DNA of 63,452 bases, filler included, from Stramenopiles sp. TOSAG23-2 (taxonomy: Eukaryota): NCBI GenBank assembly GCA_900128395.1. It is 14 parts of 14 records of this genome, joined end to end, with 100 filler letters (N's around TTAATTAATTAA, not from the genome) between each part and the next. Parts side by side here need not be neighbours in the genome. Positions count along the whole stretch, not along the records: positions 31,856 to 36,295 come from LT650897.1; 13 more parts are not named here. One strand, given 5' to 3'. Below the pieces are notes generated by a model. It saw only the letters and a list, made by a program, of their open reading frames with translations, ran no database searches and had not been told where the DNA came from. Position numbers and translations under genes: made by a program. The first letter of the stretch is position 1. Each line of letters opens with the position of its first letter. Positions 1-63,452 of the stretch are shown here, piece by piece.

Positions 1-1217
1 TCTTCGATTTTTTCTACAATTTCATTATTAACTTGATCATGTTTGAAAAATTCTTCTGCTTGAGCCATAGACACGCTGTCATTATTTGTGATATCTTCGT
101 TGTTTTTTGCATTATTAATTGTATTTGAAGAAGCATTGGAATCATCATCATTACTATTTTTCTGATTTATGATATTATCGCTTGTTATATCATTTTCACG
201 TACGATTTGTCTACCTGTAATTGAACTTCTTTTCATAAAATCAGGCATTTCTGATCTCATTTTATCATTGTTGTTGTTATTATTATTACTACTACCATCA
301 TTTAATTTTCGTTTTTTATTTGTATCCTCTTCCCAATTCCAATCATCACTAACTTGTGCAATTTTCACATTCAATTTATACCCATCGTTCCCAATTTTTT
401 GAAACAATTGTTGTTGCTCTGAATTACCAACTAATTTCTGCCTATTTGGTGAATTGGTAGAACCTGATGGATTGCGATCAGATTCATTGCCACCACCATA
501 TTGCATTTTTCGCTTTTCTTCCTCTTCCTTCTCCAATAAATCTTCCGCTTCATTCATTTTAACCTCATATGGACTTAATTTATTCCAACTTTGACCATTC
601 AAAAGGTTCAAAAGTTCTAAGATGGGTTTTAATTGGGTTTGCACTTTCTTTACCAAACCAATTTGACGAGTATTTGTTTTTGTTAATTCACATTGTTGAA
701 TATCACCATGACGTCCTTTTCTAGTACATTCTGGACATATGAGATTACCAATACTAGCAATGGATTCTGTTGTGTAAATGATTAAATCATTATTTTGATC
801 ACAACATCGATTGCTACATATATATTTATTTTTCAAATCAGATGGGCTTTTTTGCACTTTCCTCATATTTTCCTCTAATAATGATATACGATATCTTAAC
901 GTATTGATAAAATAATCGAAACTAATATAATAATATTCTTGCTTCTGATATACATCTTTAGATATCATATGTTGCATAAATAATGTTTTCACTAACGCTT
1001 TCATCCACCTTTCGCTTCGTGTTCGCAACCTTCCATTTAATACATTCCTATAATGTAACGGATCTGCTTCATTGAAAGTGATGTATTCGACAGATACGAT
1101 CATATCCAACACGGTGACATAATCATCTGTATAAAAACCTTGTGCAACATAATTTACTAATTTTCGAAAGTTAAGTTGCACTAAATTAGGATGCATTTTC
1201 CTTTTCGATGATGACAT
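1..1217 (-). CDS. General transcription factor IIE alpha subunit-like (3' end runs off window)
   Basis: Not in the ORF track. Manual translation from ATG at 1217 gives MSSSKRKMHPNLVQLNFRKLVNYVAQGFY...EYYYISFDYFINTLRYRI...YICSNRCC...LICPEC...LKPILELL: winged-helix 'YYYI' motif followed by a zinc ribbon, typical of TFIIE-alpha. Confidence 0.7.
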   Translation of the reverse strand, partial: MSSSKRKMHPNLVQLNFRKLVNYVAQGFYTDDYVTVLDMIVSVEYITFNEADPLHYRNVLNGRLRTRSERWMKALVKTLFMQHMISKDVYQKQEYYYISFDYFINTLRYRISLLEENMRKVQKSPSDLKNKYICSNRCCDQNNDLIIYTTESIASIGNLICPECTRKGRHGDIQQCELTKTNTRQIGLVKKVQTQLKPILELLNLLNGQSWNKLSPYEVKMNEAEDLLEKEEEEKRKMQYGGGNESDRNPSGSTNSPNRQKLVGNSEQQQLFQKIGNDGYKLNVKIAQVSDDWNWEEDTNKKRKLNDGSSNNNNNNNDKMRSEMPDFMKRSSITGRQIVRENDITSDNIINQKNSNDDDSNASSNTINNAKNNEDITNNDSVSMAQAEEFFKHDQVNNEIVEKIE

Positions 1218-1920
1218 ATTTTAAAATGTATGTGTGGTATTTACTACTTAGAATTACAAAAAATCTATATAAGTATTAATAAATACTTAATGCTAGTGTA
1301 TATATATATATATAAATTTTAGAAAATAAACTATAAAATAGAATAATTATATATATATATATATATATATATACAAATGAAGAATTCCATTTCATTATTA
1401 CCATTTAGCAGTTGCTTTACAAATCAAGTATTATACTTGTATACCATCTTAGTAAATAATATCGGCGTCATTGCATAATACATTTTTTTCAAATTCTTTT
1501 CTGGCCATTTAAGGGATCCCATGGATCTCCCAATCAATTTGATAAAATCCAGCATCAAGGAAATAATTAAGGAAATTAACTTTAATTCATTTAATAGCAT
1601 AGCGATAACACACCAACCTCTTACAAAAAACTATAAAAAAACCACACAAAAAAGCACCAAACCAGCAAACCAGCATCAGCAAAAGCAACAAAAGAACCAG
1701 GGAGAAAGAACGAATGTTTTATTCCATCCACATCAGTTATATTTCTACACGTCATCATATGTCCATATCATAGAATCTCTTGCACTATTCCAAAATATAT
1801 AGATTAGTAATAACAGATAGATACAGCTATTCCTATATCAATTTGATTTAGACATATATATATATATATATTATAGATTAATAATCAACCTATATTTTTA
1901 CAAATATCAATATTTATACC

Positions 1921-2886
1921 ATGTCAACTTTCGGCGGGTATCATGCTGTCATGTTACCACAGTCTGAGTTTAGTGTCAAACTGATGGCATGTTTACAATA
2001 TTTTAAGATTCCATATACATGGTCTTTAATGCCAAGAAATAAAAAACTATTACCAGGCCCGGGCTTGATTCCTGTATTGAAAACGCCAGATGGACAAATT
2101 ATATATGATACTATGGAAATTTTTAACTGGCTAAATGAGAATGAGGAAAGGTGTAAAGGAAAAATTTATCCGAAACATTTAGACCGAAGTATGGTAGAAG
2201 AAATTGAAGTGACGTGTGAGATTGTATATTGTCACTCACAATTTATATTTTCACGAAAAGAATATTTTGATAAATGCCAATACGAGAAATGGGATGACTT
2301 TTTGAAAACACAAAATTGCTTGATACGCTGTTTACTCAGTGCTAGAAAAATTCAACAAAAATTTGAAAAAGCTATACCAGAAATGATTAAAGATAAGATT
2401 GGCTATGATAGTATAGACTTTGAAAATCCAACCAAAGGCTTTCAAAAAACGATGGAAATTTTTGAGTCAATATTAAAAAAAAATAAAGGACAGTATTTAC
2501 TTGGCAATACGGACGGACCAACTGCTCCAGATTTTGCATTATACGGTATGCTTGTAAAGCTTTTACCACCTGGATTTATGGGCTTTATGCCTACCCTTTA
2601 CGAAAATATATCAATATTGGCGGATCCAAACAATGGAAATCCTTATAGATTGCTTCAAAAGTGGCATGAAAACATGGCTTCAATTAGTAATTTTAATAAC
2701 GATTCCTGGACAGATGTTTCATTAACTGTTACTCCAGAACGTCCAAATATCAAATTTATTACAGAACCTTTTGGTACACCAGAAAGTACTATTATTCAAT
2801 TCGATCCGAAGAAACATGGAAAGCGTGTGTTAAAGCATATTGACCACGATACTGTAATTTCTAAATTTGGCGTATCGGATTTTTAG
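1921..2886 (+). CDS. Glutathione S-transferase-like protein
   Basis: N-terminal thioredoxin-like GST motif (SEFSVKL...GLIPVLKTPDGQIIYDT) and C-terminal YLLG..PTAPDFALYGML. Confidence 0.75.
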   Translation: MSTFGGYHAVMLPQSEFSVKLMACLQYFKIPYTWSLMPRNKKLLPGPGLIPVLKTPDGQIIYDTMEIFNWLNENEERCKGKIYPKHLDRSMVEEIEVTCEIVYCHSQFIFSRKEYFDKCQYEKWDDFLKTQNCLIRCLLSARKIQQKFEKAIPEMIKDKIGYDSIDFENPTKGFQKTMEIFESILKKNKGQYLLGNTDGPTAPDFALYGMLVKLLPPGFMGFMPTLYENISILADPNNGNPYRLLQKWHENMASISNFNNDSWTDVSLTVTPERPNIKFITEPFGTPESTIIQFDPKKHGKRVLKHIDHDTVISKFGVSDF

Positions 2887-3393
2887 GTGAAATATAGATA
2901 TAATTATATATAATATATACGAGTATATATATATGATATGTGTAATTGTTAAAGATGTTTAGAGAATATATATAATGAAGGTTGAGAATATATTTTATTA
3001 TAATTTTCTCTTAATCATACTCATAGATATTGTAATATATATACGAGTATATATACACTGTTTTCGTACGACGGACATATAATATATATACGAAAGTATA
3101 CATATTTATTTTTATTTATGATAATAAAAATATTGGTTTAACATGACCGAAATATTTTAATTTAAAATTTTTTATTTTAAAAATATCAAAATGTAAAATA
3201 TTTAATTCAAAAAGTATTTTTTATGTAATACGACGTAATTTTTACTAAGTATGATATTTATTTTAATTTATGATACCCACATGATAATTCTTACGCGCCG
3301 TACTCTTCAAAAGAATACAATAACTGAGAGGCAATAATATCTATCGCACACTATGATAATATGCATAATATGGTATAAAAGAGTATTATCTAT

Positions 3394-4446
3394 CTATTTC
3401 GCTGCATCAACTTTGACATTTTTATCAAGGCCACCAGCTGCCATTTTTGATCCCCCAGCAGTTGATGAATGTATCTTTGTTAAATCACCAGTATATGCTT
3501 CATACCACATTAACAGAATTTCACAAAATCCAATAACAGCTAAAAAATAAGTCGCTTTCATATTGGCACGGTTTTCAGATTTAACAATCGATGCATTCAA
3601 TGAACGTACCATGAAAAATGCCATGGATAGCCCAGTGTAAATCAATGTTGGATAATACATCCACCAACCGAATAACAAAGCTACTATCATGTTTATGCAT
3701 AGCCCAACATATTTATAACCTGTATATGCGCCTAATTCAAACAATGATAAAGTTTCCAAATTAAACATATACATACCACCACGTATAATAATAATTTCAA
3801 GCAATTGACTCATCATAGCTGAGACAGCGACATCGTATAAAACTTCTGGGGTAAAACGCATGCTTTGTCCTTTCAGTAACCCGATGATAAGGACAAATGT
3901 AAACAGTCCCATGGTTGGAATGTATAAATCTGGGCAATTGATATCTTTTGATGGTGGTAAAAAATTAAAATCTGTATTTTTTGCACCATCTTGGTAACCA
4001 GATGTAACACGTTTCCATGCTTTGACACGAAATGGAAATAATAAACGACCAAGCTTATTAAATACCATTTTATTCTGAACATTGAAATAATATTTCAAAG
4101 ATCTCCACATAACAATAAAGCCTGGCATATATTTAGCAAAAGTAGATTCGCCCATGGTACGAGCGTATTTTATTCCAGCATCGCGTACTAAATTATTCAT
4201 CTCGTTGCCGTTATTATTACCATTACTCCCGGCATTCAAAGCAGCATTTGCAAACGAGTCAAATGCATTTGCATTCCAGTTATTTGCCCCACCCTGTTGC
4301 TGTGGTACATTCATTGATTGTTGCTGCTGTGGAATTTGAGTTTGTTGTTGTGGTACTTGTTGAAAATTACCACCATACCCTACATTATTTGCACGTTGAT
4401 GTAGATTCTTTGCATTCGCATTTGTTTTTGGAGTTGGATATTGCAT
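3394..4446 (-). CDS. YIF1: YIF1 family ER-Golgi trafficking membrane protein
   Basis: LKYYFNV..KMVFNKL..LLFPF, PPSKDINCPDLYIPTMG, FTPEVL and AYTGYKYVG motifs; multiple TM segments. Confidence 0.92.
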   Translation of the reverse strand: MQYPTPKTNANAKNLHQRANNVGYGGNFQQVPQQQTQIPQQQQSMNVPQQQGGANNWNANAFDSFANAALNAGSNGNNNGNEMNNLVRDAGIKYARTMGESTFAKYMPGFIVMWRSLKYYFNVQNKMVFNKLGRLLFPFRVKAWKRVTSGYQDGAKNTDFNFLPPSKDINCPDLYIPTMGLFTFVLIIGLLKGQSMRFTPEVLYDVAVSAMMSQLLEIIIIRGGMYMFNLETLSLFELGAYTGYKYVGLCINMIVALLFGWWMYYPTLIYTGLSMAFFMVRSLNASIVKSENRANMKATYFLAVIGFCEILLMWYEAYTGDLTKIHSSTAGGSKMAAGGLDKNVKVDAAK

Positions 4447-4462
4447 TTTTGCTAGTATATAT

Positions 4463-4562
4463 NNNNNNNNNNNNNNNNNNNNNNNNNNNNNNNNNNNNNN
4501 NNNNNNTTAATTAATTAANNNNNNNNNNNNNNNNNNNNNNNNNNNNNNNNNNNNNNNNNNNN
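4463..4562. other. Artificial contig linker (N44-TTAATTAATTAA-N44); recurs at 9022, 13580, 18131, 22675, 27216, 31756, 36296, 40829, 45360, 49887, 54411, 58933
   Basis: Identical 100-nt spacer with stops in all six frames; intervening contigs decrease in length (4459, 4458, 4451...). Confidence 0.97.
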
Positions 4563-4828
4563 GTGCATTTGATGTTATCAATGTATTGTTAAAATATCAG
4601 AAATGAAGGACAACGTAATATTTTTCTATAATTTTACGTAAAAAATACGAGTATAAAAAAATTTTTAAAATTCTTCTGGCCATAATACATACGCGTAGGT
4701 TATTTCAATCCTTTAACAAAACAATCGTTTTGCCCTTTTCCATGCCCAAGCGGTTTCTATGGTTTGATTAAAGCTGGTACAATCCAAAAGACTCTCCACC
4801 TTTGTTCTCGTATTTTTAATTTTATTTT

Positions 4829-5053
4829 TTACTGTATTGGCACAATTTGTGCAGATGTACGTATCTCCTCCTTTTTATTTTTGTCATTTAATTTATTATC
4901 CCCTGTTGCACCTACTTTCTGTTTCGCTATTTCTATGGCAAATAGCTCCCAGAATTTGTCTGGGAGCTCTTTCACCAACTGCTGTACCACCTGTGGTAAT
5001 TCATTTTTATCCATACCTTGGACAATCCAGCAATCTTTGTTATACTGTGGCAC
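4829..5053 (-). CDS. Coding-like exon or fragment of unknown protein, possibly degenerate
   Basis: Codon-like segment starting after an AT-rich intron-type acceptor (...ATACCAG); coding-like sequence appears to continue in another frame toward ~4710. Confidence 0.3.
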   Translation of the reverse strand: MPQYNKDCWIVQGMDKNELPQVVQQLVKELPDKFWELFAIEIAKQKVGATGDNKLNDKNKKEEIRTSAQIVPIQ

Positions 5054-5467
5054 CTGGTATAATAATATAATAATAATAAAATATTATTAAATAATAATAA
5101 TAGTAGGAGAGTAAGAGGGGCACAGGCTGGGCACCAGGGTTTATTTATTTTTTTTCAAACAAAACAACAAAAACAACACAACATATATATAATAAAACAA
5201 AAGAAATCGTTAGAAACAATAATATTCAAAGGAAATATACATATATATATATATATAAATACATCTACCTTATATTATATACATATACATTTATATATAT
5301 ATATATATATATATATTTCATAATCCATCGTGTTTGTGAATAATTTTGTGATTTCATAATATATATACATTTAGTGAGAAGATATTTTAAAGATATAAAT
5401 ATATTAAATAAATCATCTTTTTAATTTATCAAGATTATATATATATATATATTTTGAAATAATAATT

Positions 5468-5911
5468 ATGAAAAAAGGTTTTTTAAATAATAATAATTCG
5501 AAGAAAAAAAAAAGTAATAAAAATAGTGGTAGCAGTAGTAAAGCAATGGATGAAACAACAGAATCGATGAAAACATTAAATGTTACGGAAAGCAATAATA
5601 ATAACAATAAAAATAACAATGTGAAACAAAAAGTACCATATACTATTGAAGATTTAGGAAATGATCGTGTAAAAGCAGTATTTACTGTCCCAGAAGAAGC
5701 AGTTGCAGCACTATCAGCAAAAGGTGCGGTTATGTATATACGTGGTGGGTCATTCCAAATGTTAAAATCAAATGATAGTACAAATACTGTATATACGATT
5801 TTTGAAAGTGTATTGCCATCAATGACATGCGATGCAATTGCAGAGAGAATACAATTTCGTATTGATAATCCAAATAGTCCTGGAATGGAAATGTTATGTA
5901 GTATTCAATAA
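5468..5911 (+). CDS. Hypothetical protein
   Basis: 147-aa ATG ORF with low-complexity N-terminus and a globular-looking C-terminus. Confidence 0.6.
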   Translation: MKKGFLNNNNSKKKKSNKNSGSSSKAMDETTESMKTLNVTESNNNNNKNNNVKQKVPYTIEDLGNDRVKAVFTVPEEAVAALSAKGAVMYIRGGSFQMLKSNDSTNTVYTIFESVLPSMTCDAIAERIQFRIDNPNSPGMEMLCSIQ

Positions 5912-6042
5912 TTTAACAAAAGTAATTTACATTTTTTATAAAATATAAAATATTTCAAAACAAAAGTATATTGTACATTTAGTTTTATTAGCTTTAACAC
6001 TCGCGCGCCTCGCACAATTTAAAACGCACAAAAACTTTTTTT

Positions 6043-6666
6043 TTACCAACCAGCATCTAAAAATGCATCTTTACCATTTAACATTCTATCTAAATTTTTA
6101 ATATCTGGATCACAACATGGACATTTAAATGGATGATCTTCATTGATTGGATTGATACCAGTATCTGTTGAGGTATTATCATTATTTACATTAGATAAAT
6201 CATCACTTGGTGAAGTCGAATTACAAAAATTATTTATAAAATCTTTCACATCGTTTTCTGTACAATCAATCACAGGTTTAAAGATTTTACCAGTTTTTGA
6301 TGTGGACCCATCTTTACTAAATACGATACATACTTCAATTGGTGCACAACCAGGTATAAAACATCTCACTTCTTGTACCATTGATATATCATATCCTGTC
6401 CAAGCTGATTTTTTGTTGTTGCTGCCTTTATCATCTTCTTTCTTCGTCGTTTTAGTCGAAGTATTATTAGTGTCATTATTTAAATATATTTCTAAATATA
6501 TTTTTGCCCATTTTTCTACAGTATTTTGTTTTTCAAGTTTTAATTTTTGTTTCTCTGCTTCAATTTCTTGCGGCGTCTTCTTGATTTCATCCACTGTAAT
6601 CTTTTTAATAGGTGCACAAAATTTTGCTGAGGTATTAATAGCTTTTCCTCCAAATGAAAAATTCAT
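6043..6666 (-). CDS. Hypothetical protein with CxxPGCxP domain and C-terminal CPCC motif
   Basis: 207-aa ORF containing QEVRCFIPGCAPIEVCIVF...KIFKPVIDCTENDV and HPFKCPCCDP. Confidence 0.7.
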   Translation of the reverse strand: MNFSFGGKAINTSAKFCAPIKKITVDEIKKTPQEIEAEKQKLKLEKQNTVEKWAKIYLEIYLNNDTNNTSTKTTKKEDDKGSNNKKSAWTGYDISMVQEVRCFIPGCAPIEVCIVFSKDGSTSKTGKIFKPVIDCTENDVKDFINNFCNSTSPSDDLSNVNNDNTSTDTGINPINEDHPFKCPCCDPDIKNLDRMLNGKDAFLDAGW

Positions 6667-7665
6667 TTTTTAATATTTGTATTTAAATAAACGTCAAAAT
6701 GTGTTAATTAAAAAATGATTCTATAAATACTATTGTTTCTTAAATAATTAATTTTACTTTCTTTTTTTTGTTTGAATTATTGTTCACAATGTCTTGAAAG
6801 TACATTTATATGTTCGCGTTATACCTGTTATTATTTTCACACAAAATATTTTTCATCTTTTCTTCTATCAAGATATATATGTTCTGTTCATTCGATTTTG
6901 TACAGTTCTAACAGTATATATATACTTTTAAAATATTATATTTAAATCATCACGTCGTGTTAAGGTATATTTTGAGATTTTATTAGGATAATTATGAGGA
7001 TCAACATTATGAATAATTATACTGAAGAGATACCAATTTTTTATCCTTATAATATCCTTACCCCCTTAAAAATTGATGTATTGTGCCACAATTCTATTAT
7101 ATTTGAATAATTTTCAAACTTTGCGACACAAACCAAATCGAGGAAGAAAATTAACTTTCTATTCTTTCCCTAAGGCCATAAAAACAGAGGGGCGTCAATG
7201 CATAAAATGAAGAAGTGTAATCCATTATTTATGGTCCACACTTCACTAGAACATATAGTAAATTTATATAAATTAGTATATATACAAGTAAAGAGTAGGC
7301 TTCATCGCTTACTTGGCTTTTCCATCAATAGAAATGATTAAACTGGAACACTATAATTCCGGCAATTTGAAGAAAATTGAACTAAAGATGGGGCAATTAG
7401 TATTGGCATAGCATTGTAGTTTTAAACATGATCCGATATGATAGGTATATTTTAATATATATACTTGTTAATATATATATTTGAGCGACTTACACATTGC
7501 GAAAACGCGAAAACACACAAATATATATATACATAACTGTCGAAATACAAACAAGAAAGTACAAGAGGTTGAAGAGGACAGAGTGAAATCATTTAATACA
7601 AAGAAGGAAAAAAAAAAAAACAATTCAGAGAGACAGACAGACAGAGAGATTAACAACAACATAAC

Positions 7666-8475
7666 ATGCCAAAAGTTACGACAACTGCTTCTCCAGCAAA
7701 CACATCTACACAAACTGCCAACCAAATTGTAGAACAAATTACTGGTACGGAAGGTGTGAAAGTAAAAATATCAAAAAGAAAGTTACAACGGGTACCAAAA
7801 TCTGTTTCACAAGAATGGGATGTATCGACCTATGTGAAAAAAGTTGGAAACACTGCGAATCAACCTACGATCCAAAATGGTAAATACAAATGTACTTTCG
7901 AAGGATGTACTCGATCATTCAATTATTCCAGTTCAAGACGTTTGCATATTCGACGTGCACATACTGGTGAACGACCATTTAAATGTCTTACGTGTGGAAA
8001 AGCTTTTCACGATAGTGGTGCTTTGAAAGCACATACATTGATTCATGATGGTGTAAAGTTTAAATGTGATATTTGTGGTAAACTTTTAGGTGCTCGCAAA
8101 ACATTGAAACGCCACATCAAACGTGTACACGAGAAAAGCAATACGAAATGGCAATGTCAATGGACAGGAGAAAGTTTCGGCACGTCAAGTGCATTGGAAA
8201 CACATATTCGTCGTCTTAAAAAAGGACACAAAATGGAAATTTACAAATTAAAAGTTGCATTTGAAGCTGTCAAAGGACAATTAGAAAAACAAAAGAAAAA
8301 ATACGAAGACAAAATCTCAACTATAGAGACGAGATACAAAAAACGTCTTGCCAAATATACTGGCAAAAAATTATCAGGAGGAGCACAACAAGCAGCAGGT
8401 AATAAAAGAAAAAAAGATGATGAAGATGAATATTACAATGATGGTGCTAAAAAAAAACGTTCAAGAGAAATTTAA
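7666..8475 (+). CDS. C2H2 zinc-finger protein
   Basis: Four C2H2-type fingers with a canonical HTGERPFKC linker, then a coiled coil and a basic NLS-like tail. Confidence 0.92.
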   Translation: MPKVTTTASPANTSTQTANQIVEQITGTEGVKVKISKRKLQRVPKSVSQEWDVSTYVKKVGNTANQPTIQNGKYKCTFEGCTRSFNYSSSRRLHIRRAHTGERPFKCLTCGKAFHDSGALKAHTLIHDGVKFKCDICGKLLGARKTLKRHIKRVHEKSNTKWQCQWTGESFGTSSALETHIRRLKKGHKMEIYKLKVAFEAVKGQLEKQKKKYEDKISTIETRYKKRLAKYTGKKLSGGAQQAAGNKRKKDDEDEYYNDGAKKKRSREI

Positions 8476-9477
8476 AGAATATATGATACGTAATTTGAAC
8501 TTGAATGGAACTGAAAAGATGAAACAAGAGAAATGATATAACAATGTGTGTGTGTTAAAAAACTTGATTGCCACGCGCGACACATTTGATTATTATTATT
8601 ATATAATATATATGATGTATATATGCAAGAAAGATGGATTGAAAAGAGATATACATATATATATATGCCTAAATTATTTATTGACGGAGAGACAGTAGTG
8701 GGAGACAGAGATTAGGGAGCGTGTGGTGTAAGAGCTAGCTCGACTAATTATACTGTGTGTGTGGGTGCGGTGCTTATTTTTTTATAAAAAAAAGTTAAAT
8801 GTCTTCCTTACACTTTTAATATTAATATATTGAACAAATATCACACTCTAAAATTTATACGCGTCGTATTTCAATACTGACGGCTCGTCGGCTCGTACAC
8901 ACATTTACCATTTTTATATACGAGTTCGTATCTCATCTACGACCTACGTAATACAACGAACATCTTTCTAAAAATTCTCTCGTTCCATATTGAAATCTCT
9001 ACCTGGACAACAAATAGGTGCNNNNNNNNNNNNNNNNNNNNNNNNNNNNNNNNNNNNNNNNNNNNTTAATTAATTAANNNNNNNNNNNNNNNNNNNNNNN
9101 NNNNNNNNNNNNNNNNNNNNNAAGCACCAAATACATGTAAAAATAATAGATTTATTACACATACACTTATAGCTTTTTAGAACTGATATGAATCTCTATC
9201 AAGACATATATATATATATCAACATATACCAAGAAACAAAGGAATATATTGCTAGAATAGATACAATCTATATTCATCATAAATAAAATAAAAATACATA
9301 TATAGAAAATTAATTATACTGTGCACACATCATCGTATATTATAAATCAATAATAATATACACTTGGGGGCTATAAATCAACCAATATTAGTTTCCTATT
9401 TTTGTTTTGTTTTTTTTCTCTTGGTTCTGTACAATAATAATAATAATAATCTCTGTCAACAATATATAAATCAAAAT

Positions 9478-10428
9478 ATGAGGGTTGATGATGGGAATAA
9501 AACCAATAGTAAATTATTTATTAAATTTGTATCAGGTGGTATTGCTGGTATAGTAGCAAAAACAACAGTTGCACCTGCAGATAGAGTTAAAATATTGTTT
9601 CAAGTAAATAGTACAAAAAAATTTACATTTGGAAATGTAATACGTGAAATTGGTGCAATAGTAAAACATGATGGAATAACCGCATTATGGAGAGGTAATA
9701 CAGCAAGTGTATTGCGCGTGTTTCCATATGCAGGCATGCAATTTTTTTCGTTTGATGTATATTCGTCCTTTTTAAAAAATAGTCGTTCTAAAAACGATAA
9801 TCCCCTAATATCAAATTATTGGCGTCTCCAAGGGGAACGTTTAGTTTCTGGTGCACTAGCAGGCGCAACATCTGTTGCTTTTACTTACCCGTTAGATTTA
9901 ATGCGTGCACGTATGGCCGTGCAAATGAGTGCAAAAGGGGAAAGGATTGGAATTATTAAAACATTCAGGTCTATTTTAAACGAAGGTGGAAGCTATTCAT
10001 TTTTTCGTGGTATTAAACCAACATTACTTGGTATATTACCATATGCTGGCTTTGCATTTTTAGGTTTTCATAGTATTAAAGGGCATGTGGAAGAAATTCG
10101 TGGTAGGGAAATATTATGGTGGGAACGATTGTTATCTGGCTCATTAGCTGGTTTAATTGCACAAAGTATATCATATCCATTGGATATGGTTCGAAGACGA
10201 ATGCAAACTGAACGTGTTGTTTTCGCAGATAGCCCTGCTTCCCGAATAAGATATAGTAGTATTGGTGGGACGCTTAATTTAATATATAGAGCTGAAGGTT
10301 TTCGTGGTGTTTTTAAAGGTTTAACCATGAATTGGATTAAAGGACCATTAGCTGTTGGTATAAGTTTCTCTACGAATGATTATTTTAAAAAACATTTAGG
10401 CTTGTATTATAACGGTGAAGAAGAGTAG
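9478..10428 (+). CDS. Mitochondrial carrier, CoA transporter (SLC25A42/Leu5)-like
   Basis: Three carrier repeats (PADRVK, PLDLMR, PLDMVR), LWRGNTASVLRVFPYA and GLTMNWIKGP. First ATG at 9478 preferred over the TTG start. Confidence 0.9.
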   Translation: MRVDDGNKTNSKLFIKFVSGGIAGIVAKTTVAPADRVKILFQVNSTKKFTFGNVIREIGAIVKHDGITALWRGNTASVLRVFPYAGMQFFSFDVYSSFLKNSRSKNDNPLISNYWRLQGERLVSGALAGATSVAFTYPLDLMRARMAVQMSAKGERIGIIKTFRSILNEGGSYSFFRGIKPTLLGILPYAGFAFLGFHSIKGHVEEIRGREILWWERLLSGSLAGLIAQSISYPLDMVRRRMQTERVVFADSPASRIRYSSIGGTLNLIYRAEGFRGVFKGLTMNWIKGPLAVGISFSTNDYFKKHLGLYYNGEEE

Positions 10429-11315
10429 ATGTATATATATATATATACTGTGGCTGAACTTGTATAATATATATATGTAAATATTCGTATGTAATATATA
10501 TATGTGTGCATATATATATAATTGAGAGAAAACAAACTCACATGTTATATAATTTTTTTGTATCTGTGGTTACACGCGCGCATATCATATATAGTACGAA
10601 TATAATAATATTAATTACGAATGTATTATGTATTCCTCAATGAAATTAATGATGATAGAGAGAGGGAGGATTACGATTTTTTACAAAACAGGGAATTATT
10701 TTCGTTAATTTTTTTACACTCTGAAAAAAATATACACCACACACGTAAAAAAAAAAAATTAAAAAGTTATTTTAAAAGAAAACATTTTTTATCTAGACAA
10801 AGTGCTTCTTCTACGAAGCCAGGGAAGTATTACCAGTCTACATGTCGTCTCTCTCTATTACATAATTGATACTTATGTCCCTCGTGTCTAAGTTGTACGC
10901 TTCGTACGAAAGTACTCTTGTTTCAGCATATTCGGTACAGCAGCAATTGAATAATTGCCTCATTAACACCTGTACCTTCTAAAAAGTAGATACCATCAAG
11001 GGTGTTGCTTTGGCATTCATCATGTTGTGCCTGAAGTTCATTGATGGTAAAGCAAAGGAAAATTTGTCTCTTTAATTTAACTTCAAGACTGCTAAATTGT
11101 GTACAAGTAATTCTCTATTTGGTTCTGTTAGTATAATATACGAGTATTCATTTTAATACGTATAAATTATTTTTATTTACGAATTCGTACCATATAATCA
11201 TTTTTTTAACCGGAAGACCAGTGTGTATCAAGGTAGTATCAAAATACGAGTATAATATATGGATACAAATGGACCTCTTTCCTATGTGGTGCTCGTTCTC
11301 TCTCTCCGTCTCGTT

Positions 11316-12525
11316 TTACAACACATGTTTATGATCATCCTCTGTCATAAATGTAAAAATACGTGAAGATAATGCATAGCTACTCCTTCCATTGTCACTT
11401 ATTATCCCTGATAATAAATTCTTTCGCTCATCTACTGTTAAATTGTGATTATGATATTCATCATATAAAGTTTTAAATGTTGGATAACTATTTGTTATAT
11501 TTAATGCTTTCTTTGCAGATACACCATTTATTTGCATTAACATTCTCATCCATGTTCGTCGTAATTCACGTTTTGAATCGTTGAAAAACGATTGTGTCAT
11601 TGGTACTCGTGCTTTCTTTAAAAAGCTTAAACTGTTTTTATCTTTATTATATGGTTTTGTAGCTAAATAACGTGTAATACCTTTCAATTCCTTTCCAACA
11701 CGTTCGATTGAATCAAAACACTGAACTTCCACATCATATTCAATATATAATTTATTGGAAATTGCCATGACATCACTTTCAGTTATTAAGTTGGTATTTT
11801 TTTTTCGATTTTTTTTATTTCTACTGGATAAACATTTACTCCATTCTGCAACAAGTAGCAAAATGCGCGGTTTTGATTTAACATATTTGACACCAAAATG
11901 ATTCGATTGATCCCTTTTCTCTTTAAACTCAGTGATCCAAGGTTTTTGATATAATCTCAATCCTTCAACAAGTTTAAATAATAATGTATTATGGATTTGA
12001 TTCAATTGCCATTTTTTTTTATAATCAACTATAAAATCATAAAAATCATCGCCACTATAAACAACAGCTGTCCAAACAAAACCACTACATTGTTTACCAG
12101 GGATTTCATGTGTCCATTCAATAGAATTTCGAACATATTTATTAGTTGCATTTGAACTGTTATCGTTGCTATTGATGACTTTAAAATTAGCAATTTTACT
12201 ACCATATTTTTCTTCCTCTTCAATAGTCTTACTGATACTTTGACCAATTGGAGATTCATACAATGAATTTTCAACATTAACAACAATTTCATCAAATTGA
12301 AATTTACCATTGGCACGTAATGTTTCTTGACGTTTTAATTTTTTTCTCTGTTTCTCTAATTCTTTTTGCTCACGAGCTAATTTCTTTGCTTCTTGTCGCT
12401 TACGTTTTGCAAGTTCTTTTTTACTTAATTTAGTAGCACCTTCGTCTGATTCACTACTGCTCTTTCTTTTCTTCGTTTTTGCCATCGTTTTATTCTTCTT
12501 CGTATTTGATTTTTCATTATTTTCA

Positions 12526-12578
<53 letters not shown>

Positions 12579-13178
12579 TTTGTCTAAATCAACATCTTCA
12601 TCTTCGTCACTAAAACTTAAATCAATATAAGTATTAGTTGTTGTTGTCGTCGTGGTCGTTGTTGTGGTAGAGCCGCTATTTCGATTGAATCTAGCTTTTT
12701 TTGCTTTTGGCTTGATAAATATACCTGGATTGTTGTTGTTGTTATTATTATGATCTTCTTCTTCTTCCTCCTCCTCGTCGTTGCTACTTGTTTGTGAAAT
12801 ATTCTTTGCATTTATTGTTGTTGGAAAAATTTGTTTCACAGCAAATATATCATCATCATCAGCAACTATTTCTTGCGAATGTAATATCATTGGACTAATT
12901 GTATTCCCCAAAATATTATCTTCATCTGAACTTTGACTATCCATCTGTATAATAGCTCCAGGTGGGGCTTTAAATTCATCGCTATCATTTATATTATCAC
13001 TATCTTCATCACTTGATATATGTATTGGTGTTATACTAGTATCTTCCTCCCTTGAATTATTATTTGCATCAGTACTAGCACTACTTCCATTTGTCTTCAT
13101 ATTATTTCCTGTTGGCGATGTGAACGATACATCATCGATAACAATAATTTCTTTTCCATCTTCATAATAGGTCGACAT
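11316..13178 (-). CDS. EME1: Crossover junction endonuclease subunit EME1/Mms4-like
   Basis: Disordered N-terminus, ERCC4-like domain, then TWMRMLMQINGVSAKKA..ITNSYPTFKTL...LSSRIFTFM HhH region. Confidence 0.8.
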
Positions 13179-13450
13179 TGTTGTTGATTACACACGATGC
13201 ATGTATCTACATCGTGTCTATACTCTTTGCCACTTTCATCACTTGTATCACACTTTTATTTCTTTTTTTTGAATGAATAATAATAGTATGTAGTAAAAGA
13301 GTAGTAATATATAATAATAATAAATAATAATAAATATCAAAAAACCAGCAAAGCAACCCAGGCAACCAAACTGTGGCAAAAATAAAAAAAAAAAAAAACA
13401 AAAAAAAAAAAAACAACAGGCACACAACAAGGGAAAAGGGCCAAACTGGG

Positions 13451-13485
<35 letters not shown>

Positions 13486-14223
13486 AAAAAAAAAAACAAC
13501 AACAGGCACACAACAAGTGCAAAGTGCCAAACTGTGGCAAAGAAAAGCAAAGATATACGTATACAGTTTCCAGCTGATGNNNNNNNNNNNNNNNNNNNNN
13601 NNNNNNNNNNNNNNNNNNNNNNNTTAATTAATTAANNNNNNNNNNNNNNNNNNNNNNNNNNNNNNNNNNNNNNNNNNNNGATTGAGAAAGGAAAAAGAAA
13701 ATAAGATGATATATATTTGTCACTTTCTCTCTTACGGTCGCGTCTATTCGTACATCTGTAGATTAGATATACAGTAGATTAAGATTTTAATTAATTTTAA
13801 TTATTTTTTTTTGAAAAAAAAATATAAAAATTTTTTTTTAGAATTTTGGTGCCTGGTATTCTAATTTCCCTTTCAAGTATACTATACCAGTGGTGTATTA
13901 ATGATAATTACCAGGCATTTGATTTCATTTGATAGGAGGTGCCTTAAACTTTCTTCAAATCTATAAATCTTCCGTCCTTAAAATCATCTTAATCTTCCTT
14001 ATCTTCCTCAATGTGGCCAAAACCAACCAATTCGTCCCTTCTTATTTATATTATTCTTTTTTTATGAATTTATAGATATTTGGATAGTGTGATGTAAAAA
14101 TGAGATCAATATTCAAACAATATATATATTAGAGATATCCACATCATTTGTTGCAGTATAGTATATATAATATACGACGAGTGAAATAAATAAATAAAAA
14201 AATAATAGAATATTATAAAAAGC

Positions 14224-15927
14224 ATGAATCGATTTAAAAATGCATTTAATGAATATAAAAAAAAATTTCAAAAAATAGAGGAGGAGGTTAATTTTAATAA
14301 TAATAATAATAATATAGCTACTGTTAATATTGATGCTTCTTCCTCGTCCTCATTCTCTTCCAACAAAATCAATAACACTGTGAAAACAAATAACAATGAT
14401 GATCATACAAAGAAAAAGAAAAAGCGTAAGAAAATAAAAAAAAATAAAAAACAACAATCAAAGGAAGGTCATAAAAGCAACAATAATAATAACAACAACC
14501 AAATATCATCATTAGCAAAATTAAAACAACGAGATCCAAGTATAAAATATATGAAAAATCCATTACAAGCACCAAAAATACTTGATGCAAAACGTTTTTT
14601 TTCAAAACATTGGCATGATAATAAATTTCATATAAAATTAAAATCAAAAACTGGTTGGAGAACCGTAGCAAAATTAAGTGTTCGTGGTAAAAAACCAACA
14701 AAACATCCAGTTATTGGTTTATTTGCACCTAAATCACATCGTATTGTACGTATACCAAATAGTCCAGCACATCATGTATCAATAAATAAAGCTTTAGCAT
14801 TAGTTGAACATTGTTTATTACAAGTACCTGCAATTAAAGGTTATGATGGTGCAAATCCTGGCGGGTTAAGTTATGTTGCATTTTCTGTACAACGTAAAGA
14901 TTCAAAAGTGCAATTGGTATTAGTATTTAATAATAATAATATAGAAGAACTTGGTACAAAAAATATTGAAAAATTTATACATTTATTGACTACTACTAGT
15001 AATGGTGCAAGCAGTAATCATCAACAACAACAAAAAAAGAAAAGAAAAAAAAAACGAAAACATGATAATAATATTAAGCAGTTATCATCCTCTAGTAATA
15101 ATAATAATAATAATAATTTAAAATATAAATCTATATTTCATTCAATTTGGTTACATTTTCATCCAGCAGGAAGACATGATAATTCAATTTTTGGTCGTAA
15201 TGAAAATTCATGGAAATGTATGTATGGCAATGAAAATGGTGTGGAGGAATCATTTGAGGAAATATCACGTATTACCTCATCCTCATCATTGACATCTTCT
15301 AATAATAATAAAAGACAACATGGTAGTAGTAATAATAATAATAAGAAAGATGTTTATAAATCCATCATGTATTTTCCACCATTTGTATTTCGACAAGCAA
15401 ATTTAGATGCATTTGAAAATATTGTTCAAACTATACGAAAATATTTACCATTAAATAAAAATGTAGTTGAATTGTATGGTGGTGTTGGTACCATCGGTTT
15501 GAATGTCATTGATTTAGTTCATCATTTATCATGTAGTGATGAAAATCCACATAACGAAAAATGTTTTTTACGTTCAAGACAAAAATTAAGTTCAAATCTA
15601 CAAAATAAAGTTAGTTATACAACAGGTTCAGCAACTGAAATGGTCGTAAATAAAAATGAATTATCTGGTAAAGATATTTGTATAGTAGATCCACCACGAA
15701 AAGGATTAGACGATGCAGTTATAAAGGCATTATTGGCTGAAGATGGCCCAAAACGATTGATATACGTCAGTTGTGGCTTTAAAGCATTTAAACGTGATTA
15801 TGAAGCTTTAACATCTAATGCAAATATTAATAGAGATCGTTTTCAATTGATACATGCTGAAGGTCATGTTTTGTTTCCTGGGGCAGATCATTTAGAAACA
15901 GTTGCTATTTTTGATAAAGCTCGCTAG
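14224..15927 (+). CDS. RNA (uracil-5)-methyltransferase, TrmA/RlmD family
   Basis: FRQAN, ELYGGVGTIG (SAM binding), VDPPRKGL, LIYVSC (catalytic Cys) and LFPGADHLE motifs. Confidence 0.88.
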   Translation: MNRFKNAFNEYKKKFQKIEEEVNFNNNNNNIATVNIDASSSSSFSSNKINNTVKTNNNDDHTKKKKKRKKIKKNKKQQSKEGHKSNNNNNNNQISSLAKLKQRDPSIKYMKNPLQAPKILDAKRFFSKHWHDNKFHIKLKSKTGWRTVAKLSVRGKKPTKHPVIGLFAPKSHRIVRIPNSPAHHVSINKALALVEHCLLQVPAIKGYDGANPGGLSYVAFSVQRKDSKVQLVLVFNNNNIEELGTKNIEKFIHLLTTTSNGASSNHQQQQKKKRKKKRKHDNNIKQLSSSSNNNNNNNLKYKSIFHSIWLHFHPAGRHDNSIFGRNENSWKCMYGNENGVEESFEEISRITSSSSLTSSNNNKRQHGSSNNNNKKDVYKSIMYFPPFVFRQANLDAFENIVQTIRKYLPLNKNVVELYGGVGTIGLNVIDLVHHLSCSDENPHNEKCFLRSRQKLSSNLQNKVSYTTGSATEMVVNKNELSGKDICIVDPPRKGLDDAVIKALLAEDGPKRLIYVSCGFKAFKRDYEALTSNANINRDRFQLIHAEGHVLFPGADHLETVAIFDKAR

Positions 15928-16205
15928 AAGTAAAAGATAATAAAGATGGTACTGAATCTATCGTGAAGACAATATTAAAAATAATATTTTATTCATCCGT
16001 GTATTAAAATTTTTTTTTATAGAAGAGATATAAAAATGTATGATTAATGATATGATAATCTCTGATGATAATATATTGTACGAGCTCGTACAATTTTGTG
16101 TATGATTTTTAGTGTCATTTTTTAAAACTTGTTTTGTAAAATATAACAAGTTAAATATATTAAAAATTAAATGATTTTATTTTGGCACTTTGTGACGAGT
16201 TTATT

Positions 16206-18130
16206 TCAATGATTTAAATCACCTCTACCTTTCCCTACAAATATACCATTTTCATCATATCTATTAGCTTTTCCACCTTTTAAACGTATAAGTGCAATCT
16301 TCTCTTGGCGAATCGGACTATCATTATTAAAATATGCCAAGTCCAACGGAGTGTCTTCTCGCCTGAACCAATGTGTTTCCGTCCCGTCCTTCTTGTTAAT
16401 ACTATTAATAGACATATGGTCTAATAAAAGTTGAATCACATCAATATTCGTTCTGTTATACTTTGCTGCATAATGTAATGCATTCGCTCCAACATCATTT
16501 GTAATATTAGCATCAGCTTCACCTTGTTCAAATAAATATTGAACTATGAGGAAATGTTCGTTCTCTGCAGCTGCCATTAAAGGTGTCAATTCCCTACCAC
16601 GACTATCTTTACCGACTTGATTCACATATTCTTTCAATGTCATATAATTACCATTATCATTATCATAATCAAGATCAGAATCTTCTGATGATTCTGATGA
16701 CACATGAGCACTATCATTATCAGAATCAAAATCAGAATCTTCTGCTGATTCTAATGACATATTACCATTACTACCGTTCTCATCATGGCTTATAATCAAT
16801 AATATCACATCCCCCAAACGTCCTTTTTCACATGCACATACTAATGGCGTACCTTTTGGAAATTCTTTTCCATATAATAATACTTTTGCTGCCTGAATTC
16901 CTTGCTTTCTTCCATCATCAACATCAGTTTGTCGACCACCTTTTGACAATAAATATGTTACAACATTTTCATGTTGGTAGTATGCAGCATAATACAATCC
17001 AGTTTTTCCATCACTATCGGTGTCATTTATGTCATAATCTAATGTTTCTATTAATGATTTGACATCTTCTAGGATACCTTTTTTACAAATGAATAGTAAA
17101 TTGTATGAAACACCATGTTTACGTTCCAAGTAGTTTTTAGTTATATCCTTTCTTTTTTGCTTTCTTCCATCATCAACATCAGTTTGTCGACCACCTTTTG
17201 ACAATAAATATGTTACAACATTTTCATGTTGGTAGTATGCGGCATACAATCCAGTTTTTCCATCACTATCGGTGTCGTTTATGTCATAATCTACAACTTT
17301 GATAAAGCATTTGACATCTTCTAGGATACCTTTTTTACAAATTATTTGAAAGTTGAATGAATCCGCAATATCCAAATATTTATGTTTTAACATGTATTTT
17401 CTCATGAAAAATTTACAATCATTATCTTGAATAATTTTACCTGAAAATTTATTGTGCCAACCTTTCCCCATGTTAACATACCCCAACGAAGAATTTCCCT
17501 TCAACATCTCGATAAATATGTCATAGCTATCCTGGCTATATGATATATTATTACCACCTAATCTTAATTTTTTAATAGTTTGACATTCACTAATGAAATC
17601 TGCAATTTCGAGAAATCCTGGCTCATCGTTTATAGAATTACCAACCAACGTTAATTCTCTAATTGATATCTTTAAACCATTTACCAGTTTAATTAATATT
17701 TCTACAGCACCATTACTTAAGTTTATACCACTTAAATCAATACAATTATCATGTTTTTCTGATAATATATATTTCATTTGTATTAACACCCTATCATTAA
17801 TGGCAGATGTATCTTCGTATAATAATATATTATGTATTTTTTCAATTTCTTCTTGTTTACGCCTTGCCTCTATTATTTTTCTTAATTCTTCAGCTTTTTT
17901 TTCTTTCAATCTATGGACACGTTTACGTTCTTGTGTCAATTTCTCTGTTACATTTGATAATTCCCGTTCACGTTTACGTTTTTTAATTGAATTTTCATTT
18001 AATGGTATTTTTTTTAAGTTTGAAATCTTACGTTCTAGCCGATATACTTTATTCCCACTGAACATTGGGACATTGGTATTACCATTGTTATTATTATTAT
18101 TATTGACTTGCCGTTCTTTTTCATTTTCAT
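16206..18130 (-). CDS. LRR plus ankyrin repeat protein (frame open to contig gap)
   Basis: RI-like LRRs (IDLSGINL, LTLVGNSI, LRLGGNNI), then ankyrin repeats (GTPLVCAC, TPLMAAA, ANALHYAA, TPLDLA); contains a diverged in-frame ~240-nt duplication. Confidence 0.85.
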
Positions 18131-18230
18131 NNNNNNNNNNNNNNNNNNNNNNNNNNNNNNNNNNNNNNNNNNNNTTAATTAATTAANNNNNNNNNNNNNN
18201 NNNNNNNNNNNNNNNNNNNNNNNNNNNNNN

Positions 18231-18683
18231 CAAGACGTATTAACTCGTGCAACAATTGTAGTTGGATCATTGCCATTTCAACTTTGTGAACATGGGGTTG
18301 TATCCTTTGCTGCAGCGTTACAAAAAAGTGGTGCAAGTCATGGTACGGCACATGCATTTTTATTAATGGCACCAGCTACAAATATAGCAACATTAGGTGC
18401 AGTGTTAAAAGCAACTGGAGGATTGGATCGTTTTGCACCATTACGTAGTGCAGCTGCAATTTCCATTTTAGCATTTGGTATGTCATATGTTTTTGATTTT
18501 TTAATTACATCAGAGAGTGGGAAAAATTTAGGTGAAGCTGTGGAGACTTTTGTTTTGCCTGAATGGTGGTCAACTATGTCGATATGGATCTGTCAATTAT
18601 TTATCATACAATCGTTGTTGTTATCAAAACATATTGTATTTTTTTATTGTTATATTGGTATATTATGTACCGTCGTACGGTAG
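18231..18683 (+). CDS. DUF318/ArsP-type permease, 5'-truncated fragment
   Basis: LPFQLCEHGVVSFAAALQKSGASHGTAHAFLLMAPATNIATL resembles the permease P-x-x-x-C...G...AFLLA-PATN motif; the 3' end may be chimeric. Confidence 0.6.
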   Translation, partial: QDVLTRATIVVGSLPFQLCEHGVVSFAAALQKSGASHGTAHAFLLMAPATNIATLGAVLKATGGLDRFAPLRSAAAISILAFGMSYVFDFLITSESGKNLGEAVETFVLPEWWSTMSIWICQLFIIQSLLLSKHIVFFYCYIGILCTVVR

Positions 18684-18691
18684 GACCTGCA

Positions 18692-18937
18692 TGAGGTTGG
18701 TGGAGTGAATAACCTGCCAAAGGTTGGTGGAGCGATGCGTATTAATACCTACCTGCCTGAGATGTTTGTGGAGGGAAGCGTATAAATATCAAAAGTTAAA
18801 CTTTTTGTGTGTACTGAGGTTGGTGGAGTGAATAACCTGCCAAAGGTTGGTGGAGCGATGCGTATTAATACCTACCTGCCTGAGATGTTTGTGGAGGGAA
18901 GCGTATAAATATCAAAAGTTAAACTTTTTGTGTGTAC
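18692..18937. repeat. Exact 123-bp tandem duplication
   Basis: TGAGGTTGGTGGAGTG...TGTGTGTAC present twice (starts 18692 and 18815). Confidence 0.9.
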
Positions 18938-19384
18938 ATCATGTATATATTCAGACGACGAACACTTTAATAAACACTTTACTTTCGACTAAGTGAACTG
19001 AAAGAGAGGAACTTTTTGTAGTATGGTACGACGTACACGAGAAACGTATGCGCGTAAAACATTTGTAAAACCACGCTCACATAATACTATATACTCGTGC
19101 ACATTTTAAGTACTCAATATTTTTATTTTTAAATATGCATATCATATCATATTTTAAAATATATTTCGTATTTTTTTACGATTGTAAACATTTTCATTAA
19201 TAATATTTTATATATAAAAATTTTACATATTACAGAGGTCATTTTTTTTCACACACACACTACAAAACAATTTCAAATGTATTACAAACTTGACATTCCA
19301 TGACTAAATTTTGTAAACCACGTCCACCACCAAATCTATCAGTGACATAGAATTGAGGTGTAGCTTGACATTTTTTATTTATAA

Positions 19385-20357
19385 CTACAAAACAATTTCA
19401 AATGTATTACAAACTTGACATTCCATGACTAAATTTTGTAAACCACGTCCACCACCAAATCTATCAGTGACATAGAATTGAGGTGTAGCTTGACATTTTT
19501 TATTTATATGCGCATTGATATGTTGGCCTAACGTATCTCCAACATTGTCCATTGTTATATTATCATGTTGTGTATCAATTCGCATACCACAACCACAGAA
19601 AAAAATACGACCATTTTGCATTAAATTACGACGTTGACAAACTGGACATAGTACTCCGTGTGGATATCGTACGGATGGTTTCATCAAATTACTATTGTTG
19701 GTATTATTATTGTTGTTGTTATTGTTATTGTTTGCATCAGGTTCATGATATGAGTTGATATCATGCATCATTACTTCATTGGCATAGTTGGCATATTGAT
19801 CCTCGTATTGTTGCTGTAACATTTCTTGCTCCAGTCGTATTTCTTCTAATAAATCTTGTTCCAAGATTTTCCATAAATCTTGAACTTCTTGGTCAATATT
19901 AGGTGTATTATTATAATTAGAGGTTGTAGTTGTGGTAGTAGTAGTAGTGGTGGTGGTAGCGGTTGTATTGTCTACATTCATTTGCTGTTGTTGCTGCTGC
20001 TGTTGGTGGTGATAATTTTGCTGCATTTGTTGTTGTTGTAGTAGTGGTGGTGGTAGTGGTTGTATTGTCTACATTCATTTGCTGTTGTTGCTGCTGCTGT
20101 TGGTGGTGATAATTTTGCTGCATTTGTTGTTGTTGTTGTTGTTGCTGCATTTGCATTTGGATTTGAGGTGGTGAATTTGCTTTCACTTGTCTAATACTTT
20201 CTTGGACTGACATACCATTTTTAATAATATTTAATTTTACAATTTTTCTAATTCTTCTATATTCTACATTGCTATTATTTAAGTCATCTTCCTCGGAACC
20301 ACGGGACCGTTTTCCTAATGTAGCCGGAGAGAATGTGCTGAACGATCGCTTCGACAT
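19385..20357 (-). CDS. RPA-interacting protein (RIP/RPAIN)-like, frame broken by a local duplication
   Basis: C-terminal zinc domain CPVC...FCGCG...HINAH..C..TPQF...MECQVC; N-terminal part in the 19917-20411 ORF; the last 125 nt are duplicated at 19260. Confidence 0.75.
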
Positions 20358-20887
20358 GATCTTTTTGATACTTCTTGTTTGTATCTTTTTTATAATATCT
20401 GTATCACACATCCAGTATAAAAAATATAGTAAATATATATGTTTTAGTTTTGCACTTTTTCAAAGGGTTGTTTTATTTTATAAATTATTATTGTTGCAGT
20501 GTTGTCTTCTACTAAAAAACATCATTAATTCACTAATGTGGTCTGTAAAATAAAAAAGTGGTGTTTCAAGAAAATTAATATAATTTTTTTGTTGTCGGTA
20601 GCTTTTATTATAATGCTATTTCTATACACTATATTATTAGAATAAAAATTGCAAAAAATTCATCATTATTAAAATTAAAATATCCGGTGGTGGTGTGGTG
20701 AAAAAATAAAATTATATTATTATTGGTTGCTGGATTAATGAAAATAAATATATATGTACTATAGTACACATCTATTATATATCGATATTGGATTGATTAC
20801 ATTATACATAGACGTATTACACCGTTTCCTTTCAAACGGTGTGATGTACAAAAAGGTGTTTGTAAAAACCAAACGAAATTGAATATC

Positions 20888-20971
20888 ATGAATTTTGCGA
20901 ATGAATATAACAATAATAATGCCAATAGTAGTAGAAGAACATATGGATCGATTATTGATAATATTGTAAGC

Positions 20972-21003
<32 letters not shown>

Positions 21004-22106
21004 ACAACGTGGTGAGGAATATATGGATGATCCATTTGCCATATCTGAAGAGGAGGATGAAGATGACAACAATAGTGATGCCGATAGTAGAATAATAATA
21101 ATAATAATAATACACAACGTGGTGAGGAATATATGGATGATCCATTTGCCATATCTGAAGAGGAGGATGAAGATGACAACAATAGTGATGCCGATAGTAG
21201 TAACCATTCCAACAATGCAATTTTTAATTTAATGTCATTTTCAGATAGTCGTATCAGAATTCAAGGACTAGTAAAAAAAGCAACAAGAACACCTGAACGA
21301 AAAAAAAGAAGTGCACAAAAAATAATAATAAAGTTAGCCCCAGATCAGAAAAGGCATCCAACTTAAATTCTGCAGTTCAAACATTAAATGATCTTTTAGA
21401 TAGCGTGCATAATGACACATTACCCGATTCACCAATACTTGCAAATATATCAAATAACCGAGAAAACAGTATGATGGAAGGAGGAGATAACAACGCAGAC
21501 CAAAACAATGCCACAAATACACCATTTATAGTAGATAGCCCATCATCATCACAAAAAGTAAATATTAAGCAAGTCGATCATTTTGGTGATGACACGATAG
21601 CTTCACCAATACCAGAAGACCACATGCAAAATGATGTTACATACGATAGTAGTATGATTGATATCACACAAAGTCCAAGTGGTATTCAAAACATCAGTGG
21701 TAAAAATTCGCCTGAATTTAAGCTTGAATTATTGAAAAAAGAACTAGAAGAATCCAGAGCATCGATTGTACGACATGTACATAGCGCATCAAAATTACGA
21801 AAACAAATTCATACAAATCGACGTAAATATGAAGCAGATATAAAAGAAATGAAAAAAACAATTAAATTAAATGTGTCAACAACATCAGATCAAAATATCG
21901 ATGATGCAAAGAAAGAAATTGCTACAGAGTTGATGAAACAACATCGAGAATCGCTTGCAACAGAAGAACGGAAACATGAGCATGAATTGCGAAATGAAAA
22001 GAAGCGATTTGAAAATTATATTGAAATGGATAAAGAAGAGAAAGATATTGCATTTGAGTTTGTGTTGAATAAATTAGAAGATTTTTTGGATGATGGTAGT
22101 TTATGA
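20888..22106 (+). CDS. Hypothetical acidic/coiled-coil protein, interrupted by a duplication and a poly-A frameshift
   Basis: ORFs 20879, 21133 and 21405 join into one frame if the 110-bp duplication is removed and a shift in the A-rich run near 21320 is allowed (NNNKVSPRSEKASNLNSAVQ...). Confidence 0.5.
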
Positions 22107-22776
22107 GAGAGGAGAAGTGTTGTGGGCAACTTGTACATTTTGTACGAATGGCATTTTTGAGCGCTATATTAAAAGGAAGAAATGAAGAAATACTTTTATA
22201 TATATAGTTGAATAAATTAGAAGATTTTTTGGATGATGGTAGTTTATGAGAGAGGAGAAGTGTTGTGGGCAACTTGTACATTTTGTACGAATGGCATTTT
22301 TGAGCGCTATATTAAAAGGAAGAAATGAAGAAATACTTTTATATATATATATATATTATAAAAGCCACCACCAACTATATATCCATTCGGGATGAACACG
22401 CAGGGGGGGTTTTGTGATTTAGCAATTTTATCTTTGAAACAAATGGCCAACAGAAAGTTTACACTTTCTTCTGCCACGAAACAAAAATTAAATTGGCTTA
22501 AAGCACAATGGGTCAATGAAACTTGTAGAAATCTACAAGCTAAAGTGATCAAAACCGCGGCTTTTTGCCACAACCGTGCACTTCAAGATCTTTATCCGGC
22601 TAGTTACCGATTGTTGTTCACAACAGGATCTTTCACTTTGACAGCCTCACCGTTGTCGAATGAGCCCGGCGTCCNNNNNNNNNNNNNNNNNNNNNNNNNN
22701 NNNNNNNNNNNNNNNNNNTTAATTAATTAANNNNNNNNNNNNNNNNNNNNNNNNNNNNNNNNNNNNNNNNNNNNAT

Positions 22777-23616
22777 TATTATGAATTTCAATTGAAAGAT
22801 CCATTCCTTCAAGTGAACCACAAAATGTCAGCGCAAGAGAAACAAGCATTTTATGATTCATTGCCACCAGAAATACGTCAAGAGGTTATGGCACAGGAAC
22901 ATATGCAACAAAAAGCAATGACAAAGAAAAAACCAAAGAATGAATCTAATGCAGTTACAAAAGTTGTAGAGTCATCACCTATTGTTGTTGTAAATGATGC
23001 ACCGAATGATAAGAACACGGCTGAAATGGCTGAATTGGCTTTAACGGAGGAACAACCAAATATGAAAAAACCACCAGCACAAGAAACTAATGAGGATGAT
23101 CTTAGTTTAGGATTTAATAATGACGAGGAAAGAGATACAGAAAAGCCTGCAGCTACTGTGCATGACGACGGGCCATTATTAGATTTTGATGATGTTACAA
23201 ACACTAATAGTGCAAATAATAAGAATATGAATAATAGCAACCAAACTGGTTTTAGCTTCATGAATAATACAAATAATAGCAATACTGGAAATGGAAAAGA
23301 AACCGCCAATCCGCCTGCACCTCAATTAACATTACCACCAAACCTTCCACCGCAGCAACCATTTCAACAAAATCCAATACAAAATATCGTTGGCAATAAT
23401 AGTACACTTGGGGATGAAAACCCTTTTAAAACAATGCAACAGCAACAACAGCAACAACAACAGAAAGCACAACAACAACAACCATCTGTCGCAGCAGAAA
23501 AACCATTGGATAGATTGCGTAAAGCGAAAGGATTATTAAACGAAGGATTAATTGAGCAAGCTGAGTATGATGAAATTAAAAAAGTAGTTATGGCACAATT
23601 GAAGGGGCAGCGATAA
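22777..23616 (+). CDS. C-terminal part of a protein with ubiquitin-binding-like motif and SHOCT domain
   Basis: FYDSLPPEIRQEVMAQ (UBM-like) and terminal DRLRKAKGLLNEGLIEQAEYDEIKK (SHOCT); frame open to the gap. Confidence 0.65.
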   Translation, partial: YYEFQLKDPFLQVNHKMSAQEKQAFYDSLPPEIRQEVMAQEHMQQKAMTKKKPKNESNAVTKVVESSPIVVVNDAPNDKNTAEMAELALTEEQPNMKKPPAQETNEDDLSLGFNNDEERDTEKPAATVHDDGPLLDFDDVTNTNSANNKNMNNSNQTGFSFMNNTNNSNTGNGKETANPPAPQLTLPPNLPPQQPFQQNPIQNIVGNNSTLGDENPFKTMQQQQQQQQQKAQQQQPSVAAEKPLDRLRKAKGLLNEGLIEQAEYDEIKKVVMAQLKGQR

Positions 23617-24033
23617 ATGATTGAGAATTTAATATTGATATATTTAAACAAAGATCACCAGTGTGTGTGTGTGTTCGTGTCTTTTTATTACACACACCGA
23701 ATGAATAAATTGTGTCGTGTGCCAGTTAATATCTTGTATGTATTTATTTATTTTGTAGTATCATAGTATAAAATATTAAATCAGTGTGTGTAAATATAAT
23801 ATTTTACGTAAAATATTCGTAAAAAAATTTATGTTGCCTTCTTTTACTTTCGTGTAAAAAAAACCTGTCTTCACTCACGAAACTTGCAAAATAACATTTC
23901 ATATTAGATAAAATGTTTCACATTTTTCAAAAAAAATACGTTTTCGTACTCGTAATATACGTATACCATACATGTTTTACATTTAAAATACAAGCGAAAC
24001 GACGAATAAAATATTTACATAAGACAGGACTAA

Positions 24034-25206
24034 TTACAATGCATCAACATATAAATTAAACGCATCATCAAATTCAACCAACCTAGGATTATTTGGCAAT
24101 AATCTAGTCTGTTTCATTGCCTCTGTTGCTAACATTTCACAATCACTATATTCAATATTAACATCTTTCAATCGACCTGGTATTTCAAAATCTTTTGTCA
24201 TTTGCAAAAATCTCGTAGACATAATATCTGCACCTTCATCATGGAAATTAGCATTTGTATCTTGTAAATCAGGAAAACAAAGTGGTACGATAGAATCATA
24301 AATATCACTAGCCCATGCATTTCTAGCATTGAAACGTAATACATGCGGTAACATTAAAACATTTGAAACTCCATGACTTACTTTAAAATGGGTACCAATC
24401 GGGTAGGCCAATGCATGAACAGCAGCAACAGGCGCATTTGCAAATGCTTGTCCTGCTAACATAGATCCTAATAACATATTTTGGCGTGCTTCTAAATCAT
24501 CACCATTTTCACATACACGATAAATATTCTTTCCTAACAAATTTAATGCTTCACGACTTAACATATCCGACAATGAATTTTTTTTGTGTACAGATGTTTG
24601 TGCCTCAATAGCATGCACCATAGCATCAATTCCAGTGGAGGCACTTATAAATGTTGGTAAACTAGTTGTTAAAGATGCATCTAAAATAGCATAGTCAGGA
24701 TATAATAAATCGGATACAACACCTTTCTTTTCATTTTCACCTGTTGTTATAATTGATATCGGCGTAACTTCACTACCAGTTCCAGCAGTAGTAGGTATTT
24801 GTATAAGTGGTAAACGACTAGTACCTTTACAATTATCTACACCATATATTTCTGAAATATCAATGTTATGGTTTTGCTCTGACGAAAGATATGCTACTAA
24901 TTTTGCTATATCCATTGGGCTTCCACCACCAAAACCTATTATTGAATCTACTTCATTGTCCTTTGCCATTTGTGCTACTTCTTGTATTAAATATTCAGGA
25001 GGATCTGGTCTTACACCATCATATATTGTTACATTTACACCGTCATTCTGTAACGACTCAAGTGCATCTTTCATCAAATTAAATTTAATTACACCTTCAT
25101 CTGTTACTATCAGTACGTTTTTCAAAGATAATTTCTTAAACAATGAGCCTAACTCTTTTGTTGCACCAATTTTCGATATGATTGATTTAGTGGTTTGAAA
25201 TAGCAT
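24034..25206 (-). CDS. Iron-containing alcohol dehydrogenase
   Basis: GGGSPMDIAK, IPTTAGTGSE, GIDAMVHAIE, HALAYP and SHG metal-ligand motifs. Confidence 0.95.
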   Translation of the reverse strand: MLFQTTKSIISKIGATKELGSLFKKLSLKNVLIVTDEGVIKFNLMKDALESLQNDGVNVTIYDGVRPDPPEYLIQEVAQMAKDNEVDSIIGFGGGSPMDIAKLVAYLSSEQNHNIDISEIYGVDNCKGTSRLPLIQIPTTAGTGSEVTPISIITTGENEKKGVVSDLLYPDYAILDASLTTSLPTFISASTGIDAMVHAIEAQTSVHKKNSLSDMLSREALNLLGKNIYRVCENGDDLEARQNMLLGSMLAGQAFANAPVAAVHALAYPIGTHFKVSHGVSNVLMLPHVLRFNARNAWASDIYDSIVPLCFPDLQDTNANFHDEGADIMSTRFLQMTKDFEIPGRLKDVNIEYSDCEMLATEAMKQTRLLPNNPRLVEFDDAFNLYVDAL

Positions 25207-25432
25207 GATATATTCTATTTTAGATTTCTAATATTTGTTGTGAATTGAATATTGTCAGTAAATATGTATTTACATTTCTACGATATATTTATATTTAGTT
25301 TACAAAATCAGTATTATAATTTATTAATTTTTTACATACGTACAAATTTAGATATGTGCATATATTATTACCAAGCACCATTATTAATTAAGAGGTGGTA
25401 AATATAATATATATAACTTCATTTTTTCCCCA

Positions 25433-27115
25433 TCATTTTCTTCTTCGACTACTTTTTCTCTTCAAATTGTTATTATTATTGTCATCAAAACTACTACTAC
25501 CACCACCAGCTAATTTTAATTCACTTAATAACACTTGTAATTCTGCTTCTTTGTTTACATATGCAGTAGATGGTTCAATATAGAATCCTTTAATACTTTT
25601 TTGTCTTAAAATAATCATTTTCATATTTTCAACTTGAAATTGCAAGTCTTGAATGGCTTGCCTATTCATTTCTGATGGATTTTCAAGGTTTTGTTGCCTG
25701 GCAATTCCTAATTTTCTTTTATACATTTTTTCTTTTTGTAAATTGTCCAAAAATGATTTAATTTCAGAAGAGTTAGCAGTACGACTAAATTTAGGTCCTA
25801 ATCCACGCTCTTTCATCGATTCCAACGTTAATTTTATGTTATGTATTGCTTCTTCAATATTTTCACTTGATTTCCAACCACCTGTATCTTCACCAACTAC
25901 TATTGTTGAATTATTTTGCACATGTGTCATTCGTGAGCCAAAGCGTAAAGAACATAATGATTCCTCTACATGAGATTCATCACCAGCAACATTAATAACA
26001 ACCGAGGTACATGATTTCCCTCCAAAACTTGATTTTAATAACATAGTCAATGTACTATCGCGATATGGTACATGTTTTGAATTTCCACCCAATGCTTTAA
26101 TAACACGACCTAATGTGGACAAAGCCCCATTAATATTTAACGCTTCCTTTTGTCTCATACCATCTACTTTTGATTTTGCTATACGTTCACTACCAGCTAA
26201 ATCAACAAATAATATTTGACGTTTTGTAGATTGACCATAACTTTTTTGAACTACATGCACATGTACCAAACAATGACCACGTGATGATCGATCATTTAAT
26301 GCATGTCCTTTTGCTATACGATATGCTTCAACTTTTCTAGACAACGCAGCAACATCATTTGGTGTTTTCAATTCAATTAATTTTTCACCAACTGTTGCAA
26401 AAGAAGAATCATTATCATTTTGTTGTTGTCTTTTATTTCTTGTTGTTGTTGGTAATGCGTTATGAGAAGAACTTATTCTTTTTGACGATGATTTTGCTGC
26501 ATTTCTACGCTCTTCTAATTTCTTCTTGAATTCTTCCCTTTGTCGTTGTTGTTCTTTATACCTATCCATTCCTGGATATCCTCTTCCACCTGAATTCTTT
26601 GCAATCCCTTTAGATCCTTTGTCTACCCGCATTGCCATTGCAACACGTGATTTACCAACTTTCAAATTTTTTCTATCGTTTAAAAGATCATAAGCATGGT
26701 CTTGATAGATTTCGATTACGCTTGCAAACATACTTCCAAGACCAGGTTGTTGTAATAATGTTAACATTGTTCGTGGAAATATACCCCATTGTTCAGGCGC
26801 TTGTCCTGTACCAACAGTTGTTAAGGATCTTTCAGTTAAACTACCAGGTGGTCCAAACATTGTATGTGTCTTACCCGAACCCGTTTGACCATAAGCTAAT
26901 AACGTTACGGAATATCCTTCATCCAATTTATTTAATAATCTTTTTGCTATTGCATTATATGCTATTGTTTGATTAGAGCCACATATTACCGCTTTAGGAT
27001 ATGAAAATTGTTTACCACCAACTTGGACTTTATTGTTATTGACATTTACAGCACTTCGATCTGTTCCAGTTGGTTTTATACGAACAGATACATCAATATA
27101 ATGTTGTCTTGACAT
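25433..27115 (-). CDS. Kinesin motor protein
   Basis: AYGQTGSGKTHT P-loop, NDRSSRGH switch I, VDLAGSER switch II, HVPYRDSTLT. Confidence 0.95.
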   Translation of the reverse strand: MSRQHYIDVSVRIKPTGTDRSAVNVNNNKVQVGGKQFSYPKAVICGSNQTIAYNAIAKRLLNKLDEGYSVTLLAYGQTGSGKTHTMFGPPGSLTERSLTTVGTGQAPEQWGIFPRTMLTLLQQPGLGSMFASVIEIYQDHAYDLLNDRKNLKVGKSRVAMAMRVDKGSKGIAKNSGGRGYPGMDRYKEQQRQREEFKKKLEERRNAAKSSSKRISSSHNALPTTTRNKRQQQNDNDSSFATVGEKLIELKTPNDVAALSRKVEAYRIAKGHALNDRSSRGHCLVHVHVVQKSYGQSTKRQILFVDLAGSERIAKSKVDGMRQKEALNINGALSTLGRVIKALGGNSKHVPYRDSTLTMLLKSSFGGKSCTSVVINVAGDESHVEESLCSLRFGSRMTHVQNNSTIVVGEDTGGWKSSENIEEAIHNIKLTLESMKERGLGPKFSRTANSSEIKSFLDNLQKEKMYKRKLGIARQQNLENPSEMNRQAIQDLQFQVENMKMIILRQKSIKGFYIEPSTAYVNKEAELQVLLSELKLAGGGSSSFDDNNNNNLKRKSSRRRK

Positions 27116-27316
27116 TATATATTACAATTATTTAACACCAAAAAATAAATAAATATACATAAATAAATAAAAATGCCGGCACAAAAAAAAAAAAAACAAA
27201 ACTGCCAATAAAGCANNNNNNNNNNNNNNNNNNNNNNNNNNNNNNNNNNNNNNNNNNNNTTAATTAATTAANNNNNNNNNNNNNNNNNNNNNNNNNNNNN
27301 NNNNNNNNNNNNNNNT

Positions 27317-30300
27317 GCTGCAGACTTAGAACAAGGTTTTGTTCAAGCATTTGCATCTGAAAGAACGGAAGACATAATCAAAACTTCTCGCAGTTTATCT
27401 ATTTGTGGGCATGGTCAATACGTAGATATTCCTTGTGATGCCGGCAGAACTTTTGATTTGTCAATGGAAGTTAATTTGGGATACGAAAATTCTCTTTGCA
27501 AGATTACATTTAAAACTTCGGAACCTTCATTAACTGGTATATCATTTGTAGTCAATATTGCTGATGCGGATCAATTGTGGCATAATGTTTATAACTCTTC
27601 CAATCATGAACACACTTGTTTATCTATTGGTGATGAACATACTATAACATTTAAAGGCGTTATGAAAGCTCAATACGTCCATTTCCACATATTGAAATCA
27701 TGTTTAGCGACCCCTGCGTTTTATGACATACATGTTTATGGCACAAATGTTTTCTATGATACAACCGTGACGTGGTCTAAAACATTGAAAAAAATTCATC
27801 CAGCTCGAGTTCGTTCATCTTGTTACGGAAAGAAGGAATCCGTAGTTCTTGATAATGGTATTGAGATGAAGTGTGATTATCCCGATGAAAAAATTGGAGT
27901 TGGTATCTCATCAATTAAATGCGATGAGCTACCAGGCGTCTCTACTTGTTTAAATTCACACAAATCAACTGATGATAATACTTGTAAAAACTTTGGACTT
28001 GACATGATTATACCGAGGAGCGAAAATCATTGGCACAAATTAAAAACTAGGTATCCGTCCAGCCCACGAAATTATTTCGGTGTAATACCTGGAATTATGA
28101 AGCCCTCAGACAAGGGATATGTCTCTGATGCGCCGATGAATAGTGATTTCCGAGGTAATGGTGATTTTCAATCTATAGATGGTGGTCCGTGGTGGTTACG
28201 GGACACATCTCACAACGCGCCTGATGGGGATTATACCGCGCATTGCTGGTTGCATGGCAATCCATTTTCAAACCCGATAACATTTAATGATCATTGGTGT
28301 AACTATGGCTCCAGTTGGTATATTTGTTCGACAAACGAAATGAGTTCGTATAATCTTCAAGCATATAAAGTGATTGATCCAATGACATACGATGCTCACG
28401 CACAAATTGTTCTTGATAAAGTTCCTAGTCGAATATTTGAAGGCAACAGCCTAAACTATTCGCCAGGAACTGCAGAGGCTACAGAAAAGAATGACATATC
28501 ATTTGGATTTTTTAGCAACAAGAGTTACAAAGTGCCTAAACCATATATGTTTTCAGATTATTTAGATGCTAAAAACGTATTATTAAACTTTTCCAGTATA
28601 CGCAATTATCCAAGAATTATGGAAGGCTACTTAAATAGCATTATGTTTAATGCAACCAGTAACATAAACGGATCAAATTTCAACTCGTCGTTGGGATCCC
28701 CCATCTTCTATAATTTTACAAATGCGTCTTACGTTTCTTATAATGCAACAAATATTGCTTCACTAAATGGGTCAAATTCAACGGATATTACGACAAATTA
28801 TACATTAGCTTCAGTATTTGCAAAAAGCGACTTATTTAGTAACAACAGTGTGTTTTCATATACATTTTCTTTACTTGAGCATTACAGAAATGAATTGATT
28901 CTAATACCAGAAGTAATTGGATTTAGTGTTCCAATGGTAGTACCAGTCAATGGTTTGCTGATGGGATTATCGTATGATATAACAAATGAAACTGACATAA
29001 GAGTAGTGTATGGTGCAGGACTGAGAAACAATTCGTTGTGGGTAATAGAAAACATGCAAACTAGAGATTTTGGCAGCAAATATGATGCTGGCGATGAATT
29101 TCGATTACATATTCAAAAAGATGGTACTGTTGACTACTTTTTGAATGAAGACCTGCTGTATTCCAGTAAATCCCATATTGAAAATGAATACAAATTGTTT
29201 GTAAGTATGCGTCAACAAAACATTGTGGGCCCAGCAAGAATAAGATACTTCAGCTCCAAATCTTTCCGAAAGGAACCATGCAACTCAAATAATTTTTACT
29301 CTCGTGATTGGGTATCCATTTATGACGAAACAATGCAAGAAGCCGCATTTGATGCAAACAGGTGGACAAATAATAAAACGCAACAAATATCAGCCCACAC
29401 ATTGGCTCATGGGATATTTTTGTTTTCTGATCCACAATCAATGAACGTGCGTCGATCGTTCTTGTCACTTCCCCCGCATATCAAAATCCGTGTTGCGTTT
29501 ACTTTTCACACTTTGAAACAAAGAAGCAATACATTGAGCCTATTTTTAGATAATCAAAAGGCAATAGTAGAACGAATGTATGATCATTTGGGAGAAAACT
29601 GCGAAGATGAAGGTTGGGAAAGTGATGTGAATTCTTCTTACTGCAGTATTCAGATCAACACGACAGTGTGGCATGCGGGTAAATCTGCCACTTTTAGCAT
29701 AAATGCCAGCAACGTTGGGGGATTTGGATTTTCAAATTTTTCGTTTGACGTCTTTTCAGTACCGGATACGTGTAAGGATGAGTGTGAGCAACCTGGTGGA
29801 TCAGGAGAAACGTGCCTTGATCGATGCGGTGTGCCAAATGGATCAAATGATTGCGTCGGGTGTGCTGGTTACGCAAACTCTAATCGTGATATTTGTACCA
29901 AGTGGACTATGAATTTAAACACTGGTACATTACATGCTTTATATTACGGTCGCAACGCAACGCATAAGGACTACAGTGCAGTAACATCAAATGATTTAAA
30001 CGCTTGTGAAGTAAGCCTTGGAGATCATACGCTAGGCAATAATATAGTAAAGTCAGCATCTGCAATACCAGTTGTAAATGGTTCTGGTAACTTCAAGATA
30101 CCGATGGAAAATTGGACCCAAGTTTATTCAATGGGATATTTTGATAAAGAAGATTTTGATTTAGGCCGGGAGCATATAAATTATTTATTCAGCAGGTCGG
30201 CAAATTTAATCATAAAACGCTTATGTCAAAACTGTGCAGACTCTCACCGAGAAATTTACTATAGGTATTTTGCCAATCCAAGCAAAATTGATTTGTATGA

Positions 30301-31750
30301 AGAATTGATGTATAAATGGATGGGGACATCACAATTAAGAGATAAATCATATACTAACCAAGAACAACGTCAGTATTTCTCATTTAATTTGTATTCAACA
30401 TATTTGGAAGCATATTTAGATACTAATGCATGGAATGCCTGCTCAGGTGGAAAACGACACATTGGCTTCCCTGGCTTTTGTGGCAAAACAGAACCAAGCA
30501 TCTCGCAATGGACAGAAGCAAGCGCTACGCGTGGTGGTGTCTCGTACTATGTTGATAATGTAATTGAACCGACGACAAAGTTGTACATATATGATAATAA
30601 CGACTTCACAGAGTTTTTTGCTGAACCAGTCGAAATGATGAACAAAACTGTAACAAGCTATGCAGGCGTAAGATTTGATAATATAATTGGTTTATCAATT
30701 GTTAATTCAGTCTTTATATACCACAAAGGAGGTACAAATTCATACGATATGACGATCATTTTATGTGAACATGTGCGTTCGGGCTATAGTCTTATTCCAA
30801 TGCATTCCATCTCTGTTAATACACAATCATTTACAATCGGATGGAACAAAATAATTGTCAACTGGGAAGTTGATAATGCATATGAAATCTCGTACATTAT
30901 AGCACATTCATTTTCGGACAGGGATACTTACATGGCTTCACGAGATCCATCGATAAGCAATAGCAATAGTTATTATGGATTTACAAACACGTCAACGGAT
31001 GAGCTGCTTCGATGGACCAATGATGCAGCAGATATTACAGGAGGCTGGGGAATACGAGCGAATATTACTTATTTTGACTACATTGCCATTACTCCGTCAA
31101 CAATTGATTCATATCCTGGTATAGACTTCCCATTCAAAATTGACATTCAGTCGTATCCGACTGTAGATTTTGAGTTATACGAACATCGTCGAAGCAACAT
31201 TGTTGAAATTACACGGAATGGCCTTGCACCACTCTATATTCGATCTTTAAATGAAGAAGTGTGTCATACAACTCCAAAGAATATTAGCGCAATGAAAAAT
31301 GATACGATGTTTCCGACTATAATTTCTACATTTATGGATTTATCAAATGGAAATGTTCATGTTGTATTCAATGAAAATCTAACATGTCCATCAATACAAA
31401 CCCAGATAAACGCGACGTTTTTCATTGGGAAAATGTATTTTGAACAATATTTTGTACATAGCGACAAAGAAGTAACTCTGTATAATTTCATCTGCATTGA
31501 AAATGAATTTATTTTCTCTTTAGAAGAAAGTATAAGAAACCTTGCAATAGAAGCAAGTATGAACCATAAAGATTTTCATCCACCACCACCATTACTTTTA
31601 CTAAATCGTTCTTTGGTGGTCGACATTGCTTTAAACAAGAGGATTGGTAATTGTACTCGTTATATACCAGTTACATGGCAAACAGCAAAATCTGTGGAAG
31701 ATAAAAAAAGTTGGAAATGCTCTAATCTGCCAATTAAAAACCAAACTTAG
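27317..31750 (+). CDS. Very large Cys- and N-glycosylation-site-rich extracellular protein (5'-truncated)
   Basis: >1430-aa uninterrupted frame with many NxS/T sites, a C-type-lectin-like segment (WWLRD...PDGDYTAHCWL...FNDHWC...YICS) and a Cys repeat (CLDRCGVPNGSNDCVGC). Confidence 0.75.
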   Translation, partial: AADLEQGFVQAFASERTEDIIKTSRSLSICGHGQYVDIPCDAGRTFDLSMEVNLGYENSLCKITFKTSEPSLTGISFVVNIADADQLWHNVYNSSNHEHTCLSIGDEHTITFKGVMKAQYVHFHILKSCLATPAFYDIHVYGTNVFYDTTVTWSKTLKKIHPARVRSSCYGKKESVVLDNGIEMKCDYPDEKIGVGISSIKCDELPGVSTCLNSHKSTDDNTCKNFGLDMIIPRSENHWHKLKTRYPSSPRNYFGVIPGIMKPSDKGYVSDAPMNSDFRGNGDFQSIDGGPWWLRDTSHNAPDGDYTAHCWLHGNPFSNPITFNDHWCNYGSSWYICSTNEMSSYNLQAYKVIDPMTYDAHAQIVLDKVPSRIFEGNSLNYSPGTAEATEKNDISFGFFSNKSYKVPKPYMFSDYLDAKNVLLNFSSIRNYPRIMEGYLNSIMFNATSNINGSNFNSSLGSPIFYNFTNASYVSYNATNIASLNGSNSTDITTNYTLASVFAKSDLFSNNSVFSYTFSLLEHYRNELILIPEVIGFSVPMVVPVNGLLMGLSYDITNETDIRVVYGAGLRNNSLWVIENMQTRDFGSKYDAGDEFRLHIQKDGTVDYFLNEDLLYSSKSHIENEYKLFVSMRQQNIVGPARIRYFSSKSFRKEPCNSNNFYSRDWVSIYDETMQEAAFDANRWTNNKTQQISAHTLAHGIFLFSDPQSMNVRRSFLSLPPHIKIRVAFTFHTLKQRSNTLSLFLDNQKAIVERMYDHLGENCEDEGWESDVNSSYCSIQINTTVWHAGKSATFSINASNVGGFGFSNFSFDVFSVPDTCKDECEQPGGSGETCLDRCGVPNGSNDCVGCAGYANSNRDICTKWTMNLNTGTLHALYYGRNATHKDYSAVTSNDLNACEVSLGDHTLGNNIVKSASAIPVVNGSGNFKIPMENWTQVYSMGYFDKEDFDLGREHINYLFSRSANLIIKRLCQNCADSHREIYYRYFANPSKIDLYEELMYKWMGTSQLRDKSYTNQEQRQYFSFNLYSTYLEAYLDTNAWNACSGGKRHIGFPGFCGKTEPSISQWTEASATRGGVSYYVDNVIEPTTKLYIYDNNDFTEFFAEPVEMMNKTVTSYAGVRFDNIIGLSIVNSVFIYHKGGTNSYDMTIILCEHVRSGYSLIPMHSISVNTQSFTIGWNKIIVNWEVDNAYEISYIIAHSFSDRDTYMASRDPSISNSNSYYGFTNTSTDELLRWTNDAADITGGWGIRANITYFDYIAITPSTIDSYPGIDFPFKIDIQSYPTVDFELYEHRRSNIVEITRNGLAPLYIRSLNEEVCHTTPKNISAMKNDTMFPTIISTFMDLSNGNVHVVFNENLTCPSIQTQINATFFIGKMYFEQYFVHSDKEVTLYNFICIENEFIFSLEESIRNLAIEASMNHKDFHPPPPLLLLNRSLVVDIALNKRIGNCTRYIPVTWQTAKSVEDKKSWKCSNLPIKNQT

Positions 31751-32184
31751 TAGTANNNNNNNNNNNNNNNNNNNNNNNNNNNNNNNNNNNNNNNNNNNNT
31801 TAATTAATTAANNNNNNNNNNNNNNNNNNNNNNNNNNNNNNNNNNNNNNNNNNNNTACATACACATACAATGGCAAAATTTCAAATTTGAAGTTATTTAA
31901 TAAAATTTTATACGCACGTCAGAGATATTTTTTTCCACTTGGTTGCAAAATTTTATTAGAAGTTCTTAAAAATTGGCGGAGATATCGATGTTGGCATGGG
32001 GATGTTTTTTGTCGATTTGAGCCATAGCTTTTTATTACACGAGTATATAAAATGTAAAATTATATGTGTGGTTAAAATCTAAGTTAATACGACTAACAAA
32101 TTTTTTAGTTCCCATGTGGCAAGCTTTTTTTCATTTTATAATAATACAAAAGCGTGCCAAACTCTCAGTGTAAAATATTTTTTC

Positions 32185-32288
32185 TATTCCGTATTCCGTA
32201 TTCCGTATTCCGTATTCCGTATTCCGTATTCCGTACATATATTTACACTTGGTAGCGCTACATCCAAATTCTCTATATTCTCTCCCAA
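32185..32288 (+). repeat. Left inverted-repeat arm: (TATTCCG)x7 plus 55-nt unique segment
   Basis: The unique part 32234-32288 matches the reverse complement of 36207-36261 at 52/55 positions. Confidence 0.93.
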
Positions 32289-32495
32289 GTTTCACACACG
32301 TTCAATAAACAAACTATGCATACGGCTTAAAAAGATACGTTTTGTATATATATCTTTTTTTTAAATTTCGAAAAGTTCGTTATTTATGATATAATATCAA
32401 TGATATAGATCATTTAAATGTTAGTTATGCATATATAAAGTTTATTCTCAAAATTTAATTTAAAAAAGAAAAATGTGGTGCAAAAAATATTTTTA

Positions 32496-32675
32496 ATATG
32501 TACGATGGCTTTCCCAGGTTCTTCTCATTGACATTAAAAAGCGCCAGAATGACCACCGATCAAAACAAACAAATGTTTTTTAAGCGATATTCTTGGATAA
32601 AAGCGAAGCAACAACAGAAGTACAGGAATTTGAATGGAATCCAAATATAAACTTCATTGTGCATTAGAATATCCA
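32496..32675 (-). ncRNA. Box H/ACA snoRNA; pockets fit LSU GCGAA-U-GAUUAG (yeast Psi1004-equivalent) and UUUCCC-U-CAGGAU (yeast Psi960-equivalent)
   Basis: 5' hairpin UGGAUA/UAUCCA with guides CUAAU + UUCGCUUU and H box AGAAUA 14 nt from the pocket. 3' hairpin GGUGGU/GCCAUC with guides AUUCU + GGGAAA and ACA 14 nt from the pocket. Confidence 0.78.
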
Positions 32676-32730
32676 TAATATAATATGTAAAAAAAAAATC
32701 AGAGAAAACATGTTATCTGTATATAATGAA

Positions 32731-32806
32731 TCAGTAAATGGATTTTCTACATTGCATCATGCATATAGCTTGAGCATCAAGAAGGGGAATCCATTAGTAT
32801 CATCAA
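32731..32806 (-). ncRNA. Box C/D snoRNA, guide to LSU AAGGGGAAUCC
   Basis: UUGAUGA...CUGA; 11-nt antisense GGAUUCCCCUU (32782-32792) just upstream of D' UUGA. Confidence 0.8.
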
Positions 32807-32862
32807 TTTCATTTCTCTTTTTTTTTTCTCAAACGAAGATTATATATGTATATATGTATTAT

Positions 32863-32946
32863 TGGCTTCATCATAGTAAGTCATCACCACGATATTAGTA
32901 AGACGGGTAAACGGCTAAGTTTTTTCTATAATGATATCATCAGCCA
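32863..32946 (-). ncRNA. Box C/D snoRNA, guide to LSU CGGGUAAACGGC
   Basis: Terminal stem, box C UGAUGA, 12-nt antisense GCCGUUUACCCG (32904-32915), internal C' GUGAUGA; D boxes degenerate (CUUA, AUGA). Confidence 0.72.
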
Positions 32947-33168
32947 CGATGTGGAAATTCGATATGTATCAAGTGGATGTGTGTGTCTATTATATTCTTG
33001 TTAGTTAAAATTCATCAACGATGATTATAAATGATGTAAACATATATATATATGTCAATATAAATATGAATGTAGAAATCAAGGGAGAGATATATTTCAT
33101 GGAAAAAAAAATATATCGGCATGCTTACAGGCCTTCGAACTCCCTCCACATAATTTAATTTCTTCTAG

Positions 33169-33241
33169 CTTTATTCTTCGCTTCATCCATGGCATCTATT
33201 CATCCATAATTTGAAAGACAGACGTGGCAGAGGATCAGCGG
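33169..33241 (-). ncRNA. H/ACA-type hairpin; pocket fits LSU UGGC-U-UGUGGCAG (yeast Psi2826-equivalent)
   Basis: Stems CGCU/AGCG, AUCC/GGAU, GUCUGU/AUAGAU; guides CUGCCAC + GCCA; AGAAUA box ~16 nt from the pocket; no clear second hairpin. Confidence 0.62.
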
Positions 33242-33491
33242 TATTGTGTTTTATTTATATATATAAGTAGTTATGTATAATTAGTATTTTTTACTTACAA
33301 AAATAAACATATATGTATGCATTCCATATTCACTTACAATTGTAAACGACCTTCTTGTTGTTTAATCAACAATATCTATCCAATCTATATAGCTATACCA
33401 TAAAAAAAATATACAGTTAGTATGTTTCAATTTTAATTCATTTTTTTTTTTTGATTTCAAAAGAATATATTTATATATATAGATATATGTA

Positions 33492-33624
33492 AAATGTACG
33501 ATGGCTTTCCCAGGTTCTTCTCATTGACATTAAAAAGCGCCAGAATGACCACCAATAATATTATTAATCTTGCACAAGTGCAAAGTTTAAATATGAACTT
33601 TCATAAAAAACGATCTGTTGTGCT
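33492..33624 (-). ncRNA. Box H/ACA snoRNA; 5' pocket fits LSU GUGCAAA-U-CGAUC; 3' hairpin identical to that at 32498-32557
   Basis: GCACAA/UUGUGC lower stem, guides GAUC + UUUGCAC, H box AGAUUA 14 nt from the pocket, ACA at 33495-33497. Confidence 0.72.
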
Positions 33625-33700
33625 TCTTTTATTTTTTTATTTTTTCCATGTTTTTTTATATGCCTATTATTAAAAACAGACAAAGAATTATATCATTTAT

Positions 33701-33793
33701 TCAGTGTTAATGGATAATAAGAGCAGTTATTTTCACGTTTACCAGATAATTACTTCATGGCTCAAATGACGCGCATGATAAAATTTTCATCAT
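33701..33793 (-). ncRNA. Box C/D snoRNA, guide to LSU UGACGCGCAUGA
   Basis: AUGAUGA...CUGA; 12-nt antisense UCAUGCGCGUCA (33767-33778) before D' UUGA; the D'+5 rule points to the C of UGAC. Confidence 0.85.
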
Positions 33794-34032
33794 TATAAAT
33801 TCATAATTCTAATATATATACACATGGCATTTGATGATAATTATGATATATATATATATATATATGTATGTATGCAATTATGCTGATGTACTTACAATCG
33901 AATATCTTTCGTATATAAATATATATATACATACATGCATCATGTAAAATAAATCACAACTGTTAGTTAAATTCTCTGTTTATTAAGTGTGTGTATATAT
34001 ATATATATGTAAAATCATTATAATGATATAAA

Positions 34033-34168
34033 AACTGTTGCTGCCAATTAGACCCATTAAATGTAGTATCATTTAACAGGTGAGTATGATAGAGGCTTCA
34101 ATTATTATACCTGTCATGTATGCCAAACATTGGTGGAGTATCGACAATGCAAGGAAAGTGATGCAGGA
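34033..34168 (-). ncRNA. Box H/ACA snoRNA candidate; 3' pocket resembles LSU UUAGACCG-U-CGUGAG
   Basis: Hairpin (CCUG/CAGG, CAUUG/CAAUG), H box AUAAUA, second hairpin (GUUAAAUG/CAUUUAAU; guides CUCAC + GGUCUAA), then ACA. Confidence 0.62.
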
Positions 34169-34430
34169 TTCTTCTTGTGAAAATGATATATATGTGTGTG
34201 TGTGTAGATACGTATGTTATCGTTTTAAAACTTACCATATAATGTATGTATCTCGGTTCCTTTTTATCAAATAATATTATTATTGACTTTGCCTTATACC
34301 ATATTATTCAGTTTATCCTATAGCATATCATTCTTTTCTTTATATGTATATGTATAATGTTAGTGATTTCAATTCGTATATTGCATTGTTCAAATGTAGA
34401 AATGTGTGTATATATATATAAAAGTATTAT

Positions 34431-34566
34431 AAATGTAGAGACTCCATTGGATTGATCTTCATGTTGTTTCTGAAGCCAACCCACCCATAAGAGTACTCGT
34501 TATTCTTGTCTAACTATTGACCAAAAAAGTAATAAGAAGTGAACCTTCTCGGCTTCGAAGTTGACG
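34431..34566 (-). ncRNA. Box H/ACA snoRNA; 3' pocket fits LSU GUUGGAUUG-UU-CACCCA (yeast Psi2944 region)
   Basis: Hairpin, AGAAUA box, second hairpin with guides UGGGUG + CAAUCCAAUG, then ACA at 34434-34436. Confidence 0.72.
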
Positions 34567-34664
34567 TGATTTACTATATATACATAAATCATGCATAATA
34601 AAGTGTATATATATATATGTGTGTGTGTGTGTTTGCATTGTTATTATTATTACAACAATTATTA

Positions 34665-34748
34665 TCAGTTCGGCGTCTAAACCGTTCAACGGTATAATAT
34701 CGCTACTATACCTCGTACAAGAGGTGTCAGAATTTACGCGTTCATCAT
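34665..34748 (-). ncRNA. Box C/D snoRNA, guide to LSU AGAGGUGUCAGAA (snR48-type target region)
   Basis: Terminal AUUAU/AUAAU stem, AUGAUGA...CUGA, 13-nt antisense UUCUGACACCUCU (34720-34732). Confidence 0.82.
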
Positions 34749-34853
34749 ATAATTATGTATGTGTATAATATTTTTTTTTTGTGCAAAAGAAAAGAAAGTT
34801 ACATATATTCATTCCATCAACCAAATAATGAAACAAAAAAAAAAACAAAGAGA

Positions 34854-34922
34854 TCAGTATCTTGTGGTAATATCATGCTGTTTTTAGCAGCTCTAGAACA
34901 CGGACCAAGAATAGATCATCAT
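34854..34922 (-). ncRNA. Box C/D snoRNA, U18-like (LSU AACACGGACCAAG; yeast Am649-equivalent)
   Basis: AUGAUGA...CUGA; 13-nt antisense CUUGGUCCGUGUU (34897-34909) before D' UAGA; GCUG/CAGC stem between D' and C'. Confidence 0.85.
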
Positions 34923-35194
34923 ATCGCTTTCATTTTTTTTTTTTAAATTATCATCGTTATTATTATTATTTGTTGTTCTTGTTATGAATATATACGTACA
35001 AAAATATTCTCATAACGGATCTTGGTTATGTCTACTGTAATCCTCATTGTTCTCAAAAATGTTTCCACTTTATATAAACTAAGATTTCAGCGATGGATTT
35101 CTTAATCATTGAATATTTCTTTCATTTTAATTTTTTTTGTGACAAAAAGAGATAGATATGTAGGAGGAAAGATTCATATATATTTTTCTAAAAA

Positions 35195-35268
35195 TCAGTT
35201 TCAACTATTTATGCATCATTATGTTACTTATGTCCCGAAAGATGGTTAATTAAAGTAGATATCATCAT
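35195..35268 (-). ncRNA. Box C/D snoRNA, guide to LSU CCCGAAAGAUGGU (yeast Gm805/Am807 region)
   Basis: AUGAUGA...CUGA; 13-nt antisense ACCAUCUUUCGGG (35234-35246); internal C' AUGAUG. Confidence 0.85.
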
Positions 35269-35502
35269 CTTTTATTCAAAAATATATATGGCGGCGGATG
35301 GGTATATATATATACATAGTATGTTTCAGTATGTAATACTTACTCTTTATATTGTTTTTACAAATGTAAAATGACTTTTGCTTTTTTTTTTTTATCTTGC
35401 GTACGTATGTGATAATTAAAACTATAACATATGTTAGATGGTTGTTATATTTTGTGTGTGTGTGTGTAAAAGTATTGAAAAGATATATATATATATATAT
35501 AC

Positions 35503-35640
35503 AGATGTTGAAGTTGCCACCAAGAAAATTCTATTAAAATCCAATTCGGCAGCTCACGAAGAGGCCAATTTTTCATTTTTAAAACCTTCAAACTATTGCA
35601 AACATAAACATTATTCTAGCGTTTTTTAAAAAATGATCAT
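35503..35640 (-). ncRNA. Weak H/ACA-like two-hairpin candidate
   Basis: Two hairpins (CAUUUUUAAAA/UUUUAAAAAUG; UGCC/GGCA) followed by ACA; no clean H box and no target recognised. Confidence 0.35.
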
Positions 35641-35735
35641 TATACTTTGTAATATATAAATATAATGTAGATACCAAACGCTGTGGTGGTTGTTATATAT
35701 TGAAGAAAAGAAATAAAGAAAAAAGAAAAAAAAAC

Positions 35736-35819
35736 TCCGAATGAGTAGGAGGGTAATTCTTTGAGTCGTCAGAGCAGTATGATGTAGCTACGATAGAATA
35801 CCAAATAAGTTATCGTCAT
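35736..35819 (-). ncRNA. Box C/D snoRNA with variant boxes, guide to LSU AUGAGUAGGAGGG
   Basis: Box C AUGACGA, D' CUGA, D CGGA; 13-nt antisense CCCUCCUACUCAU next to box D. Confidence 0.62.
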
Positions 35820-36013
35820 TGTTTTTTTTTCTTTTCTTCTTTTCTTCTTTTTGTTGTGTTTTGTATACACCATTTTTGGGAAAGTTTTTTTTATCAATGA
35901 AGTTGTTGTGTGTGTGTGTACGTTTGTATATATATATAGGTTCAACGTTTGTTTTTGCTTTTGTTTACTACAACGATTAATATATATATATATATATATA
36001 TGTACATATTTTC

Positions 36014-36143
36014 TCTGAATAAAATATGGTATGTTTTTCTACACGGATACATCTAAATAGTTGGATATCTCCACAAAATTTGTTGTACTTGAAGGATTCT
36101 AAACTTCGTTAAGAGGGGTGCATGGCGTGCAATTTATCATCAT
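36014..36143 (-). ncRNA. Box C/D snoRNA candidate, guide to SSU GGUGCAUGGC
   Basis: Box C AUGAUGA at 36137-36143; 10-nt antisense GCCAUGCACC (36117-36126); box D uncertain (CAGA at 36014-36017), so the 3' end is tentative. Confidence 0.45.
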
Positions 36144-36206
36144 CGAAAAAAGATATATATATATATATACATATGTAAATCCATTGTAGTAAACGTATGC
36201 AAGTGA

Positions 36207-36295
36207 TTGGGGGAGAATATAGAGAATTTGGATGTAGCGCTCCCAAGTGTAAATATATGGACGGAATACGGAATACGGAATACGGAATACGGAAT
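36207..36295 (-). repeat. Right inverted-repeat arm: 55-nt unique segment plus ~5 x CGGAATA, cut by contig end
   Basis: Reverse complement of the 32185-32288 arm. Confidence 0.93.
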
Positions 36296-36473
36296 NNNNN
36301 NNNNNNNNNNNNNNNNNNNNNNNNNNNNNNNNNNNNNNNTTAATTAATTAANNNNNNNNNNNNNNNNNNNNNNNNNNNNNNNNNNNNNNNNNNNNAGAAA
36401 ATACACAAATATAAAACACAAATAACACATCTTCTCTTTCTATACATTTTTCCACATTTTCCTCCTTTTTTCT

Positions 36474-36920
36474 CTACAAATATTTCTTCTTAATATGATC
36501 ACCATTTTTATCATTATTATAATATCGTATTAATTCATTAATATCTCTTCGTTTAATTTTTATTTTCAAACCTACATTAATAATATCATCAGCAACTTGT
36601 TCTTTTTCATCACGTGAAGTAAATGATGAATCATCATCTCTTTCTTCGTCTTCTTCTACTACATTAGGAGGCGGGGAGGAAATTGATTTTTTCAAATAAT
36701 TCTTATTATTTTTTTTCTCATTTTTTCCATCTGATACTTTTAATGGTATTGATCGAAACAATGTCATAATTTGTTCAAAATTAGAATTTATAAATTCATG
36801 TTGAAAATATTTTAATAATGCTAATGCAATACGATAGAAAACTTTCCAATGTTTTTCATGTAAAAAAATATCCCATACACGTACTACAAAATTAAATGGA
36901 AATGAACGTGTATAAAATGT
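36474..36920 (-). CDS. Rab-GAP TBC domain protein, C-terminal fragment
   Basis: Frame extends upstream of the listed ORF: FYTRSFPFNFVVRVWDIFLHEKHWKVFYRIALALLK. The 5' part is lost at an inverted chimeric junction. Confidence 0.8.
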   Translation of the reverse strand, partial: TFYTRSFPFNFVVRVWDIFLHEKHWKVFYRIALALLKYFQHEFINSNFEQIMTLFRSIPLKVSDGKNEKKNNKNYLKKSISSPPPNVVEEDEERDDDSSFTSRDEKEQVADDIINVGLKIKIKRRDINELIRYYNNDKNGDHIKKKYL

Positions 36921-37894
36921 ATAGAAAGAGAAGATGTGTTATTTGTGTTTTATATTTGTGTATTTTCTAGAAGAGAGTGCATGATGCGTGTAGTGTGGAG
37001 TGTGGAGAGACTTTGAGACTTTGAAGTGTATAGATGTATATAGATGTTGTTGTTGCCACACATCATATGCATATATTCAATATATGCCTTCGCCAAGTTT
37101 TTGTTTTAAAAAAAGGCTGTAAAAATATGCTTATTTTCAATCCATTTAAGTAGTCTAATATACTGTTAAGTATAGTTTTGCTAAGTTTATATTTTTACCA
37201 TTTTTACGATTTTATAATATTTAATACATATGTAGTAATGATATTAGACGTTATTTTATACATGATATTATGATATTTATATCCGATGTTGATATTTTGA
37301 TAGGGGTTCTAAAATTTAGAAAATCCAAAATTTTCAATCTTGGAATTAGAATTCAATACTATTCCAATGCTAAATAGGAATTACAATGCTATTTGTATCG
37401 TAAAACTAAGATTACCTATCAAATGACACATAATATGTACTTGAAAGGGATTTTTCAATACGAAAATACTCGTGATTTTCGCACCACCCATTTGGCGCAA
37501 TTTTTATTTTTGTAAATCAATTTGTTAATTTCTGAATAATAAATCGAGTCAGTTCATTATACAATAATTAGTATATCTATATATAGTCCATTTACTAAAT
37601 ATGTCCTATTATGTATGATATACGGAGGTTAGTATTGTATTCCCACTCGATTCATTTAATGTACACACATGATTGAAAATTGAATGATAAACATATATAT
37701 ATATATACATGTATTGATGCATAGATATACAAAGATAGACAGACAGACACATCAATTAAGAAGAAAACAACAAGAGAATTAAAGACTATATCATTATATA
37801 TATATATATATAATCATATTTATATTATCAATTATTCGATTAATACGTACTACATATATATATATAACATAAATATATATATATATTCAAAACC

Positions 37895-40255
37895 ATGGCA
37901 ACAATAACCGAAGATGTGACATTATTATCTTCAGGGGAAGAAGAAAATTTACAACATTTTCATTATCCATTAAAAATGATGCGACAAAAATATGAATTTT
38001 ATACCAAAAATCCACAACAACAACCAGATTCAACACACACGGCAAATGGTAATAACACTGCCAACATGAACCCTGAACAAATATTACTCAATCGACGTCG
38101 TCGTCAGCAACAACAACAACAACAAACGGATTGGGGTGTATCTGAATATTATTGCAATATATTAAACAACAATACCAACAATCAAAAAATATTACAATCC
38201 ATACCAATTTTAACTAAAAAAGGTATTGAACAAGGCATTTATAAATCAGGTAGTTTAGTTAGATACCGTGGTATGATACAAGATGTATTTGATCCAGAAT
38301 ATTATGTTGGCATGACAAATGGTATACATAAGCAAACGATGAAAGAACAATTACTTCCAACGAAATATATGGATGTATTATCTTTACCAAGTGAATATGA
38401 AATGAGTGAAACAAATAATGATTATCGTAATATATCCAATACAATGTCACGTTTACCATTGTTTGTCATACCAACACCTGGTGAATCAAAATGGGTACAA
38501 AAACAATATGATGACAATATTTCATCTACATCTACGGCGAAACAAACAACAATTGTTGGAACAACAGGAACACCATCAAGTGCAAAAAAACGTTCCTTAC
38601 AACAAACTACTTCTTCATCTACCATGATGATGATGGATCTCGAAAGCAATAATAATAATAATAATAATAATACATCTTTATTAAAAAAAAATAAAGTTAT
38701 ACAACAAGTACCAACCGCAACCACTACAACAACAAACAATAAAATGGACGAAGATACCAACACCAACGACACAAAACAAAAAGAGGAAGATAATGCAGTG
38801 AAAGAAAAAACAACCTTAGAATACGATGAAATTTTTCCATTACCATTAAATCAAGAAGAAATGAATACAGCTGTACCATGTTTAGTAAAAATTTATGATT
38901 GTGATGGTGGTAATGCTACAAGTGCATTTAAAGTAAATACATTGATGGAATTTATTGGTGTATATAGTGTTGATCCTGTAATCAATCATCTTGGTACATC
39001 ATCATCATTAGCAGAAGACGGAGGAAATACGATGGTAAATATGGAATTAAAAGAAGAATTAGATTTTGAAAACGAAATCAAAGCACGTAATCCACCAAGT
39101 AGTATTGTTCCACGTTTACATTGTATTTGTTACAAACCATTAACTTGTAATCAATATACATTATATGATCAATCTACATTTAACGTTGATGAACAAAGCA
39201 AATATACATCTATACCATTACGTAATTCTAGTAAAGATGAGAAAAGTAATAAAGATGAAAAAAAACAGGAAGAGGATTCAAATACAAAAGTAAAAAAATC
39301 AAAGAATTCATTAGGATTTGAAAAAATGACAGTATTAAATAACAATAATACCAATATTCAAACGATACGTGGAACCATTATTAATTTACTTACCATTGCA
39401 TTAGGTGGTGATGCATTTGTAGCAGAATATGTTTTATTACATATCTTATCCATGATACGTGGTCGGGAACCTGGATTAACGATTGGTACATTTAGTTTAA
39501 ATATCATGCGAATGACAAATTATCAATATTTAAATCAAGTATTGAAATTATTATTACCACGTGTTGCATATGTACCATTAGGAATTGAAGATTTAAATAA
39601 AAAAAGATTTGTACCACGTAAAAATTATGAAATGAATCGTTTGATTACTGGGCCATTGCAAGTATTAGATCATACATATATCATATGCGATGAGACAAAG
39701 ATGAATGCTGGTAAATTAAATGATACAGGTTGTAGAAATTTACAAGCATTGCAACAATTATCGAATGAAGGTGTGGTGAAATATGATTTTCAATACCATG
39801 AAATGGAATTCAATGTCGATACACCATTGTTAATATTATCAAATCATAAATCGATGGTTAAAACGACATATAATATACCATTAAATCAATTATATCCAAT
39901 TAATAAAGAAAATGTAGAAGTAAAATTAAATGATGAATTAAAGAAAATACCATCTGTTTTATTAACAAAATGTCGTGATTTCTTATTAAATGGACGTTAC
40001 AGTGGATTCACGATACCAAAGACACTTGGACCAATGATTGAAACTCATTTCGTTAATGAACGTAAATTAAAACCAAAAGAAGTGACTGGTTTATCAATGC
40101 ATTTATGGTTATCACATGCAAGATTATTATCAATTAGCCATGGTGAAATGGTATTAAACGAAGAGATGTGGGAGAAATCGACGGAAATGGATAGAAAACG
40201 TACAAAACGGTTTGATGATTTTTCAAAGACACAAAATGCAACGATGACGAATTGA
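37895..40255 (+). CDS. MCMBP: Mini-chromosome maintenance complex-binding protein
   Basis: LVRYRGMIQDVFDPEYY, PTPGESKW, CLVKIYD, PPSSIVPRLH, LGGDAFVAEYVLLH, PRKNYEMNRL and DETKMNAGKL motifs. Confidence 0.93.
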   Translation: MATITEDVTLLSSGEEENLQHFHYPLKMMRQKYEFYTKNPQQQPDSTHTANGNNTANMNPEQILLNRRRRQQQQQQQTDWGVSEYYCNILNNNTNNQKILQSIPILTKKGIEQGIYKSGSLVRYRGMIQDVFDPEYYVGMTNGIHKQTMKEQLLPTKYMDVLSLPSEYEMSETNNDYRNISNTMSRLPLFVIPTPGESKWVQKQYDDNISSTSTAKQTTIVGTTGTPSSAKKRSLQQTTSSSTMMMMDLESNNNNNNNNTSLLKKNKVIQQVPTATTTTTNNKMDEDTNTNDTKQKEEDNAVKEKTTLEYDEIFPLPLNQEEMNTAVPCLVKIYDCDGGNATSAFKVNTLMEFIGVYSVDPVINHLGTSSSLAEDGGNTMVNMELKEELDFENEIKARNPPSSIVPRLHCICYKPLTCNQYTLYDQSTFNVDEQSKYTSIPLRNSSKDEKSNKDEKKQEEDSNTKVKKSKNSLGFEKMTVLNNNNTNIQTIRGTIINLLTIALGGDAFVAEYVLLHILSMIRGREPGLTIGTFSLNIMRMTNYQYLNQVLKLLLPRVAYVPLGIEDLNKKRFVPRKNYEMNRLITGPLQVLDHTYIICDETKMNAGKLNDTGCRNLQALQQLSNEGVVKYDFQYHEMEFNVDTPLLILSNHKSMVKTTYNIPLNQLYPINKENVEVKLNDELKKIPSVLLTKCRDFLLNGRYSGFTIPKTLGPMIETHFVNERKLKPKEVTGLSMHLWLSHARLLSISHGEMVLNEEMWEKSTEMDRKRTKRFDDFSKTQNATMTN

Positions 40256-41256
40256 ATGTATTTTTGTTTCTGTAAAAAATTGTTTTAATAATATATTGTA
40301 TACTGTCCTGTAGGGATGTGAAGTGATTAAATATATATATTCGTATATGTTTTTACATATGATATTACGATTTATTATTATATATTTATTCACAAATGTT
40401 AAATGTGTGTTCTAAAAGGAAGTGGTGCCACACTCCCTCGTAGTGTAGGTGTCCTTCTCTCTCTCTCATTGGTCTTCATGTCCCATGTCTCTTTCTTTCT
40501 GTTCACTGGCACCCTGACACCTATTGTTCACTTTTCTCGCTTTTTCTGTTCTCTCTTTCTCTATCGGCTTCCCTTATTTATATCTCTATCTTTCTTTTGT
40601 TGACTTTGTTGACTTTTTTGAACTGTTTTTTTGAATGTTTTTTGTTTTTTGAAATTTAGAAGAATGAATTAAAATATTTATGACATATATGAATATAGAC
40701 AGAAATATATAGAAAAATATTTGTGAAGAAATATATATATATATATATATAGTACAACATATCAACAACAACAACATGGCATCATTAACTATTAACCCAC
40801 CACCTGCAAAAAGACTGAAGACATTAGCNNNNNNNNNNNNNNNNNNNNNNNNNNNNNNNNNNNNNNNNNNNNTTAATTAATTAANNNNNNNNNNNNNNNN
40901 NNNNNNNNNNNNNNNNNNNNNNNNNNNNAGTGTTAAGTGTACAGGATTTGCATGTTTTTTTTATTATTACTATTTATATTATTACATCTCTCAAAACGAC
41001 TACGACTGTGGCACTGCATTTCTTACAAAATTTCAAAAAATATATTTGAAATTATAATTGCAATGGAGATACAAATACATATACATATATATATATTATA
41101 TACATTTTATATTGTTCCTGTTTGTTTTACTACAATACGTTTACATATTGCAATTAGTAAAAAGGATATTTTATTGGTAGATAGAAATATATTTTTTTTT
41201 GTTAATAAAAATACATTTTATTTGGGTTTTTTTTTTATTATTTTAAAACAATCATC

Positions 41257-42255
41257 ATGCCATCAAAAGAAAATTTTGAACTAGCAAAATATTGGTTTGT
41301 TGGATTGCTTATAGCGTCAATATCCATGACGGTTGGTAATAAATACGTAGCAGCACATTATCCATATCCAAACTGTATGATATTTTTTCAAAATAGTTGT
41401 GCAATTATCAATCTTCTTATTGGTGAGAAAGTAGGTGTATTTAAATTTAAACCAATGAATATGTCGCAATTTCTTCAAAATGCTGTGCCTTCATTATTTT
41501 TATCTTTACAAATTATGGCAAGTTTGAAAGCTTTGCCATATGTTGCAATAGCAACAACAGTGGTATTTCGTAATTTAGCAACTTGCAGTGTAGCTATAGC
41601 GGAAAAAATAGTGTTGGGCAAAACATTTGGACAAACACAAATGCATGGATTATACATCATTGTACTTGGTGGGATTATATATGCATATCAAGATATTACC
41701 TTTGATGCTTATGGTTATTTTTGGTTAACTTTTAATTGTTTAATTTATACAGCAAGTTCGATTTATACGAAAAAAATTGTTGTAGGTATTGATCAAACAT
41801 CTGAAGGTAAATCACTTCAAATACAAACAGGATCCTTGCCATTCATTTTAATGTATGCTATTTTATTTAATGAACTACCAAACGGACTTACGGGGGTATT
41901 TGATATGTCAGTTTTACCAACGATGGTATTTCTATTTCTAGGATTTATGGGTACATTAATAGCATTAAGTTATATGAATTTATATACATATGTGAGTGCA
42001 ACAAGTGTTGCGGTTGCAAGTAATGTGAATAAAGTAATTAGTATTTTCCTTGCATGGTTTGTATTTCGAAAAATATTGTCTGTTATGCAAATATTTGGTT
42101 TAATCATATCCATTAGTGGTGGTTTGTATTATGCGTTAGAAACAGGTAAATTAAAGAGAAAAGAGAAAGATACAGCAAAAGTTTCTAATGGTAAAGATTA
42201 CAGTGATACGCAACTTTTAAATCCAACTGAAAATAAATCAAAACCAAATGTTTAA
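41257..42255 (+). CDS. Golgi nucleotide-sugar transporter (GDP-sugar, VRG4/GONST-like)
   Basis: About 10 TM segments; SISMTVGNK, TTVVFRNL, FDAYGYFW and SATSVAVASNVNK motifs. Confidence 0.85.
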   Translation: MPSKENFELAKYWFVGLLIASISMTVGNKYVAAHYPYPNCMIFFQNSCAIINLLIGEKVGVFKFKPMNMSQFLQNAVPSLFLSLQIMASLKALPYVAIATTVVFRNLATCSVAIAEKIVLGKTFGQTQMHGLYIIVLGGIIYAYQDITFDAYGYFWLTFNCLIYTASSIYTKKIVVGIDQTSEGKSLQIQTGSLPFILMYAILFNELPNGLTGVFDMSVLPTMVFLFLGFMGTLIALSYMNLYTYVSATSVAVASNVNKVISIFLAWFVFRKILSVMQIFGLIISISGGLYYALETGKLKRKEKDTAKVSNGKDYSDTQLLNPTENKSKPNV

Positions 42256-42548
42256 AATCATAATCTATATATATATATCATAATATGATACAGGGGAGAG
42301 AGAGAGTTAAAAAATATTTTTATTACACTCCAACTAATGAATATATTTTATCTTGTATTTTTACTCCTGTTTTTTAAACAATCCTTGTATTTACACTACT
42401 GGCGCAAGTGGATCCCGCTGGCCAAACATATTGGAAAATAAAAATACAAATACTCCGCGTTGTCTCCTCATAAGAAAATATGATATGTTATTTTTTTTAT
42501 ATGAATAATATAAAAATTAATGATTGGTAATGTGATATCGCACATTTA

Positions 42549-43088
42549 TTAAGAATAAAAGTTAATAACATCATCAGGTGCTTGTACTAATTCAATTAAA
42601 ACACCTTCACCGCATATTGGAAATTCATCATTGCCTTTTGGGTGTATAAAGGTCACCTCATGGCCAGATGCACCTTTTCTGACACCACCTGGTGTAAAAC
42701 GGCAACCTTTTGAAGTCAATTCATCAACAGCTGCATGAATATCATCAACCCATAATCCAATATGATTCAACGGTGGTGAATTAACTTTTGGACTTTTTTC
42801 TGGATCTAATGGTTGCATAATATCCACTTCTACGCTGGTTGGTCCACTACCTAATGATAAAATATCTTCATCCACATTTTCCTTTTCACTTTTGTACGTT
42901 CCTACTTTATCTAATCCAAGCGTATCGATCCATAAATTTCCTAATTTTTCTTTTGATAATCCACCAACCGCAATTTGTTGCAAACCTAATACACGAAAAT
43001 TATCCCCAGAACGTTTCATTGTCGTTGTATAATGTCGTAATGATATTGCCATTACTTGTCGTTTTGTTGCATTCATTAAAGTATTCAT
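42549..43088 (-). CDS. VOC-superfamily enzyme (methylmalonyl-CoA epimerase-like) with probable mitochondrial presequence
   Basis: [30 protein letters not shown] and GVLIELVQ motifs; basic, acid-free N-terminus. Confidence 0.82.
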
Positions 43089-43560
43089 TGTTGTCGTTTA
43101 TATGTGCTAACTGTACTTCACCGATAAATAAATATATATACAGAGAGAGAGCGAGAGAGTGTTAAAAAATCTTCTTTTTGTCTTTTTTTTTTCTTTTAGA
43201 ACACTCTTCACGTATCATTTACATTATACAGATTCTATGTATTGGACAAATCTATTTTTGTGGATTTTTCGATTTTCATTTACCTTTCGTAGTATACTTT
43301 TATATAGGATAAAATTCAATTAGTACAAGTTATTTTTTAGCACCATTTAGCATTAGCATTCGGACTCCTGTGGCATTTTGTCCATTGCACCATTATTGGT
43401 GCCATTGTCGTCCGCACGTCCGCGTCTTTCAAGGAAAAACAGCAAAACAGCGTCTTTTTTTTTTTCTTCTTTTTTCTTTTTCATTGAAATTTACGACAAC
43501 AACACGTTGTATTACAATGTTACGTTTTTATTATGCACACACATATATATATATAATAGG

Positions 43561-44028
43561 ACAACTTGATTCTAAGTGCCATATATATATATAGAAACAT
43601 ATAATAGAACAAACTGATTCTAAGTGCCGTATATATATATATAACAGAACAAATTGATTCTAAGTGCCATATATATATATAAAGACCTGATAATGTTATT
43701 TTTATTCATATCAACAATAGCATATTGTGTTTTTTTCTTGTTGTTATTCGTTGTTCTGCGTTTCGATAATGGTATACTATTACATATTGCAAACAAGAGT
43801 ATCATGTACATAATATAACTTTGTATATAATTCATCATTGTCGTTTCTATGTATATATGAGTTAATAAATCTTACAGTATATACAGGCCTCCCCCAATCG
43901 TTTCGTTGTATTGTTATTGCTTTGTTTTTGATTCTCGTTTCTATGTATATATGAGTTAATAAATCATACAGTATATACAGAGCTCCCCCAATCGTTTCGT
44001 TGTATTGTTATTGTTTTGTTTTTGATTC
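43561..44028. repeat. Local repeats: 3 x TGATTCTAAGTGCC+(TA)n and a 94-bp imperfect tandem duplication
   Basis: Copies at ~43567, 43615 and 43655; duplication units start at 43841 and 43935. Confidence 0.8.
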
Positions 44029-44649
44029 GATTATTTTCTAACTTTGCATTTTGTATTTTCACATTTGTAAATTCATTTTAAGTGTGTATTAATAATATTT
44101 GTGTTAATCCCCCCTCACTTTTGATGAAGAAAGGGACTCTCGTCTGAGAGATGATTTCCCAGCAGAAGAAAAGTGCACAAATATCGGGGGGTTCCTATCA
44201 AAAATGGCACATAATATTATTCTAATTATATACTTGAACGAGGATTATCACCAACTCGATGCAAAAAACCTTAAATATATTTAGTATATAAATAGCACTT
44301 ATGTGGCATCATTCCGTAATAAAGTCAATAAAAAAAAAGAACTGGCCATTAGCCAAGGCACATAGGTAATTTTTTATACTTGAAAGTGAAATTAGAATAT
44401 CAAAAATCGATTTCGTCTTCAAAAACCGTTTTACTTACTAAAAGAACTTTAGTATTATACAACAAAAAGCACAACAAAATGCGCACTTTTTATTATTGAA
44501 AGTCACATACATACAATTACGACTCTGGGTGTGTGTTAACAAGATTTGTTAAATATAGATCAACATTCTCGAAATCAATTAATAACTTAGTTTGGGGGGA
44601 AAAAGTAAATACTGCTGTAGTTGTTTGACGTTTAGCAAAAAATAATTTC

Positions 44650-45075
44650 TTAAATCGTCGTGTGTATTATACGATTTCTATTTAATGCACGTTTCCATAC
44701 TCCTGATGGCAAATCTCGTTTATCAATTTTTGTTGCAAATTTAATTGTCATAGGACGTAATGTATTTTTAATCGTTTCTAAACATTCTTGAAATGGTTTT
44801 AATGTTAAATCTACATCATTGACAGATAATAATTGCATATATCGTTTTATTTTACCAGTTGCTTGAGCTTGCCCTATTCTTCCATCTTTATTTAAATGAA
44901 ATTTACGTACCATGGCACCATTTTTCACTGCACGTCGATTTCGTATTTCCATACCAATAAAACCGTCTTCAAATATTATTGTAAAAAAAGAGGGAGGAGA
45001 AGAAGAAGAAGGTGGTGGTGGTGATGATGTTTTGATGCTTTGATTTGTATTTACATTGGTCATTTCATAGGCCAT
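44650..45075 (-). CDS. PDZ-domain protein or exon
   Basis: IIFEDGFIGMEI...GQAQATGKIKRYMQLLSVNDVDL...IKNTLRPMTIKF fits the PDZ pattern. Confidence 0.65.
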   Translation of the reverse strand: MAYEMTNVNTNQSIKTSSPPPPSSSSPPSFFTIIFEDGFIGMEIRNRRAVKNGAMVRKFHLNKDGRIGQAQATGKIKRYMQLLSVNDVDLTLKPFQECLETIKNTLRPMTIKFATKIDKRDLPSGVWKRALNRNRIIHTTI

Positions 45076-45511
45076 GATTTCAATAGGCGTATTTTACGAT
45101 TCATATATGCATGTACTGTATGTACCTGTCGTCTGATTTATCAATCTATATATTATTGAAGTTATCTTGTACATCTTTTATCTTCGGACATATTTTTATA
45201 GAATATTTAACTGATACATGTCGTAAATCTAGGCTAAATTTTTACCTCAAAACGATCAGATGGTTCTTCAGGGAAATTTTCCATCAAATTTCATCATTTT
45301 CAACATTTTCAACCTAAATTCTATTAATTCATAGTTTTGATGATGGATTTTTCAGTTTANNNNNNNNNNNNNNNNNNNNNNNNNNNNNNNNNNNNNNNNN
45401 NNNTTAATTAATTAANNNNNNNNNNNNNNNNNNNNNNNNNNNNNNNNNNNNNNNNNNNNGTGTTACTCTTGTAGTATATGATATTAAAAATTATTACGAA
45501 GAAATTTTAAC

Positions 45512-47206
45512 TTATATCTTCGCCGATTCTTTTTCTAGTAGACGTTTTGCAATATTGTCCCATAAAAATTTTTCGGTCGCAATGTTGCGCAACTTTTTAC
45601 CAATTTCAAAACGTCTGTCGTGTTTACCAAATTCACAGTTTTCGCCGTATAGATACTTCAATGCATCAAAAATTTTTGGTATCAAACATTCCATAAAAAC
45701 TTTTCCATCTGCATACTTAAAAAATCCACCTTGCTTTGTTTCAATGATCATCATTTCACTGATACTTTCGTCCATACTTTTTACTTCATTTACAACATCA
45801 ATAATACCACTATGGTAATTAACAAGTGGTAATACACCACAACACATTGCTTCAGCTGCAACCATCCCAAACGCCTCCGCAGCTTTAGATCCAACAATAA
45901 CCAAAGATGCCAGAGGCAAAAGTAACGATAATTGCGAGTGATTCAATATACCTGTAATTGTGACCCGAGATGCATCCTCACTTGTTATTTTGCGAAAGTA
46001 TGATTCCAAATCAACAGTTGTATCAATAAAGTTATCAGCTTTACCACTAGCAATAAAACGTTTTTTGTCACCTTTCAACATTGAATCTAACAATGATTCT
46101 AAATGTTCCCGAAAACCACCAAAGCCGATACAAATTAATCTTGCATTGGGTATTTGTTGTAAAATTCCATTTTTTCCTAGAAAACTTACTAGAATTTCAC
46201 CAACACCTTTTGTGTTTAGAAATTTACCAAAATACATAATTATCGGCTCATTTTGTTTCATATCCCATGGAAATCGTGATATTAAATCACAATCGGTTGT
46301 GCGTTGATCATATTTGTTGCCACGATCTGTTAGTTTATCATGATAGTTTTCAGACAAAGCTGGAAATGTTCCAATAGTGCATGAATTTCTTCCGTTTGGA
46401 TTTGATTTTAAATACTCCTCAATTTTGCTATGAAATTCTTTTATATTTGCTTCAAATGATGAATCATACAACGGTTTAAATATATTTGCATCCATACCAG
46501 GTGGTACAATCGTCATTTTTTTTTTTAAATTTAGTAAGATAGCGTTTTCTTCACCAAAAACTTCATTCATGCGATCCACAATATGTAATGTGCCAGCAAT
46601 AATTTGAGAACAATTTTTCAATCCTTCTATGCTGTATGATAAAAAGCGTGGATATGGTTGCAATACGAACGTCAAACCCGAACCGTGTATTTTGCAAGAA
46701 TAAGGGATATTTAAATTTTTTAATGCACGCGACGCTATAACAGGACTAAAAAGGGCATGGTTAGTCAGCACGAAGCATGCTGGAGGTCTACTTAACGTTC
46801 CACATGCGACAGCTTTTAAACCAGCAGCAGTTTTATTGACGTGATTTTCACATTCCTCTGGAGTGCAGTCTGGAATAGTTTTAACATTATAACCCTCGTA
46901 GACGTCATATACGTACACAGGCAATAAAAAATCAATGTCAGGAACAAAAACTCTGCAAACACCAGGATTTGGGATATTTAATTGTTTGATATGGTCTAGT
47001 GAAGTTTCTGGTCCATAGTATTCATCTACAAAATCATAACTTGCAGCATTCAAGTCTTGGCATACAATAGTTACACCGTATCCTTGTTTTAACCAAGCTT
47101 TGGCCACATTCAATGTGTATATATTAGAGCCTGTCCCTGCCAAAATATAGCCGTGGATGATAATAATATGCTTATGGGATGCCATGGGCATCGTTTGTTC
47201 CGCCAT
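45512..47206 (-). CDS. Glycosyltransferase family 4 (GT-B fold)
   Basis: HGYILAGTGSNIY, KIHGS, YFGKFLNTKGV and EAFGMVAAEAMCCG (EX7E) motifs. Confidence 0.9.
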   Translation of the reverse strand: MAEQTMPMASHKHIIIIHGYILAGTGSNIYTLNVAKAWLKQGYGVTIVCQDLNAASYDFVDEYYGPETSLDHIKQLNIPNPGVCRVFVPDIDFLLPVYVYDVYEGYNVKTIPDCTPEECENHVNKTAAGLKAVACGTLSRPPACFVLTNHALFSPVIASRALKNLNIPYSCKIHGSGLTFVLQPYPRFLSYSIEGLKNCSQIIAGTLHIVDRMNEVFGEENAILLNLKKKMTIVPPGMDANIFKPLYDSSFEANIKEFHSKIEEYLKSNPNGRNSCTIGTFPALSENYHDKLTDRGNKYDQRTTDCDLISRFPWDMKQNEPIIMYFGKFLNTKGVGEILVSFLGKNGILQQIPNARLICIGFGGFREHLESLLDSMLKGDKKRFIASGKADNFIDTTVDLESYFRKITSEDASRVTITGILNHSQLSLLLPLASLVIVGSKAAEAFGMVAAEAMCCGVLPLVNYHSGIIDVVNEVKSMDESISEMMIIETKQGGFFKYADGKVFMECLIPKIFDALKYLYGENCEFGKHDRRFEIGKKLRNIATEKFLWDNIAKRLLEKESAKI

Positions 47207-47695
47207 CGCAATAAAAAAGCTCTGTGATTATTTTTGTTATTACTTATAAAAATTATTATAAATATGTTAAATTATATAGTTTATTAAATTATTTGTATTT
47301 AATTATGTTCAAAGAAAAATGAAATATATAAAACGAATAATGTTATTAATACAGTTATAATACGGTATGGTATGTATATTGATGAAAAATTAATTATTAT
47401 TAAATATTATATCAATAGAATATTACCGAATTGAATGAATAATATAATATTTTTATAATAGACCTTGAAAAAAAAAATAATAATACACTAAAATAATTAT
47501 TATAAAAAATGATCTACAAAATCTATATAATACTTTATTTTATATTACTTCGTATATTAATATGCTAGAATACGAACGTACGAATTACACTTAAATATAT
47601 ACTATATATATAGGTACACTCTTCTCGCGCAGCAGTAAGGCACGTATGGAAAATATCTTTTACGACGTACTACATTTTCGTTTGTTTCCCCCTTT

Positions 47696-49885
47696 TTAAG
47701 TTCTATTAAACAACGGTGTCATTCGAAACAATTCTTTAAACTTTTCCAATCTTTTTTTCTTACTTTCGCGACATTCATCACTAAATAAAAAATCATATTT
47801 CGTGGTTTGTGATAATTGTATACCAAATATATCAGAAGCTATTAAAAACCAATTTAATGGAAAAGTAGGATTTACTTCAACTGATGGTATTACACCTAAT
47901 TGCATGTATATATGGCGACCATGACCAGATTGTTGAACAATTGCTTTTACTTGATTTGCTATACTTGATATTTCTGCTATTTCATCGGTTGATAATTCAA
48001 TCTTATCTTCAATATATTCTACTTTACCGGTTGCATATCCATCTTTTTCACCATATTGAAGAACTTTAAAACGGCGAGTTCCAATTGTATCTACACGTGA
48101 TCTACCATCACTTAATTGTTGAAAATCCTCTATTCTCACCAAGGTCCCAAATTCAGATCCAGAACCATTTCCCGTATGCATGACCATACCAAATACACGA
48201 GAACCATCTTCAATACATCTTCGCATCATTAATCTATATCTTGGTTCAAATACATGTAAGGGAAAGGATATACCGGGATATGCTAAACCACAAATAAATA
48301 TTGGTATTTCCCCAAATTTATGATCCTTGTCATCATTTGATGTATCATTATTATCATCTACATCTGCATTGTTATCATTTGTGGTTGTCGGTGTTTTCAT
48401 GGTTGCACGATCAGTAACAGGTGAAGATGGCGCTTCTTCCTTTTTCGCCAATAATTCCCTTGCTTTATATTCTTCTGGAAAATTATTCAACAATAACGAA
48501 TGCAATGTTTTATCAACAGGTATCATTGCACTACCATGTATCAATTTCTTTTCTTCATTGTCATTATTTGTCGATCTCAGCTGTCTCGTGTGAAATTGCG
48601 CCTGGCTATTTAAAAAACGTAGATATTCATTTAAACTACTTCTGCATAGTGGACAATTCACAGGTTTTTGAAAAGCATGGTCTAATGTACGTGCTAAGCA
48701 TGGATGGCAAAGCACATGGCCACATGGCAACGTTGTGGGTCTGTAAAAGATATTCATACACAACGGACATTCAAGATCTTCTTTTATGTTTTCAAGTTCA
48801 CTTTTACTTATTTTATGTTTCATGTCAATATTTTTAGCACGATTCATTTCATAACCTTCTTTTTCCAAATTTTTTAGAAATTCAACTTTATTTAAAGAAA
48901 TAAATAATGCTGAAAACATGTTTAATGTTTTATCCTTTCCACATTTCTTTATTGCATATGATATTGTTTTCTTGAATAGAGCCGTACCTTTTTTTACATA
49001 TCGTTGTGCTAAAGGATTTTCCATCCAATTTGGATTATTTTGTGGAGTTTCACAGCTTCCTAACATTCCATTTCCAATAATGTATGCTTGTAACAATAAT
49101 ATTTCAATTTCAAATCGTTTGATCTCCATTGATAAATTCAACTTATTGGTTTTTTCTTCTTTTTTTTTTTTGTTATTATTATTAATTATATTGCGTACTT
49201 TTTTTTCTAATACTGATATAAGTCGATTGAAAATTTTTCTATACATTGGATATGCAAATCCTATATGTTGAGCTTTTAGAAGGTATATAGCAGAATGCAA
49301 ATCGTTTGTTGCTTCTACTTCAATTAAATCTTTTGCTATATATGCAGCAGCACGATTACTATATAATACTATGTCTTCTGGACAATCCTCAAGAGCCTCC
49401 GTGTACAAATCAATTGCTTCTTGATATTTTTTTTCTCTGAAACAGTTATTTCCTTTTGCACGTTTTTCTGCAGCAAGATGTGATTTTTGCATGCATTTTT
49501 TTGATATAGAGGATAATGTCACATTGATGTTTTTACCAAAATTCAATACATCAAAAGCAGTTGCGAATGCATTTTTACTATCTACTAACCCATTATACTT
49601 TTCAACACATGCAAGACAAACTGTCATGCCTGTGCCTAGGGTAGTTGGTTTGTTCAAATGAGCTAAGCAATACCAACATCTTAAATCTGGGATATTCATA
49701 TTATTTATTTGTTCAGCATTTTCAATACTATGTAGATTTGTTCCGAACTTTCTTTTATGCCCAGGTATTTCTTCTTTGAAATGGTGCCTAACACCGATTC
49801 TAGAAGCTGTTACATAATTAAGATAAAACCTCTGCATATCGTCGTTTAGATTCTTTTTTATATTTTCATGCCCAGGATTAGTACT
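47696..49885 (-). CDS. LON peptidase N-terminal domain and RING finger protein (LONRF-like), 5'-truncated
   Basis: Degenerate RING, TPR (KGNNCFREKKYQEAI...YSNRAAAY), RING (CPLC...CGH..C..C...CPLC) and LON_N (PLHVFEPRYRLMMRRC). Confidence 0.9.
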   Translation of the reverse strand, partial: STNPGHENIKKNLNDDMQRFYLNYVTASRIGVRHHFKEEIPGHKRKFGTNLHSIENAEQINNMNIPDLRCWYCLAHLNKPTTLGTGMTVCLACVEKYNGLVDSKNAFATAFDVLNFGKNINVTLSSISKKCMQKSHLAAEKRAKGNNCFREKKYQEAIDLYTEALEDCPEDIVLYSNRAAAYIAKDLIEVEATNDLHSAIYLLKAQHIGFAYPMYRKIFNRLISVLEKKVRNIINNNNKKKKEEKTNKLNLSMEIKRFEIEILLLQAYIIGNGMLGSCETPQNNPNWMENPLAQRYVKKGTALFKKTISYAIKKCGKDKTLNMFSALFISLNKVEFLKNLEKEGYEMNRAKNIDMKHKISKSELENIKEDLECPLCMNIFYRPTTLPCGHVLCHPCLARTLDHAFQKPVNCPLCRSSLNEYLRFLNSQAQFHTRQLRSTNNDNEEKKLIHGSAMIPVDKTLHSLLLNNFPEEYKARELLAKKEEAPSSPVTDRATMKTPTTTNDNNADVDDNNDTSNDDKDHKFGEIPIFICGLAYPGISFPLHVFEPRYRLMMRRCIEDGSRVFGMVMHTGNGSGSEFGTLVRIEDFQQLSDGRSRVDTIGTRRFKVLQYGEKDGYATGKVEYIEDKIELSTDEIAEISSIANQVKAIVQQSGHGRHIYMQLGVIPSVEVNPTFPLNWFLIASDIFGIQLSQTTKYDFLFSDECRESKKKRLEKFKELFRMTPLFNRT

Positions 49886-49987
49886 GNNNNNNNNNNNNNN
49901 NNNNNNNNNNNNNNNNNNNNNNNNNNNNNNTTAATTAATTAANNNNNNNNNNNNNNNNNNNNNNNNNNNNNNNNNNNNNNNNNNNNA

Positions 49988-50151
49988 AGTTGATTGAGTT
50001 CTTATTAACTAATATGTCTCTTACTAGCATTAATAAGAAGACCAGGTCCAGGGGATGGACTCCCCTGGACGTGGCATATAAAGATAATTATAGTCCAATT
50101 CAACAAAAGATCATTGATCTTATACGTTCAAAAGGTGGAAAACGTGGTTAA
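49988..50151 (+). CDS. Ankyrin-repeat protein, C-terminal fragment
   Basis: VIEFLLTNMSLTSINKK...WTPLDVAYKDNYSPIQQKIIDLIRSKGGKRG*, similar to the C-terminus of 16206-18130. Confidence 0.7.
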
Positions 50152-50505
50152 AGAGTGAATTATAAAAAAATATAAAAAATATAAAATAAAAATGCAAAAA
50201 CTATAATTACAAATAATACGTATTGAAGTAATTAAATTTACACCCCGGAAAAGTATTCTTCTTTTCGTATGCACCGAATTCATTTTTCAGTTTGTTGCTT
50301 TTGTAAATTAATTAAATAAACTTTATTCAAAACATTATTTGGTTTTAGTTTTATTGGAAGATTTGAATTGACTCTGCCAGTCACAAAAAAAAATTACAAG
50401 AAGTTCTCACACATACATACATTGCACCTCCACGTTTGAAAAGCAATCACATTATTGTTCATATCTACAACGCATTGAGTAATACAACAACTAAATAATA
50501 ACAAC

Positions 50506-51888
50506 ATGAATACCAACAACAACAACAACATGCAAAATCAGAAGAATAAATTAAATAATAATAACATTCCAACCAATATTATTATCATTGGTGGTGGCAT
50601 TGTTGGTTGTTCCACTGCATATTATCTAACAAAATTATACAACAATCAAGTCAATGTAACGTTGATTGAAAAATATAAAATTGCTGGATGTGCATCTGGT
50701 AAAGCTGGTGGATTTTTAGCTGGTAATTGGGGTGATGATGAAACAAATCAATTGCATCAAAAAGGGTTTCAATTACATGAACAAATAGCAAAAGAATTAA
50801 AGTTAAAGTCATATCGTAAAATTCAAACATTATCCTATGCATATAATAATAACAAAAAACGAAAAAAGAAACAAAATATCATAGATAAGAATAACACAAT
50901 ACGCCCATCTTGGATGCAAAATGAAGTGGCGGATGTATCAATGATGGATACAGATACAGCACAAGTGACACCATATGAATTAACAACAAATTTAATGAAT
51001 CATGCAATTCAAAATGGTGCAAAATTAATTATTGGTAATGTTATCGGTATTGAAAATGATGAAGAAGAAAATAATAATAATAGTAGTAGTCCTCCTGCTA
51101 ATGATAATCAAGAAGAAGCAATCGGCAATGAAGAACTATTCAACGTATCACATGTTATCTTAGAAGAAAACAATAGAAAATTAAAATGTGATAAAGTGAT
51201 AATTACATTAGGACCATGGAGTGTATTAGCAGAAGATTGGTTTAATGACTATTCTTCGTTAAAAGTACCAATGGAAGGTATTAGAAGCAGTTCAATCGTT
51301 ATATACAATCATCAAGAAGAAGAAGACAATGTTGCATCCAACGAGGAACAACAACCATATGCAATCTTTTGTAATGAAGATGAACGTACCAATACACATT
51401 TAGAAATATATCCACGTCCTGATCATAGTATCTATATGTGTGGTTTAGGTGGTAGTGAACATTGTAATAAAAAACGTATTATAGAATTAATCCCTGAATC
51501 AGTTAAACCAGATGAAACAAGAATATGTGCTGCATTGAAATGTTTTCATAATATGTCTGGTAGAAATATTCAAGATGATGAAGTGTCCAAGAACAAGATT
51601 GAAACAAATTGTTGTATGCGTCCATGTCCACAAGATGGTAAACCAATGATGGGTATGATACCAAATTATAACAATGCATATATATGTTGTGGACATAATT
51701 GCTGGGGGATTTTATGGGGACCAATCTCTGGTTTATCCATGTCGGAATTGATGATGAATGGTAAATCAAGCAGTATTAATTTAAATGCATTTACACCAAA
51801 ACGATTTGTTAAGAGGAGGAAGAGAAAGGGGAAAGGACAACAACGTGGAAGGCATCAAGTAGATATACCAAAAGGTGAACAGTGGTGA
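50506..51888 (+). CDS. FAD-dependent oxidoreductase, DAO family (TDA3-like)
   Basis: IIGGGIVG, ASGKAGGFLA, TAQVTP, EIYPRPD, CMRP and GHNCWGILWGP motifs. Confidence 0.9.
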   Translation: MNTNNNNNMQNQKNKLNNNNIPTNIIIIGGGIVGCSTAYYLTKLYNNQVNVTLIEKYKIAGCASGKAGGFLAGNWGDDETNQLHQKGFQLHEQIAKELKLKSYRKIQTLSYAYNNNKKRKKKQNIIDKNNTIRPSWMQNEVADVSMMDTDTAQVTPYELTTNLMNHAIQNGAKLIIGNVIGIENDEEENNNNSSSPPANDNQEEAIGNEELFNVSHVILEENNRKLKCDKVIITLGPWSVLAEDWFNDYSSLKVPMEGIRSSSIVIYNHQEEEDNVASNEEQQPYAIFCNEDERTNTHLEIYPRPDHSIYMCGLGGSEHCNKKRIIELIPESVKPDETRICAALKCFHNMSGRNIQDDEVSKNKIETNCCMRPCPQDGKPMMGMIPNYNNAYICCGHNCWGILWGPISGLSMSELMMNGKSSSINLNAFTPKRFVKRRKRKGKGQQRGRHQVDIPKGEQW

Positions 51889-52097
51889 GAGTAAAGAGGT
51901 GAGGAGAAATGTATTTTGTATCTTATTTTGTTTCGACATTTTATAATTTACAATTTACTTTGTTTGTTTTCCTTTTCCATCATGAATTCTTTATGTTTTG
52001 GATGAAATAAATCTTCCTCCTGTAAAATGTATAAAATGAATGTGTGTGAACGTGTGTGTGTTAGAAAAGTTTCTATCGCCTGCAAGAGAACATATAT

Positions 52098-52770
52098 CTA
52101 CATAAATATACTTACCGGGAATGGCTTACGATCTAATAAATCCAATTGATAATACGTTTCATTATATTGTCCATTTTCTTTACTACATGTAATTTCTAAT
52201 TGAAAACCATTTGGATCATCAAAATAACAAGAATAACAAATTTCATGATCAACTGGACGTGATATTTTCGTACCAGTATTTTTAATCTGTTCACGCAATG
52301 CTTTGAATTGTTCCATCGAATCACACTTAAATGCAAAATGATGTTGTTCACCTGGACCATTACGTTGACCATGATTTGGATGATCTTCACTATATTCCAC
52401 AAAGGAAATTTCTGCACCATTACCAATTTCTAAGAAGCAATCTGTTGTATATATGAAAATGTTAGTTAATTTTAATATTTATTATAAATATTTAATATCT
52501 ATAATAGATATACATACGTTTTGCACCAGATATACCATGCATAGGAAAGATACTACGTAATTTAAACCCCATTGCTTGTTCATAAAATTGTACAGTTTCT
52601 TTCATATCTTTACAAACCAATGCAACATGATGTAAACCAGATGTCATGACTTTTCCACGTTCATGTTGTTTTGCATTATTCATAGGTGTTGGACTTGGAT
52701 CATTATGTAGACCATCAATTGCATTAATATTTTGATCACGTTTCCATAAATATGTTTTTTCGTCTGACAT
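52098..52770 (-). CDS. Glyoxalase/VOC family protein, two exons (intron 52442-52517)
   Basis: GTATGT donor, ACTAAC branch point, CAG acceptor. Splicing joins GLHHVALVC...GAK|HCFLEIGNG...HHFAF...YFDDPNGFQLEI in frame. Confidence 0.88.
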
Positions 52771-53222
52771 TGTGTATTGTTATCGTTTTTATTGATAATA
52801 TATAAATGAGTGTGTTGGTATGTGTCTATGTTTACTATATATTTTATTTTCTTCTTTGTTTTTTTATGGAAGTCCTTGTCTATATTCAATTATTAATAAT
52901 AAGTGTGAAAGAGGGTAAAAATGATGGTATAAATGGTAAGTAAAAAATGTAAATAAAACAACTTATATTACACACACTCATACCGGTGTGTTAAACAAAA
53001 TGGAAACAACTCCAATGGTTCTTCGCCTTCCTTTTCTAAAGTATCATACAGTGATTTCAAACTCTTGCACTTATCATCTCTCTCTTGATTCTTTTCTATA
53101 TGTTTCAATCACTCTCTAATATATATACATTTCACCTATGCAACTACCTTTCTATACCAAAATAGGTTCAATTTTTTATAAGTCGTCTGAAAAAAAAATA
53201 ATTAATACGAATTACCTTCATT

Positions 53223-54410
53223 TCAAATGATGTTTATCTCATCAGTGATTGGTGTACCAGGTGTACCGGCATATACATTTTCTTCAAAACCACATTCATT
53301 CTCTGCTATATAAAAATAACCACCAATACCACCCCATTGCCTACCCCAACTATTTGCAACGATCCAATAATTTATTGTTGTATTTTGATTGATACCATTA
53401 TTACCATCAATCTCGTTATCCATTATTATCTCTTTCTTTGTTGAATCTACAACATCTATCATCGATGATGATCTATTAACAACAGTTGTAACATTGTATC
53501 CAACAATTTTTACTGCGTGTAAACCTAACAGTCGACCACTTTCATGTTTATATATACCAGAATGGTAATGCATAAAATCTTCATATACATAAAATGTTGC
53601 TTGTACTGGTCCATTTTTTATTAATTCTTGTTTAATTGCATTTGCACCACCATATATTTTCATATATTTTTTCACTTTATATTTTGTATTTGATAATGGT
53701 GGTGAGCATGAATTAGGTGGACAAAGTAATGACCGTGTTAAATTATATGGCATACATGTATTGGTTACAACACCTTTCGTTTGTATATATTTCCATGCTA
53801 ATGATGGATATCCACCAGCACATCCACGACAACATTTTGTTAGAAATTTACATAATTTATCACATGCTATTAAATCCAATGCACTNNNNNNNNNNNNNNN
53901 NNNNNNNNNNNNNNNNNNNNNNNNNNNNNNNNNNNNNNNNNNNNNNNNNNNNNNNNNNNNNNNNNNNNNNNNNNNNNNNNNNNNNNNNNNNNNNNNNNNN
54001 NGCACTAAATTGTATACGTTTTGTTGAAGATGGTAGAGGAGAAGGAGTATTATTTGGACTCTTCTTCATCCTCGTGGTGACTTGTTGATTTTTTTGTTTC
54101 ATCAACTTCTTTAATTTCTCTTGTGTTAAACAATAACGATCTGAAAAAACTTCGACTGCAGATACAGCCCAACATGATCCACATTTTCCTTGATTTTCTA
54201 TAATATTACCAACACAGGTTGAATGTCTCCAATCGTATGCGGTTTGATTTGGTGGTGGTATTGTAGTTGTTGTTGCATGAGATTTTTTATTATCTAATGT
54301 ACCTAAAACACCAAGATATGATTTTTGTATTTCATTTTTTGTTAATTTCATTATTGGTACAAATTTCTTCTTCAATCTCATCTTCACGTTTTCCACCTTT
54401 TGAACATATA
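53223..54410 (-). CDS. Cathepsin B-like cysteine protease (papain family C1A), with an internal N gap
   Basis: NQGKCGSCWAVSAVEVFSDRYC, GCAGGYP, HAVKIVGY and YWIVANSWG motifs. Confidence 0.92.
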
Positions 54411-54510
54411 NNNNNNNNNNNNNNNNNNNNNNNNNNNNNNNNNNNNNNNNNNNNTTAATTAATTAANNNNNNNNNNNNNNNNNNNNNNNNNNNNNNNNNN
54501 NNNNNNNNNN

Positions 54511-56075
54511 AATAAATTAAAACGTGTAATATCATCCATTCCCCTGGACAATGTTTGTTTCTCAAACATTGCATTGTATTCAAATGTCACATCCATACTA
54601 GATGGCGGCGTGGTTAATATACCCCATGTTCTTAATAATTCTGGCCGATGTGGTACGCTACTCCACCATTTATTAAACATATCTATATCGGTAACGACAT
54701 CTCGCAAATGGCCATATTCCTCTAACCGCTCGTAATGCCATGGTAATTCTTCTACGCGTCTAATGCTTACCTCTTTACCTTTAAAAAAATGAGATAAAAT
54801 ATGATGATTCTCCCGCCTGTTTTCATCGTTACAAATATATTGTTGCCAAACAACACGACGTACCGTTTCATTTTCCATATGTATAATATTTTGGACTTCA
54901 ACTACCATGCAAATATCTTTCAAGATTACATGTATTGCTTTTTTATGCTCGACACCTATGTTGTATCCAGGAATTGACATGATACAATCAAACAATTCCT
55001 CTTCGCTCAATCCTTTGTGTGAAACGTATAATAATGATAATATACGCGGTAATAAACCCTTATCACTTCCATCTAAATTCATTTCAACATCTTTTTCACA
55101 TAATTCTAATACTATAAATAATAATTCATCAACACTTTGTACTTCTTTTACATTTTCTAATAATTGCGATACCACTAAATCTGGTATGCATGCTAGCCCA
55201 GCTAATGTTCGCATTGAATTTAACAATATTCTTAAATATAACGGGTGTGAACTGCCTTTGTTTTCCATTACAGTACGTATTTGATCTTGTGTCAAATGAA
55301 ATGTATTGACATGGTACCTTGCATATGTACCTAAAATTGATTGCCTTGATTTTAATGGCATTTCTTGTAACTCTATTTTAGGACATCCACGTCTTGCTAA
55401 TTCTATATAAGAGCTCGTTTCTTTTTGAACCCAATTATTTAACACTTGTGAGCTGACTTCTAAATGTGGCATTTCAAACTTAGTTAAGGAACATATAACA
55501 CGAACATTCTCAGGCAAATCCCGCGGCAGCCATAACATAGGATCTGCTTCTTGTCCATTTTCCATTTTTAATTTTGATAAGCCATCGATAACAATTATAA
55601 TAACACCACGTGACTTACGGTTTGCTGCGTCTAAAAATCGTGGTAAATCCCAACGGCGTTGATTAGCAGTCTTTCGCAGTGTCATATCGCGCAAATGAAA
55701 ATGCGTCTTCAGTTCATACTCCAACGAGCCTAACATATCAGATAGTTTTTCATCCTGGGAACTATTTACAAAGTGGGTGAATAAAAATGAACCGCTACCT
55801 TGAGCTAACTTAATGGATAGCTGACGCTGCAATACCCAATAATGCAATAAAGCTGATTTGCCAAAGCCTGGTTTCGATAAAACTTTCAAGATATGCGATG
55901 CTAATGGACGTATTTTTGCTGCTTGCAAGTCGCAAAAATGATCCAGCTCATGTATGTGCGAGTTGTTTGGCATGTATGGAAAATCATCAGCACGTTTTAT
56001 ATTTAACGATGTTTTATATCGTTCCATTTTGGCTTCATATAATACTTTTGCTTCATGGTCTTCCTCTGCATACAT
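54511..56075 (-). CDS. NACHT/P-loop NTPase (NPHP3/TEP1/TTC41-like), 3'-truncated
   Basis: Walker A PGFGKS, Walker B IIVIDGL, plus WLP, HPLYL, GLSEEEL and RRVEELPWH motifs. Confidence 0.8.
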
Positions 56076-56820
56076 GGTTATATATACTGTACTATATAGA
56101 CAATCTATTTTATTGATTTTTATTTTACAAGTGTGTGTGTGTGTGTGTGTGTGTATTTAAAGAAAAAGACACTTATATGATGTCGCAACACGAAGATATT
56201 ACAAATATGATAGATGGGTTTGGTCTTGTATCTGTTATAAGTGTGTTATGATGAATTGTTTTTTATATAATATATTTGATGGTGTTCCATGTTCCTCCAT
56301 AACGGTATGTTTTCTCTTCTTCTTCTTATAGTTGGTTTTTTTAATAATAATAGGTCTTCTTGCCATTTTTTCCATTTTTTTTGATAGGCAAAGTCTAGTT
56401 TTTTTCCTAGTAGAGTATACCATTTTTGTACTTGAGACCACAACCAAATAAAGTAGCTGTTATATTTTTTTTTACTTATATACATCACACATAATACCAT
56501 CAGCATACATCAAATTATTATATATACATTTATATACATTTAGCTATTTATGATAAGTTGTTTCAAAGTTAAACAAGAACAACTTTTGTACAATTAACAA
56601 CTCTTAAAGACGAGTTACTATCACTTTTGACAATTTAGTAAAGCGTTTTCATATCCTTGTATTTTTCCATTTGTCTAATTTACTAAATAAATATATATTT
56701 TATATTATATATACATCTGTATAATAAGACATTGCTTTTTAGATTATATAGTTTATATGTAAAAAACTTGTATATATCTATGCACATATTATCACATAAG
56801 TTTCTGTTTTTTTTGATACC

Positions 56821-58167
56821 ATGCCATCATTAAATGATCGTTTAATCTCCTCTGTAAGACGAGGTGATATAAAAGATACAGAATTATTGATTAATTATGG
56901 TGCAAATGTGCGTTGTCGTGATAAAACACCGGAAGAATTGCCTGTTATACATAATGCAGTACGATATAACCATCCTGAATGTTTACGTTTATTATTAATG
57001 GCAGGTGCAAAACATAATGTACGAGTCTCAAAATTAAATTCGACACCGTTATTGTTGGCATGTGAAATTGGACATTTAAAATGTGTTCATGTGTTACTAA
57101 GTGCCGGTGCTGATCCAAATGCTATTGATGAAATGAAATGTACACCATTATTATATGCATGTGAGAAAGGTTATGTTGATATTATCTATTTATTATTGAA
57201 ACATGGTGCAGATACTTCTAGACGTGATCGAAATGGTTGGACACCATTATTATTATCTTGTCGTTTAGGTTTACCCGATGTGGTTGAATTGTTATTAAAA
57301 TATGGTGCTGCTAATACGGAAGTAACGGATGAAAGAGGTCGCACACCATTAATGTTATGTTGTTTGAATGAAGATGCAGAAGGATGGGGTCATGGACAAT
57401 GTGTATATTATTTAATTAATTATGGTGCAAATGTAAAACGTAGAGATCGAAAAGGATATACCGTATTACATTATGCATTGGAAAATGGTTGCCCAGCAGC
57501 TACAGAACATATATGTATTGTAAGAGACCAATTTAAAAAAGGAAAAAGTTCAATAGATCAAACTACTGGTAAAGATATTACAAAAAATAAAGTAAACAAC
57601 AACAAGAAAAACGTAATAATAGATTTAGATTTTGTAAATAAAGTTGAACCAGAAAATGGAAATTCTGCTTTACATTTAGGTTGTATTAATGGACGTTCAC
57701 GTTCACATGCATTTGCATTACGTACTTTATTATCAATTGGTGCAAATTTCAAAGCTAAAAATAAAGATGGAAGAACACCATTGCAATTAGCAAAAGAGCA
57801 TGGATGGTCGGCAATTGTAAGGCAATTATTAATTAAATCCCAAGAAGAAGATATTAATTTTGATTCAAAATATAATGAAGATGACGAGGATGATAAAATG
57901 AAAAAAAAAAAGAAAAACGAGGAAAAAAAACATCATCGTAGTGAAACGATGATCAATCATTTCATCTTTCAAAGGTATAATGGTCGAATCGATACAGGTG
58001 TTGAAGGTTTATGCAATGCATATGACCATGCATTGAATGAAGTGGAACGATTGAAAATTCAAGTTAAAAATGCACATTTAGAAACATTAGATGGGTTAAC
58101 ACAATGGGAATTAGAACGACAAGAAATGGTAAAGAAGTTGTTAAATTTAAGCATAAGTAGTGAGTGA
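56821..58167 (+). CDS. Ankyrin repeat protein
   Basis: About 9 TPL-type ankyrin repeats and a coiled-coil tail. Confidence 0.92.
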   Translation: MPSLNDRLISSVRRGDIKDTELLINYGANVRCRDKTPEELPVIHNAVRYNHPECLRLLLMAGAKHNVRVSKLNSTPLLLACEIGHLKCVHVLLSAGADPNAIDEMKCTPLLYACEKGYVDIIYLLLKHGADTSRRDRNGWTPLLLSCRLGLPDVVELLLKYGAANTEVTDERGRTPLMLCCLNEDAEGWGHGQCVYYLINYGANVKRRDRKGYTVLHYALENGCPAATEHICIVRDQFKKGKSSIDQTTGKDITKNKVNNNKKNVIIDLDFVNKVEPENGNSALHLGCINGRSRSHAFALRTLLSIGANFKAKNKDGRTPLQLAKEHGWSAIVRQLLIKSQEEDINFDSKYNEDDEDDKMKKKKKNEEKKHHRSETMINHFIFQRYNGRIDTGVEGLCNAYDHALNEVERLKIQVKNAHLETLDGLTQWELERQEMVKKLLNLSISSE

Positions 58168-58453
58168 ATAATATTATTGGCTTGTATTATAAAAGTCCAT
58201 TATTAAAAAAAAATGAATTGCAAAATAGTATTTTTATAATAAAATAATTAATAAAAAATTTACATTTTTACATTTTAATTTTGTTTGTTTAAATTCTTAT
58301 ACATATATATATATATATATAATTTAGATTTCATACTTCAATTATATAACCTAGTGTAATTAAAAAAAAGTTTGAAACATATTAATTATATATAATATAT
58401 ATATATACGAGTAATATAAAAATATATTATATACGCAATTAAATTAAGTAAAT

Positions 58454-58932
58454 ATGACATCCGTTGCAAATAATAATAACAAGGATGATGAGAGCAAAGG
58501 TGAAGACATTACGAATAACAATGTAGAAGTTATGGAATCTAATGTTATTCAAGAAATGAGTGAAATGAATATAATTATCAAAGATGACCTATCATTCATT
58601 GATATATTGCCAAGTGGTGGTGCTGGGCGGAATATTGTTTATACCATCCTTAGTATGTTAGATATGAAATCAGTAAGGTCATTGATCTATTCATCCTTTA
58701 TTCAATTATTTTGTAAAAATCGAAACGATGATACATTATATCAACTGTGTAAAGATATACAACATCAATTTAAAATGCAATTGGCGAAAGAATTAAAGAT
58801 TAAATACGAAGAAGAATTTCCACGCGGTACGCCAATAGTATGTGCATGTGAAAAAGGACGTTTTGAGGATGTGAAATTATTGATTACAGGTCATAATGAT
58901 GTGAATGGTAGTAATGGTAATAATAATAATAA
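58454..58932 (+). CDS. Ankyrin-family protein, 3'-truncated
   Basis: EFPRGTPIVCACEKGRFEDVKLLI...NGSNGN closely matches EFPKGTPLVCACEKGRLGDVILLI...NGSNGN in 16206-18130. Confidence 0.75.
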
Positions 58933-59495
58933 NNNNNNNNNNNNNNNNNNNNNNNNNNNNNNNNNNNNNNNNNNNNTTAATTAATTAANNNNNNNNNNNN
59001 NNNNNNNNNNNNNNNNNNNNNNNNNNNNNNNNTGTGTTCCAATATGTTTGTAGTAATGATATAAATTAATGATATATTACAATTTTGATTTAATAATAAT
59101 GTAGTGGAGATATTAATATATTAATATTGGACGTTGCGTGATAAAAATTGGACCGCTGCGTGGTATGATTTACACGGATGTGAATATAGATGAATCAATG
59201 CTTGTCAGATGAAATGTATTTGATATTTGTAATGGTGATGATGATTGGTTCGGTGGTGTAATTTACAGTGTTTGTAAATGTCTACATGTGCACATGTGAT
59301 ATATAATGTTTTTATGGGTTTTTATAACGTTTAGTTTTTTTCATTTTATGATTATTGAGGAGATAAAAAATGAAATTATGTTGTTTCTCTATGGCCGTGC
59401 ATGAGTATAGTAAGAAGTATAAAATACAAAAAATATGATATTATTGGATGGTAAAAATTTAGGGGTTGCTTTTACTTTTACTTCTTTTTTTTTTT

Positions 59496-61891
59496 TTATT
59501 TACGAACTCGATTACCATCTTTCCACATTCCATCATGACCGATAGAACCATCTGATTTAGTCCATTTACCATATCCATTGATCTTATCATCTTTAAATTC
59601 TCCAACATATACATCACCTTTATTCCGTCCACTATTCCATGTATATGTACCTTTTCCATTTCTCTTATTATCTTTATATGCACCAACATATACATCACCA
59701 TCAGCCCATGTATATGTACCTTTTCCATTTCTCTTACCATCTTTATATTCACCAACATATACATTACCATCAGCATATGTATATGTACCATTTCCATTTC
59801 TCTTATCATCTTTATATTCACCAACATATACATTACCATTAGCATATGTCATTTTACCTTTTCCATGTCTCTTACCATATTTATATTCACCAGCATATAC
59901 ACTACCACTAGCCCATGTTTTTTTACCTTTTCCGTGCGGTTTGTCATCTTTAAAGTCACCAACATATAAACCACCACTAACATATGCCATTTTACCTTTT
60001 CCACGTTTGTTATTATCTTTCCATTCACCATCATATACATTACCATTAGCATATATAATTTTACTAGCATATATAATTGTACCATTTCCATGCATCTTAT
60101 CATCTTTAAATTCACCAAGATACACATCACCTTTATTCGGTCCACTATTAAATGTATATGTACCTTTTCCATGTCTCTTATCATCTTTATATGCACCAAC
60201 ATATACATTACCATTAGCCCATGTATATGTACCTTTTCCATTTCTCTTACCATCTTTCCAATTACCATCATATACACTACCATTAGCATATGCCATTTTA
60301 CCTTTTCCACGTTTGCTATTATCTTTCCAATTGCCATCATATACATTACCATTAGCATGTGTATATGTACCTTTTCCATGTATCTTACCACCTTTCCAAT
60401 CACCATCATATACACTACCATTAGCATATGTCATTTTACCTTTTCCATGCCTCTTACCATCTTTCCACCACCCCTCATATTCATAACCTTCAACATATGT
60501 CATCTTTCCTTTTCCATGTGGTTTTCCATTTTTTTTTTCGCCCTCGTATACTTTACCACTTAAAAGTTCATCAAAGTTTACACTATCAACATCAAACTCA
60601 TTCAAAATTTCAAAATCGATTTCATTGTCAATTTCATCGGTCGCAATTTCATTATAAGTGTCATTATTATCATTATCAACACTCACCATGTGTACATTTA
60701 AATCATTTGGTGAAATACTTGCTGTTGCTGCTACTGCTGTTGAAGATGAAGAATGTTGATTTTGTAATTTATCAACAATACTATGTTGAAAGATAATATC
60801 AAATTTTTTATTCGTACCTTTATCAACGTAAAAAAAACCACCATTATCTTTTAACGTTGAAAGTTGCTCCGTTTCCTTTCCATGAGTTTTAATCCACATA
60901 TCTGCTTCTGTTGCTTTTATCGCTTCTAGAAATTTTCTCCCTGGATGATCCATATTTTTAACAAACGCTTGCAACCATGGTGAAAATTTGTCATTAGGAT
61001 CAGCTGCATATGCGGATTTTTTATATGTGCATGGATATTCAATTGCATAACCTGGCTTTTCATTTGATTGACATATATTGTTATGATCATGAAATGCATG
61101 GCAATGTGAAATTCGTAAATTTAATTTCTTGTCGTTAAAAGGTGTACGGCATGCACCATGAAAATAAAATCGTTTTGCATTATCATTGGCAAAATACTCA
61201 ACCACATCAACAATACCTGGTTTGTTTTTACTACCTTGAAATAACATCATTCCTCCTACCCCATCCTCAATAGCAGAGCAGTTATGTTTGCATGGTTTGT
61301 ATGCTCCGTATGCTCAGCACCATGTGTGCTAATAGCAACAAATATAAAATCTGCTTCAGGAAATATTTCTTGATTACTAACAAATTGCCATAATTGTTTG
61401 TGGACTTCTTCTTTACTTTCATTCCTCAATAGGCAAATCCTTCCATCTTCTTGTAATAAGGGCATCCACTCTTGCAATTTTGTTGACAAATTTTCCATAT
61501 CCCTTGCTCCATCAATGCTTCCTCGGCCATGTGATTCACAATCATTCCCAATTAATATTGCAACTGGTCGTTGTGGAATTTTTACTGAACCACGTAAACC
61601 ACGAAAAATCTTATTTTCACTTGCGACTTTCGTTTTTTTTAACTTTGTTGTCTTCAATACTTTATTTGCTTTTCGTTTACCATTTTGTGCAGTTATCAAT
61701 TGCTGTGATTTCCTTGAAGTTTCTGCAGCTAATTGCTTGCGTAACTGTTCAATAATAATATCTTTTTTCACAAGTTCTTTTTCTTGATTTGAATTTTCTT
61801 GGCTAAGTTGATTTCGTTCATTTTGAATTGCATTTAAATGAAAGTTTGGGTCTCGTACATTTTTACCACCAAATCTTCTGTGGTTCCACAT
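59496..61891 (-). CDS. Caspase-like (clan CD/C14) domain plus ~15 MORN repeats, split by a frame break near 61256-61320
   Basis: Upstream ORF: VAILIGN...GARDMENLSTKL...FVAISTHG. Downstream ORF: KRFYFHGACR...SPWLQAFVKNM, then YxGxWKDGKxxGKG repeats. Confidence 0.75.
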
Positions 61892-62670
61892 GTTACAACT
61901 TGCACGTATTTTAAATTAGTTTTCTTTCGTAATAATAATAATATAATAATTTTAATGAATGCAAAGAATTAATTTAGAAAAAAAAAATCAAAACTATAAC
62001 TATAAGATAAAATTCAATAGAAGTTGTGTAATAATCACAAATGTTGGTTATTCAATTCTATTTACCCAGCAAGCATATATATATATATATATAGCTCAAA
62101 TAATAATGGAAAAAAATTGTTCTAGGTATGTATATGTATACAATACAATAGATATATTTATTTATTTTACTACATTTTCTTAGTCTTTTTTTTGTATATT
62201 ATTACCGGTATTATTATAACTAACCACCAGGATTATCAGTACAGAGTGTATAATAGCTAGAATCTGTCTAGTTTCGTATTTTATCTGTTTATCTGCTTGC
62301 ACAAAATATTATATACTTTTTATATATAGGTATATTCTTTGGTTTACACTACTTGGAATCTCGCAATGCTAATAACTATTACATCACTATTTATATTACC
62401 ACATTGTACATTGTGTTCCTTGTTCCTTAATGAATTTAGTATGTTAGTATGTTAGTAGTTAATGAAGTACAGATATAGAAAATAAACACTGTGTAAACAC
62501 TGTAATTACTAAAATGTACCAAAATTCTTCTTCTGGAGAGTTTCTTTTTGTAAAGTGGTGTGTGTATGATAGACATTCTTTGTAATTTGTACTTGTTAGT
62601 TTATAACCTCGAAAACTACCTCTCTCGTCGGCGGCGGCATCAAATAGAAAACAACCCAAAAAACATTGAT

Positions 62671-62911
62671 CCCGATATAATTTTTACTGTGCCGGCCATT
62701 AGACAATTTTCGGTACAAATTTTTTAGTATACTGAAACACTATATTTACCTACCAAACACACAAATTAATCCAAAACTCACACTCGAAATTTATTGAAAA
62801 CCTGAAAACCGATTAATTTGTGTGTTTGATAGGTAAATATAGTGTTTAAGTATACTAAAAAATTTGTACCGAAAGTTTACGACTGGCCGGCACAGTAAAA
62901 ATTACATCGGG
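62671..62911. mobile_element. MITE/foldback-like palindromic element
   Basis: ~101-nt arms (62671-62771 and 62811-62911) are near-perfect reverse complements around a 39-nt spacer; no coding capacity. Confidence 0.65.
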
Positions 62912-63452
62912 GAATACATTTCCTATGGATTTATAATAATAAGCAAAACCTAATCTAGGTCCTAGACTTTTCAAAGAAAAGTCTAGTAAACCTGATAAAT
63001 AAAACTGTGCAGAAGTTGCTGCAGAAAAAATATCATATTCCTGTTCTCATGTTATAAGAATTATTCTCGTTGTGGTATATCAGCATAGGGCATTATAGAA
63101 TGCTATTTTTGTTAGAAAATGTTGCCCCACTACCTTTTTAAGACAAAGGGTATAATGGTTGGTCTTTTCTTCCCATTTGTGCTTATTGTTTCTTTGCATA
63201 TAACTCTCGCGAAACATTATGAGTATAAATCCCAAGAGGACAATACAATACTCAAAGCACAGACTTCCTGCCTAGAGACCTCAATGTCTACTTTCACATT
63301 TAGGTTGCACTATCCATTTCAAGACAATTCGAGTGATTTAGATTTAAATATATTGTCTAGTTTAGCTACCCGCAGCAAGCTTGTAGGCTTAGCAGCTCGT
63401 TGTGACTGGGTATTCGGTAATCCCGAGACAACAACCTGTGGTAACGAACATA

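Follow-up and report, generated by a model that had tools for sequence, protein, structure and literature searches.

A minus-strand cluster of box C/D and H/ACA snoRNA candidates with regularly spaced splice motifs in a stramenopile genome

Our analysis confirms that a dense cluster of snoRNAs lies on one strand of a single contig from Stramenopiles sp. TOSAG23-2, and we consider it probable that the cluster comprises ~14-15 genuine rRNA-modification guide RNAs located in introns of one precursor. The layout is unusually regular for what is otherwise a well-known kind of locus, and the spacing between the H/ACA blocks and the branch-point motifs that follow them is the one feature worth following.

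The window, by which we mean the entire 63,452-nt stretch of DNA analyzed, is composed of 14 contigs of ~4.4 kb each, with linkers (N/TTAATTAATTAA) between them, and the cluster is located on the contig at positions 31856-36295 (Table 1). The preliminary description of a dense mixture of C/D and H/ACA elements, all on the same strand of a contig without ORFs, held: the elements lie where it had placed them, on the minus strand; an ORF scan of the contig found none of at least 150 aa (stop-to-stop frames reach 93 aa at most); and the (TA)n/(CA)n spacers with GTAAGT and ACTAAC are present. The snoRNA blocks form GC islands (GC content 0.346, versus 0.211 in the spacers). The rest of the window contains long unbroken ORFs in which GTAAGT and ACTAAC are sparse, which fits an intron-poor genome. 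The source organism is an uncultured marine protist, whose proteins share no more than 40-47% identity with their best named relatives.

Table 1. Positions, along the window, of the cluster, its snoRNA candidates, the splice-like motifs between them and the flanking inverted repeat.
Feature	Position	Strand	Description	Rfam match (bits; E; gathering score)
snoRNA cluster	32496-36148	minus	~3.7 kb	
CD1	36010..36148	minus	long box C/D candidate; C box GAUGAUGA; non-canonical D (CAGA)	snoZ221_snoR21b (22.4; 0.23; below gathering)
CD2	35736..35824	minus	Z105-like; C box AUGACGA, D' CUGA, D CGGA	snoZ105 (24.1; 0.85; 45)
HA3	35503..35682	minus	weakest H/ACA candidate; H box AGAAUA 35617, ACA 35508	
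TCTAAC (branch-point-like)	35433..35438	minus	70 nt after HA3 ACA; first AG 11 nt on; putative mini-exon 35421-35344	
GTAAGT donor	35338..35343	minus	70 nt ahead of CD4	
CD4	35191..35273	minus	snoR29-like box C/D; 13-nt LSU guide CCCGAAAGATGGT	snoR29 (41; 7.9e-4; 50)
CD5	35002..35112	minus	doubtful C/D-like; boxes degenerate; rRNA complement only 9 nt	
CD6	34850..34927	minus	U18/SNORD18 homologue; 13-nt LSU guide AACACGGACCAAG	SNORD18 (35.8; 3.8e-4; 41)
CD7	34662..34752	minus	snoR1-like box C/D; 13-nt LSU guide AGAGGTGTCAGAA	snoR1 (32.8; 3.6e-4; 49)
HA8	34431..34567	minus	H/ACA candidate; H box AGACAA 34511, ACA 34436	
ACTAAC branch point	34359..34364	minus	72 nt after HA8 ACA; putative mini-exon 34337-34236	
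GTAAGT donor	34230..34235	minus	67 nt ahead of HA9	
HA9	34033..34168	minus	H/ACA candidate; H box AUAAUA 34108, ACA 34038	
ACTAAC branch point	33962..33967	minus	71 nt after HA9 ACA; putative mini-exon end 33896	
GTAAGT donor	33890..33895	minus	96 nt ahead of CD10	
CD10	33697..33799	minus	box C/D; 12-nt Watson-Crick LSU guide (14 with flanking pairs) AGTGACGCGCATGA	SNORD10 (19.6; 0.43; )
HA11	33492..33624	minus	H/ACA candidate; H box AGAUUA 33570, ACA 33497	
ACTAAC branch point	33416..33421	minus	76 nt after HA11 ACA; putative mini-exon 33392-33338	
GTAAGT donor	33332..33337	minus	96 nt ahead of HA12; second GTAAGT at 33298	
HA12	33068..33241	minus	H/ACA candidate; H box AGAAUA 33177, ACA 33073	
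ACTAAC branch point	33000..33005	minus	68 nt after HA12 ACA	
CD13	32862..32945	minus	box C/D; 12-nt LSU guide (13 with G-U pair) GCGGGTAAACGGC	
CD14	32727..32812	minus	snoR60-like box C/D; 11-12-nt LSU guide AAGGGGAATCC(G)	snoR60 (24; 0.12; 40)
HA15	32496..32676	minus	H/ACA candidate; H box AGAAUA 32593, ACA 32501	
ACTAAC branch point	32420..32425	minus	76 nt after HA15 ACA; first AG 66 nt on	
Inverted repeat, right arm	36207..36295		89 nt, 97%; includes (ACGGAAT)n; at contig end	
Inverted repeat, left arm	32200..32288		(ATTCCGT)7; downstream of cluster	

Nine box C/D candidates are present on the minus strand, eight of them credible and one (CD5) doubtful, in agreement with the approximately eight that had been proposed. 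An Rfam search returned 15 matches to snoRNA families at E values up to 10, every one of them on the minus strand, and no snoRNA match at gathering score. The matches to U18 (SNORD18), snoR1, snoR29, snoR60 and Z105 are all below gathering but consistent, with boxes and guides aligned over the full length of each model. CD1 has a 5-bp terminal stem (UUUUC/GAAAA) and a 10-nt complement to the SSU (GGTGCATGGC). D' boxes are degenerate across the cluster, and the D boxes of CD1, CD2 and CD13 are non-canonical.

Guide complementarity was assessed using eukaryotic rDNA contaminant contigs (L122-L125, identified with Rfam) in place of the organism's own rRNA. Seven C/D guides are complementary over 11-14 nt, directly after the C box, to conserved rRNA in this real eukaryotic rDNA. 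The targets of the CD10 and CD13 guides occur in four of four test loci, that of CD7 shows a single mismatch or an N in these loci, and pairing of the CD2 D guide (CCCTCCTACTCATT) with the LSU in L124 needs G-U pairs. Five of the six rRNA segments quoted in the preliminary description were matched perfectly, over 11-13 nt, while the sixth (GAGGUGUCAGAA) showed one mismatch or an N in both loci that cover it. A perfect rRNA complement of at least 11 nt was found within 32 nt after TGATGA at 5 of the 10 such sites that the cluster contains versus 3 of 104 elsewhere in the window, and one of at least 12 nt at 3 of 10 versus 0 of 104. TGATGA counts on the contig are ten on the minus and one on the plus strand (CTGA, 15 and 3), and one coding contig likewise has ten TGATGA on one strand. 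It had also been claimed that all but one target is in the LSU, and indeed nine of the ten assignable targets are, the other being the 10-nt SSU match, a bias that partly reflects detectability because the test set lacks the first ~1110 model positions of the SSU.

Six H/ACA-like blocks accompany the C/D snoRNAs, where at least five had been proposed, and we regard them as candidates on the basis of layout and conservation. The 5' pocket of HA11, at 14 nt from its H box, pairs over 7+4 bp with LSU GTGCAAA-T-C-GATC, and that of HA12, at 16 nt, pairs over 4+7 bp with LSU TGGC-T-T-GTGGCAG; there were no decoy matches to set beside these two 11-bp bipartite matches under the same filters. Targets could be assigned to only these 2 of 12 pockets, with looser filters giving four real versus two decoy matches. 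Folding z-scores are modest in four of the six blocks (values include -0.5 for HA3, -1.1 for HA9, -2.1 for HA15 and -3.6 for HA8, for which 0 of 200 shuffles were equally stable). A generic hairpin-H-hairpin-ACA descriptor picked up HA8, HA9 and HA12 but is non-specific (these three matches versus 0-4 per strand elsewhere). The 3' hairpin and ACA of HA11 and HA15 are identical at 60 of 60 positions, and their flanks have diverged.

A contig from an independent metagenome source (L127) matches the cluster at 98.6% identity over 3130 columns (~3.1 kb). Only 2 of 17 substitution columns (binomial P 0.003) and 1 of 11 indel events (P 0.011) fall within snoRNA blocks, which make up 46.5% of the aligned span with boundaries that we drew ourselves, a comparison to be read with the fast mutation of microsatellite spacers in mind. 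The differences inside blocks all lie in one U-run in the apical loop of HA12 and are the sole ones within a confident snoRNA; among the variant positions listed from public runs, 1 of 32 lies in a block, namely the doubtful CD5. Strain differences are almost confined to the spacers, a pattern that, at the level of sequence, we take to reflect selection on the snoRNA blocks.

The arrangement of splice-like motifs is what points to introns. Counts on the minus and plus strands of the contig are five and one for GTAAGT (0-2 on other contig strands) and again five and one for ACTAAC (0-3 on other strands), and both motifs are ~8-11 times more frequent than in the remainder of the window. On the minus strand, the five GTAAGT donors and six (A/T)CTAAC branch-point motifs alternate strictly, the donors lie 67-96 nt ahead of the first snoRNA in their intron, and all six branch-point motifs sit 68-76 nt after the ACA of an H/ACA block, whereas none of 200,000 random placements put at least four motifs in such a spacing window. 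Between successive splice-signal pairs there are one to five snoRNAs rather than one per intron. There is no consensus donor between the branch point at 33000 and CD13, and CD13, CD14 and HA15 are followed by a branch point but preceded by no consensus donor.

These data are consistent with one long Pol II precursor in which the snoRNAs would lie within about six introns, their donors being close to perfect GTAAGT and their branch points (A/T)CTAAC, with zero to four C/D snoRNAs per intron followed by exactly one H/ACA snoRNA at the spacing given above. Short (~55-100 nt), fast-evolving, non-coding mini-exons would part the introns; none of 160 combinations of 3' splice-site choices keeps a frame open from the upstream exon. 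We infer that splicing and debranching would free the introns, that exonucleases would then shorten them as far as the outer snoRNPs, and that endonucleolytic cleavage within the (TA)n/(CA)n tracts of the spacers would part the inner snoRNAs.

The precursor probably begins in, or continues from, a gene of the CASP family (Golgi tether). Nucleotides 110-374 of L127 correspond to positions 116-188 of the 252 in the CASP_C profile (E 5.4e-4; 19.8 bits, below the Pfam gathering score of 28), and this exon ends at GTGAGT ~60 nt upstream of CD1, close to the 67-96 nt of the other donors. ORFs of two relatives, P0121 (87% identical) and P0123 (57%), end at the same point. A CASP_C exon ending in GTGAGT just upstream suggests that the host may be the final part of a protein-coding gene rather than purely non-coding. 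Of the earlier proposal of a spliced, non-coding host, the non-coding nature of the mini-exons stands; no fitting splice joint was found (see below), and the host may be partly coding. A somewhat unlikely alternative is that all 15 snoRNAs lie in a single last intron region, at least 4 kb long, of the CASP gene, with the mini-exons never included or acting as poison exons that send the transcript to decay, and with the true last CASP exon (which in homologues starts DPFKFEE and contains the membrane anchor) beyond the contig. The position of the GTGAGT would fit such an arrangement, as would the 74-95 further residues of longer CASP homologues, which are absent here. However, no downstream exon was found: 0 of 50 minus-strand frame pieces matched CASP_C in Pfam, and the best tblastn match to the CASP C-terminal exon across the window (E 0.91) is on another contig. 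In addition, the CASP link comes from one metagenome contig whose join to the shared sequence falls at a (TA)n tract and may therefore be an assembly error, and L127, a DNA contig (X2) and an RNA contig (X16) all depart from the window sequence between 36177 and 36214, with differing sequence upstream.

We consider it unlikely that the cluster is an unspliced polycistron like those of plants, yeast or trypanosomatids, in which one promoter would drive a transcript divided by RNase III-like cuts in the spacers and by exonucleases, with GTAAGT and ACTAAC unused. Processing of the mixed snoRNA clusters of plants and trypanosomatids is not known to involve splicing. Such clusters are dense, polycistronic and contain both classes in the passages of PMC2780460 that concern them; the cluster described here shares these traits but is punctuated by consensus donors and branch points. 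Contigs of three RNA runs and one DNA run contained no splice joint that fits the predicted introns, although RNA-run contigs drop rare forms and may include DNA carry-over. RNA contigs were colinear with DNA at every predicted splice site covered (donors 35343, 34235 and 33337, acceptors near 34337 and 33392), and the sole listed joint, 33648 to 34947 (side 22), matches no predicted splice site. This colinearity is what an unspliced polycistron would give. It would also suit such a polycistron that up to five snoRNAs share a single donor-to-branch-point interval, that the final three have no donor, and that the (TA)n inverted repeats flanking CD1 (I2) could make external stems. Against it stand the five-to-one strand bias and enrichment of both motifs and their order, since strict alternation and a fixed distance from the ACA would not readily be expected of motifs that are not used.

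It is very improbable that the elements resemble snoRNAs by accident, in DNA rich in AT and repeats, or that they are a decayed, non-functional pseudogene cluster: although matches below gathering, degenerate boxes, a non-specific H/ACA descriptor and unexceptional k-mer complementarity to rRNA without box context (k = 12; five matches versus 0-5 on 27 other contig strands) could be read that way, box-linked complementarity, the avoidance of snoRNA blocks by strain differences, the hairpin kept identical in two paralogues, and the presence of parts of the stretch in RNA libraries from several studies argue otherwise.

Read as introns of one precursor, the cluster resembles UHG-type host genes. 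Mammalian gas5/UHG and, according to PMC2780460, the C/D clusters I-V of Neurospora crassa carry snoRNAs in consecutive introns with canonical splice signals and have poorly conserved exons with short ORFs only; in all of them each intron has a single snoRNA, and those of N. crassa are C/D only. The cluster here similarly combines consecutive-intron snoRNAs in one predicted transcript, canonical flanking signals and poorly conserved exons, but differs in having one to five snoRNAs per predicted intron, mixed classes and an upstream exon that may be coding. Several snoRNAs in one intron, as in our predicted introns, are described for rice and Drosophila in the same portion of the literature (PMC2780460). 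Human intronic C/D snoRNAs prefer a position ~50 nt upstream of the branch point, according to the relevant passages of PMC5519232. A preferred branch-point distance is seen here as well, but it is the H/ACA snoRNA that appears position-locked, with the C/D snoRNAs further upstream. Recognition of human H/ACA snoRNAs is reportedly independent of splicing, to judge by the title of a paper on them. Schizosaccharomyces pombe snoU14/mamRNA, as outlined in PMC12508059, is one precursor that hosts an intronic snoRNA together with a second one in the 3' exon next to that intron, and offers a possible model for the donor-less CD13, CD14 and HA15.

An inverted repeat flanks the locus (Table 1). Its right arm is probably a fold-back assembly chimera outside the locus, as the departure of L127, X2 and X16 from the window between 36177 and 36214 indicates, and the contiguity of its left arm is confirmed by an independent DNA contig (32207-32486, 0 other letters).

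The minus strand of window positions 32496-36148 carries both box C/D and H/ACA elements, as the preliminary description had proposed in calling this a dense snoRNA cluster, and we conclude that the locus is a real snoRNA cluster of a known kind. There are nine box C/D candidates on this strand (numbered along it as CD1 to CD14, interspersed with the H/ACA candidates HA3 to HA15). CD4, CD6, CD7, CD10 and CD14 have canonical UGAUGA and CUGA boxes together with a terminal stem, and three more have one deviant box: CD1 and CD13 contain UGAUGA with a non-canonical D box, and the boxes of CD2 read AUGACGA and CGGA. CD5 fails to show C/D boxes of the expected form and is a doubtful candidate. Terminal stems of 2-5 bp, read by inspection without a statistic, are present in 8 of the 9 candidates (for example AUGAA/UUCAU in CD14 and UUUUC/GAAAA in CD1). 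An Rfam search of the whole window, a check suggested in the preliminary description, gave 0 matches at the gathering thresholds. With E values up to 10, contig 31856-36295 had 23 matches, 15 of them to snoRNA families and all 15 on the minus strand; the plus-strand matches (five) were to miRNA, cis-regulatory or sRNA models. The best sub-threshold matches cover the full model with boxes and guide aligned, and comprise snoR29 (41 bits, E 7.9e-4), SNORD18 (U18; 35.8 bits, E 3.8e-4), snoR1 (32.8 bits, E 3.6e-4), snoR60 (24 bits) and snoZ105 (24.1 bits), all below gathering.

Complementarity between the candidates and rRNA was assessed with a test set of four eukaryotic rDNA contigs that contaminate bacterial assemblies and are not the organism's own, fetched with a pattern of two window motifs and identified by Rfam. 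One of them (L123) covers the 3' part of the SSU, the 5.8S and LSU model positions 1-2467, and the others cover LSU positions 334-2671 (L124), 1915-2941 (L122) and 2233-3401 (L125); the first ~1110 SSU model positions are absent from the set. Guides of 11-14 nt in seven C/D candidates pair with these loci, the CD1 guide pairs over 10 nt, and in each case the guide starts 6-21 nt past the C box, with a degenerate D'-like tetramer after it. Raw complementarity does not separate the cluster from its surroundings, with five rRNA-complementary 12-mers on the cluster strand versus 0-5 on 27 other contig strands, and one coding contig is likewise rich in TGATGA. When perfect complements to rRNA were instead scored only in the 32 nt that follow a TGATGA, taking the longest at each site, lengths of at least 11 nt were found at 5/10 sites in the cluster versus 3/104 elsewhere in the window, and lengths of at least 12 nt at 3/10 versus 0/104. 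Guide complementarity is thus beyond chance in its box context, and not as raw complementarity. Several of the targets are what we take to be known methylation sites, including the U18 site, yeast 25S A649 and the target of yeast snR75, a correspondence to which we give little weight. The targets of CD14 and CD13 (window positions 32727-32945) and of CD10 (33697-33799), which are close together in the cluster, lie within ~190 nt of one another in LSU rRNA (L122 positions 214-225, 330-342 and 393-406).

Six blocks of 133-181 nt fold, as judged by folding and inspection, as a hairpin, an ANANNA hinge, a second hairpin and ACA, with H boxes AGAAUA (three blocks), AGAUUA, AUAAUA and AGACAA. Folding z-scores relative to dinucleotide shuffles were -3.6 for HA8, -2.1 for HA15, -1.6, -1.4 and -1.1 for three others and -0.5 for HA3, and a crude hairpin-H-hairpin-ACA descriptor run over the whole window was non-discriminating (three matches on the cluster strand versus 0-4 per strand elsewhere); taken alone, these structural predictions are weak evidence for H/ACA identity. 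Better evidence comes from a hairpin common to HA11 and HA15, from two 5' pockets, and from the patterns of conservation and spacing described below. The 3' hairpins of HA11 and HA15, with their ACA boxes, are identical at 60/60 positions, and their 5' hairpins and flanks are unrelated. The 5' pocket of HA11 would form a bipartite 7+4 bp duplex with conserved LSU GTGCAAA-T-C-GATC, 14 nt from the H box, and that of HA12 a 4+7 bp duplex with conserved LSU TGGC-T-T-GTGGCAG, 16 nt from the H box. Reversed and antisense decoys gave 0 matches under the same pocket filters; looser filters gave four real matches versus two decoy matches. In the partial rRNA set, no target could be assigned to 10 of the 12 pockets, among them the pocket common to HA11 and HA15.

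Features of the snoRNA cluster and its contig, in window coordinates, with the guide pairings of the C/D candidates
Feature	Position	Strand	Details
Unit 1	TCTAAC 35438	minus	CD1, CD2, HA3
Unit 2	donor 35343; ACTAAC 34364	minus	CD4, CD5, CD6, CD7, HA8
Unit 3	donor 34235; ACTAAC 33967	minus	HA9
Unit 4	donor 33895; ACTAAC 33421	minus	CD10, HA11
Unit 5	donor 33337; ACTAAC 33005	minus	HA12
Unit 6	ACTAAC 32425	minus	CD13, CD14, HA15; no donor before
HA8 ACA box	34436	minus	72 nt to branch-point motif
HA11 3' hairpin plus ACA	33492-33556	minus	common to HA15
HA15 3' hairpin plus ACA	32496-32560	minus	common to HA11
CD1 guide		minus	10 pairs; SSU target GGTGCATGGC
CD2 guide		minus	LSU site paired only via G-U pairs
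CD4 guide		minus	13 perfect pairs; target CCCGAAAGATGGT
CD6 guide		minus	13 perfect pairs; target AACACGGACCAAG
CD7 guide		minus	13 pairs, one mismatch or N; target AGAGGTGTCAGAA
CD10 guide		minus	12 perfect pairs, 14 with flanking pairs; target AGTGACGCGCATGA; 4/4 loci
CD13 guide		minus	12 perfect pairs, 13 with G-U pair; target GCGGGTAAACGGC; 4/4 loci
CD14 guide		minus	11-12 pairs; target AAGGGGAATCC(G)
(TA)n-rich tracts	35969-36015; 36145-36191		47-nt, 77% inverted repeat around CD1
Left arm of inverted repeat	32200-32288		includes 7-bp repeat (ATTCCGT)n
Right arm of inverted repeat	36207-36295		89 nt, to contig end; 97% inverted copy of left arm; probable fold-back chimera
Dispersed repeat or conserved element	31856-32026		

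A metagenome scan with a pattern of two guides returned one contig, L127, from the same species, and no more distant relative of the cluster. L127 is 98.6% identical to window positions 36177-33057 over 3130 columns, and the snoRNA blocks make up 46.5% of this aligned span. Only 2 of 17 substitution columns (binomial P 0.003) and 1 of 11 indel events (P 0.011) fall inside blocks, all in the U-run of the HA12 apical loop, in a test for which the block boundaries were drawn by the analyst and in which the spacers are rich in microsatellites. Among 32 variant positions listed for the cluster from four public sequencing runs, one lies inside a block, namely the doubtful CD5. The blocks also differ from the spacers in composition (GC 0.346 versus 0.211). 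Other snoRNAs are also surrounded by TA tracts like those around CD1, from which external stems or RNase III sites could arise.

The cluster strand contains five GTAAGT and five ACTAAC motifs, versus one of each on the opposite strand and 0-2 and 0-3, respectively, on the other contig strands of the window. These form four complete pairs of donor (GTAAGT) and branch-point motif, plus two further branch-point motifs, in strict alternation, and they divide the cluster into six predicted units. The units hold 3, 5, 1, 2, 1 and 3 snoRNAs, and hence do not follow a one-per-intron arrangement; the order of snoRNAs between successive signals means that every unit ends with its single H/ACA snoRNA. 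Measured from the first A of the ACA box, the branch-point motif lies 70, 72, 71, 76, 68 and 76 nt downstream in units 1 to 6, and the cluster strand has no [AT]CTAAC besides these six motifs. When motifs were placed at random, 0 of 200,000 trials had at least four in such a window; the range of 68-76 nt was chosen post hoc, which comes nowhere near accounting for the spacing effect. Between a donor and the first snoRNA of its own unit there are 67-96 nt. The mini-exons, short predicted exons between the predicted introns, are 55-102 nt long if the first AG is taken as acceptor, contain stops in most frames, and are among the most variable parts of the cluster between strains. In the first mini-exon, the strains differ by a 4-nt deletion (35400-35403) and a 1-nt insertion (35390) 10 nt apart, a net change of -3 that lies within a TACG repeat and is probably due to chance.

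The preliminary description had interpreted the cluster as a spliced non-coding host gene. Splicing is plausible from the layout of the motifs, and the mini-exons are non-coding: 0 of 160 combinations of acceptors stay open from the upstream exon. Parts of the cluster stretch are present in metatranscriptome assemblies from several studies. In the parts that they cover, contigs from three RNA runs (X15, X16 and X20) and one DNA run (X2) contain no splice joint at any predicted site, although a spliced form could be missing from contigs and still exist, and the sole joint listed for the four runs matches no predicted site. Instead, the donor of unit 2 is crossed colinearly with DNA by X16 record 12 and X15 record 6, the acceptor near 34337 and the donor of unit 3 by X16 record 9, and positions 33392 and 33337 by record 27 of X20, an oligo-dT run. 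Because these RNA contigs are colinear with DNA, unspliced RNA, or DNA carry-over, is present. The view that the host is wholly non-coding is possibly wrong, given a putative protein-coding exon upstream of the cluster that matches the Pfam family CASP_C.

This exon lies within the 404 nt by which L127 runs beyond the part it has in common with the window. Nucleotides 110-374 of L127 encode 'SHEEQMNLKSENIELYKRIR...KKYNNLYEETLG' and align with positions 116-188 of the 252-position CASP_C profile (E 5.4e-4), scoring 19.8 bits where the cut-off is 28; the exon ends at GTGAGT, ~60 nt before the region of the CD1 C box. The putative exon has an acceptor-like site, ttctgatatcttcaag|G, upstream and this GTGAGT as donor downstream. 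An exhaustive HMMER search identified eight relatives. In P0121 (87% identical) and P0123 (57%) the ORF terminates where the L127 exon does, suggesting a conserved intron position, and P0122 and P0125-P0128 continue for a further 74-95 residues that begin DPFKFEE or SPFQLLE and include a hydrophobic anchor. A word-index search found no longer homologues of the exon. The C-terminal continuation is absent from contig 31856-36295 and from the rest of the window: Pfam searches of 50 minus-strand frame pieces gave no CASP_C, and tblastn with the C-termini of five homologues gave no significant match in the window. Two tiny tblastn matches within the cluster (PFKF and FVCFDRWS, E 26) fall in the duplicated H/ACA hairpin and were therefore dismissed as chance. 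Since the relatives' ORFs stop at this point and the continuation is missing here, the cluster may be attached to a CASP gene that contains introns and has its last exon outside the contig; judged from one contig that is joined next to a (TA)n tract, we give this about an even chance.

Most of what is known of snoRNA gene organization comes from animals, fungi, plants and a few parasites; this locus offers a complete and compact example from an uncultured marine protist, with 15 guides in 3.7 kb and predicted rRNA modification sites for its lineage. Its near-perfect splice signals contrast with the few introns in the rest of the genome. Among the nearest known kinds are the UHG-like host genes of animals and fungi, clusters of snoRNA genes within introns in rice and Drosophila, and the mixed polycistronic clusters of plants and trypanosomatids (PMC2780460). 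Neurospora clusters I-V combine canonical splice signals with short ORFs (159-267 bp) and one snoRNA per intron, all C/D (PMC2780460), whereas here splicing is predicted, each unit holds one to five snoRNAs, and the classes are mixed. Also near are S. pombe precursors in which one snoRNA is intronic and the next lies in the adjacent exon (PMC12508059).

In the most likely reading, the locus is a snoRNA host whose Pol II precursor would be spliced at approximately six introns; trimming of the debranched introns would stop at the outer snoRNPs, and cuts within the repeat spacers would free the inner snoRNAs. The strict rule that H/ACA comes last, ~70 nt before the branch point, is the one feature of the cluster that goes beyond the routine, and together with the possible CASP host this fixed spacing is the most worthwhile part of the locus. 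Locking of position to the branch point is known for human C/D snoRNAs, which favor a site ~50 nt upstream of it (PMC5519232), whereas here it is predicted for H/ACA snoRNAs. Should the spacing stem from a coupling of H/ACA biogenesis to splicing, a mechanism hitherto linked to C/D snoRNAs would be extended. One study, going by its title, reportedly found recognition of human intronic H/ACA snoRNAs to be independent of splicing. No description of H/ACA snoRNAs locked to the branch point was found in a thin literature search. A combined proposal, in which H/ACA snoRNP formation would be coupled to splicing and dependent on position, with one H/ACA snoRNA ending each intron at the observed distance from the branch point, C/D snoRNAs stacked upstream, and an array of at least six introns carried on the last part of a CASP gene via non-coding poison mini-exons, is tentative, and we consider it rather unlikely to hold in full.

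The cluster contig differs from the others in the 63,452-base window, which consists of 14 contigs of ~4.4 kb each linked by N44-TTAATTAATTAA-N44. None of the 34 ORFs of at least 150 aa in the window (standard code) is on contig 31856-36295, and the other contigs carry long uninterrupted ORFs for ordinary eukaryotic proteins, including a mitochondrial carrier, a kinesin, an MCM-binding protein (family MCM_bind), ankyrin and MORN repeat proteins and lectin-like proteins, many with poly-N or poly-Q runs. Relatives of the carrier at 100, 86, 83, 81, 67 and 60% identity are every one metagenomic, and its best named relatives, 40-47% identical, are spread across eukaryotic groups. A budding-yeast origin, which the GTAAGT and ACTAAC motifs might suggest, was set aside in view of the ankyrin-, MORN- and lectin-like proteins on neighboring contigs and of the metagenomic provenance of all close relatives of the carrier. 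The cluster stretch itself occurs in marine and seawater metagenomes from several studies, and we treat its source as a marine protist that is uncultured and belongs to a poorly sampled lineage. As this case shows, an ORF-free contig of a single-cell or metagenome assembly can receive a snoRNA-host annotation.

An inverted repeat with one arm at the contig end brackets the cluster. L127 departs from the window at ~36177. A 730-nt DNA contig of run X2 departs at 36213 and an RNA contig of 1481 nt from X16 at 36214, and both then continue with hundreds of bases that do not resemble the window; for the left arm, a DNA contig of X2 gives confirmation. Because three independent assemblies contradict the right arm, we read it as probably a fold-back chimera of the assembly, and flagging it is of practical use. 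A terminal inverted repeat of a mobile element is the reading set aside in its favor. Neither contig 31856-36295 nor its repeat arms contain a tRNA.

A scan of viral contigs for rDNA with an rRNA-complementary 14-mer gave 120 stretches, of which the one with two guide motifs was a chance match and not rDNA. Two short pieces of eukaryotic LSU rRNA (model positions 2200-2320 and 2439-2605) lie at ~4714-5119 of L121, a 1.16-Mb contig of a bacterial isolate, and are a curious insertion or misassembly. At the end of the cluster contig opposite the right arm, positions 31856-32026 have much higher DNA depth in a seawater metagenome, occur in several distinct contigs and match a 92%-alike RNA contig; this segment is a dispersed repeat or a conserved element.
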